Shown: one piece after another, positions 1 through 64,000 of the stretch
Layout of the letters: every line of letters starts with the position of its first letter
How positions within the stretch are numbered: position 1 is the stretch's first letter
Assembly: GCA_049698695.1 (NCBI GenBank)
Contig: JBAVYH010000216.1
Coordinates: forward strand, 6,992-70,991
Length of the DNA: 64,000 bases
Direction: 5' to 3'
From: Bryobacteraceae bacterium
GTDB lineage: Bacteria; Acidobacteriota; Terriglobia; Bryobacterales; Bryobacteraceae
Notes under the pieces: generated by a model
Seen by the model: the letters and a program-made list of their open reading frames with translations, nothing else
The model's database searches: none
What the model was told of the DNA's origin: nothing
Made by a program: the position numbers and the translations under genes

Positions 1-1
1 T

Positions 2-1594
2 GCCGGCGACGGCGGCAAGGCTACCCAGGCTTCCCTCAACCTGCCCAATGGAATCGCCTTCGACAGTGCGGGCAACATGTATATCGCGGATACCGGAAAC
101 AACGTGGTCCGCGAGGTGAACACCAGCGGCATCATTTCGACGGTTGCCGGGAATAATGCCTCTGCCTTCAGTGGGGACGGCGGACCCGCCATCGCCGCCA
201 GCTTGTCCGAGCCCACCAGCCTGGCCTTCGATGCCGCCGGCAATCTGTATATCGCCGACACCAACAACAATTGCATCCGCATCGTGACCTCGGACAAGAA
301 CATCAACACCTTTGCCGGGCAATGCAGCTACGCGCTTTTCGAGGGCGATGGCGGGCCGGCCACGAAGGCCAAGTTGAACAAGCCCTACTCAGTGGCGGTG
401 GATGCTTACGGCGACGTCTTCATCAGCGACACTGAAAACGAGCGCGTGCGCGAGGTGACGCCCGATGGCATCATCAACACCATTGCCGGCAACGGCACGC
501 CGGGATTTAAAGATGGCCCTGCGCTCCAGGCCGAATTCTACAGCCCCTCGGGTATGGCTCTCGATGCCTCCGGAAGCATTTATATCGCCGATAAGACGAA
601 CTCCCGCATTCGCAAGATACTGCCCAGCGGTACCGTGGTTACCGTCGCCGGCAACGGAAGTTTTGGCTATTCCGGCAATGGCGTGGCGGCCACCAACGCC
701 TGGCTGGATTTCCCGCAGGGCCTTGGGCTGGACCCCGCTTCCTCCGCTGTTTACATCGCCGACACGCAGAACGACGTGGTGCGGGAGCTGACGGTCTCGA
801 ATGCTTCCAGCCTGCCGTCCGTCAACACCGGTGGCGTGGCGAGCGCCTATGAGTTTGGTGCCCTGGCCTCGCCCGCGCCGGGTTCGTGGATCGAGATCTA
901 CGGCTCCAACCTGGCTACCGGCACGCAAGGCTGGACCACCGGCGATTTCAATGGCAACAGCGCGCCTACATCGCTCGGCGGCACGGATGGCACGCCTGGC
1001 ACGGCAGTAACCATCGGCGGCCAGCCTGCCTACGTCGATTACATCAGCTCCGGCCAGGTCAACGTGCAGGTGCCTTCGACAACACCAACGGGCACGCAGC
1101 CAATTGTGGTCACCTCGGGAACGAATGTCAGCCCCAACCCGCCGCGGACGATCACCATTAGCGCCACGGCGCCCGGCTTTTACGCCCCGTCGCAGCTTCT
1201 GATCGGCGGAAACCAATATGTGGGTGCGTTGTTTTCGAACTCCAACACCTGGGTTCTGCCGCCGGGCGCGGTTGCCGGCTTCACCAGCCAGCGCGCCAAG
1301 CCGGGAGACTATATTACTCTGTACGGCATTGGCTTTGGCCCGGTAATGACGAACCTGCCCGCCGGGCAGATCGCCCAGGGCACCAACAATACCTTGCCGG
1401 TCGGCTCCTTCCAGATTTCTTTTGGCGGCACGGCGGCAACGGTGAGCTATGCGGGTTTGGCGCCCGGCTACGTTGGCCTCTACCAGTTCAATGTGGTGGT
1501 GCCCAACGTTGCTGCCAATGATCTCACCCCAATTACCTTCACCCTGGGAGGCGTGGCCGGCACGCAAACGCTTTACACCGCTATCGGCAACTAG
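2..1594 (+). CDS. Secreted NHL-repeat beta-propeller protein with C-terminal Ig-like Acidobacteria-type module; 5' end lies outside the window
   Basis: The frame stays open back to position 2 (AGDGGKATQASLNLPNGIAFDSAGNMYIAD precedes the first Met). YIAD/FISD...N.RIRK/VREV blades recur and are typical of NHL repeats. The C-terminal ~230 aa (GSWIEIYGSNL...YAGLAPGYVGLYQFNVVVP) resemble the C-terminus of the GH5 protein at 53807-54500. Confidence 0.85.
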   Translation, partial: AGDGGKATQASLNLPNGIAFDSAGNMYIADTGNNVVREVNTSGIISTVAGNNASAFSGDGGPAIAASLSEPTSLAFDAAGNLYIADTNNNCIRIVTSDKNINTFAGQCSYALFEGDGGPATKAKLNKPYSVAVDAYGDVFISDTENERVREVTPDGIINTIAGNGTPGFKDGPALQAEFYSPSGMALDASGSIYIADKTNSRIRKILPSGTVVTVAGNGSFGYSGNGVAATNAWLDFPQGLGLDPASSAVYIADTQNDVVRELTVSNASSLPSVNTGGVASAYEFGALASPAPGSWIEIYGSNLATGTQGWTTGDFNGNSAPTSLGGTDGTPGTAVTIGGQPAYVDYISSGQVNVQVPSTTPTGTQPIVVTSGTNVSPNPPRTITISATAPGFYAPSQLLIGGNQYVGALFSNSNTWVLPPGAVAGFTSQRAKPGDYITLYGIGFGPVMTNLPAGQIAQGTNNTLPVGSFQISFGGTAATVSYAGLAPGYVGLYQFNVVVPNVAANDLTPITFTLGGVAGTQTLYTAIGN

Positions 1595-1614
1595 GGCTAA
1601 GCGGCGTTTGTCTC

Positions 1615-1699
1615 GTAGGGGCAGGGCATGCCCGGCATGCCTTGGCAATCTCGCCGACCTGGCCTGCAAAGGGCCGGCGTCAAAGGCTGCCGGGGCTAC
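1615..1699. repeat. Dispersed GC-rich palindromic intergenic repeat, copy A
   Basis: GTAGGGGCAGGGCATGCCC...GGCAATCTCGCCGACCTGGCCTGCAAAGGGCCGGCGTCAAAGGCTGCCGGGGCTAC aligns by eye with 22791-22876. It lies between convergent genes and contains the GGGCATGCCC palindrome. Confidence 0.7.
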
Positions 1700-1709
1700 T
1701 GCCGTCGAC

Positions 1710-2192
1710 TTACTCGCACACCGCCGGCGTGAGCAGCCACTTCAACACGCCTTTGGGTTCGCGCGCCAGGCGGTCACAATCGATGCGCACCATGGCGGCT
1801 TTTTTCATATCCACCTGGAGCGACGGGCTGGTCAGCAGAAGCGCCACCATGGTGCTCATCAGCGGCTCGTGGCCGGCCAGCAGAATCGCCGGTTCCTCGC
1901 CGCGGCGCCGGATCTCTTCCCATAGATCGTAAGGCGAGGCCTCCGGCAGCAGCGCGCGCCACTCCACTACCTTGCCTTTGTACTCGAGCACTTCCGCCGC
2001 GACTGCCGCAGTCTCGAGCGCGCGCCGCAACGGGCTGGAGACAATCGACGCCGGCCGCACTCCCGCCGCGGCGGCCCGCCGCAGCACGCGGCGCAGCTTT
2101 TCCTTGCCTTCCGCCGTCAGCGCGCGCCCGGCGTCCGGTTGCCCCGGACCGGCGTCTTCGGCGATGCCGTGACGTAACAGATAAATCTGCAT
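1710..2192 (-). CDS. sixA: Phosphohistidine phosphatase SixA (histidine phosphatase superfamily)
   Basis: N-terminal MQIYLLRHGIAED carries the RHG catalytic motif. Size is ~160 aa, with a later GHEP motif (LLAGHEPLM). Confidence 0.8.
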   Translation of the reverse strand: MQIYLLRHGIAEDAGPGQPDAGRALTAEGKEKLRRVLRRAAAAGVRPASIVSSPLRRALETAAVAAEVLEYKGKVVEWRALLPEASPYDLWEEIRRRGEEPAILLAGHEPLMSTMVALLLTSPSLQVDMKKAAMVRIDCDRLAREPKGVLKWLLTPAVCE

Positions 2193-2204
2193 CTCACCCA
2201 GCGC

Positions 2205-3110
2205 TTATTTTACAGGCTGGCTTGTCGCCAGGCCCCGCACCAGCATTTTGGCCAGATCCGCGATCAGCAGCGAGCCGGGGTTGTCCGGCCCCCAATCGGG
2301 CTGGGCGATGCCATCCACCGTGATCGCCATGGCGATACGCCCGGTCTTCGAGTAAACGATGCCGACATCGGACCGCAGGGCATCGAGCGCACCGGTCTTG
2401 TTGGCCAGCGGCAACTCGCCGAACGGGCGACGGATGCCGGTTGTGTCCTGGCAGCGCTTCATCACCGCAATCATTTCGTACGATGCCGCCGGGCTCACCA
2501 ACTCGCCGCGCTCCATGCGCTCCACCAGCGTAGCCATGTCGCGCGGCGTGGAAACGCCCAGTCCGTACTTCTGATTCCTTTCCAGCTTGCCGGCCGCCGA
2601 AATGCCCTGCGGCCCGTTGTTGCCCAGAATCTTGCGCAATGAGCGCGTGGAGCTTAGGCCGATGCGGTCCAGATAGGCGTTGACGCGGTCGGCGGGAAAG
2701 CGCTCGAGGATCATGTTGGTGGCCGTGTTATCGCTCAGCACCATCATCAAGTGCATCACGTCGCGAAGCGGCAGTTGAACGGCGTCGGAAAGCTCGCTAT
2801 CGATCACGCCCGAACCGGCCACTTTTTCGGCCTCGGTGACGGTGAGCCGCTCGTTCCAGTCGAGTTCGCCGCGCGCCACGGCGTCGAACAGCGCCGCCAT
2901 GATGGCCACTTTGATGGTGCTGGCTGTGCGTACCGGTTCGGTTTCGCGGATGCCGATTGCCTCCCCGTTATCCAGGTTTTTGGCGTAAAGGCTGACCTCG
3001 CCCGGAAACTGGGCGATGCGTTTGCGCAACTGGTCGCCGAGCGGCTGCGCCGCGGCTGTGCCCGCCAGCAACCAAAAAGCCGCCATTGCAAGAGCGCGCT
3101 TCACGTCCAT
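2205..3110 (-). CDS. Class A beta-lactamase-like serine hydrolase, secreted
   Basis: SxxK (STIK), SDN (LSDNTA) and KTG (NKTGAL) motifs occur in the correct order. A signal-peptide-like MDVKRALAMAAFWLLAGTAAAQP is present at the chosen start. Alternative in-frame ATGs lie at 3119 and 3131. The 416-aa track ORF has an implausible N-terminal extension. Confidence 0.8.
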   Translation of the reverse strand: MDVKRALAMAAFWLLAGTAAAQPLGDQLRKRIAQFPGEVSLYAKNLDNGEAIGIRETEPVRTASTIKVAIMAALFDAVARGELDWNERLTVTEAEKVAGSGVIDSELSDAVQLPLRDVMHLMMVLSDNTATNMILERFPADRVNAYLDRIGLSSTRSLRKILGNNGPQGISAAGKLERNQKYGLGVSTPRDMATLVERMERGELVSPAASYEMIAVMKRCQDTTGIRRPFGELPLANKTGALDALRSDVGIVYSKTGRIAMAITVDGIAQPDWGPDNPGSLLIADLAKMLVRGLATSQPVK

Positions 3111-3324
3111 CTGCACCATGCGTTCGATCATAACGCAGGCGGAGACCCCGCTTATGAGGCGCGCGATTGAATAGGGGCGACCCAAGGCGGCTGCTCCTGC
3201 CAGCCGCCGCGCAAGTGGGACAGACCATCGCCTTTCGTGGTCTGTCAGGTTCGGCAAGCGCACGACGACAGACGACAAAAACCGATCGTCTATCCTACCG
3301 AGCGCCATGGCGCGATAATGAGTC

Positions 3325-4521
3325 ATGCAAAACATTCTCCCGGTAGCATGTTTTATTGCCGGGTTTCTGCTGGCGTGGCTGGTGCTGCGGGCACGCCGCC
3401 AGGATACTGCAACCGTTTTCCAGGCGCTTTCCGCCGAGGCGCTGGCGCGGAACAATCAGGCGTTCCTCGAACTGGCCCGCGCCAATCTGGCGGAGGCGCA
3501 GACCGCGGCGCGCGGCGATCTGGAAAAGCGCCAGCAGGCGTTCGCGGAGCTGGTGTCGCCGGTGCGCGCGTCGCTCGACAAGGTGGATTCGCGCATTCAG
3601 GAACTGGAAACGGCGCGCGCGGCCGCCTACGCCGGATTGCAGGAGCAGGTGCGCGGCCTGGCCGAAACCGAGCAGCAGCTTCGCGCCGAAACCGGCAAGC
3701 TGGTGACGGCGCTGCGTTCGCCCGCTGCCCGCGGCAATTGGGGCGAGATCCAGTTGCGCCGCGTGGTCGAGATGGCGGGCATGCTGGATCATTGCGATTT
3801 CGAGACGCAGGCCACCGTGATGGGCGAAGAGGGCCGGCTGCGGCCCGACCTGCTGATTCATTTGCCGGCCGGAAAAACCGTGGTGGTGGATGCCAAGACT
3901 CCGCTCGATGGCTATCTCCGCGCCATCGAAGCGGCGGACGAAGCCACACGAAAAGCGAGCCTGGCGGATCATGCCCGGCAGGTGCGCGCGCATCTCACCG
4001 CGCTCGGCCGCAAGTCCTATTGGGAGCAGTTCGACCAGGCGCCGGAATTCGCCGTGCTGTTCCTGCCCGGCGAGTGCTTCTTCAGCGCGGCGCTGGAAGC
4101 CGACCCCTCGCTGATCGAATTCGGCGTCGGCCAGAACATCATCCTGGCCACGCCCACCACGCTGATCGCGCTCCTGCGCGCCGTCGCCTACGGCTGGCGG
4201 CAGGAGAAGCTGGCGGAAAACGCCGCCGAAATCAGCGCGCTGGGCAAGGAACTGTACAAGCGGCTTTCCGACATGGGCGCGCACCTGGGGAGCATGGGCA
4301 AGGGTCTGGAACGCGCGGTCGAGGAGTACAACAAGGCCGTCGGCTCGCTCGAAAGCCGGGTGATGGTGAGCGCGCGCAAATTTGCCGAGTTGAAGACCGC
4401 GCCGCTGGGAGTGGAAATCGCCGAGCTGCAACCAGTGGAAAAGCGGGTGCGGAGCCTCGAAGAAGCGGAGCCCGAGCCCGAGCGCCTTCCGCCGTCCCCG
4501 CCGCCGGCTCGTTTAGAATAG
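3325..4521 (+). CDS. rmuC: DNA recombination protein RmuC
   Basis: N-terminal TM helix, then a long coiled-coil, then the conserved C-terminal block ([27 protein letters not shown]) typical of RmuC. Confidence 0.85.
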
Positions 4522-4528
4522 TAGAAGA

Positions 4529-5854
4529 GTGCCCGCCAAGACCTTCTACCTGGAAACCTTCGGCTGCCAGATGAACGCGCACGACTCCGAAAAGGTAGTC
4601 GGCACGCTGATGGCGAAGGGCTACGCGCAAGTGGCCACACCGGAAGAAGCCGGGCTGGTCCTCTACAACACCTGCAGCATCCGCGATAAAGCCGAGCAAA
4701 AAGTGTACCACCGCTTGCAACAGTTCAAGCGCAACGGGAAGGACAAGGTGATTGGACTGCTCGGCTGCGTGGCGCAGCAGGAGGGCGAGCGGATTTTCGA
4801 ACGCGCCCCGCACGTCGGTCTGGTGTGCGGCTCGGCCAGCTACAACAAGCTCGGCGAGCTGCTGGTGCAGATTGAAGCCGGCGACAGGCGGGTCACCGGA
4901 TTGAGTCTCGATACCGATGAGGCCTTCGACACGCCTTTCACCCGGCGCGACAACCCGCACCGCGCTTACATCGCCATCATCGAAGGCTGCGACAAGAGCT
5001 GTGCTTATTGCGTGGTGCCGTTCACGCGCGGGCCGGAGCGCAGCCGCACCAGCGATAGCGTGATGGCCGAAGCGCGCCGCCTGGCTGCGGAAGGATACAG
5101 CGAGATCCAGCTCCTGGGGCAAAACGTCAACAGCTATCGCGACCCAACGCCGGCCGGCTGGAATTTCGCGGCGCTGCTCGCGCGTGTCGCGGAGATTCCG
5201 GGAATCCGGCGCGTGCGTTACACCACATCCCATCCGCGCGATTTTGGCAAAGACATCGTGGACGCTATGGACGCGAATCCCGTGCTTTGCGACCACGTCC
5301 ACCTGCCGGTGCAGTCTGGTTCGTCGAACGTGCTCGCCAAAATGGACCGGCTGTACACACGCGACGAATACATGCAGCGTATCGGCTGGCTGAAGACCGC
5401 GCAGCGTCCTTATTCCATCACCACCGACATCATCGTTGGCTTTCCCGGCGAGACGGAGAAGGACTTCGAGGCCACGTTGACCCTGCTCGACGAAGTCGAA
5501 TACGATTCGCTGTTCAGCTTCAAGTATTCGCCGCGCCCGAACACGGCCGCCCTCCGCTTCGAGGACCACATCCCTGAGGAAGAGAAGCAGCGGCGCCTCG
5601 AGATCGTGCAGGAGAAGCAGCGCGCCATCCAGATCCGCCGCAACGCGGGGCTCATCGGCAGCCTGAAGGAGGTGCTGGTGGAGGGCCGCAACCAGGCCCT
5701 GGCGCAGTGGATCGGGCGCACTTCGGACAACCGCACGCTGAACTTCACCCATCCCGAAAACGGCGCCGCTTCCCTGGTCGGCCAGTATCTGCCTGTGCGC
5801 GTCACGCGCGCCGGCCCCAACTCCTTGGTGGGCGAGAGCGCAACTGTGGTGTAA
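4529..5854 (+). CDS. miaB: tRNA-2-methylthio-N6-dimethylallyladenosine synthase MiaB (radical SAM methylthiotransferase)
   Basis: FYLETFGCQMNAHDSE N-terminus, radical SAM CDKSCAYCVVP cluster motif and a C-terminal TRAM-like region. GTG start at 4529. Confidence 0.9.
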   Translation: MPAKTFYLETFGCQMNAHDSEKVVGTLMAKGYAQVATPEEAGLVLYNTCSIRDKAEQKVYHRLQQFKRNGKDKVIGLLGCVAQQEGERIFERAPHVGLVCGSASYNKLGELLVQIEAGDRRVTGLSLDTDEAFDTPFTRRDNPHRAYIAIIEGCDKSCAYCVVPFTRGPERSRTSDSVMAEARRLAAEGYSEIQLLGQNVNSYRDPTPAGWNFAALLARVAEIPGIRRVRYTTSHPRDFGKDIVDAMDANPVLCDHVHLPVQSGSSNVLAKMDRLYTRDEYMQRIGWLKTAQRPYSITTDIIVGFPGETEKDFEATLTLLDEVEYDSLFSFKYSPRPNTAALRFEDHIPEEEKQRRLEIVQEKQRAIQIRRNAGLIGSLKEVLVEGRNQALAQWIGRTSDNRTLNFTHPENGAASLVGQYLPVRVTRAGPNSLVGESATVV

Positions 5855-5875
5855 TTGAGTTGGGAGGAGGGCGGC

Positions 5876-6361
5876 ATGGAAGTGGAAATGAAAATTCGCG
5901 GCCTGATGATGGACCCGGTCACCAATATGCCCATCGTCATCCTCAGGGACGTGAGCGGCAATTCTGTGCTCCCGATCTGGGTGGGTGTTTACGAAGCGAA
6001 CGCCATCGCGCTCGAAATCGAGAAGGTCTCCACTCCGCGGCCCATGACCCACGATCTCATCAAGAGCCTGCTGCTCGGCCTCAACACCGCGCTGCGCAAG
6101 GTGGTGGTGAGCGAACTGAAAGACGACACGTTCTACGCCGTCATTTGGCTGGATCGCGACGGGGAAACCATCAGCGTGGATTCGCGGCCGAGCGATGCCC
6201 TGGCCCTGGCGCTGCGCCTCGATTGCCCGATTTACGTGGAAGAGACCGTGCTCAAGTCCTCCAGCAAGGCCACCAACGCCGCCGACAAAGTCAACAACGA
6301 AGAGTTGCGGCGGTGGCTCGAAGGCCTCAATGATGAGGACCTCGGCCGCTATAAGATGTGA
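5876..6361 (+). CDS. Bifunctional nuclease (BFN/DUF151) family protein
   Basis: MKIRGLMMDPVTNMPIVILRD...RPMTHDL...RPSDALALALR is the typical BFN pattern. ATG 5876 is preceded by GGGAGGAGGG. The track start at 5855 is a TTG with no RBS. Confidence 0.75.
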   Translation: MEVEMKIRGLMMDPVTNMPIVILRDVSGNSVLPIWVGVYEANAIALEIEKVSTPRPMTHDLIKSLLLGLNTALRKVVVSELKDDTFYAVIWLDRDGETISVDSRPSDALALALRLDCPIYVEETVLKSSSKATNAADKVNNEELRRWLEGLNDEDLGRYKM

Positions 6362-6663
6362 CGCCCGAAACCGCCGCGCGCCTGGCCGGCTGCGGAATCC
6401 AGTTGGCCGCCGAATCTCCGGAGTACAGCATGTTCACCCGCGATTCCTGCGTGGCGCTAGCGAATCCGGGCGCGGCGGTGGGAATCGGCAGCACAGGTAT
6501 GATGACGGAACGCGGCCTGGCGTTCCTGGTGTGGCGCGAAGGCCTGCCGTATCTCGCCGCCAAGGGCCGCGAAACGCCCGCCAGCTCAGCGCAGGTGGAC
6601 GAGATACGGAAGTTTTCTTTGGATTTGAAACGCGCGCTGGGCGTGGATTCGGGCGAGGCGTAG
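6358..6663 (+). CDS. Hypothetical protein, translationally coupled to the BFN gene
   Basis: GTG start overlaps the upstream TGA stop (GTGA). Codon usage resembles neighbouring genes. No recognisable domain. Confidence 0.5.
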
Positions 6664-6715
6664 CACGCCGCGCCACGCGTCCCTCTGCGCGAAACTGGCT
6701 GCCTCACAAGAACGC

Positions 6716-7927
6716 ATGACGCTCGACGAACAACTTTCTTACCTGCGGAAAGGCATGGCGGAGATCATTCGCGAAGAAGATCTCCGCGAGCGGCTGGTCG
6801 CAGCCGCCGCCTCCGGCCGCAAACTGCGCATCAAGGCCGGCTTCGATCCGACCGCGCCAGACCTGCACCTGGGCCACACCGTGCTGCTGCGCAAGATGAA
6901 ACACTTTCAAGACCTCGGCCACACGGTGATTTTTCTGATCGGCGATATGACCGGCCTGATCGGCGATCCCACCGGGCGCAATGCAACGCGCCCGCCGATG
7001 ACGCGCGAGGCGATTCAAGAAAACGCCGAAACTTACAAGACGCAGGTGTTCAAGATTCTCGACCCCGAAAAGACCGAGGTCCGCTTCAACAGCGAGTGGC
7101 TGGAGCCGATGAAGTACGTCGACATCGTGCGCCTGGCGTCGCACTACACGGTGGCGCGCATGCTGGAGCGCGACTATTTCTCCAAGCGCCTGCGCGACGG
7201 CATCCCGATTTCGATGCACGAGATGCTCTACCCGCTGGCGCAGGGCTACGATTCGGTGGCCCTCCAGTGCGACGTGGAAATGGGCGGCACGGACCAGAGA
7301 TTCAACCTGCTGGTGGGGCGTGAACTGCAAAGCGATTTCGGACAGCCACCGCAGATCGTCTGCACCACGCCGCTGCTCGAAGGCACCGACGGCATCAACA
7401 AAATGTCGAAATCGCTCGGCAATTACATCGGCATCGCCGAGCCGCCCGACGTGATGTTCCGCAAGGTGATGCAGATCTCTGATGAGCTGATGTGGCGCTA
7501 TTACCTGCTGCTCACCGACAAGAGCGAAAGCGAAATCGCCGCCTTGCGCGCGCGTGTGGCGGATGGCTCGCTGCACCCGATGGAGGTCAAGATCGCGCTG
7601 GGCAAAATGATCGTCGGCGATTATCACCCGGCCGCGGAGGCGGAACGGGCGGCCGGGGTCTTCGACAGCGTGGTGCGCCACAAGCAGGTGCCGGACAAAA
7701 TCGAGACCGTCGCGCTTCCGCAGGAAGTGGTGAAGGACGGCGCCATTCGCGTCGACAAACTGCTGGCGCGCATCGGCCTGGCCGAATCGGTTAGCGACGC
7801 CGTGCGCAAGATCAAAGCCGGCGCGGTGGAGATTAATGGCGCGAAATGGACGGCGCTTTCTTGGACGGACAACTCGCCGGAGTTGCTCATTCAAGTGGGC
7901 AAGAACTGGCGAAAGGCCATCCGGTAA
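6716..7927 (+). CDS. tyrS: Tyrosine--tRNA ligase
   Basis: Class I HIGH-type motif (DLHLGH), KMSKS motif and a C-terminal S4-like domain ([14 protein letters not shown]). Confidence 0.9.
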
Positions 7928-7933
7928 GCCGCC

Positions 7934-8779
7934 GTGCGCAAGCTCTATTATTGGAAACTCAAGCGGCGCGAAATCCAGCTCGGAGACCGCACGCTGCTGA
8001 TGGCAGTGCTCAACGTCACGCCGGATTCGTTTTCCGACGGCGGCAAGTACGCCGATCCGGACCGAGCGTTCGCCCGTGCTCTGGAGCTCGAGGAACAAGG
8101 CGCGGACATGCTGGACATTGGGGCGGAATCCACGCGGCCTGGATCGGCGCGCGTCTCCGCTGCCGAAGAGATGCGGCGCCTGATTCCGGTTCTGAAGCGG
8201 CTGAAGGACCGGCTCACCATTCCCATTTCGGTGGATACGTACAAGGCCGAGATCGCCGAGCGCGCGCTCGAATTGGGGGTCGACGTCATCAACGATCCTT
8301 CCGGCCTCACCATCGAACCGCAACTGGCGCGGGTGGTCTCCAATCACGATGCCGGCCTGGTGCTGAACCACATGCGCGGGCGGCCGGAGAACTGGGCCAA
8401 GCTGGGGCCGATGCCCGATCCGGTAGCGGGCATCGCGCGCGACCTCGGCGCCGCCGTCAGCCGCGCCCGCCGCGTTGGCATCGCCGCTTCCAAGCTGGCC
8501 ATCGATCCCGGCCTCGGATTCGGCAAGCGCAAGGAACAGAACACGCTCATTTTGGGCCACCTCTCCGCGCTGGCGGCGATCGATCTGCCCCTCATGGCCG
8601 GTCCTTCGCGCAAGAGCTTCCTCGCTCACCAGGATGCGGAGCAGACTAAGTTCGCCACTGCCGCCGCGGTGGCTGCCTGTGTGCTCGGTGGCGTCCACAT
8701 GGTGCGCGTGCACGATGTGCGCGAGATGCGCGCCGTAACCGACCTGGCCGACGATATTCTTCGCGCGCAGGCGGAATGA
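7934..8779 (+). CDS. folP: Dihydropteroate synthase
   Basis: LMAVLNVTPDSFSDGG, DIGAESTRPG, SVDTYK and INDPSG motifs. GTG start. Confidence 0.9.
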   Translation: MRKLYYWKLKRREIQLGDRTLLMAVLNVTPDSFSDGGKYADPDRAFARALELEEQGADMLDIGAESTRPGSARVSAAEEMRRLIPVLKRLKDRLTIPISVDTYKAEIAERALELGVDVINDPSGLTIEPQLARVVSNHDAGLVLNHMRGRPENWAKLGPMPDPVAGIARDLGAAVSRARRVGIAASKLAIDPGLGFGKRKEQNTLILGHLSALAAIDLPLMAGPSRKSFLAHQDAEQTKFATAAAVAACVLGGVHMVRVHDVREMRAVTDLADDILRAQAE

Positions 8780-8875
8780 CCGCCCGCTGCAACCTCGCTC
8801 CTGGCTCTTCCTCTTGGCGGCCCTGAGCCGTGCGTCTCCTGTATAATAGTCGCGTTGGGCGCCAGCCCATTTCGG

Positions 8876-9346
8876 ATGCCGGACATCAAGAAGAAGCTGC
8901 AGGAGGAAATCGCCACGCTCGAACGCGAGCTGCACGTCGAGCTGCCGAAGGAGATCCTCACCGCGCGCGCCCACGGCGATCTGAGCGAGAACGCCGAGTA
9001 CCATGCCGCCAAGGAGCGCCAGGGGATGGTCAACGCGCGCCTCAATCAGCTCAAGAAGCGGCTGGCCGAGATGTCGATGATCGACTTCTCGAAGATTCCG
9101 CACGACCGCGTCGGCCTAGGCTCTACCGTGGTGGTGCTCGATAGCAAGCGCGACGAAGAGGTAACGTATAGTTTGGTGACCGTTGAGGAGGCCGATGCGG
9201 CCAACGGCAAGATTTCGACCACTTCGCCGATCGGCCGCGCATTGCTCGGCAAGGAAGTGGGTGACGTGGCCCGCGTGCAGAGTCCCAACGGCACCAAGGA
9301 TCTGGAGATCCTGAAGCTGACCACCATTCACGACGTAGTGGAATGA
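8876..9346 (+). CDS. greA: Transcription elongation factor GreA
   Basis: Coiled-coil N-domain with SENAEYHAAKE and a C-terminal ISTTSPIGRALLGKEVGD motif. ATG 8876 is preferred over the track start at 8855. Confidence 0.9.
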   Translation: MPDIKKKLQEEIATLERELHVELPKEILTARAHGDLSENAEYHAAKERQGMVNARLNQLKKRLAEMSMIDFSKIPHDRVGLGSTVVVLDSKRDEEVTYSLVTVEEADAANGKISTTSPIGRALLGKEVGDVARVQSPNGTKDLEILKLTTIHDVVE

Positions 9347-9347
9347 T

Positions 9348-10070
9348 ATGACCTTCACCGGCGGAATCGGAAGGTTCTGCGGCGCCATCATCGACCGTAT
9401 TGTGCGCTGGCTGGCGCTTTCGCGTATTCACCCCAACGTGCTCACGTTCATCGGGCTGGTAATCAACATCTGGGCGGCGTGGCTGCTGGCTCGGGGCAGC
9501 TTCCGCTGGGCCGGCCTGGTGGTAATCGGCGCTGGCTTGTTCGACATGGTGGATGGCCGCGTCGCCCGCGCCACCAGCCAGGTCACGCGCTTCGGCGGGT
9601 TCTTCGATTCGGTGATCGACCGCTACTCCGATCTCGCGCTGTACATGGGCCTGCTGGTTTATTACGCTTCCATCAACCGCTTTTTCTACATCGTGCTGAC
9701 CGCCGTGGTGATGACCGGCTCGGTGATGGTGAGTTACACGCGGGCCCGCGCCGAAAACGCCATTCCCAAGTGCAAAGTCGGCTTTCTGGAGCGGCCCGAG
9801 CGCGTGGTGTTGATCATCATCGGCGCCCTGTTCAATCGCATGGCCGCCGTGCTGTGGGTGATCGCCGTGCTTTCCAATCTCACCGTGGTGCACCGCATGA
9901 TCTACACCTGGCAGGAGGCCACGCGCCTGGAGGACGCGCAACTGCGCGCGGTGCCGCAAAACGAATCGCCCGCGGTTTCGTCGGAGCCTGATGGCGCAGA
10001 CCACCAGCCTTCGAGCGAAAAAAACATCGAGACAGAGACCGCCGGCGCTACCAAGAAACGCGTCCCGTAG
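9348..10070 (+). CDS. CDP-alcohol phosphatidyltransferase family protein
   Basis: DMVDGRVAR...G..FDSVIDRYSD matches the D-G-x2-A-R...D-x3-D signature. Multiple TM helices. The last ~11 codons and the stop lie inside repeat copy C. Confidence 0.8.
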   Translation: MTFTGGIGRFCGAIIDRIVRWLALSRIHPNVLTFIGLVINIWAAWLLARGSFRWAGLVVIGAGLFDMVDGRVARATSQVTRFGGFFDSVIDRYSDLALYMGLLVYYASINRFFYIVLTAVVMTGSVMVSYTRARAENAIPKCKVGFLERPERVVLIIIGALFNRMAAVLWVIAVLSNLTVVHRMIYTWQEATRLEDAQLRAVPQNESPAVSSEPDGADHQPSSEKNIETETAGATKKRVP

Positions 10071-10110
10071 TCGCAGTGGCGGCAGTCTTTGCCGCCGGTT
10101 CTTTGCGAAC
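10036..10110. repeat. Dispersed palindromic repeat, copy C (partial, overlaps a CDS 3' end)
   Basis: AGACCGCCGGCGCTACCAAGAAACGCGTCCCGTAGTCGCAGTGGCGGCAGTCTTTGCCGCCGGTTCTTTGCG aligns by eye with 22862-22933 of copy B. Confidence 0.65.
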
Positions 10111-10155
10111 AATCAATCATGCGTCGGGGTCGGCCCCTGGCCTGCGAACCCGCAA

Positions 10156-11616
10156 CTACCGGCTCGTATTCCGATAATCCAGCGGCGGCTTCTGATCCAG
10201 CGGGATCTTCGATTCGTACTTCACGCCCGCCATCCGCTTGGCGAAGTCTGCCTTGGCGGCGGCCAGCAGTGCCGGCTCCGTGAACAAGTCGTCCGCCGTA
10301 ACCGACAGCACGTTGGCAGCCAGTACCATTCCGTCCTGTCCAATCGCCATCCCGCTGGCTGCGGTGGCGTACCAACTGTGCGCCGGCGTTCCCGGCACCC
10401 AGGTGGCGGCGGTGATGCCGATGGTCGGCACGTTCCAGCTCACGTCGCCCACGTCCGTCGATGCACCGCCGCCTTCCCCAAGTTGGCGATCGAGCGGCTG
10501 CACTAGGCGCTCGCTGCCCAGTTTGGCCGTCGTTCCCGCGGGCAACAGCGGAAACAGCTTCTGGGCAAAGGCCTGCTCGGCCGGCGTGTACGTCAGTCCG
10601 CCGATTTCGGTGAAGTTGCGGTACATGCGTTCACTGAGCGGCGCGTTGTTGACGATGTTCGAATCGCTGCTGACAATCCGAACATCCACCGTCGTCTCCG
10701 TGGCCATCGCCGCGCCGTGGGCGCATTTCAGAATGCGCTCCCAGATGCCGCTCAGCACCGTCATCGAGGGATGGCGCGCGTACAGAAACAATTCGGCGTC
10801 ATCGGGAACGATGTTGGGCGCGGCGCCTCCCTTGGTCACGATGTAATGGATGCGCGTCGCGCTGGGCACGTGCTCGCGCAGAAACTCCACCGCGGTGGCC
10901 ATAATCATCACGCCGTCCAGCGCCGAGCGGCCCTTCTCGGGCGCCGCCGCCGCGTGCGATGCCAGACCGTGAAATTCGAATTTCGCCGTGATCACGGCTA
11001 GCATGCCGTCGCCGGTAGTCACCGTGTTGGAATCGCCCGGATGCCAGTGCAAAACCGCATCCACGTCGCGGAACAGCCCGGCGCGGACCATGTACACTTT
11101 GCCCGAACCGCCCTCCTCCGCCGGAGTGCCGTAATACCGCACCGTGCCGGGCAGGTGATGCGCGGCGAGATAATCCTTGATCGAGACGGCAGCCAGCGCA
11201 CCGCCGGCGCCGAGCAGGTTATGCCCGCAGCCGTGGCCCGGCGCGCCGGCAGTGAGCGGCTTGCGCTCCGGCGCGGCGTCCTGCGAGAGCCCAGGCAGCG
11301 CATCGAATTCGCCCAGAATTCCGATTACCGGCTTGCCCTGTCCCCAACTGGCAACGAATGCCGTGGGGATCTCCGCCACCCCTGCCTTCACGTCGAAGCC
11401 CGCCGCGGCCAGCGTCTCCTGAAGCAACGCTGAGCTCTTCTTTTCCTGATATCCCATCTCCGCGAATTCCCACACTTTCCGCGAGACATCCCGGTAGGTC
11501 GGTGCGTTAGTTTCCACCAGACGGATCACTTCGCTGTGAGCCGCTGAGATATCCGCCGCCAGCGCCGCAAATGGCGCCACCGCACCAAGAACAAGAACAG
11601 CCAGTTTCGATCGCAT
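10156..11616 (-). CDS. M20 family amidohydrolase (AbgB-like), secreted
   Basis: Signal peptide, HGCGHN metal-binding motif, PAEEGGSGK and the overall M20/M40 dimerisation-domain layout. Confidence 0.75.
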   Translation of the reverse strand: MRSKLAVLVLGAVAPFAALAADISAAHSEVIRLVETNAPTYRDVSRKVWEFAEMGYQEKKSSALLQETLAAAGFDVKAGVAEIPTAFVASWGQGKPVIGILGEFDALPGLSQDAAPERKPLTAGAPGHGCGHNLLGAGGALAAVSIKDYLAAHHLPGTVRYYGTPAEEGGSGKVYMVRAGLFRDVDAVLHWHPGDSNTVTTGDGMLAVITAKFEFHGLASHAAAAPEKGRSALDGVMIMATAVEFLREHVPSATRIHYIVTKGGAAPNIVPDDAELFLYARHPSMTVLSGIWERILKCAHGAAMATETTVDVRIVSSDSNIVNNAPLSERMYRNFTEIGGLTYTPAEQAFAQKLFPLLPAGTTAKLGSERLVQPLDRQLGEGGGASTDVGDVSWNVPTIGITAATWVPGTPAHSWYATAASGMAIGQDGMVLAANVLSVTADDLFTEPALLAAAKADFAKRMAGVKYESKIPLDQKPPLDYRNTSR

Positions 11617-11771
11617 ACTCGGATACGGTACGCGGCGGGACGGCGGCTGTCAAGCCGTAGGTGGGGCATGCTTTAGCTTGCCCGGAACAGGAGGCGCTTG
11701 CGCCGCTCCCGATTTAAGAGGAGAGCCGGGCGCCCTCGCGAGATCGAGCCGCGAAGTGTTAGACTCCAAGC

Positions 11772-11984
11772 ATGGGCCGAGCTGAGGAGATCGAGGCCGC
11801 CATCGACGGTCTGTCCCCGGAAGAATATCGGCGCGTCGCCGAGTGGTTTCGCGTCCGGGAGCAGGAGCGTTGGGATCACCAGTTGGATGCCGACTCCTCG
11901 GCCGGCAAGCTCGATTTCCTCTTTGATGAAGCGGAAAGCGAGTCCGCGAAGGGCCTTCTTCGCGAGTGGCCGCCGCCAAAGTGA
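11772..11984 (+). CDS. Putative type II antitoxin (small acidic addiction-module protein)
   Basis: 70-aa acidic protein. Its TGA overlaps the GTG of the downstream RelE/ParE-like ORF (GTGA). Confidence 0.55.
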   Translation: MGRAEEIEAAIDGLSPEEYRRVAEWFRVREQERWDHQLDADSSAGKLDFLFDEAESESAKGLLREWPPPK

Positions 11985-12246
11985 GATCCGTCGCTACTCG
12001 ACGGTTCTGGAGGCTATTCCAGGCACGGCCACTTGAGATTCAACGTCTTGCCACTAAGAACTATCATCTGTGGCGACGAGACCCGCACCATCCCCGCTCC
12101 GTTTCCGGCGCTTGCAGGGAAGCGAAGACCGGTTTAGCATCCGCGTCGGAGATCACTACCGAGCCTTGGGCAAGCTAACCGGCGAGAAAATGACCTGGGT
12201 CTGGATCGGCACCCACTCAGATTATGACCGGATGACAGGCTCTTGA
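11981..12246 (+). pseudogene. RelE/ParE-superfamily toxin gene interrupted by a frameshift
   Basis: The N-terminal frame reads VRSVATRRFWRLFQARPLEIQRLATKNYHLWRRDPHHP. The frame ending at 12246 then reads PLRFRRLQGSEDRFSIRVGDHYRALGKLTGEKMTWVWIGTHSDYDRM. Together these form a complete toxin-like sequence. The frames switch near 12089-12097. Confidence 0.65.
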
Positions 12247-12512
12247 GTTTGAAGAGCAGGCTTCGACTCCCCGCACATGCCAGAGGAAACATCCGGCTCC
12301 TGCGATTGCGAGATCCTGTACAACGTTCCTGAGGAAAGCCGCCTTAAATCGGAGTACTGGCATTGGCGCAGGAAGCAAGCCGGGTGAGTCATGTCTCCGT
12401 CACGCGGATGACTAGGTGCGCCATCCCGCGCTCCCGCCCTCAACTGTTGGATAATGGAATTAGAGTGACTTGGGTGATAGCAGCCGTGCCGACTCGCAAT
12501 GAGTGAGGCTGG

Positions 12513-13145
12513 ATGATCAAGTTTCTGGGCTTCTGGATTTCCTTCGGTCTGCTCGCGTCTTCGGGCAGAGTGATCACATTCGATCAGGCGGCAGTGGGGC
12601 ATGTCCCCGCAGGCTGGACCGTGGCCATGACGCACAACGGTGCCGAACCGCGCTGGGAGGTCCGCAAGGATAATTCCGCACCCAACCCTCCCTATGTGCT
12701 GGCCCAGGTTTCCGCCGACCATCACGTCGACCGCTGCCCGCTGGCCATTTTCGATGGCGTGAACCTGCGCGACTGCGACGTGAGCGTGCGCATCAAACCG
12801 GTCTCAGGGCTGCAGGACCAGGCGGGCGGCGTGGTCTGGCGCTATCGCGATCCCAACAACTACTACCTGGCGCGTGCCAACGCCATCACCAAGAACGTGG
12901 CCATTTACAAAGTGCGGGACGGCGAGCGGCTGCAGATCGCCACCGCCGTGCCCCACGACATCGAACCCAATACCTGGAGCATTCTCAAAGTCTCGGTACG
13001 CGGCTCCCGCTTCCAGGTCTACATCAACCATCGCCGCATCCTGCAGGCCGAAGACAAGACCTTCAGCGGCCCCGGCCGCGTCGGCCTGTGGACGGTCGGC
13101 GATTCCGTCACCTACTTCGACGATTTCCGCGTGTACCCAAAGTAG
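12513..13145 (+). CDS. Secreted concanavalin/LamG-fold protein (DUF1080-like)
   Basis: N-terminal hydrophobic signal. Beta-rich sequence ending in GRVGLWTVGDSVTYFDDFRVY, the typical C-terminal strand pattern of DUF1080/3-keto-disaccharide-hydrolase-like domains. Confidence 0.55.
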   Translation: MIKFLGFWISFGLLASSGRVITFDQAAVGHVPAGWTVAMTHNGAEPRWEVRKDNSAPNPPYVLAQVSADHHVDRCPLAIFDGVNLRDCDVSVRIKPVSGLQDQAGGVVWRYRDPNNYYLARANAITKNVAIYKVRDGERLQIATAVPHDIEPNTWSILKVSVRGSRFQVYINHRRILQAEDKTFSGPGRVGLWTVGDSVTYFDDFRVYPK

Positions 13146-13151
13146 GGCGCT

Positions 13152-14396
13152 TTACATCCCCTTGATCGTCACGCCCACCAGCGCCAGCGTGATGCCGATC
13201 ATGAAGGCCACGGTAAGCCACGAAACCAGGTTGAACCAGCGCGGGTTCACCCATTCGTGCATCAGGTCCTTGCGGTTGATCAGTAGGATCATCGGGATGA
13301 GCACGAATGGCAGCAGCGCGCCGTTCAGCACCTGCGAGAGCAGGATCATTTTCACCAGCGGGAAGTTCGGCAGCAGAACCGCGCCGGCGCCGGCGACGAT
13401 CAATAGCGTGTAAAGGAAGTAGAAGATCGGCGCCTCGCGCAGCCTCTTATCGACGCCGCTTTCGAAGCCCAGCCCTTCGCAGACCGAATAGGCGGTCGAC
13501 AGCGGCAGGATGGAAGCAGCGAAAATCGAGGCATTGAACAGGCCGGCGCTGAACAACAGGAAAGCGTACTGGCCGAACGGCTTCAGGCCCAGCGCCGCCT
13601 CCTTGGCGTCCTGAATGTCTTTCGGGGCGACGCTGTAGATGGCTCCCGCGCAGGCCACGATGATGAAGAACGCAATCACGTCGGTCATGATGCAACCCAC
13701 CACCACTTCCACCCGTGACGCCGCGTACTCCTTGGCGGTGACGCCTTTTTCCACCACCGCCGATTGCAGATAGAACTGCATCCAGGGGGCGATAGTGGTG
13801 CCCACCATGCCGATCAGCATGTAGATGTAACCGGGCTCCAGCAGCAGCACAGGCTTCACGCTGTATATCGCCGCTTCTTTCCAGTCCGGCCTCACCAGAA
13901 ATCCGGAGATGATGTAGGACACGTACAGAACGCTGGCGAACAGAAATATTTTCTCCACGCTGCGGTAATTGCCCTTGACCACCAGAAACCACACCGCGAC
14001 TGCGGAAAGCGGCACGGAAATATAGCGGCTGACGTGAAATAGCTCGAGCGAGCTGGCGACGCCGGCGAATTCCGCCACCACGTTGCTGAAGTTCGTCACC
14101 ACCAGCAACGTCATCATGATGAACGTGATCCGCAGGCCGAATTCTTCGCGGATCAGGTCCGACAGTCCCTTGCCCGTCACCGCGCCCATGCGCGAACACA
14201 TTTCCTGGGTGATGATCAGGACCAGCGTGATGGGCAGCAGCGTCCAAAGGGGCAGGTAACCCCAACGGGCGCCGGCAGCGGAATAGGTGAAAATGCCGCC
14301 GGAATCGTTGTCCACCATCGCCGTGATGAACCCCGGCCCGATGACCGCGAAGAACACCAGAATGTGGTAGCGGAACCGGCCGAGCAGTCGCCGCAT
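13152..14396 (-). CDS. NRAMP/SLC11-family transporter with non-canonical (NRMT-like) metal site
   Basis: IGPGFITAMVDNDSGGIFTYSAAGARWGY aligns with the MntH TM1 DPGN block, with Asn replaced by Gly. VGTTIAPWMQFYLQS aligns with the TM6 GATVMPH block, with Met replaced by Ala and His by Trp. About 11 TM helices. Confidence 0.8.
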   Translation of the reverse strand: MRRLLGRFRYHILVFFAVIGPGFITAMVDNDSGGIFTYSAAGARWGYLPLWTLLPITLVLIITQEMCSRMGAVTGKGLSDLIREEFGLRITFIMMTLLVVTNFSNVVAEFAGVASSLELFHVSRYISVPLSAVAVWFLVVKGNYRSVEKIFLFASVLYVSYIISGFLVRPDWKEAAIYSVKPVLLLEPGYIYMLIGMVGTTIAPWMQFYLQSAVVEKGVTAKEYAASRVEVVVGCIMTDVIAFFIIVACAGAIYSVAPKDIQDAKEAALGLKPFGQYAFLLFSAGLFNASIFAASILPLSTAYSVCEGLGFESGVDKRLREAPIFYFLYTLLIVAGAGAVLLPNFPLVKMILLSQVLNGALLPFVLIPMILLINRKDLMHEWVNPRWFNLVSWLTVAFMIGITLALVGVTIKGM

Positions 14397-14398
14397 CC

Positions 14399-15652
14399 CT
14401 ATTTCTGCCTCAGCACGGAAATGATGTCGTCGGCGGTGATGACGCCGGCCAGCTTGCCTTCGTCGTCCACCACGGGCAACGTCAGAATGTTGTACTTGTC
14501 GAACTGCTCGGTGACGCGGTCCTGCGATTCCCCCACGTGCGCTTGAATCAGCGGGTCGCTCGCCAGCTCTTTCAGCCGCGCGCCGGCGGGCGCCACGAAC
14601 AGCCGCGCCAGCGGGATGGCGGCCACCAGCCGTTCCTGCGCATCCACCAGGAAAATCGTGTTGAGCTGCTCCAGCAGGTCTTCGTTGGCGCGCAGCGCCA
14701 CCAGCGCGTCGTCTACGGCAGCCCCTTCGGAAAGCGCCACGTACTCGGTGTTCATCATGCCGCCGGCGGTGTCTTCCTCGAACTCCAAAAGCTCCTCGAC
14801 CTCCGTCTTGGGCTCCGCCTCCATCTCACCCAGGATCTCTTCGCTGGTCTCGTCTTCCAGCTCGGAAAGAGCGTCGGCCGCCTCGTCGGGCGCCATTTCT
14901 TCGACGATGTCTGCCGCCTTCTCCGGTTCCAGCGATTCCAGAATCGCCGCCTGCATCTTGGGATCGATTTCCGTCAGCGTGTCGGCGGCCACCTCGCTGT
15001 CGATGTTTTCGAGAATCGCCCCGCGGTCGGCCGGGCCCAGTTCCTCGACGATGTCGGCCAGGTCCGCCGGGTGCAGCCCTTCCAGCCTTTGATAACCGAT
15101 GGCGAGCCGCAGCCGCCGTAGCGGATCGGATTCCACCACGTTGCAGAGATCCCACCGGATGGAGTTCGGCTGGATAGGTCCTTGCAGCCGCCGGATCCAG
15201 CTCGCCGGCATCCCGCCTTGCAGCAGGCGGCGCACCACGCTGCGCAGCCCCACGTCCACTTCAACCACGTGCACGGTGGTCCGCCCGTTCTCCTGGCGGA
15301 TCTCCATGGTGAGGTCGTTCACCCGCACCACCTTGCGGCCGGTCACGTCGATGATCTGCTGGTCCAGCAGGTCGCGGGCAATGCGCAGGATGCAATCATC
15401 CTCGTGATAGGGAACGAGCTGTTCGTCGCTGAGGAGGATTCCCGTCTCGCGGCTGATTCCGGCCACCTGGTCATAGCGCACGGTCAGCCACGCGTCGCCG
15501 CCGCCCACCAGGTAACGGTCAATCCGGGAAGCGTGATCGCGCGGAACCAGCGCAGCGTCCTTGACGCGGCCAATGCGGCTGCCCTTCAGGTCGAGCACCG
15601 GCATGCCCATCAGCTCGGTAAAGAATAGCAAATGATTCGCCATCGAAATCAC
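14399..15652 (-). CDS. Soluble PRC-barrel + MgtE N-domain + CBS-pair protein (MgtE cytosolic module without a pore domain)
   Basis: Acidic MgtE_N-type helical repeats (LHPADLADIVEELGP...AADIVEEMAPDEAADAL) are followed by two CBS motifs. The protein ends after the CBS pair with no TM helices. Its stop is 2 nt upstream of the NRAMP ATG. Confidence 0.8.
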   Translation of the reverse strand: MISMANHLLFFTELMGMPVLDLKGSRIGRVKDAALVPRDHASRIDRYLVGGGDAWLTVRYDQVAGISRETGILLSDEQLVPYHEDDCILRIARDLLDQQIIDVTGRKVVRVNDLTMEIRQENGRTTVHVVEVDVGLRSVVRRLLQGGMPASWIRRLQGPIQPNSIRWDLCNVVESDPLRRLRLAIGYQRLEGLHPADLADIVEELGPADRGAILENIDSEVAADTLTEIDPKMQAAILESLEPEKAADIVEEMAPDEAADALSELEDETSEEILGEMEAEPKTEVEELLEFEEDTAGGMMNTEYVALSEGAAVDDALVALRANEDLLEQLNTIFLVDAQERLVAAIPLARLFVAPAGARLKELASDPLIQAHVGESQDRVTEQFDKYNILTLPVVDDEGKLAGVITADDIISVLRQK

Positions 15653-15800
15653 CCGGGCGCCGTCTGCAGCCCGAGCGCGGCTTACCAGCTTCGATGACGC
15701 TCGTTGCGATGCGCTCTACACGGCTTTGGCTCTGACGCCACTCCCAATATGGCGCATCCTCGCGCGGAACTGCAAGGGGAAAAATAGGGCTCCGCAGTCA

Positions 15801-15833
15801 AGGCCGGCGAACGGCGTATCGACCCGCCGGCCT
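15801..15833 (-). terminator. Possible terminator hairpin downstream of the MFS gene
   Basis: 9-bp GC stem AGGCCGGCG/CGCCGGCCT directly after the stop codon. A T-run on the minus strand follows only ~15 nt later, so this is not a canonical intrinsic terminator. Confidence 0.3.
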
Positions 15834-15836
15834 GGT

Positions 15837-17129
15837 TCAATCCAGCTTGGCCGGCGTGTACCGGGGCGTCATCAGGTGGACGACGATGAGCGCCAGGAAG
15901 TAGGACGAGCCGCAGACCGCGAACACCGGTATGTAGCTGTGGGTCCACTCCACCACGTAGCCGGTGAATTTTTGGAACAGGGCGCCGCCGAGCGCGCCCA
16001 TCATTCCGCCAATCCCCACCACGCTCGCCACCGCCGCCTTCGGGAACAGGTCCGACACCACCGTGAACAGGTTGGCAGACCACCCCTGGTGGGCCGCCAT
16101 GGCCAGCCCCGTCAACCCCACCACCAGCCACACGTTCTTGGCAAAAGGAGCGTAGAGCACCGGCAGGACGGCCACCGCGCATACCAGCAGGGCGCTCTTG
16201 CGCGCCACGTTGAGGCTCCTGCCGCCCTTGAGCATGGCTCCGGAAAGCCAGCCGCCGCCCACGCTGCCGATGGAGGCCATGCCGAAGGCCACCGCCACCG
16301 GCCACCGGTTGGATTCAATATCCAGGTGGAACGTCTCCTGCAAATAGCCGGGCAGCCAGAAAATGTAGAACCACCAGATGGGATCGCTGAGGAACTTGGC
16401 GACGGCGAATACCCAGGTTTCCTTGCACGGCAGCAGGCGGACATAGGGGACTTGGTCGAGGCTGTCGCCAGGATCGCTCTCGATGTGCGCCAGCTCGGCA
16501 GCGGAAACCGAGCGATGCTTCTCCGGCTTGGCGTACATCAGAAGCCAGAACGCCAGCCAGATGAAGCCGGTGGCTCCGGCAGCGACGAAGGCGCCGCGCC
16601 AAGCCTGGTCCCGGCCAAGCGGCGCGGTGAAGACACCTACCAGCAGCGGCACCAGCAGCGGGACCGCCATGGTGCCGATGTTGGCGCCGGAATTAAAAAT
16701 ACCGGTCGCCAGCGCCCGCTCGCCCCTGGGAAACCATTCCGCCACGGTCTTGATGCAGGCGGGAAAGTTGGCCGCTTCTCCCAACCCAAGAAAGAACATG
16801 GCGATGCCGAATGTCAGCACCGAACTGGCGGCGCCGGGAGACATGGCAGCGACGCTCCACAGCACGATAGCGATAGCAAGCCCTTTGCGGGTGCCCACCC
16901 AGTCCGTAAACCAGCCCGCGCCCACGAATGCAATCGCATAGGCAATTTGGAACGCGACCAGCACGTTCGAATACTGGATGGCGTTCCAGCCAATGACGTG
17001 CTGCAGCGTGTCCTTCAGATAACCGAGCTCGCCGCGGTCGATGTACGCGATCACCGTCGAGAAGAAAAGCAGCGCACAGATGTACCAGCGATAATGCGAC
17101 GCCGAGGGGCGAGCTTGGCCAGGTGGCAT
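15837..17129 (-). CDS. MFS transporter (anion:cation symporter / hexuronate-type)
   Basis: 12-TM layout. The N-terminal YRWYICALLFFSTVIAYIDRG and DWVGTRKG motifs are typical of ACS-family MFS. Confidence 0.75.
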   Translation of the reverse strand: MPPGQARPSASHYRWYICALLFFSTVIAYIDRGELGYLKDTLQHVIGWNAIQYSNVLVAFQIAYAIAFVGAGWFTDWVGTRKGLAIAIVLWSVAAMSPGAASSVLTFGIAMFFLGLGEAANFPACIKTVAEWFPRGERALATGIFNSGANIGTMAVPLLVPLLVGVFTAPLGRDQAWRGAFVAAGATGFIWLAFWLLMYAKPEKHRSVSAAELAHIESDPGDSLDQVPYVRLLPCKETWVFAVAKFLSDPIWWFYIFWLPGYLQETFHLDIESNRWPVAVAFGMASIGSVGGGWLSGAMLKGGRSLNVARKSALLVCAVAVLPVLYAPFAKNVWLVVGLTGLAMAAHQGWSANLFTVVSDLFPKAAVASVVGIGGMMGALGGALFQKFTGYVVEWTHSYIPVFAVCGSSYFLALIVVHLMTPRYTPAKLD

Positions 17130-17187
17130 AAAGCTCTGATTATAGCCCCCACCGACGACGGCGCAGGTCCGGGCCGGCGCCGGCCCA

Positions 17188-18006
17188 TCAACCCAGGAGC
17201 GAGAAATTCACCAGCTCGATGGAATGCCGCTCAAGGGCCTGCCGTGCCTCAGGGGCGATCAGCGCTCGAAGCTCCCGCTCGCGGCTCTCCTTGAGGCGGG
17301 TGGGCGCGTTGCGCAGCGCATCGCCGCAATATCCCGGATGGCACATCAACTCGGTGGATCCTTCGGGCAGCGCGGCAGCCAGCGCCGCCAGTTCGCCCGA
17401 ATCCAGGCGGCCCGTCATCCGGAAGCCGGCGAAATGATCGACGGTGCGGCAGTCGTACGCCGCCAGCACGCGCTCAAAACGGCCTCGCAACAAACCCAGC
17501 GCGCCGCTCGCCAGGCGCGTCAGGCGCGGCACGCCGCCCAGCCCGTGCATCGGAAAATCGAACGGCCGGCGCACCCATTGGATGCCGAAATCTCGCGCCA
17601 CGCGTGCCACCGCCTCCAGCACCGGCGGCGCCAGATGCGTGTGCTTGTGAGTGTCGAGGTGCGTGGGCCGGATGCCGGCCGCAACCGTGCGCCGCGTCTG
17701 CGCCGCCAGTTCGTCATAGAGCCGGATCTCGCGGCGCGCCAGCGCTCGCAAGAGTCGCACCACCGTGGACGGAAACGGCCTCCCCGTCACCAGTGAGCGG
17801 CCGCCGATCAGCACCAGGTGGCAGCCCACATCGAGCGCCGGCGTGTCGCGCGCCAGCCGCACGGCATCGTCAAACGCGTCGCCATTGGCCATCAATGTGG
17901 CCGCCGTCAGGATGCCCCGGCGGTGCGCCTCCACAATGCCCCGGTTGACGTCCGGCGTGAATCCGAAGTCGTCCGCGTTCACCACCAGTTGCCGGCGCGC
18001 GCTCAA
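17188..18006 (-). CDS. ChbG/HpnK (YdjC) family carbohydrate deacetylase
   Basis: LVVNADDFGFTPDVNRGI and HLDTHKHTH motifs. TTG start overlaps the mlaD stop (TTGA). Confidence 0.75.
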   Translation of the reverse strand: MSARRQLVVNADDFGFTPDVNRGIVEAHRRGILTAATLMANGDAFDDAVRLARDTPALDVGCHLVLIGGRSLVTGRPFPSTVVRLLRALARREIRLYDELAAQTRRTVAAGIRPTHLDTHKHTHLAPPVLEAVARVARDFGIQWVRRPFDFPMHGLGGVPRLTRLASGALGLLRGRFERVLAAYDCRTVDHFAGFRMTGRLDSGELAALAAALPEGSTELMCHPGYCGDALRNAPTRLKESRERELRALIAPEARQALERHSIELVNFSLLG

Positions 18007-19076
18007 AACAGGGCCAGCCGGAGGGTCAGAAACTTCTTCGGGTTGGCGCGTATGTCCTTGGCCAGCGTCTGGAAGTCGCGTGTGGCGCCGTTGAGCGCGT
18101 CGTAGAGCTGAGGGTTCACTACTAACTGACCCAGTGTGCCCTGGCCCGAGTTGATCTTGTCCACGGTGACGTTGAACTTGGCCACCAGCTCGTCGATGCG
18201 TTTGTAGAGCTCGCCGTCCTTCATGAGCTTGCCGGCGGTGCCTTTTCCCGCGTTCAGCTCGTTGAGCAGCTCATGAATCTCGCTGAGCGACTGGCGGGCT
18301 TCGTCATAGAGCGCCGGGTCCTTGAGCAGTTTGCCCGCCGTGCCCTGCCCGCCCTGCAAGCCGGCCATCATCGAGTCGACGCGCTTCAGAGGCGCGTCCA
18401 GGTCCTTGTAGAGTGTGTCGTCATAGATCAGCTTGCCCAGCGTTCCGTTGGCGGTGCGCACGTCGCTCAACAGCTTCTGGCCCTCGGCCGCTATGCCGTT
18501 CAAGCGGTCGTAGAGTTCCTCGTCCTTCAACAGCTTTCCGATGTTGCCCTTGCCTTGCTCGATCCCGGCCAGTAGATTGTCCACCCGCGTGACGATGGTC
18601 TGAAAGGAGTCGAGTACCACTTTCATTTCACCCATCAGTTGGGGGATGTCCTCCAACTGGGCCGAGCGCAGCTCGGCGCCCGGTTTCACCGGGACTTTCG
18701 ACACGCCCTTGGTGATGTCGATGATCTTGCCGCCCAGCAATGTGGAGGCGGCGATGGCAACCGTCGAATCCTCCGGAATCGCCGCCAGATACTGCGGCTT
18801 CACCATCATGTCGAACTCCACCGCGCGCCTGGGATCGTGCGACTCGGTCAACCTGGGCGTCTCGAGAAAACCGATCTGAATGCCGTTCAGCCGGACTTCG
18901 GTGCCGTCGGGAAGCCCCGCCGCGTTGTCCATGTAAGTGCGCAGCAGCGCGTAATGGGTAAACGGGCTCTTGCTCTGCGTCAGCAAGAACACCAGGATAA
19001 AGAGAATGATGAAGGCAGTGCTGGCAATGATGCCGATCTTGAGCTGCGACCAACGAACTTTCCTGCGATCCGCCAT
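18003..19076 (-). CDS. mlaD: MlaD/MCE-domain protein with long C-terminal repeat region
   Basis: N-terminal TM helix plus MCE domain (VRLNGIQIG). C-terminal repeated GKGxxGKLLKD/L-YD motifs. Last gene of an mlaE-mlaF-mlaD arrangement. Confidence 0.8.
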   Translation of the reverse strand: MADRRKVRWSQLKIGIIASTAFIILFILVFLLTQSKSPFTHYALLRTYMDNAAGLPDGTEVRLNGIQIGFLETPRLTESHDPRRAVEFDMMVKPQYLAAIPEDSTVAIAASTLLGGKIIDITKGVSKVPVKPGAELRSAQLEDIPQLMGEMKVVLDSFQTIVTRVDNLLAGIEQGKGNIGKLLKDEELYDRLNGIAAEGQKLLSDVRTANGTLGKLIYDDTLYKDLDAPLKRVDSMMAGLQGGQGTAGKLLKDPALYDEARQSLSEIHELLNELNAGKGTAGKLMKDGELYKRIDELVAKFNVTVDKINSGQGTLGQLVVNPQLYDALNGATRDFQTLAKDIRANPKKFLTLRLALF

Positions 19077-19079
19077 CGG

Positions 19080-19904
19080 TTATTCCCGCTGCTTGCAGAA
19101 CTTCGAAATGTAATCGTCGGTCGTGGACTCCAGCCGGTCCTGGTCGCCTTCGAAGATCAAACGGCCCTCGCGCAGCACCATGAACGTGGTGCGCGGGAGT
19201 GGGCCATCCCAGTGCCGGGCCGGCTCCAGACGCCCTTGTTTCGAATTGTAGCGGAAGTTGGCCATCAGATTTCCGTCCTGGTAGCGATAGGTCACCAGCA
19301 TCGTGGTCGTTTGTGCCATGTCGCGCTCCTTAATGAGCAGGGCCATGATGGTGTGCGCCGTGATCGGGTCCAGGCCGGCGCTCGGCGAATCGTAGAGCAC
19401 CAGCGGCGGCGCGGTCACCACCGCGCGGGCGATGGCGGCGCGGCGCCGCATGCCGCCCGAAAGCTCGCTGGGAAACTTATCCAGCGTACCGCCCAGCTCG
19501 ACGAAGTCCAGCGCCCGCTCCACCCGCTCGTGCACCTCGCTCTTCGGACAGCGAATCGATTTCTGATTGAGCAGCGGGTAGGCGACGTTCTCCTCGATGT
19601 TGAGCGAATCGAACAAGGCGCTTTCCTGGAACAGCATGCCGATCCGGCTGCGGATATCGAAGAGTTGCGTCTCCCGCATCCTGCTCAGATCCTGTTCGAA
19701 GACCAGCACGCGGCCGGAATCGGGCCGTATCAGGCCGAGCGCGGTCTTCAAGAGCACGGTCTTGCCGCTGCCGGCCGCACCCAGGATCACCCGGGATTCA
19801 CCCTCGAAGGCCTCGAAGGAAACATCGCTCAGCACCGCTTCGCCGTCATACGAAACGGTGACGTTTTCAAACCGCAGGACGCTGGGGGCGGCGGTTTCCG
19901 GCAT
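19080..19904 (-). CDS. mlaF: ABC transporter ATP-binding protein MlaF
   Basis: Walker A GAAGSGKT, signature LSGGMRRR and Walker B VLYDSP. ATG 19904 overlaps the mlaE stop (ATGA). The longer track ORF extension is Arg/His-rich and implausible. Confidence 0.85.
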   Translation of the reverse strand: MPETAAPSVLRFENVTVSYDGEAVLSDVSFEAFEGESRVILGAAGSGKTVLLKTALGLIRPDSGRVLVFEQDLSRMRETQLFDIRSRIGMLFQESALFDSLNIEENVAYPLLNQKSIRCPKSEVHERVERALDFVELGGTLDKFPSELSGGMRRRAAIARAVVTAPPLVLYDSPSAGLDPITAHTIMALLIKERDMAQTTTMLVTYRYQDGNLMANFRYNSKQGRLEPARHWDGPLPRTTFMVLREGRLIFEGDQDRLESTTDDYISKFCKQRE

Positions 19905-20716
19905 CAGCTTACCCCCTGGCTGACGAAGAATTCCGTGATCATCACGTCGGTGATGAAAATCATGATGGTGGCCGCCACCATCGCCTGCGTGGTGGAGCGC
20001 CCCACGCCCTGCGTACCGCCGGTGGTGCGCAAACCGTAGAAGCAGCCGATCAGCGAAACCACCACCGCGAAGACCAGCGGCTTGATCAGCCCCTGCGCCA
20101 CGTCGTTCCATTCCAGCGCCTGCCAGGCGGAATTCCAATACAGACGGGAGGAGATGTTCAATTTCACCACCGAGATCACCCAGCCGCCGAACAGACCCAC
20201 GAAATCCGCAATCACGGTGAGCAGCGGCAGCATGAAGCAGGTCGCCTCCAGTCGCGGCGTCACCAGCTTCTGTATCGGGTCGGTTCCCAGCGCGCGCATG
20301 GCGTCGATTTGCTCGGTCACCTTCATCGACCCCAGCTCGCTGGCGATGCCGGAGGAGTTGCGTCCCGCCATCATGATGGCCGTCAGCACCGGGCCCAGCT
20401 CGCGCGCCAGCGTAATCGCCACCAGGGTGCCGGTTTTTTCGACTTCCCCGTATTGCGCCAGTGCGCGCGACATCTGCAGCGCCATCACGATGCCGGAAAA
20501 CAGACCCACCAGCGCCACCACCACCAGGCTGCCCACACCGATAGTGTCCATCTGCAGGATGACGTCGTCGGCGTAATGCGGTTTGCGGAAGATGTTCCGG
20601 AAGGCCTTGCCGGCGAGCACGACGAATTCCTGAACCGCGAGAACAGGCTCCTTCAGCAGATCCAGCAAGCAGGTCGTTCTCCGAACTCCGATGCTACCAT
20701 ACAAGCGTGGCGCCAC
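19904..20716 (-). CDS. mlaE: ABC transporter permease MlaE
   Basis: Typical MlaE pattern (ARELGPVLTAIMMAGR, EQIDAMRALG) and multi-TM layout. Confidence 0.85.
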   Translation of the reverse strand: MAPRLYGSIGVRRTTCLLDLLKEPVLAVQEFVVLAGKAFRNIFRKPHYADDVILQMDTIGVGSLVVVALVGLFSGIVMALQMSRALAQYGEVEKTGTLVAITLARELGPVLTAIMMAGRNSSGIASELGSMKVTEQIDAMRALGTDPIQKLVTPRLEATCFMLPLLTVIADFVGLFGGWVISVVKLNISSRLYWNSAWQALEWNDVAQGLIKPLVFAVVVSLIGCFYGLRTTGGTQGVGRSTTQAMVAATIMIFITDVMITEFFVSQGVS

Positions 20717-20757
20717 CGCATTCGTAGCGGCGGGCGCCCGTCCCGCGGCCTGTAACC

Positions 20758-21717
20758 GTGAAAGGTCTCACCGATATCCCCGGCATCCGCGTCGGCCACG
20801 TCTCCGATTACGAGGCGCTCACCGGCTGCACGGCGATTCTCTGCGAGCGGGGCGCCGTGGGCGGGGTAGATATTCGCGGATCGGCCAGCGGAACCGAGGA
20901 GACCCCCGCGCTCGATCCGGGCCATCTGGACGACTCGGTCCACGCCATCATGCTCGCCGGCGGCAGCGCCTTCGGATTGGAGGCGGCGTCCGGCGTGCGG
21001 CGCTACCTGGCGCGGCGCGGCATCGGGGTCTTCTTCGGCGGCCAACACATTCCCATCGTGGCGGGGGCCATCCTTTTCGATCTGGGCATCGGCAAGTCGA
21101 ACGTTCACCCCGATCTGGCAATGGGCGAAGCTGCCGCTGCGGCTGCAACCGATAGCCCAGTGGCCGAGGGCGCGGTGGGCGCCGGCACGGGCGCCACCGT
21201 GGGCAAGATCCTGGGCATGAAGCATGCCATGAAATCGGGAATCGGCTCGGCTACGGTGGCGCTTGATGGCGGTGTGCTGGTGAGCAGCCTGGTGGCCGTG
21301 AACGCGATGGGCGACGTGCGCGACCCCGCCAGCGGCAGAATCATCGCCGGTGCGCGCCGGGCGCCGGAAGCCCGAGAGTTCCTCGATACCGCCGCGTACA
21401 TGAAACGCCACAGCGCGCTGCCGGGTGCGCCCGCGGCGCCTAAGAATACCACCCTTGCGGTGGTCGCCACCAATGCCCGTCTGACCAAGCTACAGGCTCG
21501 GAAACTGGCCGAATTAGGCGGCCTCGGCATGGCACGCGCCATTTGTCCAGTGAACACAATGGTGGATGGCGACATTGTCTTCGCGCTGTCGCTGGGCTCG
21601 CTCGCCGCCGGCATCGACTCGCTTGGCGTGGCGGCGGCCGAAGCGGTGGCGCAGGCCATTCTCCGCGCCGTCCAATCCGCCCGCAGCATGGGCGGGCTGC
21701 CGGGCCTGGCAGGGTAG
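20758..21717 (+). CDS. P1/S58 family peptidase (DmpA-like aminopeptidase)
   Basis: LTDIPGIRVGH, GCTAIL, the GGSAFGL autoprocessing region and NTTLAVVATNA. GTG start. Confidence 0.8.
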   Translation: MKGLTDIPGIRVGHVSDYEALTGCTAILCERGAVGGVDIRGSASGTEETPALDPGHLDDSVHAIMLAGGSAFGLEAASGVRRYLARRGIGVFFGGQHIPIVAGAILFDLGIGKSNVHPDLAMGEAAAAAATDSPVAEGAVGAGTGATVGKILGMKHAMKSGIGSATVALDGGVLVSSLVAVNAMGDVRDPASGRIIAGARRAPEAREFLDTAAYMKRHSALPGAPAAPKNTTLAVVATNARLTKLQARKLAELGGLGMARAICPVNTMVDGDIVFALSLGSLAAGIDSLGVAAAEAVAQAILRAVQSARSMGGLPGLAG

Positions 21718-21826
21718 CGCCGCTTCCAAACCTTTTCGCGTCCCACCGCGTCTCCAAAGAGTGGCACCGCTCACCAAGGTCGTCCGTGTGCCGAATGATA
21801 TACTGAAAACACACACACAATCTATT

Positions 21827-22768
21827 ATGAAAAGCCCCTGTTTTCTTCTATTGGTCTGCCTCGGCGCGGCCAGCGCCCAGACTCCGGCGCCGCCGTTAGC
21901 GAGTCCGCATTCTCCCGCCGCCGCGCATCCCAAGGCCGCTCCCACTCTCCCCGATCTGCCTGACCCGACGGTCATCGCCGAGTTTCAGGACGGCACCAAA
22001 TTCACCATGGGTGACTTAAAGAAGCTCTATCCGGTGCTGCCGGTTCCTCTCCAAAATGCCGTGAAGCAAGATCCGGTCGAGTTTTTCCACGAGTACGCCA
22101 CCATGCTGAAGTACGATCAAATCGCCCGCGAAAAGAAACTCGACGAGCAGAGCCCGTTCAAAGAGGCCCTCTATTTTTCGCGGTTGATCTACATGTACCA
22201 GGCGCAGTTGCAGGACGTGTTCACGACCGCCACCGTGGAGCCGAACGAGATCGTCAACTATTACGGCCAGCACAAAGACGACTTCAAGGAGATCAAGGTC
22301 AAGGCCATCTATATCCCCTTCGCCGACGCGTCTTCCGCGGAAGACAAAACGTTGACCGAGGAACAGGCCAAGGCCAAAGCCGACAAGTTGGTCGCCGACA
22401 TTAAAGGCGGCGCCGATTTCGTGAAGCTGGTCAGGGAAAACTCCCAGGACCCCGACTCCAAGGCCAAAGACGGGGACTTCGGAACCTTCGGCGCCACCGA
22501 TTCCGTGCCGGATGCCATCCGGCAAGCGGTGTTCCCGCTCCGGATGGGTGAGATCACCGAGCCGGTGCGGCAGCCTCATGGCTTCTACATTTTCAAGGCG
22601 GAGATCGTCACCATTCGCCCGCTCTCCCAGGTGCGCGACCAGATTTTCAACGAGCTCAAACAGCAGCACGCCAAGGATTGGATTGAGCGCACCAACGCCG
22701 AAATTAAGGTGGATTTTCCCAACCCCGCCTTTCCGCCGAAGGGCGCGCCCAGCACGCCTGTAAAGTAA
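21827..22768 (+). CDS. Secreted parvulin-type peptidyl-prolyl isomerase (SurA/PrsA-like)
   Basis: Signal peptide MKSPCFLLLVCLGAASAQ. Parvulin block DGDFGTF...GEITEPVRQPHGFYIFK. The track ORF start at 21566 is an implausible extension. Confidence 0.8.
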   Translation: MKSPCFLLLVCLGAASAQTPAPPLASPHSPAAAHPKAAPTLPDLPDPTVIAEFQDGTKFTMGDLKKLYPVLPVPLQNAVKQDPVEFFHEYATMLKYDQIAREKKLDEQSPFKEALYFSRLIYMYQAQLQDVFTTATVEPNEIVNYYGQHKDDFKEIKVKAIYIPFADASSAEDKTLTEEQAKAKADKLVADIKGGADFVKLVRENSQDPDSKAKDGDFGTFGATDSVPDAIRQAVFPLRMGEITEPVRQPHGFYIFKAEIVTIRPLSQVRDQIFNELKQQHAKDWIERTNAEIKVDFPNPAFPPKGAPSTPVK

Positions 22769-22790
22769 GCGCATCGGAACCACGACCGTT

Positions 22791-22933
22791 GTAGGGGCGA
22801 GGCATGCCTCGGCCAGCGTCGGCAATCTGCCGGCCTGGCTCGCAAAGAACCGGCGGCAAAAGACCGCCGGCGCTACCGAAGAACGCGCCGCCGTAGCCGC
22901 CGCACCGCCGGTTTTTTGCCGCCGGTTCCTTTG
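22791..22933. repeat. Dispersed palindromic repeat, copy B (full, two inverted arms)
   Basis: The left part aligns with copy A. Arms AAGAACCGGCGGCAAAAGACCGCCGGCGCTAC and GTAGCCGCCGCACCGCCGGTTTTTTGCCGCCGGTTCCTT are inverted copies of each other. Contains the CGAGGCATGCCTCG palindrome. Confidence 0.7.
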
Positions 22934-23007
22934 ACTTCACCCGCACCAGCGGCAAGACCGCCCCCGGGACAAATCGCTACCGGCACCTGCGCTAGCATGG
23001 GAGTCTC

Positions 23008-24039
23008 ATGCCAACCGTTGCCGCTCCCGTGCTCAGGAATTTCACTGAGTCTATCCTGGTGACCGCCGGCGTGCCGCCGCATAAGTCCGCCATCGTCGCC
23101 GCTTCGTTAGTTGCCTCCAACCTGCGCGGGGTCGATTCGCACGGTATCCAGTTGTTGACGTTCTACGTCGATCAACTGCTGGCCGGCGAAATGGACCCTC
23201 ACGCCGACGGTCGCGTGGTCTCCGAAAGCGGTTCCTGCTTGTTGTTCGACGGGCAGAACGGCATCGGGCAATGGATCGCGGAAACCTGCTGCGGGCACGC
23301 CGTCCGCATCGCCCGCCAGAACGGCGTGGCGCTGGTGACCGCGCGCGAATCCAATCATTTCGGAGCTTGCGCCTGGTGGGCGCAGAAGATGCGCGAGGCC
23401 GGACAAATCGGCATCGTGATGTGCAACGCCTCGCCCATTGTGCCGCCCTGGCAAGCCAAGGAAGGCCGCTTCGGCACCAACCCCATTTGCATGGCCGTGC
23501 CCGGGCCATGGCTGCTGGATATGGCCACTACCACGGTGGCGGCAGGCAAGATCTTCAAGGCCTTCATCAACCATCAACCGCAGATTCCGGCCGGCTGGGC
23601 GTTCGATTCCGAAGGCGTGCCCACCACCAGAACCGAGGAAGCCTATCACGGCATGCTGATGCCGCTCGGCGGTTACAAGGGCAGCGGGCTGGGGTTCCTG
23701 GTGGAGATTCTCTGCGCCGTGCTTTCGGGCGGCGCCATGTCCAACGAGGTGGGCGGCATCCGCTTCCGCGGGAAACTGGTGCGCACCAGCCAGATGTTCC
23801 TGGCCATCGACGTCGCCCGTTTCATGCCGCTCGAAGAATTCACCGCGCGCATGGAGCGCCTGGTTGCGCTGGTGAAGAGCGCCCCGCCCGCTCCCGGCTA
23901 CGAGGAAGTGCTGGTGGCAGGCGACCCGGAATGGCGCACCGAGGCCGAACGCCTCCGCAACGGAATTCCCATCTCCGCCGGCAATTGGGAAACGTTGCTC
24001 AACACTGCCGCTCGGGTAAGGGTTTCCCCGCCCGAGTAA
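23008..24039 (+). CDS. Ldh_2 family (malate/L-lactate dehydrogenase type 2) oxidoreductase
   Basis: RGVDSHGI, NHFGA, GTNP and GYKGSGLG motifs in the order typical of this family. Confidence 0.8.
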   Translation: MPTVAAPVLRNFTESILVTAGVPPHKSAIVAASLVASNLRGVDSHGIQLLTFYVDQLLAGEMDPHADGRVVSESGSCLLFDGQNGIGQWIAETCCGHAVRIARQNGVALVTARESNHFGACAWWAQKMREAGQIGIVMCNASPIVPPWQAKEGRFGTNPICMAVPGPWLLDMATTTVAAGKIFKAFINHQPQIPAGWAFDSEGVPTTRTEEAYHGMLMPLGGYKGSGLGFLVEILCAVLSGGAMSNEVGGIRFRGKLVRTSQMFLAIDVARFMPLEEFTARMERLVALVKSAPPAPGYEEVLVAGDPEWRTEAERLRNGIPISAGNWETLLNTAARVRVSPPE

Positions 24040-24222
24040 GCGTGCGGCACCAAGCCGCGGGCCGGCGGCGGTTCAATACGCGACGGCCGTCTTGCGTCCC
24101 TTGGCCTCGCTGCTGCCGGCGCGACAGCCAGCAACGCCGCCATCAGAATCCGGATCACTCTTCTCAGACTTCATCAAAAATATCACTTTCGCGCGGGCGT
24201 TCCAATCCTGTTCGGGCAGGAC

Positions 24223-24858
24223 TCACTTTGCGTCCGTTACGCCGGTCGCGGACCGCTGCCGCCATACCAGAAAGAAGACGGCGACGGCGATAAACGGCAG
24301 CGCCGGCGCTCCGCCGCGCCAAAGCCCGTAGGCAAGAGCGCTCAAGAGGCCGAAGACGATCGTCCCCATCACCGCGGCCGGCCGCAGCCCGAGCCGGAGC
24401 AGCGCCGCGGCGGCAACGCCGCCGACGAGCAGGTCGCCAATTCCCACAATCGGAATGGTGTGGCCGCGAACCGGCACGTCCAGGCTGAGGTACAGCAGCA
24501 AGCTACCCGAACCGGCACGGTATCGCTCGACAAGTATGTGAGTGAAGCCGCCGGAGAACGATAGAAGGTCGACAACCGCCGCCACGGCGAGAAACACGGC
24601 CACCGCCGGCGGCGCCTGGAGTCCGCTTTCGATCAGGAGCACGCCGCCGGTGGCTCCCGCCAGAACCGCTAGGTCAATCACCGGCCACGGCGATGGACGG
24701 AGAGCGAGCGCAGCGCCATAAGCGAGAAGGAGGGCGCCCGCCAGAAGCCTTCTCCGCGAAACGGAGACCGCGCCGGCGAGGCGCGAAGCGCACACCACCG
24801 CAGCCAGGCCGCCCACGGTCACCGCCGCGGCCAGGGCTGAAAAGAGGGAACGAGACAT
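24223..24858 (-). CDS. Small 7-TM membrane protein with GxGD and PAL motifs (possible intramembrane aspartyl protease)
   Basis: About 7 predicted TM helices. There is an Asp in TM4 (AVVDLLSF), GIGD at the start of TM5 and PAL in the last TM (GGAPALPF). Confidence 0.6.
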   Translation of the reverse strand: MSRSLFSALAAAVTVGGLAAVVCASRLAGAVSVSRRRLLAGALLLAYGAALALRPSPWPVIDLAVLAGATGGVLLIESGLQAPPAVAVFLAVAAVVDLLSFSGGFTHILVERYRAGSGSLLLYLSLDVPVRGHTIPIVGIGDLLVGGVAAAALLRLGLRPAAVMGTIVFGLLSALAYGLWRGGAPALPFIAVAVFFLVWRQRSATGVTDAK

Positions 24859-24992
24859 GCGCCTCCATCAGTGCGGAATCCTACGTCCGAATTGTAACTG
24901 GCCGGAGCGCGGCCGGCGCGGTGCGGTACGTGCCTTCCCTTCGCGGCTTCCTTTGAAGTACCCGGCCGCCGCCAGCAGATGCGAGGCAGTGT

Positions 24993-26000
24993 TTAGGAAC
25001 CGCCGGCCTCAGTGCCCGTGGGCTCCTGCTGCGTCAGGCAGTGCAGCGTGCCCAGGCCCCAGATCAGGTCGGTCGAGTTGATGCCGGCCACCTCGCGGTC
25101 CGGGAATGCGCGCGCCAGCGCTGCCAGCGCCACCCGGTCGGCGGGATCGTTGAAGGTCGGCGCCAGCACCAGGCGGTTGGCAATATAGAAATTGGCGTAG
25201 CTGGCGGGAAGCCGCCGTCCGGCAAACATCAGCGGCCGCGGCATGGGCAGTTTCACCACGCGCAAGCCGGCAGCGCGCAGAATGCGTAAATTTTCGCGCA
25301 GCGGCAAGTAGTTCGCGTCGGAGCGATCGGCTTCGCTCGCCGCCGCCACCGTGTCGCGCGCCACGAAACGCGCGATGTCGTCAACATGGCCGTGGGTATC
25401 GTCTCCGGCGATGCCGTTGTGCAGCCAGATCACACGTGTTACGCCCAGGTGCGCGCGCAGCATCTGTTCTACCTGCGCGCGGCTCATGCCCGGGTTTCGC
25501 GCCTGCATCGGGCTCAACAGGCATTCCTCGGTGGTCAGCAGCAAACCGGCGCCGTTGACGTCGATGCTGCCGCCTTCCAGCACCATGTCCGGCGTGAATA
25601 CCGGCAGCTTGAGGCGCCGCGCCATCCAGGCTGGCACAGCCGCATCCAGCTTCCAATCGTCGTATTTGGCCCAGGCGTTGAATCGCCACGTCGTGAGCGC
25701 CAGGGCGCCTCGCCGGTCCTTAACGAACAGCGGGCCGTAATCGCGCGTCCACGAGCGGTTGGTCGGGCAGACGAAAAACTCCACCGCCCCCGCATTCGCT
25801 CCAACTTTCGCCAGCACGCGACGCGCCTGCCGTTCCAGCGCGCGGTCGCGCACCAGAATGCGAACCCGCTCCACCTGGCTCAGCTTGCGCACGATCTCGC
25901 CGTACACCCACGGAATCGGCGCGAAACGGCCGGGCCAGTCTGAGCGGTTGTGCGGCCACGCGACCCAGGTGGCTTTGTGCGGCTCCCATTCCGCCGGCAT
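24993..26000 (-). CDS. aguA: Agmatine deiminase
   Basis: MPAEWEPHKATWVAWPH N-terminus and C-terminal catalytic GTLHCLTQQEP. The track start at 26126 is an extension. Confidence 0.85.
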   Translation of the reverse strand: MPAEWEPHKATWVAWPHNRSDWPGRFAPIPWVYGEIVRKLSQVERVRILVRDRALERQARRVLAKVGANAGAVEFFVCPTNRSWTRDYGPLFVKDRRGALALTTWRFNAWAKYDDWKLDAAVPAWMARRLKLPVFTPDMVLEGGSIDVNGAGLLLTTEECLLSPMQARNPGMSRAQVEQMLRAHLGVTRVIWLHNGIAGDDTHGHVDDIARFVARDTVAAASEADRSDANYLPLRENLRILRAAGLRVVKLPMPRPLMFAGRRLPASYANFYIANRLVLAPTFNDPADRVALAALARAFPDREVAGINSTDLIWGLGTLHCLTQQEPTGTEAGGS

Positions 26001-26023
26001 GCGAAAGGCGCGCTCTCTCCGGC

Positions 26024-26947
26024 TCAATCGATCACCCGGTTGAGGATGGGCTGGTAGGCGTCGATGCGACGGTCGCGCAGGAACGGCCAGTTGCGCCTTA
26101 CTTCCTCGATGCGCCTTGGATCGCATTCTACGATCGTCGTCTCCTCTTTTTCGTGGCCGGCCTCGGCCAGCATCTGGCCAAACGGATCGGCCACGAATGA
26201 GGCGCCCCAGAATTCCAGGCCCCGCTCCGGCGGTCCTTCATATCCCACGCGGTTCACCGCGGCCACGTATAGCCCGTTGGCGATGGCGTGCCCGCGCTGG
26301 ATGGTGCGCCATGCGTCGTGTTGCGCGGCGCCGAATTCCCGCTTCTCCGCCGGATGCCAGCCAATCGCCGTGGGATAAAACAGCACCTGCGCGCCGCCCA
26401 ACGCAGCCAGCCGCGCCGCCTCCGGATACCACTGGTCCCAGCACACCAGCGGCGCAATCCGCGCGTAGCGCGTCTCGAAACAACGGAAACCCAGATCGCC
26501 GGGCGCGAAGTAATACTTCTCGAAATACAACGGATCGTCCGGGATGTGCATCTTGCGGTACATCCCGAGCAGCAATCCATCCGCATCGAACACCAGCGCC
26601 GTGTTGTGATACAGGCCCGCCGCGCGGCGCTCGAAGATGGAGCCGATGATTACCACCGCCAGCTCGCGCGCCAGCCGCGAAAGGCTTTCCACCGTCGGCC
26701 CGGGCACCGGTTCCGCCAAGTCGAAGAAGCGGCTGTCTTCCTCGCGGCAGAAGTATTGCGAGCGGAACAACTCGGGCAGGCAGATGATCTGCGCCCCGCG
26801 GCCGGCCGCCTCGCGGATGCGCCATTCCGCCTTGGCCAGATTCTCGTTCGGATCCACCGAGCACGCCATCTGGATGAGCCCGATCCGGAACTTGGAGTGC
26901 TGCACCTCACCATTGTAGCGGGGCTTGGCCGGGCAGACTTGCTCCAT
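26024..26947 (-). CDS. aguB: N-carbamoylputrescine amidase (nitrilase superfamily)
   Basis: CN-hydrolase Glu (CLPELF), Lys (YRKMHIP) and Cys (VCWDQWYPE) motifs. Adjacent to aguA. Start chosen at Met-95 of the track ORF. Confidence 0.8.
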   Translation of the reverse strand: MEQVCPAKPRYNGEVQHSKFRIGLIQMACSVDPNENLAKAEWRIREAAGRGAQIICLPELFRSQYFCREEDSRFFDLAEPVPGPTVESLSRLARELAVVIIGSIFERRAAGLYHNTALVFDADGLLLGMYRKMHIPDDPLYFEKYYFAPGDLGFRCFETRYARIAPLVCWDQWYPEAARLAALGGAQVLFYPTAIGWHPAEKREFGAAQHDAWRTIQRGHAIANGLYVAAVNRVGYEGPPERGLEFWGASFVADPFGQMLAEAGHEKEETTIVECDPRRIEEVRRNWPFLRDRRIDAYQPILNRVID

Positions 26948-27073
26948 TGGCCTGGTGTCGCCAAGACCGGTTGCCGTCCGAAATCGTACCCGGCCATTGA
27001 GTCCCCAGGGAACCTGCGAGCATCCAAGCACCGTCAACATCAACGCGCGCGCAAACGCGCAAAGGAGAACCTC

Positions 27074-27937
27074 ATGCCACACGTTACTGTAGGGAAGGAA
27101 AACTCCGGCAACATTGACCTCTACTATGAGGACCACGGCTCCGGTGCGCCGGTTGTCCTGATCCATGGATATCCGCTGAGCGGCGCTTCCTGGGAAAAGC
27201 AGACCGCAGCGCTTTTGGCAGCGGGTCACCGCGTGATCACCTATGACCGCAGAGGATTCGGCAAGTCCAGCCAGCCAACCAGCGGCTACAACTATGACAC
27301 CTTCGCCGAAGACCTGCGCCAGCTCTTGACGCGGCTCGAGCTACGCGATTTCGCGCTGGTCGGTTTCTCCATGGGAGGCGGCGAAGTGGCGCGTTACGTA
27401 GGCAAATACGGATCGAACGGCGTGAGCAAGGCCATATTCATCTCATCGGTGCCGCCCTTTCTGCTGAAAACGCCGGACAACCCGGAGGGCGTGGACGGCG
27501 CTGTTTTCGAGGGGATCGAGAAGGCTGTCGCCGCGGACCGCTACGCGTTCTTCACCGAGTTCTTCAAGAATTTCTACAACACGGATCTCCTGCTGGGGAA
27601 GCGTGTCAGCGAACAGGCTGTCCAGGCGAGCTGGAACGTCGCAGCCAGCGCCTCCGCCACGGCCAGCCTCGCGTGCGTGCCGACATGGCACGAGGACTTC
27701 CGCAGGGATCTGACCCGCGTCGACGTGCCCACCCTGGTCATTCACGGCGATGCGGACCGAATTGTGCCGATCGGCGCCGCCGGTCTCCGCACCGCCAAAC
27801 TAATCAAGGGTGCCCGCTTGGTGGTGATCAAGGAGGGGCCGCACTGCATCACCTGGACCCACACAGAGGAAGTGAACCGCGAACTGGTGAATTTCCTTGG
27901 GAAAGAAATCGGCAAGAGAGCCGGTTCGGCGGCGTAG
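27074..27937 (+). CDS. Alpha/beta hydrolase (non-haem haloperoxidase/arylesterase type)
   Basis: LYYEDHGSGAPVVLIHGYPLSGASWEKQ, nucleophile elbow GFSMGG and C-terminal GPHCITWTH. RBS AAAGGAGAA precedes ATG 27074. The upstream 262 codons of the track ORF are antisense to aguB. Confidence 0.85.
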   Translation: MPHVTVGKENSGNIDLYYEDHGSGAPVVLIHGYPLSGASWEKQTAALLAAGHRVITYDRRGFGKSSQPTSGYNYDTFAEDLRQLLTRLELRDFALVGFSMGGGEVARYVGKYGSNGVSKAIFISSVPPFLLKTPDNPEGVDGAVFEGIEKAVAADRYAFFTEFFKNFYNTDLLLGKRVSEQAVQASWNVAASASATASLACVPTWHEDFRRDLTRVDVPTLVIHGDADRIVPIGAAGLRTAKLIKGARLVVIKEGPHCITWTHTEEVNRELVNFLGKEIGKRAGSAA

Positions 27938-28076
27938 AGAACAAAGCAATTGCCAACGAAGCATGGTCCGAAGTGTGTCGCGTGGTAGCATCAGGCCGAA
28001 TGCGCGCCGCGCCCAAAGTTGAATTCGGCAATCCGGTGCTCCGCGAATGCGCGCCCACTCGCGCTAGCATCATTTT

Positions 28077-28769
28077 GTGAGCTATCGCGCGCTGGTCTTG
28101 TTCGATATCGACGGCACCCTGATGCGGCGCGCCGGGCCGCACCATCGGCAGGCGCTGGTCCACGGCATCCGCAAGGTCACCGGCCTCGATACCAGTACCA
28201 TCGGCATTCCCGTGCAGGGCATGCTGGACCCGGCCATCGTAATGGAAATGATGCGCCGCGCCGGCGCCAAACGCGCGCTCATCCGCCAGGCCATGCCCGA
28301 AATTCAGCGCGCCGCGGAGCGCTACTACCTGCGCGTGTGCCCGCCGCTCGAAGGCTCGTACTGCCCCGGTGTGCCCGCGCTGCTCGAGCGCCTGGTCCGC
28401 CGCGGCTTTCTGCTGGCGCTGGTCACCGGCAACCTCACCCGCATCGGCTGGCGCAAGCTGGAGCGCGCCGGCTTTGCCCACTATTTCCGCTACGGCGCTT
28501 TCGGCGACATGGCCGCCACCCGAAGCTGCCTGGTGAAATGGGCTATCCGGGAGGCGCGGTTGCGCCACTCGCTCCCTGCGCGCGCGCCTGTCACGCTGGT
28601 GGGCGACGCCACTTCCGATGTGATCGCCGCGCGCGAAAACCGCGTCCGTGTCATCGCCGTCCAGACCGGCATTACTCCCGTGGAGGATCTTCAGGCGCTC
28701 AAGCCGGATTACCTGCTGCGCAATCTGAGGGACTTTCGCCTGCGGATGGTGGAGGACCCGCCCCGCTGA
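28077..28769 (+). CDS. HAD-superfamily hydrolase (phosphoglycolate phosphatase-like)
   Basis: DIDGTL motif I, VTGN motif II and GDATSD motif IV. GTG start. Confidence 0.75.
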   Translation: MSYRALVLFDIDGTLMRRAGPHHRQALVHGIRKVTGLDTSTIGIPVQGMLDPAIVMEMMRRAGAKRALIRQAMPEIQRAAERYYLRVCPPLEGSYCPGVPALLERLVRRGFLLALVTGNLTRIGWRKLERAGFAHYFRYGAFGDMAATRSCLVKWAIREARLRHSLPARAPVTLVGDATSDVIAARENRVRVIAVQTGITPVEDLQALKPDYLLRNLRDFRLRMVEDPPR

Positions 28770-28883
28770 ATCGCCGGAGGCGCGCATCCCCGCTCACGGC
28801 CCCCGTATTTGGCCGCTCTGACCGGCGTTGCTATCCGCGCTGGATCGGCCTGCCTCCGGCCGCGGTTTTCCGGCGCGCTTCGC

Positions 28884-29588
28884 CTATGGCGCGATCAACC
28901 CTGCCCGAATCGCATACCGCACCATGCTGGCGGTTTCATGCACGCCCAGCTTCTCCAGGATGCGGCTCCGGTGAGACTCCACCGTTTTGTAACTGATCCC
29001 GAGTTGCTGCGCCGCCTGCCTGGTGGACTTTCCCTCCGCGACCAGCACCAACACTTGGCGTTCGCGCTCTGTCAGCGTAAACACGATGCGCAGCGCTTCC
29101 TCATCCGGCGTGAAGTACGTGCGCCGGCGGTCGCCCATTTCCGCCGCCATGCCAATGAACCCAGCCAACTCGCCCGCTCCGTTCAGGCGCGGGAGGCCGC
29201 GGTCTTCCACCCAGCAATACTCGCCGTCCGCGCGCTGCAGGCGGTATTGGATGCGGTAGGGCTGCCGCGCGCCGAATGACTTGAGATAGGTTTCGACACA
29301 AATGTCGCGATCGTCGGGCTGAAGCCCTTCGGTCCAGCCGTTTCCCAATTCCTCCGCCATCGACCGGCCGCGGAAATCCAGCCACGCGCGGTTGCAGTAA
29401 GTCCGCAACGCATCGGGCCCGGACATCCAGATCATCAATGGAGAGGAATCCGCAGCCTGGCGGAGACTTTCCTCCCCGCTTTCTTCCCGCGTTTTCGTCT
29501 GCTCGAGTTCCGCTTCCAACTCGGCAACCCGCTTGCGCCAGACGGCGCATTCTTCACATGCCATTGCGGCGGGTGTGTGCGGTTCCAT
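28884..29588 (-). CDS. PAS-domain LuxR-family transcriptional regulator
   Basis: PAS-like core (YRIQYRLQRADGEYCWVEDRG) and C-terminal LuxR HTH (LTERERQVLVLVAEGKSTRQAAQQLGISYKTVESHRSRILEKLG). Confidence 0.8.
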   Translation of the reverse strand: MEPHTPAAMACEECAVWRKRVAELEAELEQTKTREESGEESLRQAADSSPLMIWMSGPDALRTYCNRAWLDFRGRSMAEELGNGWTEGLQPDDRDICVETYLKSFGARQPYRIQYRLQRADGEYCWVEDRGLPRLNGAGELAGFIGMAAEMGDRRRTYFTPDEEALRIVFTLTERERQVLVLVAEGKSTRQAAQQLGISYKTVESHRSRILEKLGVHETASMVRYAIRAGLIAP

Positions 29589-29747
29589 GGTCTAGTTGAT
29601 GATAGATCCCCTGAAACGAGCGGTAAAGCACTAAAATGATGAAAATGGCACACCGGGATGCCCTCAGCCGCCGCTGTGTGGGGTTTGTCGACGCCCGGCA
29701 GTTTTGGAACTTTAGTGCCTTAGTATGAAAGGATTAAGTGAGGGCCG

Positions 29748-30356
29748 ATGAAGCCGCCGGAATCGGATCACCAGCTATTTGAGCGACTCCGCGCTGGCCA
29801 AGAGCAGGCATTCGTGGCTCTGTACCATCGGCGGCAGCCGTCCCTCTACCGGTTCGCCCTCCAAATGAGCGGCTCGCCGCCTGTTGCCGAAGACGTCACG
29901 CAGGAAGTGTTCCTGGCACTGTTGCGGGAGGAGTGCGGCTACGACCCGGAACGCGGGAGCCTCGCTGCCTACCTGTTCGGGATCGCGCGCAAGCTGTTGC
30001 TGCGGCAGTTCGAGCGGCGGCGCTCCGATGTCGGCTTGGACACGGGCGCCGAAGAGGCGGGGGCTGCGGAACTGGCCGATGTTTCCGACCCGCTGGCGGA
30101 CCTGACGGCCCGGGAGCGCATCGAAGCGCTGCGCCGGGCGGTGAGCAGTTTGCCGCGCCGCTATCGCGAGGTCGTGGTGCTGTGCGACTTGGAGGAAATG
30201 GACTATGCCGAGGCCGCGGCGGCGTTGGGCTGCCCGATCGGCACGGTCCGCTCACGCCTGCATCGCGCGCGGCTGCTGCTGGCGGGGAAATTGCGTGACG
30301 AACGCCATGGGAGCGCTTCGGTTCCGGCGTGGAAGACCGCGAGGTGTGCGATATGA
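29748..30356 (+). CDS. ECF-type RNA polymerase sigma-70 factor
   Basis: Region 2 (AEDVTQEVFLAL) and region 4 (YAEAAAALGCPIGTVRSRLHRAR). Confidence 0.85.
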   Translation: MKPPESDHQLFERLRAGQEQAFVALYHRRQPSLYRFALQMSGSPPVAEDVTQEVFLALLREECGYDPERGSLAAYLFGIARKLLLRQFERRRSDVGLDTGAEEAGAAELADVSDPLADLTARERIEALRRAVSSLPRRYREVVVLCDLEEMDYAEAAAALGCPIGTVRSRLHRARLLLAGKLRDERHGSASVPAWKTARCAI

Positions 30357-30925
30357 ACTGCGAAGAGTATTGGAATGATATGGCCGGAGCCGAGCCGGCG
30401 GAAGGTTTCGACGCCCACCGGGCCGCGTGCCCCTCTTGTGCGGCCCGTTGGGCGGTGGAGCGTCCGCTGGCGGCCGGCCTCCGCCTGCTGGCCGCGGATA
30501 TGCAGGATGTGTCGGCGCCGCCGCGGGTGGAAGCGCGCCTGGTGCATGCCTACCGGGAACGGTACCGGCAGCGTGTCTCGCCTGCGGGGGGCACGCTTCG
30601 GTGGTGGGCCGCCGCGGCGGCGGTATTGCTGATCGCTACCGTGCTTTGGACGGGCGTGCGGCCGCCGCCGCCCCTGGTTGCCGCCAATGCCGGAGTTGCG
30701 CCCGCCGCCGGCATCGATGAAGAGGATGCTGCGTTTATTCCGCTGCCCAATGCCGCGCCCTTGCCGCAAGATGAGGATGTCGACCTGGTACGGGTGGAAT
30801 TGCCGCGCTCCGCGATCACCGCCCTAGGCATTCCGGCGAGCGATGACGGCGGCGCGGATAGTGTGGAAGCCGAGGTTCTGGTGGGCCCGGATGGCATGGC
30901 GCGCGCCGTCCGGTTCCTAAATTGA
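30353..30925 (+). CDS. Zinc-finger (zf-HC2) anti-sigma factor, single-pass membrane protein
   Basis: ATG overlaps the sigma-factor stop (ATGA). N-terminal C..H...C..C pattern (MNCEEY...HRAACPSCAARW). One central TM helix. Confidence 0.7.
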   Translation: MNCEEYWNDMAGAEPAEGFDAHRAACPSCAARWAVERPLAAGLRLLAADMQDVSAPPRVEARLVHAYRERYRQRVSPAGGTLRWWAAAAAVLLIATVLWTGVRPPPPLVAANAGVAPAAGIDEEDAAFIPLPNAAPLPQDEDVDLVRVELPRSAITALGIPASDDGGADSVEAEVLVGPDGMARAVRFLN

Positions 30926-30950
30926 CCCGACCCTGTCGCGGGAGCAGACG

Positions 30951-31751
30951 ATGAAGATGCGCAGCAGTTTCTCCTTTCTGATGGCGGCCGCCGCTCTCGC
31001 TTGGGCGCAAAGTCCGCCCGTTGGGCACGGCCGCTTCGGTCCCGGCCCGCGCTTCCTCGGCGCTGAGGCCGGGGTGCCGCGCCGCGTGGTCACGGGCGCT
31101 CCCTTCTCGGGAGATTTGGTCACCGAAAGCACCCAGACTTTGGCCGACGGCAATCGCATCCATCAAACCAGCACCGCGCACCTGGTTCGCGATAGCGAAG
31201 GCCGCACACGCCGCGAGGAATCGCTGGCAGGCTTGGGTGCGCTGGCCACAGGCGGAGGCGCGCAGCAGGTGATCTTCATCCATGACCCGGTGGCCGGGGC
31301 AAGCTACGCCCTCGACCCGGTGCGCAAGACCGCCAATAAGTCGGCATGGGCGGGGCGACGCGCCGCCGCGAGTCCCTTTGGCGCCGCCATTGAAGCGCAG
31401 CGTGAAATGCGCGCGGGTCTCAACCAGTCCGTCAAGACCGAAGCGCTCGGCACCATGACCATCGAGGGCCTCCCCGCGCAGGGTACCCGCACCACCATCA
31501 CCATACCGGCCGGCGCCATCGGCAATGAAGCGCCCATTCAGGTGGTGACCGAACGGTGGTATTCGGCCGATCTGCAGATGGCGGTCCTGATCAAACGCAG
31601 CGATCCGCGTAGCGGCGAAACCGTCACCCGGCTGACCAGCGTGAATCGCTCCGAGCCGTCGCCCGCCCTGTTCCAGGTGCCGCCCGACTACAAGGTTATC
31701 GAACGCCCCGCGGCGCGTTTCCGCTCCCCGTCCGGCGCTGCCGAGCAGTAG
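30951..31751 (+). CDS. Secreted hypothetical protein downstream of the ECF pair
   Basis: Signal peptide MKMRSSFSFLMAAAALAWAQ. Coding-like composition. No recognised domain. Confidence 0.55.
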   Translation: MKMRSSFSFLMAAAALAWAQSPPVGHGRFGPGPRFLGAEAGVPRRVVTGAPFSGDLVTESTQTLADGNRIHQTSTAHLVRDSEGRTRREESLAGLGALATGGGAQQVIFIHDPVAGASYALDPVRKTANKSAWAGRRAAASPFGAAIEAQREMRAGLNQSVKTEALGTMTIEGLPAQGTRTTITIPAGAIGNEAPIQVVTERWYSADLQMAVLIKRSDPRSGETVTRLTSVNRSEPSPALFQVPPDYKVIERPAARFRSPSGAAEQ

Positions 31752-31909
31752 CCCGGCGCGGCCCGGAACGCCGTCTCGTCCATCCCGGCCGGGCTTGTGT
31801 CAGCCGGCAGCCGAACCGGTACTTCACATCCTTTAATCGCGCTAGACTCTTGTTTGCGCGCGGTTCAAGGCGCCGGGCACGTTTAGGCGTGCGCGGCCGG
31901 GAGGTTGGT

Positions 31910-33286
31910 GTGAGCGCATCGGCACAGACGGTTCCGTTGGCAGACCGCATTTCTCTCAAGGAGAAAATCGCATACTCCTTCGGAGACGCGGCTTCGAATT
32001 TTTATTGGAAGACCTTCGAGTTCTTCCTGATGATCTTTTACACCGACGTCTTCGGCATCTCCGCCGCGGCCGTCGGCACTATGCTGCTGGTCACGCGCGT
32101 CGCCGATGCCGTGGCGGACCCGACGATGGGCGCTATCGCCGATCGGACCAAGACGCGCTGGGGCCATTTCCGGCCGTATGTCTTGTGGTTCGCTCTCCCG
32201 CTGGTTGTGGCGGGTGTGCTGACCTTCACCACACCCAATCTTGGCGGCGGCGCCAAGCTGGTTTACGCCTACATCACCTACGGTCTGCTGATGTTCCTTT
32301 ACACGGCCGTAAACATTCCTTACACCGCGTTGATGGGCGTGATGACGCCAAACTCGCAGGAGCGCACCTCCATCTCCTCGATCCGTTTCATCGGCGCCTT
32401 CACCGCCGGGGTGTTCGTGCAGTACTTCACGCTCCGGTTCGTCAAGTTCTTCGGCCACGGCAACGACGCGCGCGGCTGGCAGCTCACCATGGTGCTGTAC
32501 GGCGTTCTCGCCCTGACCCTGTTGGTGCTCTGCTTCGCCAGCACCCGCGAGCGAGTCGCCCCGCCGCCGCAGCAGGATTCCGATATCAAGCGCGACCTCC
32601 ATGACTTGTTCGGCAGCCGGCCCTGGCTGGTGTTGGTCGGCGTCCTGCTGATGGTGCTGGCATCGTTTGCCATCAAAGGTTCAGCTTCGACTTACTACTT
32701 CAAATACTTCCTGAAGCGCGAGGACCTGGTGGGGGCGTTCCTGGTCTCGAACGGTCTGGCGTTTCTGATGGCTGTTTCAATCACCTCGCGCATGGCGAAG
32801 TGGTTCGGCAAGAAACCGCTGTTCATGTTCGCGATCGGCGTCGGCGGGCTGGTGATTGGAGGTTTCTGGCTGGCGGGACCTTCGGACTTCTGGCTGATCT
32901 TCGTGCTGCAAATCGTCTCCAGCTTCGTGATCGGGTTCAACTCGCCGCTGGTCTTCGCCATGTTCGCGGATACCGCCGACCACGCCGAATGGCGCACCGG
33001 CCGCCGCACCACAGGATTGGTTTTCGCCTCGGCCATCTTCAGCACCAAGATCGGCGCAGCAATCGGCTCCTGGATGTTCGGCCTCATCCTCGCCTACTTC
33101 GGTTACGTGGCTAACGTGGAGCAAACCGCCCGCTCACTCCACGGAATCATCCTCACCATGAGCTGGATTCCATGCGTGCTGCTGGTAATGGCTGCCGCCA
33201 CCATGATGCTTTATCCGTTGAACGATCCCCTGATGGTGAAGATTGAGGCAGATCTAAAAGCGCGGCGGGGAGAGGCCGAAGCATGA
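31910..33286 (+). CDS. GPH-family (glycoside-pentoside-hexuronide:cation) MFS symporter
   Basis: KEKIAYSFGDAASNFYW, DAVADPTMGAIADRT..RWGHFRPY and 12 TM helices. GTG 31910 is preceded by GGGAGG. The track start at 31850 is less likely. Confidence 0.8.
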   Translation: MSASAQTVPLADRISLKEKIAYSFGDAASNFYWKTFEFFLMIFYTDVFGISAAAVGTMLLVTRVADAVADPTMGAIADRTKTRWGHFRPYVLWFALPLVVAGVLTFTTPNLGGGAKLVYAYITYGLLMFLYTAVNIPYTALMGVMTPNSQERTSISSIRFIGAFTAGVFVQYFTLRFVKFFGHGNDARGWQLTMVLYGVLALTLLVLCFASTRERVAPPPQQDSDIKRDLHDLFGSRPWLVLVGVLLMVLASFAIKGSASTYYFKYFLKREDLVGAFLVSNGLAFLMAVSITSRMAKWFGKKPLFMFAIGVGGLVIGGFWLAGPSDFWLIFVLQIVSSFVIGFNSPLVFAMFADTADHAEWRTGRRTTGLVFASAIFSTKIGAAIGSWMFGLILAYFGYVANVEQTARSLHGIILTMSWIPCVLLVMAAATMMLYPLNDPLMVKIEADLKARRGEAEA

Positions 33287-34356
33287 AGACCGCATTGCAG
33301 CCGTGGCGCACGCAGTCCTGCGTGCAGCGTCGAGATTCGTCTCGACGTTTCTTCACTCTGCGGCAGTTTGTTCTTTGCACATTCGCCGTGTGCCTGTTTG
33401 CCATGCCGTCTTCCGCGCTGGCGGCAGATCTGACCGTGCAGCAATGGAACGGTAACGGCATCGACTACTCCGGCTACCGGGCGGGCCAGAACCCGCAATT
33501 GAACCGCTTCCCGACGCAGGCGCAGATCCTCGAAGATCTCAAGATCCTGGAGAGGAACTGGACCCTGATCCGTCTCTACGGCGGGGATCAGCACTCCCAG
33601 GACGTGCTCGAAGTCATCCGGCGCGAGAAGATCGGCCTGAAGGTGCTGCTCGGTATATGGCTCGATGGCAGGCCCGGCCACGAAGCTGAGAGCGCGCAGC
33701 AGACCGCGACTGGAATCCGCCTGGCCAATGAGTATAAGGACATCGTGCTGGCGGTCGCGGTCGGCAACGAGATCCTCGTAACCTGGTCCGACCACAAGCT
33801 GACCGAAGAGAAAGCGCTCGAGTACGTCGCGCAGGTCAAGAAGGCGGTGAGCTGCCCGGTGACGGTCGCCGACGACTATCTCTACTGGCAACAGCCGCAG
33901 GCGAAGCTGGCGGACGCGGTGGATTTCATCGTCATGCACACGTATCCGATGTGGGGCCACGAGGACATTGAAACTGCCATGCCTTCGACCATCAGGAACT
34001 ATGAGAGCGTGCGCAAGGCGCATCCGGGAAAAACCATCGTTCTCGGCGAGGCGGGCTGGGCTTCCTACACCGTCGGCAAACAGCACGCTCCGCGGGCCGG
34101 CGACGAGAAGAAGCAGAAGCGTTATTACGAGGAACTGACCGCCTGGGCGAAGGCTAACAACGTAACGCTATTCTGGTTCGAGGCGTTTGACGAGCCCTGG
34201 AAGGGGAGCGGGACCGAGGGCCACTGGGGCCTCTTCTCCGAGGGCCGCAAGGCGAAGCTGGCCATGCAGGCGCTGTATCCGGACCTGATGCCCACCGGGC
34301 CGACCTCGCACGGTTACGATTCGCCGGCCGCGCCCGCCGTCAAGGCGAACCAATGA
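33283..34356 (+). CDS. Glycoside hydrolase family 17-like beta-1,3-glucanase, secreted
   Basis: Signal peptide. VAVGNEILV (acid/base Glu region) and VLGEAGWAS (nucleophile Glu region) match the GH17 pattern. ATGA overlaps with both neighbours. Confidence 0.7.
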   Translation: MKTALQPWRTQSCVQRRDSSRRFFTLRQFVLCTFAVCLFAMPSSALAADLTVQQWNGNGIDYSGYRAGQNPQLNRFPTQAQILEDLKILERNWTLIRLYGGDQHSQDVLEVIRREKIGLKVLLGIWLDGRPGHEAESAQQTATGIRLANEYKDIVLAVAVGNEILVTWSDHKLTEEKALEYVAQVKKAVSCPVTVADDYLYWQQPQAKLADAVDFIVMHTYPMWGHEDIETAMPSTIRNYESVRKAHPGKTIVLGEAGWASYTVGKQHAPRAGDEKKQKRYYEELTAWAKANNVTLFWFEAFDEPWKGSGTEGHWGLFSEGRKAKLAMQALYPDLMPTGPTSHGYDSPAAPAVKANQ

Positions 34357-37300
34357 GCACGGCCTTCGTCGGCGAAGCGCCGCTGCAGCGCGGCGCGCGA
34401 CAGGTGGAGGGCGGATCCATCGTCATCGGCGGCGAGCGTTTCTACCGCATCGTCAATTACGACGCGATGGCGCCGTTCCTGATGAGCCTGGTCAGCGGCT
34501 CGGACCATTGGATGTTCGTCTCGAGCACCGGCGGGCTCACCGCCGGCCGCAGGGATCCCGACCACGCCCTGTTCCCCTATTACACCGACGACCGCATTCA
34601 TGACAGCCAGGACCAGACCGGCGGCAAAACAATTCTGATCGCGACACGCAAAGGGCGCGCTGCGCTGTGGGAGCCTTTCTCACAGCGTTACGAGGGCCTG
34701 TACCGCATCACGCGAAGCCTGGCGAAGAGCGTCTATAGCAACAAGATCGTATTCGAGGAAGTCAACCACGATCTCGCGCTGTCGTTTTCCTGCGCCTGGA
34801 TGACGAGCGATCGTTTCGGCTTTGTGCGGCGCGCGACGCTGGCCAACCTGGGCGCGGAGCCGGTCGAAATCGATCTGCTCGATGGCATCCAGAACCTCTT
34901 GCCGCACGGCCTCACGCGCCGCTTCCAGATGGAGTACAGCACACTGGCGGATGGTTACAAGGAGGACGAGCTCGAACCCGAAACCGGCCTGGGCCTCTTC
35001 AAGCTCAGCTCGGTTCCAGCCGACCGCCCCGAGCCCAACGAGGCGCTCCGCGTGACTACGGTCTGGTCCGAAGGCATTGAACCGGCGCGCCGCCTGCTGT
35101 GCGCGGAGCAGCTGGGTCGATTCCGCCGGGGTGAGGCGGTGGAAGAGGAAACGCTGATCCGCGGCCGCCGTGGCTCGTATTTCGTCAACACCCGGCTGTC
35201 ACTCGCCGCCGCCGCACGCAAAGACTGGAGCCTGGTGGCGGAAGTGGATCAGGACGCCGCGGCTGTGGCGGCAATTGTCGGCCTGCTCAAGTCCGCCGGC
35301 GCGGCGTCATTACGTGGCAACTGCACCAACCGCCCCCCTACGGTCGCGGCTCCGATGCGCGCTCAGAGCCGCGACCGTGAGGGAACGGTAGCCGTCGATT
35401 CGAGCCCTAACCTGCGCGCGCAACTGGACGAGGACGTCGAGCGCGGCACTCGCAACCTGGTTCGCATCGTGGCCGCCGCCGACGGCCTCCAGCTTACCGG
35501 CGATGACCTCAGCTCTGACCGGCATTTCTCGAACACGCTGTTTAACGTGATGCGCGGCGGAATCCCCGACTCCGGCTACCTCATATCCCGCTCTAACTTC
35601 AAGGCGTTCGTTGGTAAGGCCAACCACGCGGTCGCCGAACGGCAAGCCGCGTTCGTGAACGCGCTCGACGAGACGCTGCCGCACAGCCGCCTGCTGGCGC
35701 TGGTGCGCGAGCAAGGCGACCCGGATCTCGAGCGCCTGGCGCACGAGTACCTGCCGCTGACCTTCAGCCGCCGTCACGGCGATCCCAGCCGCCCATGGAA
35801 CATTTTCTCCATCGAGGTGAAGTCCGAGCACGGCGAGCGAATCCTCAACTACCAGGGCAACTGGCGCGACATTTTCCAGAACTGGGAAGCGCTGGCGCTC
35901 TCCTTTCCCGGTTACGTGGAGAGCATGATCTTCAAGTTCGCCGGCGCCTCCACCGCCGATGGCTACAATCCGTACCGCATCATGCGCGACGGCTTCGACT
36001 GGGAGGTGCTCGATCCGCACGACGCCTGGTCTTACATCGGCTACTGGGGCGACCACCAGGTGGTCTACCTCTTGAAGCTGCTCGAAGTTTCTGCGCGCTA
36101 TCATCCCGGCGCCCTGGCGGGGCTGCTGACGCGGCGCGTCTTCACTTATGCCAACGTTCCCTACCGCATCAAGCCGTATCGCTCTCTGCTCGAAGATCCG
36201 CGCAACACCATCGATTTCGACTTCGCTCTCGATCGCGAGATTCGCCAGCGGGCCGAAGCCGTGGGCGCGGAAGGTAAATCTCTGCCGGGTGCCGATGGCG
36301 CGCCGTATCGCGTGAACCTGGCCGAAAAGTTGCTGGTCCTGGTGCTGGCGCGCCTCTTCAACTACATCCCCGAAGCCGGTCTCTGGATGAACACCCAGCG
36401 GCCGGAGTGGAATGACGCCAACAATGCGCTGGTCGGCTCCGGCGTCTCGATGGTGACGCTCTACTTCCTGCGGCGGTTTCTGTCGTTCTGCCGGGGCATT
36501 TTCGGCGCTGCGGGCACACCGGCGGTCGAGGTTTCCGCGGAAGTCGCAGAGGCCTTTCGGCGCGTCTCCGAAGCGCTGGAACGGCATGCGGGCCTGCTCG
36601 GCGTACCGATTTCGGACCGCGACCGCAAACGGGTCCTCGATGATTTGGGAATCGTAGGGAGCGACTACCGGGCTGGTCTTTATGCCCACGGGTTCTCAGG
36701 CCAGCAAGCAGCGCTCAGTGTCGCCGAGCTGGGCGCCTTCTGCGAGGTGGCGCTGCGCCACATCGACCATTCGATTCGCGCCAACCGGCGCGAGGACGGC
36801 CTCTATCACGCCTACAACCTCATGAAGGTCGATGGCGATGCGATCGTCATTCGCCGCCTCTACGAGATGCTGGAGGGCCAGATGGCAGTGCTGAGCTCGG
36901 GCGCGCTCTCCGCCCAGGAATCGGCGGCGCTGCTTGATGCGCTTCGCAACAGCCGCCTTTACCGTGCCGACCAGAACAGCTATGTTCTGTATCCGGACCG
37001 CAAGCTGCCGGGCTTTTTCGAAAAGAACAACATCCCGGCCTCGGCCATCGCGCAATCGAAGACGCTGGCCGCGATGATTGAACGCGGCGACCGCCGCATT
37101 GTGGTCGAGGATGTGAATGGCGTGGCTCATTTCAACGCGGCCTTCCGTAACGCCGCGCTGTTAAAGGACGCGCTCGCCGGCCTGGGCCTGACGGATGAAG
37201 AGCGCGCGCAGATTCTCGCGCTGTACGAAAACGTGTTCGATCACCAGTCCTTCACCGGCCGCTCGGGCACGTTCTACAAATACGAAGGGCTCGGCTGCAT

Positions 37301-37892
37301 TTACTGGCACATGGTTTCGAAGCTCCTGCTGGCCGTTCAGGAGGTGCTCGATCGGGCCGGCTGCGCAGGCGATGACGCCGCGGTAGTCGAACGCCTCAGG
37401 AGCCACTACCACCAGGTCCGCGAGGGCATCGGCGTCCACAAGCCGCCGGAGCTGTACGGCGCCATCCCTACCGACCCTTACTCCCACACGCCCGGTTTCG
37501 CGGGTGTGCAGCAGCCCGGCATGACCGGCCAGGTGAAAGAGGATCTCATCTCCCGGTTCGGCGAGATGGGCGCCGCCGTCACCGATGGACGGCTGTGCTT
37601 CCGCCGTCACCTGGTCAGCCGCGTCGAGTTTCTGCGAGTGGCGAGGACGTTCCACTTCTACGATGTCGACGGCGAGGAGCGCAGCCTCGATCTCGAGCCC
37701 GCCACGATGGCATTCACCACCTGCCAGACGCCGGTGGTGGCCCATCAGCCGGGCCCGCCCAGGATCGAGATCACCCGTGCCGGCGGCAGCCTGCAAGTGG
37801 TGGAAGGGCTCGACCTCGACGCCGGGACCAGCGCGGCGATATTCGAGCGCAGTGGAGCGGTCCGGCGGCTGGACGTGTTCGTCGGGTTCTAA
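34353..37892 (+). CDS. Large (1179 aa) cytoplasmic uncharacterised protein; putative GH94/GH149/GH161-like glycoside phosphorylase
   Basis: No signal peptide. Translationally coupled to the GH17 gene. Motifs GNWRDIFQNWE (~35859) and RPEWNDANNALVG (~36400) resemble the RD..QD and DWND catalytic blocks of GH94-type phosphorylases. Confidence 0.45.
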   Translation: MSTAFVGEAPLQRGARQVEGGSIVIGGERFYRIVNYDAMAPFLMSLVSGSDHWMFVSSTGGLTAGRRDPDHALFPYYTDDRIHDSQDQTGGKTILIATRKGRAALWEPFSQRYEGLYRITRSLAKSVYSNKIVFEEVNHDLALSFSCAWMTSDRFGFVRRATLANLGAEPVEIDLLDGIQNLLPHGLTRRFQMEYSTLADGYKEDELEPETGLGLFKLSSVPADRPEPNEALRVTTVWSEGIEPARRLLCAEQLGRFRRGEAVEEETLIRGRRGSYFVNTRLSLAAAARKDWSLVAEVDQDAAAVAAIVGLLKSAGAASLRGNCTNRPPTVAAPMRAQSRDREGTVAVDSSPNLRAQLDEDVERGTRNLVRIVAAADGLQLTGDDLSSDRHFSNTLFNVMRGGIPDSGYLISRSNFKAFVGKANHAVAERQAAFVNALDETLPHSRLLALVREQGDPDLERLAHEYLPLTFSRRHGDPSRPWNIFSIEVKSEHGERILNYQGNWRDIFQNWEALALSFPGYVESMIFKFAGASTADGYNPYRIMRDGFDWEVLDPHDAWSYIGYWGDHQVVYLLKLLEVSARYHPGALAGLLTRRVFTYANVPYRIKPYRSLLEDPRNTIDFDFALDREIRQRAEAVGAEGKSLPGADGAPYRVNLAEKLLVLVLARLFNYIPEAGLWMNTQRPEWNDANNALVGSGVSMVTLYFLRRFLSFCRGIFGAAGTPAVEVSAEVAEAFRRVSEALERHAGLLGVPISDRDRKRVLDDLGIVGSDYRAGLYAHGFSGQQAALSVAELGAFCEVALRHIDHSIRANRREDGLYHAYNLMKVDGDAIVIRRLYEMLEGQMAVLSSGALSAQESAALLDALRNSRLYRADQNSYVLYPDRKLPGFFEKNNIPASAIAQSKTLAAMIERGDRRIVVEDVNGVAHFNAAFRNAALLKDALAGLGLTDEERAQILALYENVFDHQSFTGRSGTFYKYEGLGCIYWHMVSKLLLAVQEVLDRAGCAGDDAAVVERLRSHYHQVREGIGVHKPPELYGAIPTDPYSHTPGFAGVQQPGMTGQVKEDLISRFGEMGAAVTDGRLCFRRHLVSRVEFLRVARTFHFYDVDGEERSLDLEPATMAFTTCQTPVVAHQPGPPRIEITRAGGSLQVVEGLDLDAGTSAAIFERSGAVRRLDVFVGF

Positions 37893-37990
37893 GCGCCGCC
37901 GCGCGGCCGCGCCCGGCGCTACAATCATGCTGCACTCGGGATGTGGTGTCACTTTTTGCCGGGAACCGCATCTCCAGTACCAGAGGCCAC

Positions 37991-38395
37991 ATGGAAGTCA
38001 GCATTCGGTATCAGGGTAACGTCAGATTCGAAGCCGAAGCGCGCGGGCATCGCGTGATTTCGGACCAACCGGTGTCAAACGGCGGCGAGGACGGAGGCAT
38101 GACGCCGCCGGAGCTGCTGGTTTCGTCGCTGGGCACCTGCGCCGGTTATTACGCCGCGCAGTATTTGAAGGCGCGGTCCCTTTCGGCGGAGGGACTCGAA
38201 ATCCGCGTGACCGCAGACAAGGCCCTGCAACCGGCCCGGCTGGCCCAGTTCCGCATTGAGGTGACCGTTCCCGGCCTGGACGCCGCGCACGAGGCCGGCA
38301 TTCTGCGGGCTGTGAAATCCTGCCTGATTCACCACACGCTGCTCCAGCCGCCGGCCATCGAAACGGTGTTCAAGGCCGTCGCGACGGTAAGCTAG
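37991..38395 (+). CDS. OsmC/Ohr family peroxiredoxin-like protein
   Basis: GGEDGGMTPPELLVSSLGTCAGYY and CLIHHTL contain the two conserved Cys. The track ORF start at 37595 is an extension overlapping the upstream gene. Confidence 0.8.
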   Translation: MEVSIRYQGNVRFEAEARGHRVISDQPVSNGGEDGGMTPPELLVSSLGTCAGYYAAQYLKARSLSAEGLEIRVTADKALQPARLAQFRIEVTVPGLDAAHEAGILRAVKSCLIHHTLLQPPAIETVFKAVATVS

Positions 38396-38423
38396 CGCCA
38401 CGACTGTGTGAGGGCATTCCTTT

Positions 38424-38499
38424 GTGGGGCAGCTTGCCAAGCTGCGGTCCGATTGCGCGGCGGTTGCCAACCGCCGCGCAGGATGCCATCCTGCCCCAC
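38424..38499. other. Cluster of three GC-rich hairpins 3' of osmC
   Basis: The three hairpins are GCAGCTT-GCC-AAGCTGC, GCGCGGCGG-TTGCCAA-CCGCCGCGC (38455-38479) and GCAGGAT-GCC-ATCCTGC. They are bracketed by GTGGGGCAG...CTGCCCCAC. Confidence 0.4.
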
Positions 38500-38600
38500 G
38501 CCGAGTCGCCGCCTGCTTCAAACTCGGCAAGCCGTTACTCGCCCGGCTTCGCTTTTTGACGTGCCTCACGCCGCGCCGCGGCGTCGCAAGAGTTCGCCAT

Positions 38601-38690
38601 TCAAGTGCCCACGCCCAGGCGCGGCAGCACCCATTTCATCAGCGCGAAATACGCGGCCATCAACAGGACGATCTGCAACCAGTCGGGCAC
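38601..38690 (-). CDS. Candidate 29-aa small membrane protein
   Basis: GTG start preceded by GGAGGAG at suitable spacing. Encodes VPDWLQIVLLMAAYFALMKWVLPRLGVGT (one TM helix). Below the track size cut-off. Confidence 0.35.
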   Translation of the reverse strand: MPDWLQIVLLMAAYFALMKWVLPRLGVGT

Positions 38691-38846
38691 GGTAGCTCCT
38701 CCGTCTATTGTCCCAGATGCAATGCACGCCGCGAGGTGACACGGCGCGCCGCCAGCAGGTTAAGAGCGCCCGAGCACCGCTAGTTGACGCGCGCGGCTCC
38801 GAAGCGTTACACCCAGGGCGGATGGCCTTCTCTGGCGTTGGCCGCG

Positions 38847-40997
38847 TTACGGGAGCACCGTGAAATCCGTCCACTGGCTGGCCGCTATGGCTTTTCCGCC
38901 TTGCTGCTCGGTCGCGATCACTTGCAGATCGTAGTCGCCGGGAGTCAGTCTGTCCGCCAGTTTCAGCGCGCCGAACGCGGCCGGACCACGGTCTTTCATT
39001 TCCACCAGCTTCGCCGGCGCCGAGTATATCTCCTTGCCATCGCGTAGAACGCGCACGCGCGTCTCCAGGTCCACTTTTGACCTTTTCTTGGCGCCGTTCT
39101 CAATCGCGCAAAGAAACTCCACCAAGCCGCCGCGCTTGAACTGCCGCAGCGCCGGCGTGATGTCAAGCAGCTCGGACGCCCAGGGCGACCGTTCGCCATC
39201 CCGTAGTATCACGCTGGCCAGGGCGAGTCTTGCCTTTTTCAGATTCGGGATCTCGATGAACTGCGTGGCCGAGCCAATCTTGCCCGTCGCTTCGTCCCGC
39301 ACCGCCGCGCGAATCTGGTACGCACCGCGCTTCGGCACCGGCACGTCCAGCGTGTACAAAGCGCCATCCCGCAGCGCGTCGGTCATCCTTCCCGCCGCCA
39401 CCTGCACGTTGTAGATGCGGCCCACCGCGGCCAGCGGCTGGTCACCAGCACCGGTGGCGACCACGAACAGCATAACCCGCGACCTGTCGCTGCCATCAAG
39501 GTCGTGCTCCCAACTCAGGTCGGCTGCGTTGATCCGAAGCAGATTGCGAACCACGGGACCTCGCTTCGGAACCTCCGCGTACAGCGCCGTCAGCCGCAAC
39601 CCCACGCCGGAAGACTTGAACGGCGACAACATGGCGGCACGCAACTGTTCGATCGGCGTGTTGAACTTGGGAACCGTTTCGTCGTCGGTTTCCCCGAAAA
39701 ACCCGGACCGCGAGCGAACCTGCAGCCCGGCGCGCGTCACTTTCACCTGGATGCGGTGAAAGCCGCGCCCGCCGTTCTTGCCTTGCCACGTGCTTTCCAA
39801 CGGATGATACCCCAGCAGGTAGTAACCCGCCTGATCCTCCAGCACCCGCGCGAGCCCCCAATTCATGTCGTTGCCGTTGTCGTAGGCCAGCCCGCCCGTC
39901 TGCCCCGCGAGGTATGCGAGATTCTCCTCTTGGACCTCGTTGCTGAGGTCCCTTTCGTCATTGACGCCAACATGGGTGTGGTTGTTTAGGGTGGTGTCCC
40001 CTGGTACCCCCGCCGTCTCAGTCAGCTCCGGGTTGTCCTCCGCGCCCGGTTGCAAAGTCTGTGCTCCAGTTGCGCGCATGGTGTAAATCACGGTGCCCGA
40101 CCGGTTGGCCCGGTCGATCAGGAGCCGGAGCACGCGCACAACGTCGGCGTAACTTTCCGGGGCGTCGTGTGCCCGATGCGCGTTTGCTCTATGGACATGT
40201 GGACCAACGCCAGCCTCAAACATCTGAAGCCCGTCCGAGAACAGCACGATTGATTTGCGCCCAGGCATCTCGCGGAGCGCACCAACGATATAGTTGACCG
40301 CCCCAAGAGTGCCAACGGTGGCGAGCGCGCTGCTCCTGGCGTCATCCGGCCCGGAGCCACCGCTGGGGACAGAGCCGATCAAGTCCTCCCAGGACGAGTA
40401 CTTGCCGTATGGATCGAAGTACGTCGCGCCAAAGCGTCCATTGGGGTTCCAGCGCAAGCCGTTGATGATCGACAGCAGCACCCGTTTATCGGCGCTGAAT
40501 TGCTGCAAGGCGCCCGATCCGGCGCCAGTCCGGCAAATCGCCACCAGGTCGCCTGGCTGCATCTGTTCGTTGACAAACCTGCGCAGCGACCTGCGCACGA
40601 GTGCCATGCTTTCGAAGGAGAGGCCGAGGTCGTCCACCATCAGCACGATGGTGCGCCGCACGTCTTCCGGGCGAAGCTGCGCGAGGGGTGGAGGCGGCAA
40701 GGCATCAACGGGCTTAGGCGAAAGCTTTTCACGGGCCGCCTCGAGTTCCGGGGTTACCTGGACATACGAAAAGTGCGTCAACTTCTGCAGCTTGCCATCT
40801 TCGAAGACCTGGAACTCTTCCGGTTTGAGATCTGTAATGTGATGTCCTTTGGAATCGGTCACGACGGCGTCCACTTGCACCAATGTCGAGGTGACGCGGA
40901 AAACCGTGGCCGGCTGCTGGGAGTCCGGCGCCGGCGCCGCGGGCTGTTGCCCGGAAGCGAACAACGCACCCAGGAAGAGGCCAGCCGCTGCCTTCAT
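38847..40997 (-). CDS. Secreted VWA-domain protein (acidobacterial VWFA type), paralogue 1
   Basis: Signal peptide MKAAAGLFLGALFASGQQP. VWA block TIVLMVDDLGLS (DxSxS-like MIDAS region). Long beta-rich C-terminus. Closely similar to the upstream gene. Confidence 0.8.
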   Translation of the reverse strand: MKAAAGLFLGALFASGQQPAAPAPDSQQPATVFRVTSTLVQVDAVVTDSKGHHITDLKPEEFQVFEDGKLQKLTHFSYVQVTPELEAAREKLSPKPVDALPPPPLAQLRPEDVRRTIVLMVDDLGLSFESMALVRRSLRRFVNEQMQPGDLVAICRTGAGSGALQQFSADKRVLLSIINGLRWNPNGRFGATYFDPYGKYSSWEDLIGSVPSGGSGPDDARSSALATVGTLGAVNYIVGALREMPGRKSIVLFSDGLQMFEAGVGPHVHRANAHRAHDAPESYADVVRVLRLLIDRANRSGTVIYTMRATGAQTLQPGAEDNPELTETAGVPGDTTLNNHTHVGVNDERDLSNEVQEENLAYLAGQTGGLAYDNGNDMNWGLARVLEDQAGYYLLGYHPLESTWQGKNGGRGFHRIQVKVTRAGLQVRSRSGFFGETDDETVPKFNTPIEQLRAAMLSPFKSSGVGLRLTALYAEVPKRGPVVRNLLRINAADLSWEHDLDGSDRSRVMLFVVATGAGDQPLAAVGRIYNVQVAAGRMTDALRDGALYTLDVPVPKRGAYQIRAAVRDEATGKIGSATQFIEIPNLKKARLALASVILRDGERSPWASELLDITPALRQFKRGGLVEFLCAIENGAKKRSKVDLETRVRVLRDGKEIYSAPAKLVEMKDRGPAAFGALKLADRLTPGDYDLQVIATEQQGGKAIAASQWTDFTVLP

Positions 40998-41029
40998 AGC
41001 TTCATTCTCACTGATGGCGACTCTTCGCG

Positions 41030-43174
41030 TTACGGAACCACCGTGAAATCCGTCCACTGGCCGGCCGCCGCGCCTGTGGTGCCTTTGGCCGCGTTTCGCT
41101 CGGCCACGATCACTTGCAGGTAGTAGTCGCCGGGAGTCATGTTGTCCCCCAGTTTCAACGCGCCGAATACAACCCGGCCGACGACCGGCATGTCGATCAG
41201 CCGGGCCGGCGTCGAGTAGACTTCCTTGCCATCGCGCAGAACCCGCACGCGCGTGGCCATGTCCACATCCGGTCCTTTCTTGCGGCCCTTCTCAACCGCG
41301 CAAAAATATTCCAGCGAACTCCCCCGCTTGAACTGCCGCAGCGCCGGAACGATGTCCAGCATGTCGGGCCTGGCCGACCGGTCGCCGTCCTGCAGGATGA
41401 CACTCGCCAGCGCGAATCCCTTCTTCTTTAGCTCCGGGATCTCGAGGAACTGGGTGGCCGAGCCGATCTTGCCCGTCGTCTGGTCCCGCACCGCAACGCG
41501 AATCTGGTACGCCCCGCGCTTCGGCACCGGCACGTCCAGAGTGTACAAAGCGCCATCCCGCAGCGCCTCGGCCATCTTTCCCGGCGCCACTCGCAGATCG
41601 AAAACGCGGCCCACGGCCGCCAGCGGCTGGTCGCTGGCGCCGGTGGCCACGCCCACCAGCATGACCTGCGCCCAGTCGTTGCCGTGGTCGTCGAGCTTCC
41701 AGGTCAGGTCGGCCGCATTGATGCGCAGAAGATTGCGGACCACCGGGCCTCGCTTCGGCGCTTCGGCGTACAGCGCAGTCAGCCGCACCCCCACGCCGGA
41801 GGACTGGAACGGCGACAACATTGTGGCGCGCAATTGTTCCGCCGGCGTGGTGTAGCTCGGCAGCGTCTCGTCGTCGGTCTCTCCGAAGAACCCGGACCGC
41901 GAGCGAACGTGCAACCCCGCGCGCGTCACCTTCACCTGGATGCGGTGGTAGTCGCTTCTGCCGTTCTTGCGCTGCAATGTGCCTTCCGGCGTTTGAAACC
42001 CCAGCAGGTAGTAACCCTCCTGGTCCTCCAACACCCGCTGCAGGCCCGAATTCAGATCGTTGCCGTTGTAGTAAGCCAGGCCTCCGGTTTTGTCAGCGAG
42101 GTATGCGAGATCCTGTTGCAGGACGTTGTTGACAACGTCTCTGCCGCCGCCAATATGCGTCAGGGCGTTCAGCGCCCCGTTCGCTTCCCCCCGCGTCATT
42201 TGATCCAGTTGCGGGTTGTCCTGCGCGTCCAATTGCAAAGTCTGGAGACCGGTGGCTTGGATCGTGTAGATCACCGTTCCCGAACGGTTCGCCCGGTCAA
42301 TCAAGCGGCGCAGCGCGGCAGTGACGTCGGCGTAACTGTCCAGCGACTCGCCTGTACCAGGGCTTTCAAACAGTTGGATTCCATCGGAGAAGAGCACGAT
42401 GGATTTGCGCCCGGGCATCTCGCGAAGCGCACCCACGATATAGTTGACTGCCCCGAGCGTGCCGACCGTAGTGATGGCAGTGTTCTCGATGTCATACCGC
42501 ACATCGAGCGACCGGGAATCGCCGCTGGGAACAAACCCGGACGCGCCGGCCGGCCCGAACTTGCCATATGGGTCGAAGTAGCTCAGGCCGAAGCGTCCAT
42601 TCGGATTCCAGTGCAAGCCGTCGATGACCGACAGCAGCACTCGCTTATCGACGCTGAATTGCTGCAAGGCGCCCGATCCGGCGCCGGTACGGCAAATCGC
42701 CACCAGGTCGCCCGGCTGCATCTGCTGGTTGACGAACTTGCGCAGCGAACCGCGCACGAATGCCATGCTTTCGAAAGAAAGGCCGAGATCGTCAACCATC
42801 AGCACGATGGTGCGCCGCACGTCTTCGGGGCGAAGCTGCGCCAGCGCGGGAGGTGGTAACGCCGACACGGTGTTGGGCGAACGCTTCGGCCGCTCGGCCT
42901 TGAATTCCGGTGCGGCCTTATGTTCCGATGCCACTTGGACATACGAAAAGTGAGTCAGCTTCTGCAGCTTGCCGTCCTCAAAGACCTGGAAGTCTTCCGG
43001 TTTGAGATCGGTGATGTGGCGCCCTTTGGAATCGGTTACCACGGCGTCCACTTGCACCAAGGTCGAAGTGACGCTGAAAACAGCAGTTGGCTGCTGGGAG
43101 TCCGGAGCCCGCGCCGCGGGCTGCTGCCCGGAAGCGAACAGCGTGGCAAGGAAGATGCCGGCTATTGCCTTCAC
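41030..43174 (-). CDS. Secreted VWA-domain protein (acidobacterial VWFA type), paralogue 2
   Basis: Same architecture and long identical peptide runs as 38847-40997 (e.g. ALYTLDVPVPKRGAYQIR, TIVLMVDDLGLSFESMA). Confidence 0.8.
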   Translation of the reverse strand: MKAIAGIFLATLFASGQQPAARAPDSQQPTAVFSVTSTLVQVDAVVTDSKGRHITDLKPEDFQVFEDGKLQKLTHFSYVQVASEHKAAPEFKAERPKRSPNTVSALPPPALAQLRPEDVRRTIVLMVDDLGLSFESMAFVRGSLRKFVNQQMQPGDLVAICRTGAGSGALQQFSVDKRVLLSVIDGLHWNPNGRFGLSYFDPYGKFGPAGASGFVPSGDSRSLDVRYDIENTAITTVGTLGAVNYIVGALREMPGRKSIVLFSDGIQLFESPGTGESLDSYADVTAALRRLIDRANRSGTVIYTIQATGLQTLQLDAQDNPQLDQMTRGEANGALNALTHIGGGRDVVNNVLQQDLAYLADKTGGLAYYNGNDLNSGLQRVLEDQEGYYLLGFQTPEGTLQRKNGRSDYHRIQVKVTRAGLHVRSRSGFFGETDDETLPSYTTPAEQLRATMLSPFQSSGVGVRLTALYAEAPKRGPVVRNLLRINAADLTWKLDDHGNDWAQVMLVGVATGASDQPLAAVGRVFDLRVAPGKMAEALRDGALYTLDVPVPKRGAYQIRVAVRDQTTGKIGSATQFLEIPELKKKGFALASVILQDGDRSARPDMLDIVPALRQFKRGSSLEYFCAVEKGRKKGPDVDMATRVRVLRDGKEVYSTPARLIDMPVVGRVVFGALKLGDNMTPGDYYLQVIVAERNAAKGTTGAAAGQWTDFTVVP

Positions 43175-43212
43175 ACCTTCATTCTCACCGATGGCTAGCT
43201 TCCCCGCCAGAC

Positions 43213-43220
43213 CTATTAAG
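43213..43220. repeat. Target-site duplication, left copy (CTATTAAG)
   Basis: Identical 8-mer directly abuts both IS ends. Confidence 0.8.
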
Positions 43221-43244
43221 GGTGATTATATACTTAACAAAATA
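43221..43244. repeat. Left terminal inverted repeat
   Basis: GGTGATTATATACTTAACAAAATA compared with the reverse complement of the right end, GGTGATTATATACTTGACAAAACA. The first 15 nt are identical and there are 2 mismatches in 24. Confidence 0.85.
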
Positions 43245-43304
43245 GGCGCGTGAGAAGTCAGCAGACGCGGTTTCTTGGTGTGCCGTGGTGAGACATGGAA
43301 ATAT

Positions 43305-43469
43305 TCAGGCCGTCTTCTTCGCCCGAGCCTTTTTTCTGTGAGCCCGCTTCCACGCCGCCTCTCGTTTCAGGATCTCTTCCTTCGAGACCGTGAACATCGT
43401 ATGGACGGCATTGTTCATCCTCTCAGCGTCCGTGTTGCCGGATACGTGCGGTGCTGGTAGTGGTTTCAT
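43305..43469 (-). CDS. 54-aa lysine/arginine-rich small protein, coupled to the PIN gene
   Basis: ATG overlaps the PIN stop (ATGA). Encodes MKPLPAPHVSGNTDAERMNNAVHTMFTVSKEEILKREAAWKRAHRKKARAKKTA. Below the track size cut-off. Confidence 0.5.
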   Translation of the reverse strand: MKPLPAPHVSGNTDAERMNNAVHTMFTVSKEEILKREAAWKRAHRKKARAKKTA

Positions 43470-43873
43470 GGATTTATCGAAATCACCTTAACGCCACTGG
43501 CTCGATGCATCGGTTTCGTGGATTTTTCCGTCGTTATAAGTTCCTCTGCCTCGGCAACAAGGGCGCATGCCACATGAATTGCGTCGATACCGGAAATACC
43601 GGTTCTTCCGCCTTCATCGATAGCGAGTGTCATAAGTTCGTCGCTGCTTGGCACACGTGTCATGCTGTTCTTGAAGAATTCTTCATAGAACTGCCTCTCA
43701 TCTTCGTTTTTGTGAAAGGTGCATTTCGGCAGCAGTTCAACCTTCACGTAATCACTTGTGACGTATTCCCTCAATGGGTCGTACAAGAACGAAAGGGCTG
43801 TGTCCGCCAGCGCTTTGTCGCCGCGGACAGCAGCAATCAAAACGCCAACATCGATATATGTCCGAGTCGGCAC
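43466..43873 (-). CDS. PIN-domain nuclease (VapC-like toxin)
   Basis: Acidic residues are spaced as in PIN domains: YIDVGVLI (Asp), VKVELLP (Glu), GIDAIHVA (Asp), ITTEK. GTG start. Confidence 0.75.
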   Translation of the reverse strand: MPTRTYIDVGVLIAAVRGDKALADTALSFLYDPLREYVTSDYVKVELLPKCTFHKNEDERQFYEEFFKNSMTRVPSSDELMTLAIDEGGRTGISGIDAIHVACALVAEAEELITTEKSTKPMHRASGVKVISINP

Positions 43874-43889
43874 TTATGCCTGGCCTTAG

Positions 43890-44165
43890 TTATAACCATC
43901 CGCGCGTTTCGTTGATTTCCCGCTCCAGGGCGTCTGGAGACAAAGGCTGGCGGCCGCTGTCAATGAGATGCTGGCGGAGAGACAACACACGTTCCCTGGA
44001 TCGCTCTAACTCGGGCGACATCGTTGTTACCGTACTGCCAACATACACAGCCGGATTCTCATAGCGTGGCACCGCAATCTCCACATTGCATGGGGATATT
44101 ACGTACGAAGGCGGTGTGTTTCTTAGTGCTTCCTCAATCTTCTTCGGATCGATCAACAATAACAT
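43890..44165 (-). CDS. Small protein upstream of the PIN gene (candidate cognate antitoxin)
   Basis: Occupies the antitoxin position, 16 nt upstream of the PIN gene. The start is uncertain: ATG 44165 overlaps the upstream gene by 32 nt, and an internal ATG at 44021 would give 43 aa. Confidence 0.45.
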   Translation of the reverse strand: MLLLIDPKKIEEALRNTPPSYVISPCNVEIAVPRYENPAVYVGSTVTTMSPELERSRERVLSLRQHLIDSGRQPLSPDALEREINETRGWL

Positions 44166-45057
44166 GGAGTGGCTCCCTATTCAAGGTTTGGTCGTAATAG
44201 TGTTTCCGTCTAATCCACTTGAAACCTTCATGTTTCGTGACGGCCGCAATTTCAATCGGGCCGCCAATGATCTGCGGACCCGGAAGAAATCGACTGTACA
44301 TTATTGATGCGTGAACAAGAAACTCGGCGAGGTCTATCGCGTCCTGAATCGGCATCGGTGGAAATACAATAGGAGCCTGCAATCTGGCAACCAAGATGGG
44401 GTTTAATTGCTTGAACAATTGCTCGGGCGATACTGGCTCCTGTTGCCCCTGCGAGGCACTGACCTCAGCCAATATCTGAAACAATAAAGGGCTGAACCCG
44501 ATCACGATCCTCTGAACTACCTCCGGTGCGCCACCCCAACTGATGCCAGCTTGATCTGAGGGACGTAGTTCGCTCGGCGGTGTTGGCTTACCAGCTTTGA
44601 TCTCAATGCCCCATGATTCGCCAAACCTCCCGGTTATTCCTCCAGTCGTCGAGTAGCCACCAAGCAAGAAACCTATATTCATGCCCAAGAGAGTTGCGGC
44701 AGGCTGTTTCTCACATTCGGCACCTAGAAACTTAGCGACTATCTCTGCCACGCCCCGCATCGTGTAATTATCTGGGTCAAATTCGAAATCGAACTGTTTT
44801 GCTTTTTCGCCATCCATTAATACAGCCCGGAGATCTTTCATCAGCGTACCGATAGAGGCGTTGCCAATGCTGCCCGATCCGAACGTTACGATTCCAATCG
44901 GTCTTCCCTTGTAGAGATTAAAAATCTTGTTGGCGTTATCGTATACTTTCGCGACTCCAGCCACGGTCCCTGGAACCACGGACACCGACAGGGTGGATGC
45001 ACTATCGGCGGCAATAACCAGCCCATCGTGAACGGCGATCAAGATCGCTATGCTCAT
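44134..45057 (-). CDS. Proteasome-beta/HslV-like Ntn-hydrolase-fold protein with ~100-aa C-terminal extension
   Basis: After Met removal, SIAILIAVHDGLVIAADSAST aligns position-for-position with the mature beta-subunit N-terminus, giving Ser1 and Asp17. NANKIFNL matches the Lys33 block, TFGSGSIG the Gly47 block and LLGGYSTTGG the GGxD..G block. The ATG is 6 nt after the transposase stop. Confidence 0.65.
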   Translation of the reverse strand: MSIAILIAVHDGLVIAADSASTLSVSVVPGTVAGVAKVYDNANKIFNLYKGRPIGIVTFGSGSIGNASIGTLMKDLRAVLMDGEKAKQFDFEFDPDNYTMRGVAEIVAKFLGAECEKQPAATLLGMNIGFLLGGYSTTGGITGRFGESWGIEIKAGKPTPPSELRPSDQAGISWGGAPEVVQRIVIGFSPLLFQILAEVSASQGQQEPVSPEQLFKQLNPILVARLQAPIVFPPMPIQDAIDLAEFLVHASIMYSRFLPGPQIIGGPIEIAAVTKHEGFKWIRRKHYYDQTLNREPLHVIVDRSEED

Positions 45058-45063
45058 TTACGC

Positions 45064-46047
45064 TTACCTCGATTCTGACGCCTGAGGTTGATCCAACCTC
45101 CGCTCAGGGCTGGCCTTCCCGGTCAGCGCGTCAAACGTGACGCGCTTTCCTACCATACCAGAAACGGCTACGGAAAAGCGTTCAGCGTCCGTCAATTCCC
45201 GACTGTTGAAACGGAACGCCTGTTCATCGAGGTAGCGGAACAGATGGAAGGGCTCAACGCTGACGTAGGTTCCACCGAGACCGCGCTTCAAGAGACTCCA
45301 GAAGTTCTCGATTCCGTTCGTATGCACCCTGCCATCGACATAGGCTACAGCGTGGTCAATCACCTGATGCTGGAATTCGTCAAGCCCCTCGTACGATTTC
45401 AGCGCATCGGTGTAAAGGGCGGCACCCGCCTGGACATGCCGCCGGACCTCAGCCTGAAGTGCATTCTTCTTGCGGTTCGGAACCACCGAGGTGCGGACCC
45501 GACTGTATTTTTCGCCGTCGCCCCGTTCAAGGATACCCATCACGGCGGCCTTGTCTTTCCCTCCAGTGCCAGTGATGACACGCGCACGCTTCGCCGTGTG
45601 CATATTTCGCGCCTTGCCGCCGATAAAAGTTTCGTCCACTTCCACGTGGCCTAGAAGCTTATCGGCAGAATCCGAGTTGAGCATCAGCCGAATCCGATGG
45701 TCCAGAAACCACGCGGTTTTCTGGGTCACGCCAATAGCCCGCGCCACTTCGCAACTGCTAATCCCGTTCTTGGAGTTCACAATCTGCCACATAGCCATCA
45801 GCCATTTGTCCAGACCGATAGGGGAATCCTCCATCACGGTTCCCGTCTTCAGCGTGAACTGGGGAGCATCGTGCTTCTCCCGGCAATGCCACCGGTTGTA
45901 CTTTTTCAGGAATAGCACGTTTGCGGAGCCGCACCGTGGACAAGTGACGCCCTTCGACCAACGGCGAGCAACGAGGTACGCCCGGCAATTCTCGGGCTTC
46001 GAAAAGTATATGATCGCTTCCTGAAGTGTGCTGGGTTCCTGTTCCAT
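45064..46047 (-). CDS. IS1595-family DDE transposase
   Basis: N-terminal zinc ribbon (CPRCGS...WHCREK), HVEVDETFIGG, AAVMGILER, YTDALKSY and TNGIENFWSLLKRG blocks typical of IS1595 transposases. Confidence 0.85.
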   Translation of the reverse strand: MEQEPSTLQEAIIYFSKPENCRAYLVARRWSKGVTCPRCGSANVLFLKKYNRWHCREKHDAPQFTLKTGTVMEDSPIGLDKWLMAMWQIVNSKNGISSCEVARAIGVTQKTAWFLDHRIRLMLNSDSADKLLGHVEVDETFIGGKARNMHTAKRARVITGTGGKDKAAVMGILERGDGEKYSRVRTSVVPNRKKNALQAEVRRHVQAGAALYTDALKSYEGLDEFQHQVIDHAVAYVDGRVHTNGIENFWSLLKRGLGGTYVSVEPFHLFRYLDEQAFRFNSRELTDAERFSVAVSGMVGKRVTFDALTGKASPERRLDQPQASESR

Positions 46048-46053
46048 GCTTTT

Positions 46054-46082
46054 ATTCTAGGGCACTTCGACTGTTTTGTCAA
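46054..46082 (-). promoter_or_regulatory. Putative transposase promoter inside the right IR (leaderless transcript predicted)
   Basis: On the minus strand: TTGACA (46082-46077), a 17-nt spacer, TAGAAT (46059-46054), then ATG 6 nt downstream. No RBS. Confidence 0.45.
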
Positions 46083-46095
46083 GTATATAATCACC
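46072..46095. repeat. Right terminal inverted repeat
   Basis: See the left IR. The element ends ...AAGTATATAATCACC. Confidence 0.85.
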
Positions 46096-46103
46096 CTATT
46101 AAG
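46096..46103. repeat. Target-site duplication, right copy (CTATTAAG)
   Basis: Identical 8-mer to 43213-43220. Confidence 0.8.
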
Positions 46104-46164
46104 AGCCATTACCCCAGCGTGCCACTAACCGCGCTTACCGCGACTGAAACGGTCCGTGCGCGGC

Positions 46165-46569
46165 TCACTGATTCAGCTCCGGATGCTCCGCGACGCTCAA
46201 TATGTTGCCGTCGGGGTCCTTGAACCAAGCCACCTTGGCGCCGGTGGGTGTGGTCCAGATGCCCAGCTCGTCCTGTTTCATGAAATCGTAGCGCTCGAAG
46301 CGGATTCCGGCTTGCGCCAGGTCTGTGACCGCCGCAACGATATCCGGGACCTGCCAGCCCAACACCGTGCCTTGGACCGGTGCGCGCTCCTTGCCCATGC
46401 CCAGCCGCAGCATGATGCCGTTGGCGTCGAACACCAGCGCGAACGGCGGCTCTTCGCTGAGCAGCCGCAGGCCGAGCGTGTCCCGATAGAATTCCTTCGC
46501 GCGGGCGACATCGACGATGGTGACGAAGCCCACGATGTTGTACTTGCCAAGTCCTGTGTGCTGAGACAT
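46165..46569 (-). CDS. VOC (glyoxalase/bleomycin-resistance/dioxygenase) family protein
   Basis: 134 aa. Starts MSQHTGLGKYNIVGFVTIVDVARAKEFYRDTLGL and ends AWFKDPDGNILSVAEH, typical of VOC proteins. The rest of the 407-aa track ORF is an Arg/Ser-rich extension. Confidence 0.8.
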   Translation of the reverse strand: MSQHTGLGKYNIVGFVTIVDVARAKEFYRDTLGLRLLSEEPPFALVFDANGIMLRLGMGKERAPVQGTVLGWQVPDIVAAVTDLAQAGIRFERYDFMKQDELGIWTTPTGAKVAWFKDPDGNILSVAEHPELNQ

Positions 46570-46723
46570 GGGGATAGGATGCACCAACTCTCCGTTTGTC
46601 GCAAGACCAGGATCAGGCCGGTCGTTCGCGGCCAGAAAAGCCGAGCCGACTCCCGGCTCATCGGGCTTGAGAGCCCGCGCCACTGCGGTTGCAGCCGGGC
46701 CGCGCGTTATAATCCGGTTTCCG

Positions 46724-48226
46724 ATGCCACCAGAACGGCGGGCGGCGAGCCGGGGCGGGGAAGAAGCCCGTGCCGCCATCGAAACGTTTCTCGAAGGCGC
46801 GCGGCAGCCGGCGCTGCTGGAGCCGGGCGAAGAACTGCTGCCGCTCAGCGACGGCAACTTCGCCATCGAGCTGCGTGGCGCTCGTCTCACATTGCAGGCC
46901 TGGGACCGCACGCGCAACCTGACGCGGCGGGTCACCGGCGTCGGCGAGGCTTCGGCCGGGCGGCTGGAGATGGCGGTGGAGCGATTCGCGCGGCGCGAAG
47001 GGCGCATGTACCTGCTCGATCTGGCGCGCCGCTCGGGCGCCGAGATGGGCCGGCGCAGCGGACGGCTGGTCTTTCGCGAACGCTTCCGGCTGTTTCTGCG
47101 GCGCCAGTTTCCGGAGTGGACGCTGGCCGAGCTGTCGACCGAGCCGAACCTGGAGCACAGCCTCTCGCCGGCGTTCCCGCGCGCGTTTCTGCGCCACGGG
47201 CAGCACGCCTGGGCGGCCATCGCCTGCCCGCCGGAAGGCGACGCGGCCGGCGTGGTGTCGTTCGGCTTGATCTGGCTTGCGTATTTGCGGCGGCGCGAAC
47301 GCCGGGTAACGGTGGAGGGCCTGGCGCTGTACCTGCCCCAGGGCCACGAAGGCGCCGCCGCCCTGCGCCTGCTTTGCCTCGATCCCACCGCTGCTCGGTT
47401 CGAGCTGTTTCGTTACTCGGGCGAGGATTTCGTGGCGCCGGTGGACCCGCGCGACCACGGCAATCTGGATACACGCCTGGAACCGTTTCGCCGCCCGGCG
47501 CCCGGCGCGGCTGCCCGCTGGCAGGGAATCGCCGCGCTTCCCGGCGTCGAGCAAGTCGTCAAGAGCGGAGGCCGCGTCGGCCTCCGGGTGCGCGGCCTGG
47601 AGTTTGCCGAGTTGGACGGCGAGGACCTCTCGTTCGGGCTGGGCCAGCGTCATCCGGCCGGCGAGCATGACGTCGCAGCCATCGAACGCGTGGCTGAGGA
47701 GCTGGAGCGCGTGCGATCGCCCCAGTCGGCGGACCGCGACCACCCGCTCTACCGTCAGTACCCGGAAGCGTGGCTGGAATCGCAAGCCCGCGCGCATATA
47801 CAGATCCTGGATGCCACGCTGCGGCCCGAGCCGGTCTATGGACAGGTGCCCGCGTTCGCCGGCGGGGAGCGCGGCATCCTGGACCTGCTGGCGGTGAATC
47901 ATGCCGGCCGGCTGGCGGTGGTGGAGCTGAAAGCGTCGGCCGATCTGCACCTGCCCCTGCAGGCGCTCGATTACTGGATCCGGGTGAAGTGGCACCTGGA
48001 CCGGCGGGAATTTGGGCCAGCCGGTTACTTTCCCGGCGTCGAGCTGGACCCCAGCCCGCCGCGGCTGCTGCTGGTGGCGCCATCGCTCGAATTCCATCCC
48101 GCCACCGAAACCATCCTCGAATTCTTCTCGCCCGCAATCGATGTGGAGCGAGTCGGGATCGGAGTAGAATGGCGGAAGGGCTTGCAGGTGATGTTCCGCC
48201 TCGCCGGCTCCGAACGCCCCCGCTGA
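46724..48226 (+). CDS. Hypothetical protein with C-terminal PD-(D/E)xK (NucS-like) nuclease-fold motif
   Basis: GILDLLAVNHAGRLAVVELKASADLHLPLQALDYW (~47873-47980) matches the D...(D/E)xK core with the NucS-type context. The N-terminal ~380 aa are unrecognised. Confidence 0.6.
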   Translation: MPPERRAASRGGEEARAAIETFLEGARQPALLEPGEELLPLSDGNFAIELRGARLTLQAWDRTRNLTRRVTGVGEASAGRLEMAVERFARREGRMYLLDLARRSGAEMGRRSGRLVFRERFRLFLRRQFPEWTLAELSTEPNLEHSLSPAFPRAFLRHGQHAWAAIACPPEGDAAGVVSFGLIWLAYLRRRERRVTVEGLALYLPQGHEGAAALRLLCLDPTAARFELFRYSGEDFVAPVDPRDHGNLDTRLEPFRRPAPGAAARWQGIAALPGVEQVVKSGGRVGLRVRGLEFAELDGEDLSFGLGQRHPAGEHDVAAIERVAEELERVRSPQSADRDHPLYRQYPEAWLESQARAHIQILDATLRPEPVYGQVPAFAGGERGILDLLAVNHAGRLAVVELKASADLHLPLQALDYWIRVKWHLDRREFGPAGYFPGVELDPSPPRLLLVAPSLEFHPATETILEFFSPAIDVERVGIGVEWRKGLQVMFRLAGSERPR

Positions 48227-48231
48227 TTCTT

Positions 48232-49137
48232 ATGTTGACCTTACTAAAACAGGCGCGGAGCGCGCTGGCCCTGCTCAATCCGGAAGAAGTCCGCAGGCGC
48301 GCCGGCCGGCCGGTGACGGTCGGGCTGGTGGCGTCGAGCGACCCCGCATACGCAGGCCTCGAAGATCTTCTGGCCAGCGGCGGCGGGCTGCGCGAATTCG
48401 TTTTCCGGGCCGGCCGCCCGAACGCTCCGGAACGCGTCGATCTGGTGATTTGCGAAGCCGGCGTGGACGCGCCGGCGGGTGCTTACGCCCTCGATCCAGC
48501 CAAGCCCGGCGACACCCTGGCCGAGATCGCCCGGCAACGGCAAGACGTGGCACTGGCGCTGGCACGGCGCCATCCCGTATTTCGCCGCGCGGTAGTGGAC
48601 CACACCATTCAGACCGTGGCAGGCGAAAACGCCCTCTTCGCCGTCGCCACCGCGCTGCCGGACGTGGTACCCAACCTGATCGAAATTCCCTGGGCGTTGG
48701 GCGAATGGGCCTCCGACACCACCTTCCTCACCGCTAACCAGTTCCGCATGGCGTTCCTGATCGCCGCCGCGTGCGGCAAACCGGTGGGCTTCGGCGAGCA
48801 GAAGCTGGAGATTCTTTCGATTGGCGCCGGCGCGTTTGGCTGGCGGGCCCTGGCGCGCGAACTGGCGGGCAAGATTCCGTTTGGCGGCGGGTTGATTCCC
48901 AAAGGCGCCATTGCCTACGCCGGTACGTACCTGGTGGGCAAAGGGCTGGAGCGGCTGCACGCAGGCCAAGGCCGGCTGGGACGGCGGCAGCGGAAGGAAA
49001 TCTACCGGCAGGGCATCGAGCATGGCAGGGCCGTAGCAAGTTCGGCCTTGCGCTACGGCGGGCAGCAGCGGGCGGAAAGCGGAGATGCGGGACCGGCGAG
49101 CTTAAAGGCTCGTCCTGCCAGCGAAAAATCGGTGTAA
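48232..49137 (+). CDS. Hypothetical protein (DUF697-like C-terminal region)
   Basis: Starts 5 nt after the upstream stop. A hydrophobic/amphipathic block (FLTANQFRMAFLIAAACG...GAIAYAGTYLVGKG) resembles DUF697. Weak call. Confidence 0.5.
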   Translation: MLTLLKQARSALALLNPEEVRRRAGRPVTVGLVASSDPAYAGLEDLLASGGGLREFVFRAGRPNAPERVDLVICEAGVDAPAGAYALDPAKPGDTLAEIARQRQDVALALARRHPVFRRAVVDHTIQTVAGENALFAVATALPDVVPNLIEIPWALGEWASDTTFLTANQFRMAFLIAAACGKPVGFGEQKLEILSIGAGAFGWRALARELAGKIPFGGGLIPKGAIAYAGTYLVGKGLERLHAGQGRLGRRQRKEIYRQGIEHGRAVASSALRYGGQQRAESGDAGPASLKARPASEKSV

Positions 49138-49191
49138 ACACCAGGGCCGCGGCGAGCGTCGTACAATGAGAAGGAACTGCAAGGGATAGCT

Positions 49192-50199
49192 ATGCGTTGG
49201 TTATCGACTGTATTGGCACTCGCTCTGGCCACCGCGGCTTCGGCGGACGTAATTACACTGAAGAGCGGCCGCGTCATCAACGGCACCTATTTGGGCGGCA
49301 CGGCGCACCAGGTGAAGGTCGAGGTCGCCGGCGCGGTCGAAACTCTCGATGTGGCGGACATATACCGCATCGAGTTTTCCGGCGGGGCACCCGCCGCAGT
49401 GGATTCCGACCATCCCACGCTGCGCCGCGCGCCGGACTCCGGTGCGGATTCGGGCGCACCCACGCTGCGCCGCGCGCCAGACTCCGGTGCGGATTCGGGC
49501 GCACCCACGCTGCACCGCGCGCCGGACTCCGGTGCGGATTCGGGCACGCCGACACTGCACCGCGCGCCGGACGCCGCGGCCGATGCCGAATCGAGCCAGC
49601 CCGCGCCGCGCCGCAGCGATACCGGGCCCGCCGTCGCTATCCTGAAGCCGGGCGAGGAGCCCTCGGTTTCTTCCCGTCCCGCGCCCGCGCCGCCGCCGAT
49701 TGTCCTGCCGGAGGGCACTAACTTCGTGGTGCGGATGATCGACGCCGTGGATTCCGACAAAGTATCCGTGGGCCAGAATTACAACGCAGCGCTGGATGAG
49801 CCCGTGGCGATTGACGGCCAGACCGTCATCCCGCGGGGCGCGGACGTGGTGGTCAAGCTGGTGAACGCCAAGGACGCCGGCAAGTTCACCGGCCGCGCCG
49901 AACTTACCCTGGCGCTCTGGACAGTTCAGGTAAACGGCAAGGTGGTGGACGTGAATACGCAAACCGTCACGCGGACAAGCGATTCGCGGGGCCAGAGGAC
50001 CGGCGCCATGGCCGCAGGAGGCGCGATTGTGGGAGCGGTGATTGGCGGCATTGCCGGCGGCGGAAAGGGCGCCGCCATCGGCGCGGGCGCGGGCGGCGCG
50101 GCGGGAGCCGGCGCCGAGGCTGCCACCAAGGGCCCACGTGTCAAGATCCCGGCGGAAACACGCCTTACCTTCGTGCTCGATAACGCAGTGACCATATAG
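49192..50199 (+). CDS. Secreted repeat protein with C-terminal glycine-zipper segment
   Basis: Signal peptide MRWLSTVLALALATAASA. PTL(R/H)RAPDSGADSGA repeats. GAIVGAVIGGIAGGGKGAAIGAGAGGAAGAGA glycine zipper. Confidence 0.7.
   Translation: MRWLSTVLALALATAASADVITLKSGRVINGTYLGGTAHQVKVEVAGAVETLDVADIYRIEFSGGAPAAVDSDHPTLRRAPDSGADSGAPTLRRAPDSGADSGAPTLHRAPDSGADSGTPTLHRAPDAAADAESSQPAPRRSDTGPAVAILKPGEEPSVSSRPAPAPPPIVLPEGTNFVVRMIDAVDSDKVSVGQNYNAALDEPVAIDGQTVIPRGADVVVKLVNAKDAGKFTGRAELTLALWTVQVNGKVVDVNTQTVTRTSDSRGQRTGAMAAGGAIVGAVIGGIAGGGKGAAIGAGAGGAAGAGAEAATKGPRVKIPAETRLTFVLDNAVTI
49414..49575 (+). repeat. In-frame 45-bp tandem repeat, about 3.6 copies
   Basis: The unit CCCACGCTGCGCCGCGCGCCGGACTCCGGTGCGGATTCGGGCGCA occurs at 49414, 49459 and 49504, with a diverged partial copy from 49549. 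Confidence 0.9.
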
Positions 50200-50426
50200 C
50201 GCCGCGGGCAATCGACCGGGATTGTAGGTTCGATCGATTCTGGTCTTCGCCAGCCAGCAGCCAATGTTACAGATTCACCGCTTTGAGGGTATTATCGTTC
50301 ACCTGACTTTGCGGGTAATGTTTAACGGTAAGTCTCCCCGCATGATTGTTTATAGAAATTTATAGGAGAATGCATGATTAACGCTACGATGTAATCAGTA
50401 CTCTCATTACGTACAGAAACACCGCC

Positions 50427-50672
50427 ATGCGGACGCATTATTTCCCTCGGGGACTTCGGATTTCGCAGGACCTGATGTTACTGACGGCCAGACAACTTGC
50501 CAGGGACAATGCGGCTTTGTGCGAAGAAGTGAAGCAGCTCAAAGCGGCAGTCAATGTCTACCGCGAGCTTGCCATGATGAAGGGCCCGGTAGAGCGAGAG
50601 GGTTCGTCCTTGGTCAAGGTGAGGATCGTGAGAAGCAGACCCGACGATATCCGCCGAAGCAGCGTCGCATAG
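50427..50672 (+). CDS. Orphan 81-aa ORF in an AT-richer island
   Basis: ORF with coiled-coil-like centre (ALCEEVKQLKAAVNVYRELAMM). No RBS and no recognised domain. Confidence 0.3.
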   Translation: MRTHYFPRGLRISQDLMLLTARQLARDNAALCEEVKQLKAAVNVYRELAMMKGPVEREGSSLVKVRIVRSRPDDIRRSSVA

Positions 50673-50844
50673 TCCCCGACAATCGAGTCCCCGGCGCCGG
50701 TTGCCATCGTTCCCGCACACCGTCCTGACCGCTCTATCTGCGGTGCGTTTTCACATCAGGGTAAACGCTGCGCGCGGCGCAGGATTACGCGCTACTTTCT
50801 CCAGGGCACCGGGTTATCATCAGCATGCACTTCTCGAGGGGCTT

Positions 50845-52413
50845 ATGAAGCAGCTTCTTTCAATCGCCGCAATCACCGCTCTGGCGGCGCTCTACCCCGC
50901 TGCCGGCCAGACCACGCCCCCGACAATGAGCGACGGGGCCGCCGGCCGTTTCCTCGACCAGGCCACCTGGGGACCTACACCGGCCTCCATCGCGCAACTG
51001 CAACAGATGGGCATCGACGCCTGGCTGGCGGCGCAGTTTAAGTTGAACACCTCCGACCTGCCGGATCAGCCTATCCTGAATTCGGCCGGAAAGTCGAACC
51101 GGGATCTGACTCCGGTGCAGCGGGCGTTTTTTGCTAACGCGGTCAATGGGCAGGATCAACTGCGGCAACGCGTGGCGTTCGCCCTGTCGGAGATCTTCGT
51201 GGTCTCGGCGGTGCAGGTGAAACCCGCTTATGCGATGCCCCCTTACTGGCGGATCTTTCGCGATAACGCGTTCGGCAACTTCCGCAGCATCATCAAGGCG
51301 GTCACGCTAAGCCCGGCCATGGGGGCCTATCTCAATATGGCCAATAACAATAAGGGAGACCCCGCCAAGGGTACGTCGGCCAATGAGAACTACGCTCGCG
51401 AGCTGATGCAGTTATTCACGCTGGGCCTGACCCAGCTCCATCTCGACGGCAGCCCGGTGCTCGATGCCAGCGGCAACCCGGTTCCCACTTACGACCAGGC
51501 GGAAGTCACCAGCCAGGCCAAGATGCTGACCGGCTGGACGTTTGCCACCGCGCCCGGCGCCAGCCCCAAGAACAATAACCCGGCTTACTACTACGGCCAA
51601 ATGATCGCGGTGGAAGCCGAGCACGACACCAGCGCCAAAACCATTTTCGGCGGCATCCAGATTCCGGCCGGCCAGACAGCAGAACAGGACCTGGATTCGC
51701 TGCTGGACGCTTTGATGGCGCAACCCACCATGGCGCCGTTCGTCTGCCAGCAACTGATCCAGCACCTGGTCACCAGCAATCCAAGCCCGGCCTACATCGA
51801 GAGCGTGGCGACCGTGTTCGAGGACAACGGCGAAGGAGTCAGCGGCGACATGCGGGCGGTAATCAGGGCGATTCTCACCGACCCGGAAGCGCGCGCCGGC
51901 GACGATTCCACTGCCGCGCCCAACCCTGGCTTCGGGCACCTGCGCGAGCCGGTGCTGTTCATGGCCAACCTGCTGCGCGGCCTGAATGCCACGCTTGGCT
52001 CCGCCAGCACGATCTACAACGACGCCAACCTGATGGGGCAGGACCTCTTCTACGCACCCAGTGTGTTCAGCTATTTTTCGCCGCTCTACCGGATCTCGAG
52101 CGGGCAGCTCGCGCCCGAGTTCCAGCTTTATTCGACGCAATCCGCGGCGGAGCGGGCCGATATCGTCAACACCGCGCTCTACGGGCACCTGGACAAAAGC
52201 ACCACCGTCGATCTCACGCCGTTCGCCAGTTACGGCAATGACGTGAGCGGGCTGGTCGATTACGCCAGCTATGTTTTCCTGCACCACACCATGCCGCCGG
52301 GACTGCTGGAGCAAGCCTCGGCCGCGGCCGAAGCGGCGGCCACCCCTATGGCGAGAGCCCAGGCGGTTCTTTACCTGGTGCTGACCTCGAGCGACTACCA
52401 GGTGATTCAGTAA
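50845..52413 (+). CDS. DUF1800 family secreted protein
   Basis: Signal peptide MKQLLSIAAITALAALYPAAG. NENYARELMQLFTLG and TGW motifs typical of DUF1800. Paired with a DUF1501 gene. Confidence 0.75.
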   Translation: MKQLLSIAAITALAALYPAAGQTTPPTMSDGAAGRFLDQATWGPTPASIAQLQQMGIDAWLAAQFKLNTSDLPDQPILNSAGKSNRDLTPVQRAFFANAVNGQDQLRQRVAFALSEIFVVSAVQVKPAYAMPPYWRIFRDNAFGNFRSIIKAVTLSPAMGAYLNMANNNKGDPAKGTSANENYARELMQLFTLGLTQLHLDGSPVLDASGNPVPTYDQAEVTSQAKMLTGWTFATAPGASPKNNNPAYYYGQMIAVEAEHDTSAKTIFGGIQIPAGQTAEQDLDSLLDALMAQPTMAPFVCQQLIQHLVTSNPSPAYIESVATVFEDNGEGVSGDMRAVIRAILTDPEARAGDDSTAAPNPGFGHLREPVLFMANLLRGLNATLGSASTIYNDANLMGQDLFYAPSVFSYFSPLYRISSGQLAPEFQLYSTQSAAERADIVNTALYGHLDKSTTVDLTPFASYGNDVSGLVDYASYVFLHHTMPPGLLEQASAAAEAAATPMARAQAVLYLVLTSSDYQVIQ

Positions 52414-52426
52414 AGGAGCCAAGCAG

Positions 52427-53767
52427 ATGTTTTCGCGCCGTGGATTCATTCGCATCGGAGCCGCCTCGGTAGGCACGCTGGCGCTCCGCCCGTTCGGCCT
52501 GCTGCCGGCCATGGCAGCGAGCAGCTCCAACTACCGCGCCCTGGTCTGCGTGTTCCTGTTCGGCGGCAACGATTCCAACAACAGCGTGATTCCGCTCGAC
52601 GACGCGGACTACCAGGCATACCAGTCGGCGCGCGGCGCCCTGGGCCTGGCCACCAGCTCGCTGGTTCAGGTGAGCGATGCGACCGGCGCGCCCTACGGCT
52701 TCCACTCGCTGCTCACCGAGCTTGCGTCGCTGTTTAGCAGCAAGCAACTGGCTGTGGTGGCCAACGTCGGTCCGCTGGTGGCGCCGCTGACTCGCGCGCA
52801 GTACCAGGCGCAGCAGGGCTTGATTCCGTCCAACCTCTTCTCTCACGCCGATCAACAGTTGGAATGGCAGACGTCTGTCGCGCAGGGCAACAGCCCAACC
52901 GGTTGGAGCGGCCGGGCCGCCGATTACATCACGGCGCAGAAGATCAATTCCTCTTCGTTCCCGGTCTTCATGTCGATGGCGGGCAACGTGCTTCAGGGCG
53001 CGGGGGCGAACACGCAACTGGTGGCGGTGGCGCCGGGCCAATCCTTGCAGCTTGCCGGCTTCAACAGCTCCGCCGCTTCCCAAGCGCGCTGGAACGCGCT
53101 CAACAGCCTGATCTCGACCGATAGCGGCGTCGCGCTGGTGCAAGCGGCCAACAACACGCTGGCCAACAGCATCAGCGATGCCAAGGCGCTGACCGACGCG
53201 CTGAGCAAGTCCACCCCGCTCAAGACGCAGTTTCCCAAGACCACGCTGGCGGCGCAGCTTCAGCAGGTGGCCGAGATCATCCAGGTGCAGGCCGATCTGG
53301 GAATGAGCCGGCAGATCTTTTTCTGCTCGCTTGGCGGCTTCGACACTCACACCGCCGAACTGTCGACGCACGACCAGCTCTACCCGCAGGTAAGCCAGGC
53401 GCTGGCTGCATTCTACGATGCCACTGAGGAACTGGGCGTGGCGGACAGCGTCACCACCTTCACCGAATCCGATTTCAATCGTACCCTGCAGCCCACCTCC
53501 GGTTACGGCAGCGACCATGCCTGGGGCGGCCATCACTTCGTGCTCGGGGGCGCGGTCCAGGGAGGGAAGATCTTCGGCAAGTTTCCGTCGTTGCAATTGG
53601 GCGGGCCGGACGATACCGACGTGCGGGGGCGATGGATACCCACCACTGCGATCGATCAGTACGGCGCCACGCTCTGCTCCTGGTTCGGCATCCCCGGCTC
53701 CGGCCTGGCCGGCGTGTTTCCGAACCTCGCCAACTTCCCGACGGCCGATCTTGGCTTCCTGGGCTGA
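52427..53767 (+). CDS. DUF1501 family (sulfatase-like) protein with Tat signal
   Basis: Twin-arginine signal (FSRRGFIRIGAAS), FLFGGNDSNN, GGFDTH and SDHAWGG motifs. RBS AAAGGAG. Confidence 0.8.
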   Translation: MFSRRGFIRIGAASVGTLALRPFGLLPAMAASSSNYRALVCVFLFGGNDSNNSVIPLDDADYQAYQSARGALGLATSSLVQVSDATGAPYGFHSLLTELASLFSSKQLAVVANVGPLVAPLTRAQYQAQQGLIPSNLFSHADQQLEWQTSVAQGNSPTGWSGRAADYITAQKINSSSFPVFMSMAGNVLQGAGANTQLVAVAPGQSLQLAGFNSSAASQARWNALNSLISTDSGVALVQAANNTLANSISDAKALTDALSKSTPLKTQFPKTTLAAQLQQVAEIIQVQADLGMSRQIFFCSLGGFDTHTAELSTHDQLYPQVSQALAAFYDATEELGVADSVTTFTESDFNRTLQPTSGYGSDHAWGGHHFVLGGAVQGGKIFGKFPSLQLGGPDDTDVRGRWIPTTAIDQYGATLCSWFGIPGSGLAGVFPNLANFPTADLGFLG

Positions 53768-53777
53768 ATTCGAAGCT

Positions 53778-53810
53778 GTAGCACACGGGGGCGCGCTGGC
53801 CGTGCGCTAC
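53778..53810. terminator. Hairpin between convergent genes (possible bidirectional terminator)
   Basis: GTAGCACACGG / CCGTGCGCTAC form an 11-bp stem with one mismatch around an 11-nt loop. The right arm overlaps the GH5 stop codon. No U-tract. Confidence 0.3.
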
Positions 53811-56545
53811 TGTTGGACCGTCAGGTTCACACCCTGGGGTGATGACACTCCATTGACCGTAGCGACAATCGGGTAATCGCCATTGGGCAAGTTCGGCACG
53901 GTGACGTAGAGCTGGTACAGTCCGGCGGATCCCGGTGATAGCGCAGTCCACTGCACCGTCGCGGGGGTCCCCCCGATCGTTACCGTGACTCCGGAGACGA
54001 GGCACGTTTGCGTCGAACTCGGGATTATTTGGCCAGCCGGAGCGGGTGGAGTGGTGGCGCCAAATCCAGTGCCCCATAGATAGATGCTCTCGCCCGGCTG
54101 GGCAGGCGTGGTAGGCGTGCTGAACGTCTCATTCTTTATCAGCCAGTTATAGTTAACGTCAGTAGCGACCGCATAGTTGCCCGGCCACTCGAAGAACGCC
54201 GGCTGCACAGCGGCCGACTGGGTACTGTACGGCTCGCTGGTTCCCGCTGGCGTGGTTACGGTAACCGATGTAGAACCCGTACCGAGGCCTGGCGCCAGGA
54301 CATTGATCTGCCCGGGACTAACATAATATACATAGGCAGGTGTTCCCCCCACGCTGACGCTCACGCTCGCGAGCGTGGTAGGTAATTGCAAGTTGACGAT
54401 ATAGTCATACCAACTCGAAGCCGGCCAGCCGGCGGGCGCGAAGTTCGATCCGTAAATCGAGATATAGGTCCCCGCCGCGACACCCAGTTGCCCGCCTGCG
54501 CTGTTCGCTATCCCAGCGATTTCCGGCAATGGTGCGGACACCCCAGCCACTGGCACCGCGCGAAGGTTATCAATGTAATATGTTGAGGCGGATGGAAGAC
54601 TTACGAACAAGCTGCGCACATTGGTCAAATCCGGCGTACCGCCGCCGCAATCGAGCGGCGTGGACAGTTGCTGTGACGGCAGCAGTGGCAGCGTTAGTGT
54701 GGTGGCGCCGAACAACTCAAGCGGTTCCCAATTCTCGCTCTGGCACCAAAGCCAATTGGAGCCTGACTGGAACGCAACGGCCGAGTAACCTCCGACTGTG
54801 GTCGGTGTGACATCCACCGCCAAGGACGGCCATGACGAGAGATCGACCGGTGTAGGGAGAGTGACTCCGAACCAGCCAGGCCTGGTCACATTTACTTGCA
54901 GCGAGTATTCCCCCTCGGTGTTAAAGGTCGGGCTGACGGCAACCGTACCGGCAGCCGGCGACAACGGTCCCCATCCGTCAACGCCTGGTTCGAACGACTC
55001 GAGTATCTCACAACACGTCTCGGGACCATTCACAGTTACAAACAGGTAGCCGACATTGGACACCTGTTGGTTGGTGTCCTTAACCGTATAGGAACCAAAG
55101 GGAATTCCGACATAGCCGGCTTGGGGCGTAAACTGGATGGTCTGCCCGACGACGTTGAACACGCCGCCAGTGACGGCGAGGGATGTCTGCCTGTTCTGCG
55201 GGTCGGGACCGAGATTGATGCTGGCAGGGTCGATTGTTGCCCCCCCGTAAGCGACGTCATTCGACGATACGTCGAGGGTAACCGTCACGGGCTGCCCAAA
55301 GGGCGTCGCGGCCCATTGGTTGCCAGCGACGGGCGGGAGCGGTTGGGTCGGGCCTGCCATCAATTGGGCGAAATCGTCCATCAGCCACAGCACCGGGCTG
55401 CCCTCTTCTTCATCGAATGTGCTCTCCGCTTCCGCATTGGCGGGTAGAGGCGTGCCGGGCAGGACGTCCCAGAACATGGCGCCGCTGCCGACCCCGCTAA
55501 ATATCCGGTTGGTCCAATCGTTGTAAATAAACTCCTTTGCGTTGCCGGATAGCAAACCGAACTCACCCATATAAAGAGGCTTGCCAAGGCTGGTTGCTAT
55601 CGACTGTTGGTTGGCGATGAAGGTATCCGACTCTGGAATGCTCCAGCCCCAGGTGTCCGGGTAGAGGTGAAATCCCACCAGATCGACATTCTCAGCTTGA
55701 GAGAAGCTCTTGCTATCGACGCCGTTAGCGTTGGAACAGGAGAGAGGATCGCAGATGAAGCCTTCGTCACCCACTGCCACCAGGTGATTCGAGTCGATGC
55801 TCTTGACGTACGCTGCCGCGTTGCTGATCCAGGTGACGATCGTTTGCGTGTTGCAATTCCCCGATGTGGGGTATCCATTGGGTGGTCCGGAGCCTCCGCA
55901 TTCAGGCTCGTTCGCCAGCTCCCACGCCATGATGGTCGGATCGTCTTTGTAAGCTACGTTGTAGGATGGCCCCTGAACCGTATTCTTGTGAGTCAGCACG
56001 TGGTTGACCCAGTTCTCGTACCATTGGAAGATCGTGGAGTCGGTGTAGAACTGGTCGTGGTATGCCGGCTGCAAGCCGCGCCACTTGACGTACGTATCCA
56101 TGCCGCCGAAATCCGTCCAGTTATTGGTCAGGGTCATGATGAGCTTGATCTGCAGCGCGTTGGCTTCGTTGACCGCTAAGTCCACGTTGCTCAAGCCATT
56201 AAAGGCGTTGTCGTTGTACACCGGCGCGCCGGTGGTTTGGTTGAAGGACTGAAAGTAGAAACCGTTTCCACAGGTACTGTCGCAAAAGACCCACATGCGG
56301 ACGACCTTCAAATTTTTGTTGGCCGCGGTTTGCAGAATCTGCTTCACCGTCGATTGGTTGGAATACATCAAGGGATAGGAATTGGTGCCGCCGAAGCGGA
56401 AGGGCAAGCCGCCCAGCGTCAGCGTGCCGTTAGGTGTTGCCTGCACGAACCCGCTTCCCTGGCCCCACGCCAGCGAAGCCAATCCAAACAAGAAGAGCGC
56501 AGCGCCCCAGATACGCTTGTCCAGTAACCGAAAGATCGTCGGCAT
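53807..56545 (-). CDS. Secreted glycoside hydrolase family 5 enzyme (mannanase/cellulase-like) with extra beta domains and C-terminal Ig-like Acidobacteria-type module
   Basis: Signal peptide. GH5 acid/base WELANEP and nucleophile MGEFG motifs. C-terminus GSAGLYQLYVTVPNLPNGDYPIV parallels the NHL protein C-terminus. ATG 56545 was chosen over the track start. Confidence 0.8.
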   Translation of the reverse strand: MPTIFRLLDKRIWGAALFLFGLASLAWGQGSGFVQATPNGTLTLGGLPFRFGGTNSYPLMYSNQSTVKQILQTAANKNLKVVRMWVFCDSTCGNGFYFQSFNQTTGAPVYNDNAFNGLSNVDLAVNEANALQIKLIMTLTNNWTDFGGMDTYVKWRGLQPAYHDQFYTDSTIFQWYENWVNHVLTHKNTVQGPSYNVAYKDDPTIMAWELANEPECGGSGPPNGYPTSGNCNTQTIVTWISNAAAYVKSIDSNHLVAVGDEGFICDPLSCSNANGVDSKSFSQAENVDLVGFHLYPDTWGWSIPESDTFIANQQSIATSLGKPLYMGEFGLLSGNAKEFIYNDWTNRIFSGVGSGAMFWDVLPGTPLPANAEAESTFDEEEGSPVLWLMDDFAQLMAGPTQPLPPVAGNQWAATPFGQPVTVTLDVSSNDVAYGGATIDPASINLGPDPQNRQTSLAVTGGVFNVVGQTIQFTPQAGYVGIPFGSYTVKDTNQQVSNVGYLFVTVNGPETCCEILESFEPGVDGWGPLSPAAGTVAVSPTFNTEGEYSLQVNVTRPGWFGVTLPTPVDLSSWPSLAVDVTPTTVGGYSAVAFQSGSNWLWCQSENWEPLELFGATTLTLPLLPSQQLSTPLDCGGGTPDLTNVRSLFVSLPSASTYYIDNLRAVPVAGVSAPLPEIAGIANSAGGQLGVAAGTYISIYGSNFAPAGWPASSWYDYIVNLQLPTTLASVSVSVGGTPAYVYYVSPGQINVLAPGLGTGSTSVTVTTPAGTSEPYSTQSAAVQPAFFEWPGNYAVATDVNYNWLIKNETFSTPTTPAQPGESIYLWGTGFGATTPPAPAGQIIPSSTQTCLVSGVTVTIGGTPATVQWTALSPGSAGLYQLYVTVPNLPNGDYPIVATVNGVSSPQGVNLTVQQ

Positions 56546-56805
56546 TGCTTTTGACCCCCTGCCCGCGCACGCGAGATGTGGCGAGCCTACAGCCATTCGC
56601 GCGGGCCCGGCTCCCACCCGGCCGATCCGGCTGCACATTCGAATGACTTGCGTACGATTTTACTATGTGGCGCGGTGGAAGGGATCGGCCATTGTGGTGC
56701 AGGCGCATACAGGGACGTGATGCCAAAGCGGGCAGCCTGAGAAACCCGCCCCCAAGCGGGCGTTGGCAGGCTGAAGCCCGCCCCACCAGTGCAAGCGGAC
56801 GACAC

Positions 56806-58101
56806 TCACGCGGCCGGCTCTGGGTGAACCTCGATTTCCTCGGGTTCCACGCCGAGGCGTTCGGGCTCCGGGAGACGGCCCGTGAAATGGGCCCAGCCCC
56901 AGAACAGAGCGGTCGAGGAGCTGAGCACGCCGGCAATGGCGCCGATGGTACGTGGGTTCCAGTATTCGCTGGCGATGCCGGCCAGCGTCATCGAAATCAG
57001 CATCACCGACCAGGTTGCCGATTCCATGGTGGCGAAGACGCGGCCGCGGAGCCCATCGGGGACGATGCGCAGCAGTTGCGACATGTTGAGCACCGAGCTC
57101 ATGGCCACGCCGGCGCGCGAGAGGGCGATGAAGAACAGTGCCCAGCCGAAATGGCGCATCTGGCTGAACAGAACGTAAGAGCCGCCGTGGACGATGTAAC
57201 AGAGCACGATGGCGCGCTTGTAATTGGTGAAGCTGAGGCGGCGGCCGAAGCTGTAGCCGAGCGCGCCTCCCGTCAGCAGGCCGATTCCGGCGAAGCTCCA
57301 GACGATGCCCAGGCCGGCGGGGCCGCGATTAAAAACGATCTCGCCGAAAATGGTGAACAGAATTTGCGCCGCGCCGCCGCCGGAGGCCCAGCCCACGTTG
57401 ATGAGCAGCAGCCCCATCACCAGCGGCACGCCGCGCATGTAGCGCAGGCCCTCCTTGTACTCGTGCCAGGGCCGGACCACTTCGGCTTCGGTGAGCGCGC
57501 GCCGCGGCGGATAGAAGCCGCGCCCGGGCAGGCGCAAACGCGAAATGCAACACGCGGAAATCAGAAACGAGAGCGCATTGCCCACGAAGGCCCAGCGGTA
57601 GCCGAACTGCATCACGCTGACACCGGCGAGGAAAGTGCCGATGGTGAGCGTGGTCCAACCCGTCGTCTGGGTGAGCGAATTGGCGGTGTGCAGCTCCTCG
57701 CGGGTGGCGATGGCGGGAAGAATGGCGGCGCGGCCGGCGGTAAAGAATGGCGAGGCCCCCATCAGCAGCGCGCTCAACGAATAGAGCAGCCAAGTGTCGC
57801 CGCGGCCGATGGCGAGGATGAAGCCGAGCGCCACCACGGCGCGGATGAGGTCGCTCGCGATCATCACATGTTTGCGGTTCAGGCGGTCGAGCGCCACGCC
57901 GGCCGCGGGCCCGATGAGCATGGCGGGAATGGCGCGCGAAAGCATCACGCCGCTGACTACCATGCCAGAGCGGGTGGCAGCCACGGCGAGGCTGAAAACG
58001 GCGATGTTGTTGAAGTGGTCGCCGATCTCGCTGACCACCTGGCCCACCCAGGTGAAGCGGTAGTTGCGGTTCCCGGCGAGGAGCGAGAGGAAGGCGTTCA
58101 A
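56806..58101 (-). CDS. MFS transporter (EntS/DUF894-like)
   Basis: N-terminus LNAFLSLLAGNRNYRFTWVGQVVSEIGD is typical of this MFS subfamily. 12 TM helices. TTG 58101 is preceded by GAGGAG and overlaps the upstream stop (TTGA). Confidence 0.7.
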   Translation of the reverse strand: MNAFLSLLAGNRNYRFTWVGQVVSEIGDHFNNIAVFSLAVAATRSGMVVSGVMLSRAIPAMLIGPAAGVALDRLNRKHVMIASDLIRAVVALGFILAIGRGDTWLLYSLSALLMGASPFFTAGRAAILPAIATREELHTANSLTQTTGWTTLTIGTFLAGVSVMQFGYRWAFVGNALSFLISACCISRLRLPGRGFYPPRRALTEAEVVRPWHEYKEGLRYMRGVPLVMGLLLINVGWASGGGAAQILFTIFGEIVFNRGPAGLGIVWSFAGIGLLTGGALGYSFGRRLSFTNYKRAIVLCYIVHGGSYVLFSQMRHFGWALFFIALSRAGVAMSSVLNMSQLLRIVPDGLRGRVFATMESATWSVMLISMTLAGIASEYWNPRTIGAIAGVLSSSTALFWGWAHFTGRLPEPERLGVEPEEIEVHPEPAA

Positions 58102-59207
58102 CCGGTGGTCTCCTCGCGCACCGTGATGGCGTCGATAAATTCGCGATCGAGCGCGTAGCCGAAGCCGGGCTGGTCGCGGATTTCGATGGTGCCGCGCGGG
58201 GTGGTTTCCACCGCCGGCTGAATGATGTCGCGCTGCCAGTAGCGGCGGCTGGCGGAAACGTCGCCCGGTAGCACGAAATTGGGCAGCGTAGCCAGCGCCA
58301 CGTTGTGCGCGCGGCCGATGCCGGCTTCGAGCATGCCGCCGCACCAGACGGGAATGCCGGCCGCCTGTGCCACGTCGTGCAGACGGCGCGCTTCGGCGAA
58401 CCCGCCAACGCGGCCCAGCTTGATGTTGAGGATGCCGCAGGCGCGCAGCCGGATCGCCTGGGCGGCGTGGTGCGCGCTGCGAATCGATTCATCCAGGCAG
58501 ATGGGCGTCTGCAAACGCGCCTGCAATGCGGCGTGGTCGATGATGTCGTCGTGCGCCAGCGGTTGCTCAATCATCATCAGGTAGAAATCGTCCAGCTTGC
58601 GCAAGTGGTCGGCGTCGGCCAGCGTATACGCGGAGTTGGCGTCGGCCATCAGCTTGATGCGGGGAAAGCGCTCCCGCACACGCGCCACCACGTCGACGTC
58701 CCAGCCGGGCTTGATCTTCATCTTGATGCGCTGATACCCGGCGGCCAGCTCGCGCTCGATGGTTTCCAGCAGCTCCTCCACCGAATCCTGTATGCCGATG
58801 GAGACGCCGCAAGGGATTTCGCGGCGCGCGCCGCCGCCGATCTTTTTCCAAAGCGGCAGGCCTTCGATGCGCGCGGCCAGGTCCCACACGGCGGTTTCCA
58901 GGCCGCCTTTGGCCATGTTGTGGCCGCGAATGTGAGCGGTGAGAGGATAGACCGCCTCCGGGCCATCAAGCTCGCGGCTGATCACGCGCGGGGCGGCGTA
59001 ATCGCGCAGAATCCGCCACGCCGATTCGGTCCATTCCTCGTTGTAGAAAGGGTTCTCGCCGGCGGTCACTTCGCCCCAGCCGGAAATGCCGCCCGCTTGT
59101 GCCTCCACCAGGATGATGTGGCGCTCGTAAGTGCGGCCAAAACTGGTTTCGAAGAAGTGCACCAGCGGCATGCGGATCTGCCGCAGGGTGACGCACTCGA
59201 TCTTCAT
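58098..59207 (-). CDS. Enolase-superfamily o-succinylbenzoate synthase / N-acylamino acid racemase-type enzyme
   Basis: KxK (IKMKIKPG), metal ligands (LMADANSAY, MIEQPL, CLDES) and a second catalytic Lys (NIKLGRVGG). ATG overlaps the GNAT stop (ATGA). No men genes nearby. Confidence 0.8.
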   Translation of the reverse strand: MKIECVTLRQIRMPLVHFFETSFGRTYERHIILVEAQAGGISGWGEVTAGENPFYNEEWTESAWRILRDYAAPRVISRELDGPEAVYPLTAHIRGHNMAKGGLETAVWDLAARIEGLPLWKKIGGGARREIPCGVSIGIQDSVEELLETIERELAAGYQRIKMKIKPGWDVDVVARVRERFPRIKLMADANSAYTLADADHLRKLDDFYLMMIEQPLAHDDIIDHAALQARLQTPICLDESIRSAHHAAQAIRLRACGILNIKLGRVGGFAEARRLHDVAQAAGIPVWCGGMLEAGIGRAHNVALATLPNFVLPGDVSASRRYWQRDIIQPAVETTPRGTIEIRDQPGFGYALDREFIDAITVREETTG

Positions 59208-59929
59208 AGCCATGGCTCCAGCAGATAGGTTCCCATAGCGGGACCGCGTTCGAACCCGGTCACAGCCAGGCCGCGCGCAAAAGCATCCTGAAACAGCGCG
59301 GCGTTGGCTTTCTGAATTTCGCGCGCGCGGGCGGAGTCCTGGCTGCGAATCAGCGCGATATCGGCGGGAAAGGAGATGCGCTCGGCGGCGTGGACGGGCG
59401 GCCGCCCGCCTGCCAGCGTCTGCCGCACGCGCGGCGAATCCAGCCACCATTCGGCGGTGCAGCGATCGGTGGGCAGGCCGCCGTGCAGCGGGCTCGCGGT
59501 GATGCCGTACTGATTCTCCGTGTAGCGCCGAACGATGGCGCCGAGGCGTTCCAGGTTGAAGTACGCGTTCTTCAGCTCGAGCGGATCGAAGGTCCATTCG
59601 ATCAGGCCGATGCCGCGGGCGAGCGCGTCCTCGCGCTGGCGGAGCTTGAGGCGGCGGCCGATGCCGGAATCGCGATATTCCGGCAGCACACCCAGCATGT
59701 GGCTGTGCAGATACGGCGTGGGGCCGGGCTTGACCCCGGGGATGGCGAAGCAGAAGGCTATTAGGCGATCGCCGTCGTAAGCGCCGAAAATGTGCCCGCC
59801 CACTTTGTCTAGCACTACCAGGAACCGCATGGGCAGCAGATCGATGGCATCGAAGCCCCAGACCTCTTGCTGCAATTCGACCACGCAGGCGTACTGGGAG
59901 AGTTCGTGCAGCGGCCGAATGTCGATCAC
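59204..59929 (-). CDS. GNAT-fold acyltransferase-like protein
   Basis: Core HSHMLGVLPEYRDSGIGRRLKLRQRE is the GNAT acyl-CoA-binding pattern. GTG 59929 overlaps the mazG stop (GTGA). An alternative ATG lies at 59947. Confidence 0.65.
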   Translation of the reverse strand: MIDIRPLHELSQYACVVELQQEVWGFDAIDLLPMRFLVVLDKVGGHIFGAYDGDRLIAFCFAIPGVKPGPTPYLHSHMLGVLPEYRDSGIGRRLKLRQREDALARGIGLIEWTFDPLELKNAYFNLERLGAIVRRYTENQYGITASPLHGGLPTDRCTAEWWLDSPRVRQTLAGGRPPVHAAERISFPADIALIRSQDSARAREIQKANAALFQDAFARGLAVTGFERGPAMGTYLLEPWL

Positions 59930-60708
59930 GCTTTGGCTTCCTGCCACAGCGCCTCCATTTCCTCAAGGGTCGCATCGGCCGGCTTCTTGCCGCGCTCGGC
60001 CAGCTTGCGCTCAATGTAGCCGAAGCGCCGGCGGAATTTGGCATTGGTGGCGCGCAGCGCCTGCTCGGGATCCACCTTCACGAAGCGCGCCAGGTTGACG
60101 AGCGTGAAGAGCATGTCGCCCAGCTCGTTTTCCAGTTCGGCAGGCGATCCGCCGCGGCGCGCCTCGGCAAATTCGCTCGCCTCTTCCTGCAGCTTCTCGA
60201 GCACCTGCTCGGGGTTCTCCCAATCGAAGCCCACTTGGGCGGCGCGCGAAGTGATCTGCTGCGCCTCCACCAGCGCCGGAAGGGCGCGCGGCACGCCGGC
60301 CAGCAGGCCTTCCTCCTGCCGGCCTTGCGCGGCCTTTTCGGCGGCCTTCACCTCGCTCCAGATGCGTTTCACGTCGCCGGCGGTCGAGGCCGATTCCTCG
60401 CCGAAAATGTGCGGATGGCGGCGCAGCAGCTTGCGATTGATCGCCTCCAGCGCGTCTTCGATGCTGAAGAGGCCTTGTTCAGAGGCCATCTGCGCGTAGA
60501 AGACGGCCTGCAGGATGTAGTCGCCCAGTTCTTCGGCCAAGTCGGGCCAGTCGCGGCGGTCGATGGCGTCGAGCACCTCGTAGGTCTCTTCCAGTGTGTA
60601 GGGCTTGATGCTGTCGAAGGTTTGCTCGCGGTCCCACGGGCAGCCGCCCGGCGCGCGCAAGCGGGCCATCAGGGCAAGCAGACGATCAAACTTTTCGGCG
60701 GCGCTCAA
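59926..60708 (-). CDS. mazG: Nucleoside triphosphate pyrophosphohydrolase MazG
   Basis: Tandem MazG domains with the EETYEVLDAI and EELGDxL motifs each present (EELGDYIL, NELGDMLF). Confidence 0.85.
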   Translation of the reverse strand: MSAAEKFDRLLALMARLRAPGGCPWDREQTFDSIKPYTLEETYEVLDAIDRRDWPDLAEELGDYILQAVFYAQMASEQGLFSIEDALEAINRKLLRRHPHIFGEESASTAGDVKRIWSEVKAAEKAAQGRQEEGLLAGVPRALPALVEAQQITSRAAQVGFDWENPEQVLEKLQEEASEFAEARRGGSPAELENELGDMLFTLVNLARFVKVDPEQALRATNAKFRRRFGYIERKLAERGKKPADATLEEMEALWQEAKA

Positions 60709-60753
60709 CGGGCGGCTCCGGCCAGGCGCCGGCCCGAGCGCCGGACCAGAACC

Positions 60754-62337
60754 TCAGTGCGTGTAACTGGCGTTGATGAACTCGTCGACATCTCTATGCA
60801 TTTTATCGTGCGCCTTGCTGTCGATATAGACCATGTGGCCGGATTCGTAATACGCGAACGCAATATTCTTCCTCACCGGCGGCTCCAGGTTCATGTGCGA
60901 GACGGTTTCCTCGATGCCGTTGAAGGGCGTGGCGACGTCATAATAACCGCACAGCACCAGCACCTTCAGAGAGCTCTCCTCGGTCATGGCGGAGCGCAGA
61001 ACCTCGGCTACCCGGGTTTCGCCGGCGTCGCTCCAGGGCCGCACATTGGCGCTGACTTCGTAAGTCATCTCGCTCTTCCAGCCGAGTTCGCGGCGCAGGT
61101 AGTCCTGGAAAGTGGCCACGAAGGCGCCGACATAAGAGGCTTCGCTCGGATCGTATTCGTTGCGCTCGCCTGCGGCATCCACGTCCGTGCCGAGGAACCG
61201 CGAATCCAGGCGGCCGACGGTGCGCCGCTGATCGCGCATCAGCTCTTTGAACCACCGTTGCGGGCTGATGCGCAGGTTGGCCTCCTCGATGTACTGCGGC
61301 TTAAGGCCGGTGAAGCGGGCTATGTCCCTGACGACCTTCTGATACTCGGCCGGGGTGAGCTGATCGCCTTTTTCGAGCGCCTGGGCGTACTCGCCGTGGG
61401 CGAACTGGCGCGCCGCCTGCGCCACGGCTTCGATGCTTTCCTTTTGCAGATCGGGCGGCAGCAGGTGGTGATACCAGGCGGTGGTGGTGTAAGTGGGCAG
61501 GAAGAAGATATGGCGGTCGTCGCCGCCCCAGTCGGCAAACGCCACCGTAGAAAGCAGCACAATACCGTTCAGGTAAATCTCGTGGCGATGCTCGAGAACG
61601 CCGGCCAATTCCGCCGAGCGCGTGGTGCCATAGCTTTCGCCGATCAGGAATTTGGGCGATGCCCAGCGCTCACTGCGGGTGATGTACTGGTAAATAAAAT
61701 CGGCGAACCAGTTGGCGTCTTCGATAACGCCGTAAAACTGCGACGCGGTCTGGCCCGGCGCCGGCCGGCTGTAGCCGGTGCTGATGGCGTCGACGAAGAC
61801 CAGGTCGGTCGCATCCAGAAAGGAATCCTCGTCGTCGACGATGCTGTAGGGCGCCGGCATGCCGTGACCGTCGGGCGTGAGCACCACTCGCCTCGGTCCC
61901 ATGCCCATGTGAGTAAACAGCGAAGCCGATCCGGGTCCGCCGTTGTAGACGAACGCCACCGGGCGTTTGCTGATGTCGGCGACGCCGTCCTTGGTATACG
62001 CCACGTAGAAGAATGTGGCCTTGGGCGTGCCATCATCGGCGTTAATGACGTAAGTGCCGGCGGTCGCGGTGTAGTGGATCTCTTCGCCGCCGATGCGCGC
62101 CGAATGGTGGGTGACTACGGCCTTCTCTTCGGGCGGCGGCTGGTGCTTCGCTGCTGGCTCCGATTCGGCGCCCCCGCGCGCAGACGCCGGACGCTGGGCC
62201 GGCGGCATGCCGCCTCGTCCAATGCGCTGCGCCGGCGGAGTGGTCATGGTCTCGCCCGGCGGCGGGGCTTGGGCCGCCGCCCATGAGGCCAACAGGCAGG
62301 AAAGTACGCTTACCAGAATCGGGCTTTTCATCACCAT
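60754..62337 (-). CDS. Secreted S10-family serine carboxypeptidase-like protein
   Basis: Signal peptide, NGGPGSAS, nucleophile GESYG and C-terminal YESGHMVY (His). RBS AAGGAGAA. Confidence 0.75.
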   Translation of the reverse strand: MVMKSPILVSVLSCLLASWAAAQAPPPGETMTTPPAQRIGRGGMPPAQRPASARGGAESEPAAKHQPPPEEKAVVTHHSARIGGEEIHYTATAGTYVINADDGTPKATFFYVAYTKDGVADISKRPVAFVYNGGPGSASLFTHMGMGPRRVVLTPDGHGMPAPYSIVDDEDSFLDATDLVFVDAISTGYSRPAPGQTASQFYGVIEDANWFADFIYQYITRSERWASPKFLIGESYGTTRSAELAGVLEHRHEIYLNGIVLLSTVAFADWGGDDRHIFFLPTYTTTAWYHHLLPPDLQKESIEAVAQAARQFAHGEYAQALEKGDQLTPAEYQKVVRDIARFTGLKPQYIEEANLRISPQRWFKELMRDQRRTVGRLDSRFLGTDVDAAGERNEYDPSEASYVGAFVATFQDYLRRELGWKSEMTYEVSANVRPWSDAGETRVAEVLRSAMTEESSLKVLVLCGYYDVATPFNGIEETVSHMNLEPPVRKNIAFAYYESGHMVYIDSKAHDKMHRDVDEFINASYTH

Positions 62338-62441
62338 CGCTGTTTCTCCTTGTTGAACCGCAATCGTATACCCTCAACGCGTGCCCAAGCAAGCGCGCGC
62401 GCTTCGTCGTCAGGCTCCCGAGCCGCACCGCCACTTTTCGC

Positions 62442-62470
62442 TTGACAAGCTCCTCATTTAGTACTAATAA
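62442..62470 (+). promoter_or_regulatory. Putative sigma-70 promoter of blaI (leaderless transcript predicted)
   Basis: TTGACA (62442-62447), a 17-nt spacer, TAATAA (62465-62470). The ATG at 62477 is 6 nt after the -10 element and has no RBS. Confidence 0.5.
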
Positions 62471-62477
62471 ATTAGTA
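62462..62477. promoter_or_regulatory. Perfect palindrome TACTAAT-AA-ATTAGTA, candidate BlaI-family operator
   Basis: 7-bp inverted arms separated by 2 nt. Overlaps the -10 element and the first base of the start codon of the repressor gene. Confidence 0.5.
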
Positions 62478-62857
62478 TGCGATCGCGAAGCAGTATCCTG
62501 ACGGGCCAGGAACTGGAAATCATGAAGATCGTCTGGGAGCGCGGCAGCGTGACCGTGCGCGACGTCTACGAGGCGCTGCTGGAGCGCCGCAAGGTGGCCT
62601 ACACCACGGTGATGACCATGATGAAGATCCTGGAGCAGAAGAAGTACCTGAAGAAGACGCAGGCCGAGCGGGCTTACGTGTACCGGCCGGCGCAGCCCAA
62701 GCGCAAGGTGATCGGCGCCATGGTGCGGGAATTCGTCAACCGGGTCTTCAACGGGTCGGCCGAGCCGCTGCTGGTTCACCTGGTGGAAGAGGGCGACCTG
62801 TCGCGTGAGGATCTCGAGGAAATCGCGCGGCTGCGCAAGCCGGGGAGGGAGTCATGA
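62477..62857 (+). CDS. blaI: BlaI/MecI/CopY family transcriptional repressor
   Basis: Winged-helix N-terminus LTGQELEIMKIVWERGSVTVRDVYEAL...YTTVMTMMKILEQKKYL. Confidence 0.85.
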   Translation: MRSRSSILTGQELEIMKIVWERGSVTVRDVYEALLERRKVAYTTVMTMMKILEQKKYLKKTQAERAYVYRPAQPKRKVIGAMVREFVNRVFNGSAEPLLVHLVEEGDLSREDLEEIARLRKPGRES

Positions 62858-64000
62858 ACACCGCGCTGGTCTGGAGCAACATTCTGGCGTACAGCCTTCA
62901 AATCGGGCTGCTGGTGGCCGTGGCGGCTTTCCTGCCTGCGCTGATGCGCATGCGCGCGGCCGGCGCGCGGCTGTTGTATTGGCAGTTGCTGCTGGCGGCA
63001 TGCCTGCTGTTGCCGTGGCTGCGGCCCTGGCATCGGGAAGTGATCGCAGCCAACGTATCGGTGACCACGGTTGTGACCAGCATGGCGGCAGCGCCGGCGC
63101 CGGCGCGCTTCCATGTCTCGCCGGGCAACCTGCTGCTCTACCTGCTGGCCGCCGGTGTGGTGGCGCGGTTGGCGTGGCTGAGTGTGGGACTCTGGCAGTT
63201 GCGGAGTTACCGTCGCCGCGCTGTGCCGCTCGAAAACGAGGGCGTGCGGGCCGAGGTCCTGCTTTCAGCCGAGATTTCGAGCCCGGTGACTTTTGGCTGG
63301 CGCCGGCCGGTGATCCTGCTGCCGGAACGGTTTCCGCAACTGGGCGACGCCATGCAGCAGGCCATCCTGTGCCACGAAAACCTGCACGTGGAGCGGCACG
63401 ACTGGCTTTTCACCGTCGCCGAGGAACTGGTGCGCGCCATACTGTGGTTTCATCCGGCCATCTGGTGGCTGCTGGGCGAAATTCAACTGGCGCGCGAACA
63501 AGCGGTGGATTGCCAGGTCGTCAAAATCACCCAGTCGCGCGATCCCTACGTGGATGCGCTGCTCGAAATGGCCGGTGCGCGGCCGGAACTGGATCTGGCG
63601 CCGGCGCCGCTGTTTCTGCGCAAGAGGCATTTGAAACAAAGAGTGATGGAAATCGTTCGGGAGGCAACTATGTCGAGAACGCGATGGATTTCCGCCCTGG
63701 CCGCAAGTGTGATGTTCCTGGCCGCGGCGACCTGGCTGGTAACGGGCGCATTTCCGCTCGCCGGCGCGCCGCAGTTGGTGTCGGACGCTCCAGGCGTCAC
63801 GGTGGATCTCGGCGGCGCGCGGCTCATCCACCGCTCGGGAGTGGAGTATCCCGTGGCGGCGATCGCCAAAGGCGTGCAAGGCACCGTGGTGGCCCAGGTC
63901 AAGCTGGATGCGAACGGCGTGGTGACCGACGCCAGTATCCTCAGCGGTCCGGATGAGCTGCGCAAAGCGGTGTTGCAATCGGTGCTGAACTGGCACTTCT
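62854..64000 (+). CDS. M56-family (BlaR1-like) membrane metallopeptidase with C-terminal TonB-like domain; 3' end lies outside the window
   Basis: Not in the supplied track because no stop falls within the window. ATG overlaps the blaI stop (ATGA). My translation gives MNTALVWSNILAYSLQIGLL..., the HExxH motif (ILCHENLHVERHD) and C-terminal GVQGTVVAQVKLDANGVVTDASIL (TonB_C-like). Confidence 0.8.
   Translation, partial: MNTALVWSNILAYSLQIGLLVAVAAFLPALMRMRAAGARLLYWQLLLAACLLLPWLRPWHREVIAANVSVTTVVTSMAAAPAPARFHVSPGNLLLYLLAAGVVARLAWLSVGLWQLRSYRRRAVPLENEGVRAEVLLSAEISSPVTFGWRRPVILLPERFPQLGDAMQQAILCHENLHVERHDWLFTVAEELVRAILWFHPAIWWLLGEIQLAREQAVDCQVVKITQSRDPYVDALLEMAGARPELDLAPAPLFLRKRHLKQRVMEIVREATMSRTRWISALAASVMFLAAATWLVTGAFPLAGAPQLVSDAPGVTVDLGGARLIHRSGVEYPVAAIAKGVQGTVVAQVKLDANGVVTDASILSGPDELRKAVLQSVLNWHF

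Follow-up and report, generated by a model that had tools for sequence, protein, structure and literature searches.

A predicted proteasome-type Ntn hydrolase encoded with a small ORF and a PIN-domain protein inside an IS1595-family element

Beyond HslV, Anbu, BPH and connectase, the proteasome homologues form a large set without known role. Fuchs, Alva and Lupas described in 2021 22 additional families, among them the "proteasome homologs with multiple insertions" (PMI), for which they found no genomic context suggestive of function and whose insertion was argued to preclude stacked rings (PMC8665760). On the other hand, the removal of antitoxins is a long-standing question in the study of toxin–antitoxin (TA) systems, usually credited to Lon or Clp, and a system with a protease of its own would provide a clean model. 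We found no literature report linking proteasome-like proteins to antitoxins or defence, works citing Fuchs 2021 included.

Here we analyze a hydrolase gene and its neighbours in a 64,000-nt stretch of Bryobacteraceae DNA, hereafter the window (Table 1). An initial annotation had described this gene as a proteasome-beta/HslV-like Ntn hydrolase next to a transposase and a PIN toxin. It listed HslV, Anbu and BPH as the known bacterial homologues, which leaves out the 22 families added since 2021 (PMC8665760).

Table 1. Coordinates of the element carrying the hydrolase gene and of its features in the window.
Feature	Position	Strand	Size and evidence
Flanking direct repeat TATTAA, left copy	43214..43219	.	
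Left terminal inverted repeat, GGGTGATTATATACTTAAC...	43220..43248	.	30-nt inverted repeat, 90% complementary
54-aa ORF inside the element, overlapping the PIN stop codon	43305..43469	-	ORF list
PIN-domain (VapC-like) predicted toxin	43466..43873	-	135 aa; Pfam PF01850 E=2.4e-7
Small ORF S91, candidate atypical antitoxin or adaptor	43890..44165	-	91 aa; ORF list, homologues in same position
Ntn hydrolase gene, predicted proteasome-beta fold	44134..45057	-	307 aa; ORF list, AF2, Foldseek, conservation, hhalign
Transposase, IS1595-family DDE, N-terminal zinc ribbon	45064..46047	-	327 aa; PF12762 E=1.5e-40, PF12760 E=1.9e-8, NF033547 E=4.3e-53
Putative sigma-70-like promoter, TTGACA-17 nt-TAGAAT, upstream of transposase	46054..46082	-	11/12 consensus match only
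Right terminal inverted repeat, containing -35-like TTGACA	46068..46096	.	Inverted-repeat comparison
Flanking direct repeat TATTAA, right copy	46097..46102	.	

Fold and active site of the hydrolase

The coordinates confirm that the ATG of the hydrolase gene lies 6 nt past the stop codon of the transposase ORF. It is preceded, 9 nt upstream, by a GAGG Shine-Dalgarno sequence, and the protein begins with MSIAILIAVHDGLVIAADSAST. A word-indexed search returned 2,433 homologues, and 4,895 cluster representatives were collected at E<=1e-3; the ORF is thus a real gene, far beyond chance. All homologues carry the name "hypothetical". The window protein itself has no match in Pfam, NCBIfam or PADLOC, none among PDB sequences by phmmer, and none in GenBank phages or PLSDB plasmids by tblastn. 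In PHROGs it matches one unnamed family alone, phrog_5990, with its last 60 residues. The viral-library matches are phage proteasome-like proteins, and the family is present both in IS elements and in viral (IMG/VR) contigs.

The structure of the hydrolase was modelled with AF2 on a diverse alignment of 94 sequences (pLDDT 94.1, pTM 0.89). Foldseek found 268 matches to this model in the PDB at E<=1e-3, the best 50 of these 268 being without exception subunits of the 20S proteasome (probability 1.0, E~1e-7, TM 0.63-0.67 per target). The model has the four-layer alpha-beta-beta-alpha sandwich of proteasome subunits, with helices H1 and H2 present. A profile of the family gives weak matches to proteasome beta chains in the PDB, and 17 of the 94 relatives weakly touch PF00227 (best E=4e-6), the window protein having no match to it above the gathering score. 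Thus the model, the profile and the PF00227 matches of the relatives agree with the fold first proposed and indicate that the hydrolase is a real, unannotated relative of the proteasome catalytic subunit. The depth of the alignment matters for these searches: with a shallow alignment of 29 sequences the AF2 model was mediocre (pLDDT 71) and the profile gave chance PDB matches only (HMG-CoA synthase), both being better with the diverse alignment.

The initial annotation also proposed a C-terminal extension of ~100 aa. This is rejected because of the AF2 model and of the conservation of the C-terminus. In the model a helical insertion of ~50 residues (residues ~186-236) is followed by helix H4 and the final two core strands (237-283), and the stretch formed by H4 and these strands is the best-conserved region of the family. 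Four helices (179-185, 192-202, 211-226 and 237-256) are modelled between strands 171-176 and 269-274, and past the strand ending at 283 the C-terminus is short and of low confidence.

Profile alignments to HslV, the T. acidophilum beta subunit and yeast beta4 place S2 on Thr1, D18 on Asp/Glu17, K44 on Lys33 and G62 on Gly47, and LLGGYS on the GG(I/Y)D block. With hhalign, D18 and K44 fall on D17 and K33 of HslV and on E17 and K33 of T. acidophilum beta, at a low probability of 23-37%. In the 94-sequence alignment (33-74% identity) D18, S19 and G134 are invariant and T/S2, K44 and G60 at least 90% conserved. The Ser1/Asp17/Lys pattern first read from the sequence is therefore found again in these alignments and conserved among homologues, and the NANKIFNL, TFGSGSIG and LLGGYSTTGG blocks are all present and conserved.

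Residue 2 is Ser in 109 of 120 close homologues (Thr in 2/120), and Thr in 115 of 149 representatives clustered at 50% identity (Ser in 12/149). Judged from these counts, Ser2 is a clade-specific substitution of the Thr usual in the hydrolase family; a Ser nucleophile, first called atypical, does depart from the family norm, but as the replacement proper to one clade. Essentially every full-length homologue starts with M-[ST], and in the longer forms a start codon always directly precedes S/T2. The protein is without propeptide, and removal of Met is predicted to expose Ser2 as nucleophile, with Asp18 and Lys44 in the roles of Asp17 and Lys33.

Mobile element and conserved gene order

The transposase gene and the three genes that follow it lie between terminal inverted repeats of 29-30 nt, which delimit an element of 2.88 kb (43220-46096). 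A 20-mer of the repeat occurs at those two sites only in the window, for 0 expected. The flanking direct repeat of the window copy is 6 bp long (TATTAA). An 8-bp target duplication is the norm of the IS1595 family, and two sister elements have perfect ones (ATCCCGCA in L004, TTAACTCG in L018). The GC content of the element is 49-58% versus 61-72% for its flanks. The boundaries of the IS are thus shown, and the hydrolase gene is IS cargo in the window as in the sister elements. Homologues of the 54-aa ORF (E~1e-30) occupy the same position in two IS copies (L040, L041). The putative promoter at the right end may drive the whole co-directional string of genes.

Between the hydrolase and PIN genes lies S91, which shares 32 nt with the 3' end of the hydrolase gene and is followed after 16 nt by the PIN gene. 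The N-terminal half of S91 is rich in S/T/V/Y, and its C-terminal helix carries the motif ...LRxxIxxSGxxLxSxxxLxxEIxExRG. S91 has no match in Pfam, NCBIfam, PADLOC or PHROG, and no recognised DNA-binding or antitoxin domain (AbrB, RHH, PHD, HTH) in Pfam or NCBIfam; the 76 matches of its profile are all hypothetical proteins. The defence models of PADLOC (PADLOC-DB v2) match neither the hydrolase, nor S91, nor the PIN protein.

A survey of the homologues found the small ORF again downstream of the hydrolase gene, with toxins of several unrelated families. Of 89 loci, 48 have an S91 homologue at this position and 46 a PIN homologue after it. The order hydrolase, S91, PIN is found in 37 of 80 species-representative loci, the genes overlapping (-8 to -70 nt) or lying a few nt apart. 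Relatives of 40-46% identity differ in their third gene: PemK/MazF (L058, L078), ParE (L056, L076, L083), Fic/Doc (L065, L074; TIGR01550 E=5e-19), PIN (L059, L072) or, by a weak match, a GNAT-type protein (L035). Two conserved families without known identity also take this position, and on a viral contig the hydrolase gene is followed by a 72-aa ORF and Doc. The same-strand overlap or abutment of the hydrolase gene and the small ORF is kept from 100% to ~40% identity, in Acidobacteriota, Chloroflexota, Firmicutes, archaeal MAGs and viral (IMG/VR) contigs. The partner toxin family switches among loci and the arrangement stays constant. This result shows a conserved gene order of hydrolase, small ORF and interchangeable toxin.

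The small ORFs were detected permissively, and high-GC DNA gives spurious ORFs. Where a classical toxin gene follows, the small ORF in between matches no antitoxin Pfam family (0/10). Homology between small ORFs of different subclades is not demonstrable (hhalign probability 2%). We therefore dropped the claim of a shared N-terminal module and kept positional conservation alone; a recognition segment common to these proteins is an impression from composition. Downstream of the hydrolase gene, ~24 of 43 distant loci have no recognisable toxin. Distant representatives on short metagenome contigs reveal little of their surroundings. The same-strand genes upstream of the hydrolase gene are uninformative, and no AAA+ or unfoldase partner lies next to it in related loci.

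Proposed role of the module and alternatives

We propose, with a probability of about 0.5, that the three genes form a tripartite TA module in which a dedicated Ntn protease acts on an atypical antitoxin. The first gene would encode a self-contained hydrolase of the proteasome-beta type. The small protein, translationally coupled to it, would be the antitoxin: its C-terminal helix would neutralise the toxin, in the window a PIN RNase, and its N-terminal half would form an extended S/T/V/Y-rich segment instead of the usual DNA-binding domain. The hydrolase would bind and cleave this segment, so that the stability of the antitoxin, and with it the release of the toxin, would be governed by the dedicated protease and not by Lon or Clp. 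The module and the transposase make up a 2.88-kb insertion element that moved as one unit, and the module would stabilise the element or give an abortive-infection-type defence. From gene order alone we infer a contact between hydrolase and antitoxin; also inferred are the antitoxin role of the small protein, the action of the hydrolase on it and which way this action works. A protease serving the neighbouring TA pair had been a speculation of the initial annotation; the recurrence of the small ORF with unrelated toxin families across phyla speaks for it, and the proposal is still unproven. Two counterpoints concern the cleavage itself: a proteasome-type protease without unfoldase is expected to cut unstructured segments only, and cutting the N-terminal half of the antitoxin need not release the toxin.

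It is conceivable, if unlikely, that the hydrolase binds the N-terminal segment of the antitoxin in order to protect or mature it, e.g. by a single activating cut, and is thus required for the toxin to be neutralised, not for its release. The architecture is that of toxin–antitoxin–chaperone (TAC) systems, where a constant accessory accompanies several TA families and the antitoxins have an additional non-DNA-binding segment (PMC5105189). It also speaks for this reading that the hydrolase gene leads the module and that the small ORF is translationally coupled to it. However, the nucleophile, the Asp and the Lys are strictly conserved in more than 100 diverged representatives, which argues for catalysis and not for mere binding, and the hydrolase has no similarity to SecB.

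In a model of type VI kind, the small protein would be an adaptor bridging toxin and hydrolase, and neutralisation would consist in proteolysis of the toxin. SocA, which hands the toxin SocB to ClpXP, is a precedent, and the small proteins have a variable region that differs from one toxin family to the next, alongside a constant partner protease. We consider this model improbable: with no unfoldase encoded nearby, folded PIN, MazF and ParE would be poor substrates for a bare proteasome-type protease, and the C-terminal tails of several small ORFs resemble, by eye, the classical tails of antitoxins that bind their toxin directly.

More doubtful again is the reading in which the hydrolase itself is a toxic or defence effector restrained by the small protein, the downstream toxin being a second, parallel effector. 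The small ORF is indeed the most constant neighbour, and some loci (L026, L039, L061) have the hydrolase and the small ORF with no recognisable toxin. Nevertheless most of the resolved loci do have a classical toxin downstream, and there is no sign of harm by the hydrolase protein.

The TA adjacency could also reflect a shared accumulation on mobile DNA, the hydrolase having an unrelated housekeeping or quality-control role. Fuchs et al. saw no informative context for proteasome homologues (PMC8665760), many distant loci give no resolved context, and the family is indeed found on IS elements and viral contigs. Such hitch-hiking is very improbable in view of the arrangement with the small ORF, kept down to ~40% identity across phyla and viral contigs, and kept also when the toxin family switches. 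Least probable of all is a transpeptidase reaction, in which the small protein would be ligated or transferred instead of degraded. The model for it is connectase, a proteasome homologue that works as a monomer on a single specific protein (PMC7980362), and stacked rings of the hydrolase may be prevented by its helical insertion, an argument made by Fuchs et al. for PMI types (PMC8665760). But H1 and H2, missing from connectase, are present in our model, and neither the connectase recognition motif nor its context has a likeness here.

Returning to the dedicated protease, we extend it tentatively to a widespread class of tripartite TA or abortive-infection modules, which would join a stand-alone proteasome-like Ntn protease and one non-DNA-binding antitoxin with PIN, MazF, ParE, Doc, GNAT-type or unknown toxins. 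For this orphan hydrolase family the constant tiny partner and the swappable toxins are a first functional clue, and they make testable the hypothesis of a protease that controls a toxin through a single cognate substrate. If true, a function would be assigned to an orphan family that ranks among the largest of the proteasome homologues, and it would be the first proteasome relative with a physiological substrate encoded alongside. The association marks the two conserved families without known identity as candidate toxins, and an IS1595-type element can carry along a putative addiction or defence module of three genes.

Comparison with known systems

The closest described proteins are the PMI. 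They share with the hydrolase the proteasome-beta core with Thr/Ser1, Asp17 and Lys33, the absence of a propeptide, the insertion between helices H3 and H4, and a large unannotated family spread over many bacterial phyla, Euryarchaeota and phage or viral contigs (PMC8665760). Matched by description only, the hydrolase very probably belongs to the PMI type, PMI-2 or PMI-4 being the likeliest subgroup. It differs from the PMI as reported by the conserved small ORF with interchangeable toxins and by IS carriage, and this gene context and this carriage are new with respect to PMC8665760.

HslV (ClpQ) has the same fold, its nucleophile directly after the initiator Met, and Asp17 and Lys33 equivalents that align with those of the hydrolase. 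But HslV is a protein of ~175 aa without insertions that assembles into double hexameric rings and is paired with the AAA+ unfoldase HslU, whereas the hydrolase has 307 aa, the helical insertion, Ser in the clade of the window and no hslU-like gene adjoining the family. Membership in HslV was rejected on the length and insertion, on the neighbours (transposase, S91, PIN) and on the lack of an AAA+ partner in related loci. Anbu and BPH are subunits of ~200-250 aa detectable with PF00227, Anbu having in addition a long H5 helix at the C-terminus and an operon of its own; membership there was also rejected, on the PF00227 result, the short C-terminus past 283 and the different gene context. Archaeal connectase resembles the hydrolase as proposed here in being a proteasome-fold enzyme acting on one partner and not on bulk substrates. 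Its lack of H1/H2, its helical lid between S3 and S4, its ligase activity and its restriction to methanogens are not seen in the hydrolase.

The module resembles the TAC systems, which are mobile and implicated in phage defence, by a constant third protein combined with varied TA families and by an antitoxin segment addressed to that protein. In TAC a SecB-like chaperone takes the third place and the additional segment lies at the C-terminus; in the module Foldseek gives this component a proteasome fold, it is an Ntn hydrolase with its catalytic residues intact whose gene comes first, and the segment would be N-terminal. With type II VapBC the module shares a small, closely spaced ORF ahead of a PIN toxin; unlike VapBC, the small protein has no AbrB, RHH, PHD or HTH domain and the third gene is always present.

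As for the element, it has the DDE_Tnp_IS1595 transposase with zinc ribbon, the terminal inverted repeats and, in sister copies, the 8-bp duplications of IS1595-family ISs. Like TA-carrying transposons, e.g. of the Tn3 family (PMC7157771), it would have a TA module as passenger. Whereas a plain IS consists of the transposase only, the element described here takes along three or four passenger genes, one of which encodes a proteasome homologue.

A proteasome-type Ntn hydrolase

The hydrolase ATG lies 6 nt downstream of the transposase stop codon, the spacing given in the initial annotation, with a Shine-Dalgarno GAGG 9 nt upstream. A word-indexed search returned 2,433 homologues, one of them 100% identical in a Bryobacteraceae MAG, and an exhaustive profile search 4,895 cluster representatives at E<=1e-3 (2,527 at E<=1e-10). 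With homologues in the thousands the ORF is, on sequence grounds, a genuine gene and not a chance ORF. Every family member looked up is named "hypothetical protein" in RefSeq/UniProt.

As a single sequence the hydrolase has no match in Pfam, NCBIfam, PADLOC or the PDB sequences. An AlphaFold model from 29 close homologues was mediocre (pLDDT 71), its structural matches being already proteasome subunits only, while 94 sequences (down to 33% identity) gave pLDDT 94.1 and pTM 0.89; model and profile results improved with the deeper alignment. With this second model Foldseek returned 268 PDB matches at E<=1e-3, and the best 50 are all 20S proteasome subunits (probability 1.0, E~1e-7, target-normalised TM 0.63-0.67). 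Matches in a viral structure library are phage proteasome-like proteins. The 94-sequence profile matched proteasome beta chains weakly among PDB sequences (E~2e-3), and PF00227 is touched by 17 of the 94 members. Structure prediction and Foldseek, among the checks proposed in the initial annotation, thus recover the Ntn fold, i.e. the proteasome-beta/HslV-like hydrolase that it had recognised.

The same annotation described a C-terminal extension of ~100 aa. This is ruled out by the order of elements in the model (strands 171-176; helices 179-185, 192-202 and 211-226; a long helix 237-256; strands 269-274 and 278-283) and by Foldseek alignments of ~285 columns, which span the entire protein. 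The extra length is instead modelled as a helical insertion of ~50 residues between H3 and H4 of the proteasome fold, and the C-terminal stretch is the best conserved of the family (PMPIQDAIDL...GGPIEIAAITKHEGFKWIxRKHYY).

Alignments (hhalign) of the hydrolase profile with E. coli HslV and T. acidophilum beta, both as approximate sequences, have probabilities of 23-37%; weak singly, they agree with each other. They equate residue 2 with Thr1, D18 with Asp/Glu17, K44 with Lys33, G62 with Gly47 and LLGGYS with the GG(I/Y)D block, in line with the Ser1-Asp17-Lys pattern and the Gly47 and GGxD-type blocks noticed earlier. The diverse 94-sequence alignment shows no variation at D18, S19 and G134, and at least 90% conservation at K44 and G60. 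The most telling position is residue 2: of 120 close homologues 109 carry Ser there and 2 Thr, and of 149 cluster representatives at 50% identity 115 carry Thr and 12 Ser. A start codon directly precedes it in every apparently longer homologue. From these counts and start codons, the predicted nucleophile always comes right after the initiator Met, as in HslV, with no propeptide. Met-Ser and Met-Thr N-termini are standard methionine-aminopeptidase substrates. The predicted Ser nucleophile is a clade-specific variant within a Thr family. Position 2, the Asp and the Lys, whose variability was to count against the assignment, are all three conserved. The protein is a proteasome-type Ntn hydrolase, predicted to be catalytically intact.

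A coupled small ORF and exchangeable toxin genes

The neighbourhood sample comprised 9 loci from exact-protein look-up and 80 from species-representative genomes; this census is incomplete and in part permissive. The order hydrolase, S91 homologue (S91 being the 91-aa small ORF) and PIN homologue on the same strand was found at 37/80 and 9/9 loci respectively, all from close relatives (identity of at least ~49%, mostly Acidobacteriota), with the small ORF overlapping the hydrolase gene or directly adjoining it. Relatives at 40-46% identity come from Chloroflexota, Firmicutes, Actinomycetota, Planctomycetota, Nitrospinota, methanogens and others; most of these loci retain a small ORF abutting the hydrolase 3' end, and the third gene differs (see table). 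A small ORF was counted at 88/89 loci, an upper bound since the criterion is permissive. The hydrolase gene is thus tightly and conservedly coupled to a small ORF, and the survey of neighbourhoods, suggested with the first reading, extends the PIN-toxin neighbour noted there to at least four classical interchangeable toxin families (PIN, PemK/MazF, ParE, Doc) plus one weak GNAT-type match. Two conserved third-gene families without a Pfam/NCBIfam match are candidate new toxins. No recognisable toxin lies downstream in ~24 of 43 distant loci.

Features of the window (S91, small ORF; IS, the IS1595-type element) and of relatives' loci (L-numbers)
Feature	Position or locus	Strand	Remarks
IS	43220-46096	genes all on one strand	2,877 bp; transposase, hydrolase, S91, PIN, 54-aa ORF
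30-nt inverted repeat	43219-43248, 46068-46097		90% complementary
Promoter-like sequence	46054-46082	-	TTGACA, 17 nt, TAGAAT; 11/12 sigma-70-like consensus
IS1595-family transposase	45064..46047	-	327 aa; PF12762 E=1.5e-40, zinc ribbon PF12760, NF033547 E=4.3e-53
Hydrolase	44134..45057	-	307 aa, N-terminus MSIAILIAVHDGLVIAADSAST
S91	43890..44165	-	91 aa; 32-nt overlap with hydrolase 3' end
PIN-domain ORF	43466..43873	-	PF01850 E=2.4e-7
54-aa ORF	43305-43469	-	overlaps PIN stop codon
Tandem paralogues	38847-41057, 41030-43174	-	736 and 714 aa; just left of IS
Long ORFs	46568-48226, 47770-49137	+	right of IS; ~70% GC; no Pfam match
Third gene, PemK/MazF	L058, L078		E=1e-19, 2e-15
Third gene, ParE-type	L056, L076, L083		Pfam
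Third gene, Fic/Doc	L065, L074		TIGR01550 "death-on-curing toxin" E=5e-19
Third gene, PIN	L059, L072		Pfam
Third gene, GNAT-type	L035		E=1.7e-5, below gathering score
Third gene, conserved family	L049 6191-6826, L050, L054, L060, L067, L069, L073		211-238 aa; start MYIIRGAEGFD..LRQGDIL
Third gene, conserved family	L048 4228-4698, L053 6140-6679		156-179 aa; toxin position
Sister element	L004		perfect 8-bp duplication ATCCCGCA
Sister element	L018		perfect 8-bp duplication TTAACTCG
Sister element	L041		flanking repeat TACAAT
Sister element	L034		61-nt inverted repeats; transposase in opposite orientation

S91 matches no family library searched, and its profile retrieved 76 proteins, all hypothetical. 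The family shares a start (M-[SL]-[LF]-[ST]-I-[DN]), inner elements (Y-x-V-[ST]; V-S-G-x-V-Y-x-A-P-like) and a C-terminal helix (...RxxLxxLRRxIxxSGxxLxSxxxLxxEIxExRGR). Two relatives (L026 5884-6120, L039 5875-6114) keep the S91-type N-terminal half with a different C-terminus (FG[VT]H[IV][KR]EA...), which suggests a small protein built of two parts; no PIN or other toxin gene follows them on the same strand. At L061 (3340-3597) the C-terminal tail is similar and the S91-type N-terminal half not recognisable. None of ten small ORFs lying between a hydrolase gene and a classical toxin gene has an antitoxin or DNA-binding Pfam match; by eye, several have tails like classical toxin-binding antitoxin tails. 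As no homology is detectable across subclades (hhalign probability 2%), their shared S/T/V/Y-rich, proline-punctuated N-terminal character is only an impression.

Viral (IMG/VR) contigs hold 146 hydrolase relatives, and a small ORF abuts most of the full-length ones. In L121 the hydrolase is followed by a 72-aa ORF, Doc and a Schlafen/AlbA_2 gene (5596-6774), a domain that occurs in defence-related proteins. The hydrolase may have a different role in phages than in bacteria. In four other viral contigs (L103, L110, L113, L118), judged by eye from ORF sequences, hydrolase and small ORF precede apparent terminase/portal/capsid-type genes, with no toxin.

Carriage by an IS1595-type element

The IS ends in GGGTG...CACCC with TATTAA on both sides, and a 20-mer from its inverted repeat occurs at those two sites only in the window (0 expected). 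Its GC content is 49-58%, against 61-72% in the flanks; its neighbours are the 714-aa gene, without Pfam match, and on the other side a glyoxalase-family gene. The 736- and 714-aa paralogues are highly similar, with signal-peptide-like N-termini and no Pfam match. To the right many ORFs overlap on both strands, so that gene calls need care. Other genomes have sister elements, related at their ends (consensus GGGgAtTAT...ACTTGAC), around transposase and module (hydrolase, small ORF and toxin genes). Because inverted repeats and flanking repeats bound it, here and in the sisters, the module moves as IS cargo. Carriage is a minority state: only ~7/37 module loci of species representatives have an IS1595 transposase no more than 5 kb away. 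The link nevertheless recurs outside the window's clade, as seen from an IS1595 transposase abutting a 41%-identical hydrolase relative (L092, at 1788-2741) and from a 270-aa cluster representative (P0247) that fuses a transposase fragment to the hydrolase.

The promoter-like sequence, partly inside the right inverted repeat, lies upstream of the transposase and faces into the element. Its -35 box (TTGACA) falls together with ACTTGAC, a motif that all five IS copies conserve in their inverted repeats, and this putative promoter could drive the whole gene string. The 54-aa ORF has no family match; homologues (E~1e-30) occupy the same place in two other IS copies, L040 (6399-6620) and L041 (6610-6804).

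Proposed role and relation to known systems

At a probability of about one half, we take the small protein as a candidate antitoxin that would carry a hydrolase-addressed segment in place of the usual DNA-binding half. The hydrolase would cut this segment and so set antitoxin stability, a dedicated protease standing in for Lon or Clp; phage infection or loss of the element could be the trigger. The initial annotation, whose observations stand save the extension, had speculated on a protease dedicated to the neighbouring toxin-antitoxin pair. Conserved coupling and swappable toxins lend this idea genuine but indirect support; protease action on the antitoxin we infer.

A rather unlikely alternative is that the hydrolase protects or matures, as in toxin-antitoxin-chaperone (TAC) systems, where a constant accessory protein, a modular antitoxin and a variable toxin follow the same logic of arrangement (PMC5105189); in the present module another sort of protein fills the accessory position. 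A type VI-like adaptor, the toxin being the hydrolase substrate, is improbable. A hydrolase that is itself the effector, held by the small protein, is somewhat more so, mere hitch-hiking slightly less credible again, and a connectase-like ligase the least probable of all.

We found no report, in open-access papers and bioRxiv, of a three-gene module with swappable toxins or of its IS1595-type carriage. Fuchs, Alva and Lupas (2021) described 22 new proteasome-homologue families, among them proteasome homologues with multiple insertions (PMI), and found no genomic context or co-occurrence suggesting a function (PMC8665760); papers citing them in the same literature add nothing further on function. 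PMI types have H3-H4 insertions, lack a propeptide and range widely over bacteria and Euryarchaeota, PMI-4 occurring also in phages (PMC8665760). Compared by description, the hydrolase shares the H3-H4 insertion and the missing propeptide; its family is therefore probably of this already catalogued, uncharacterised PMI kind.
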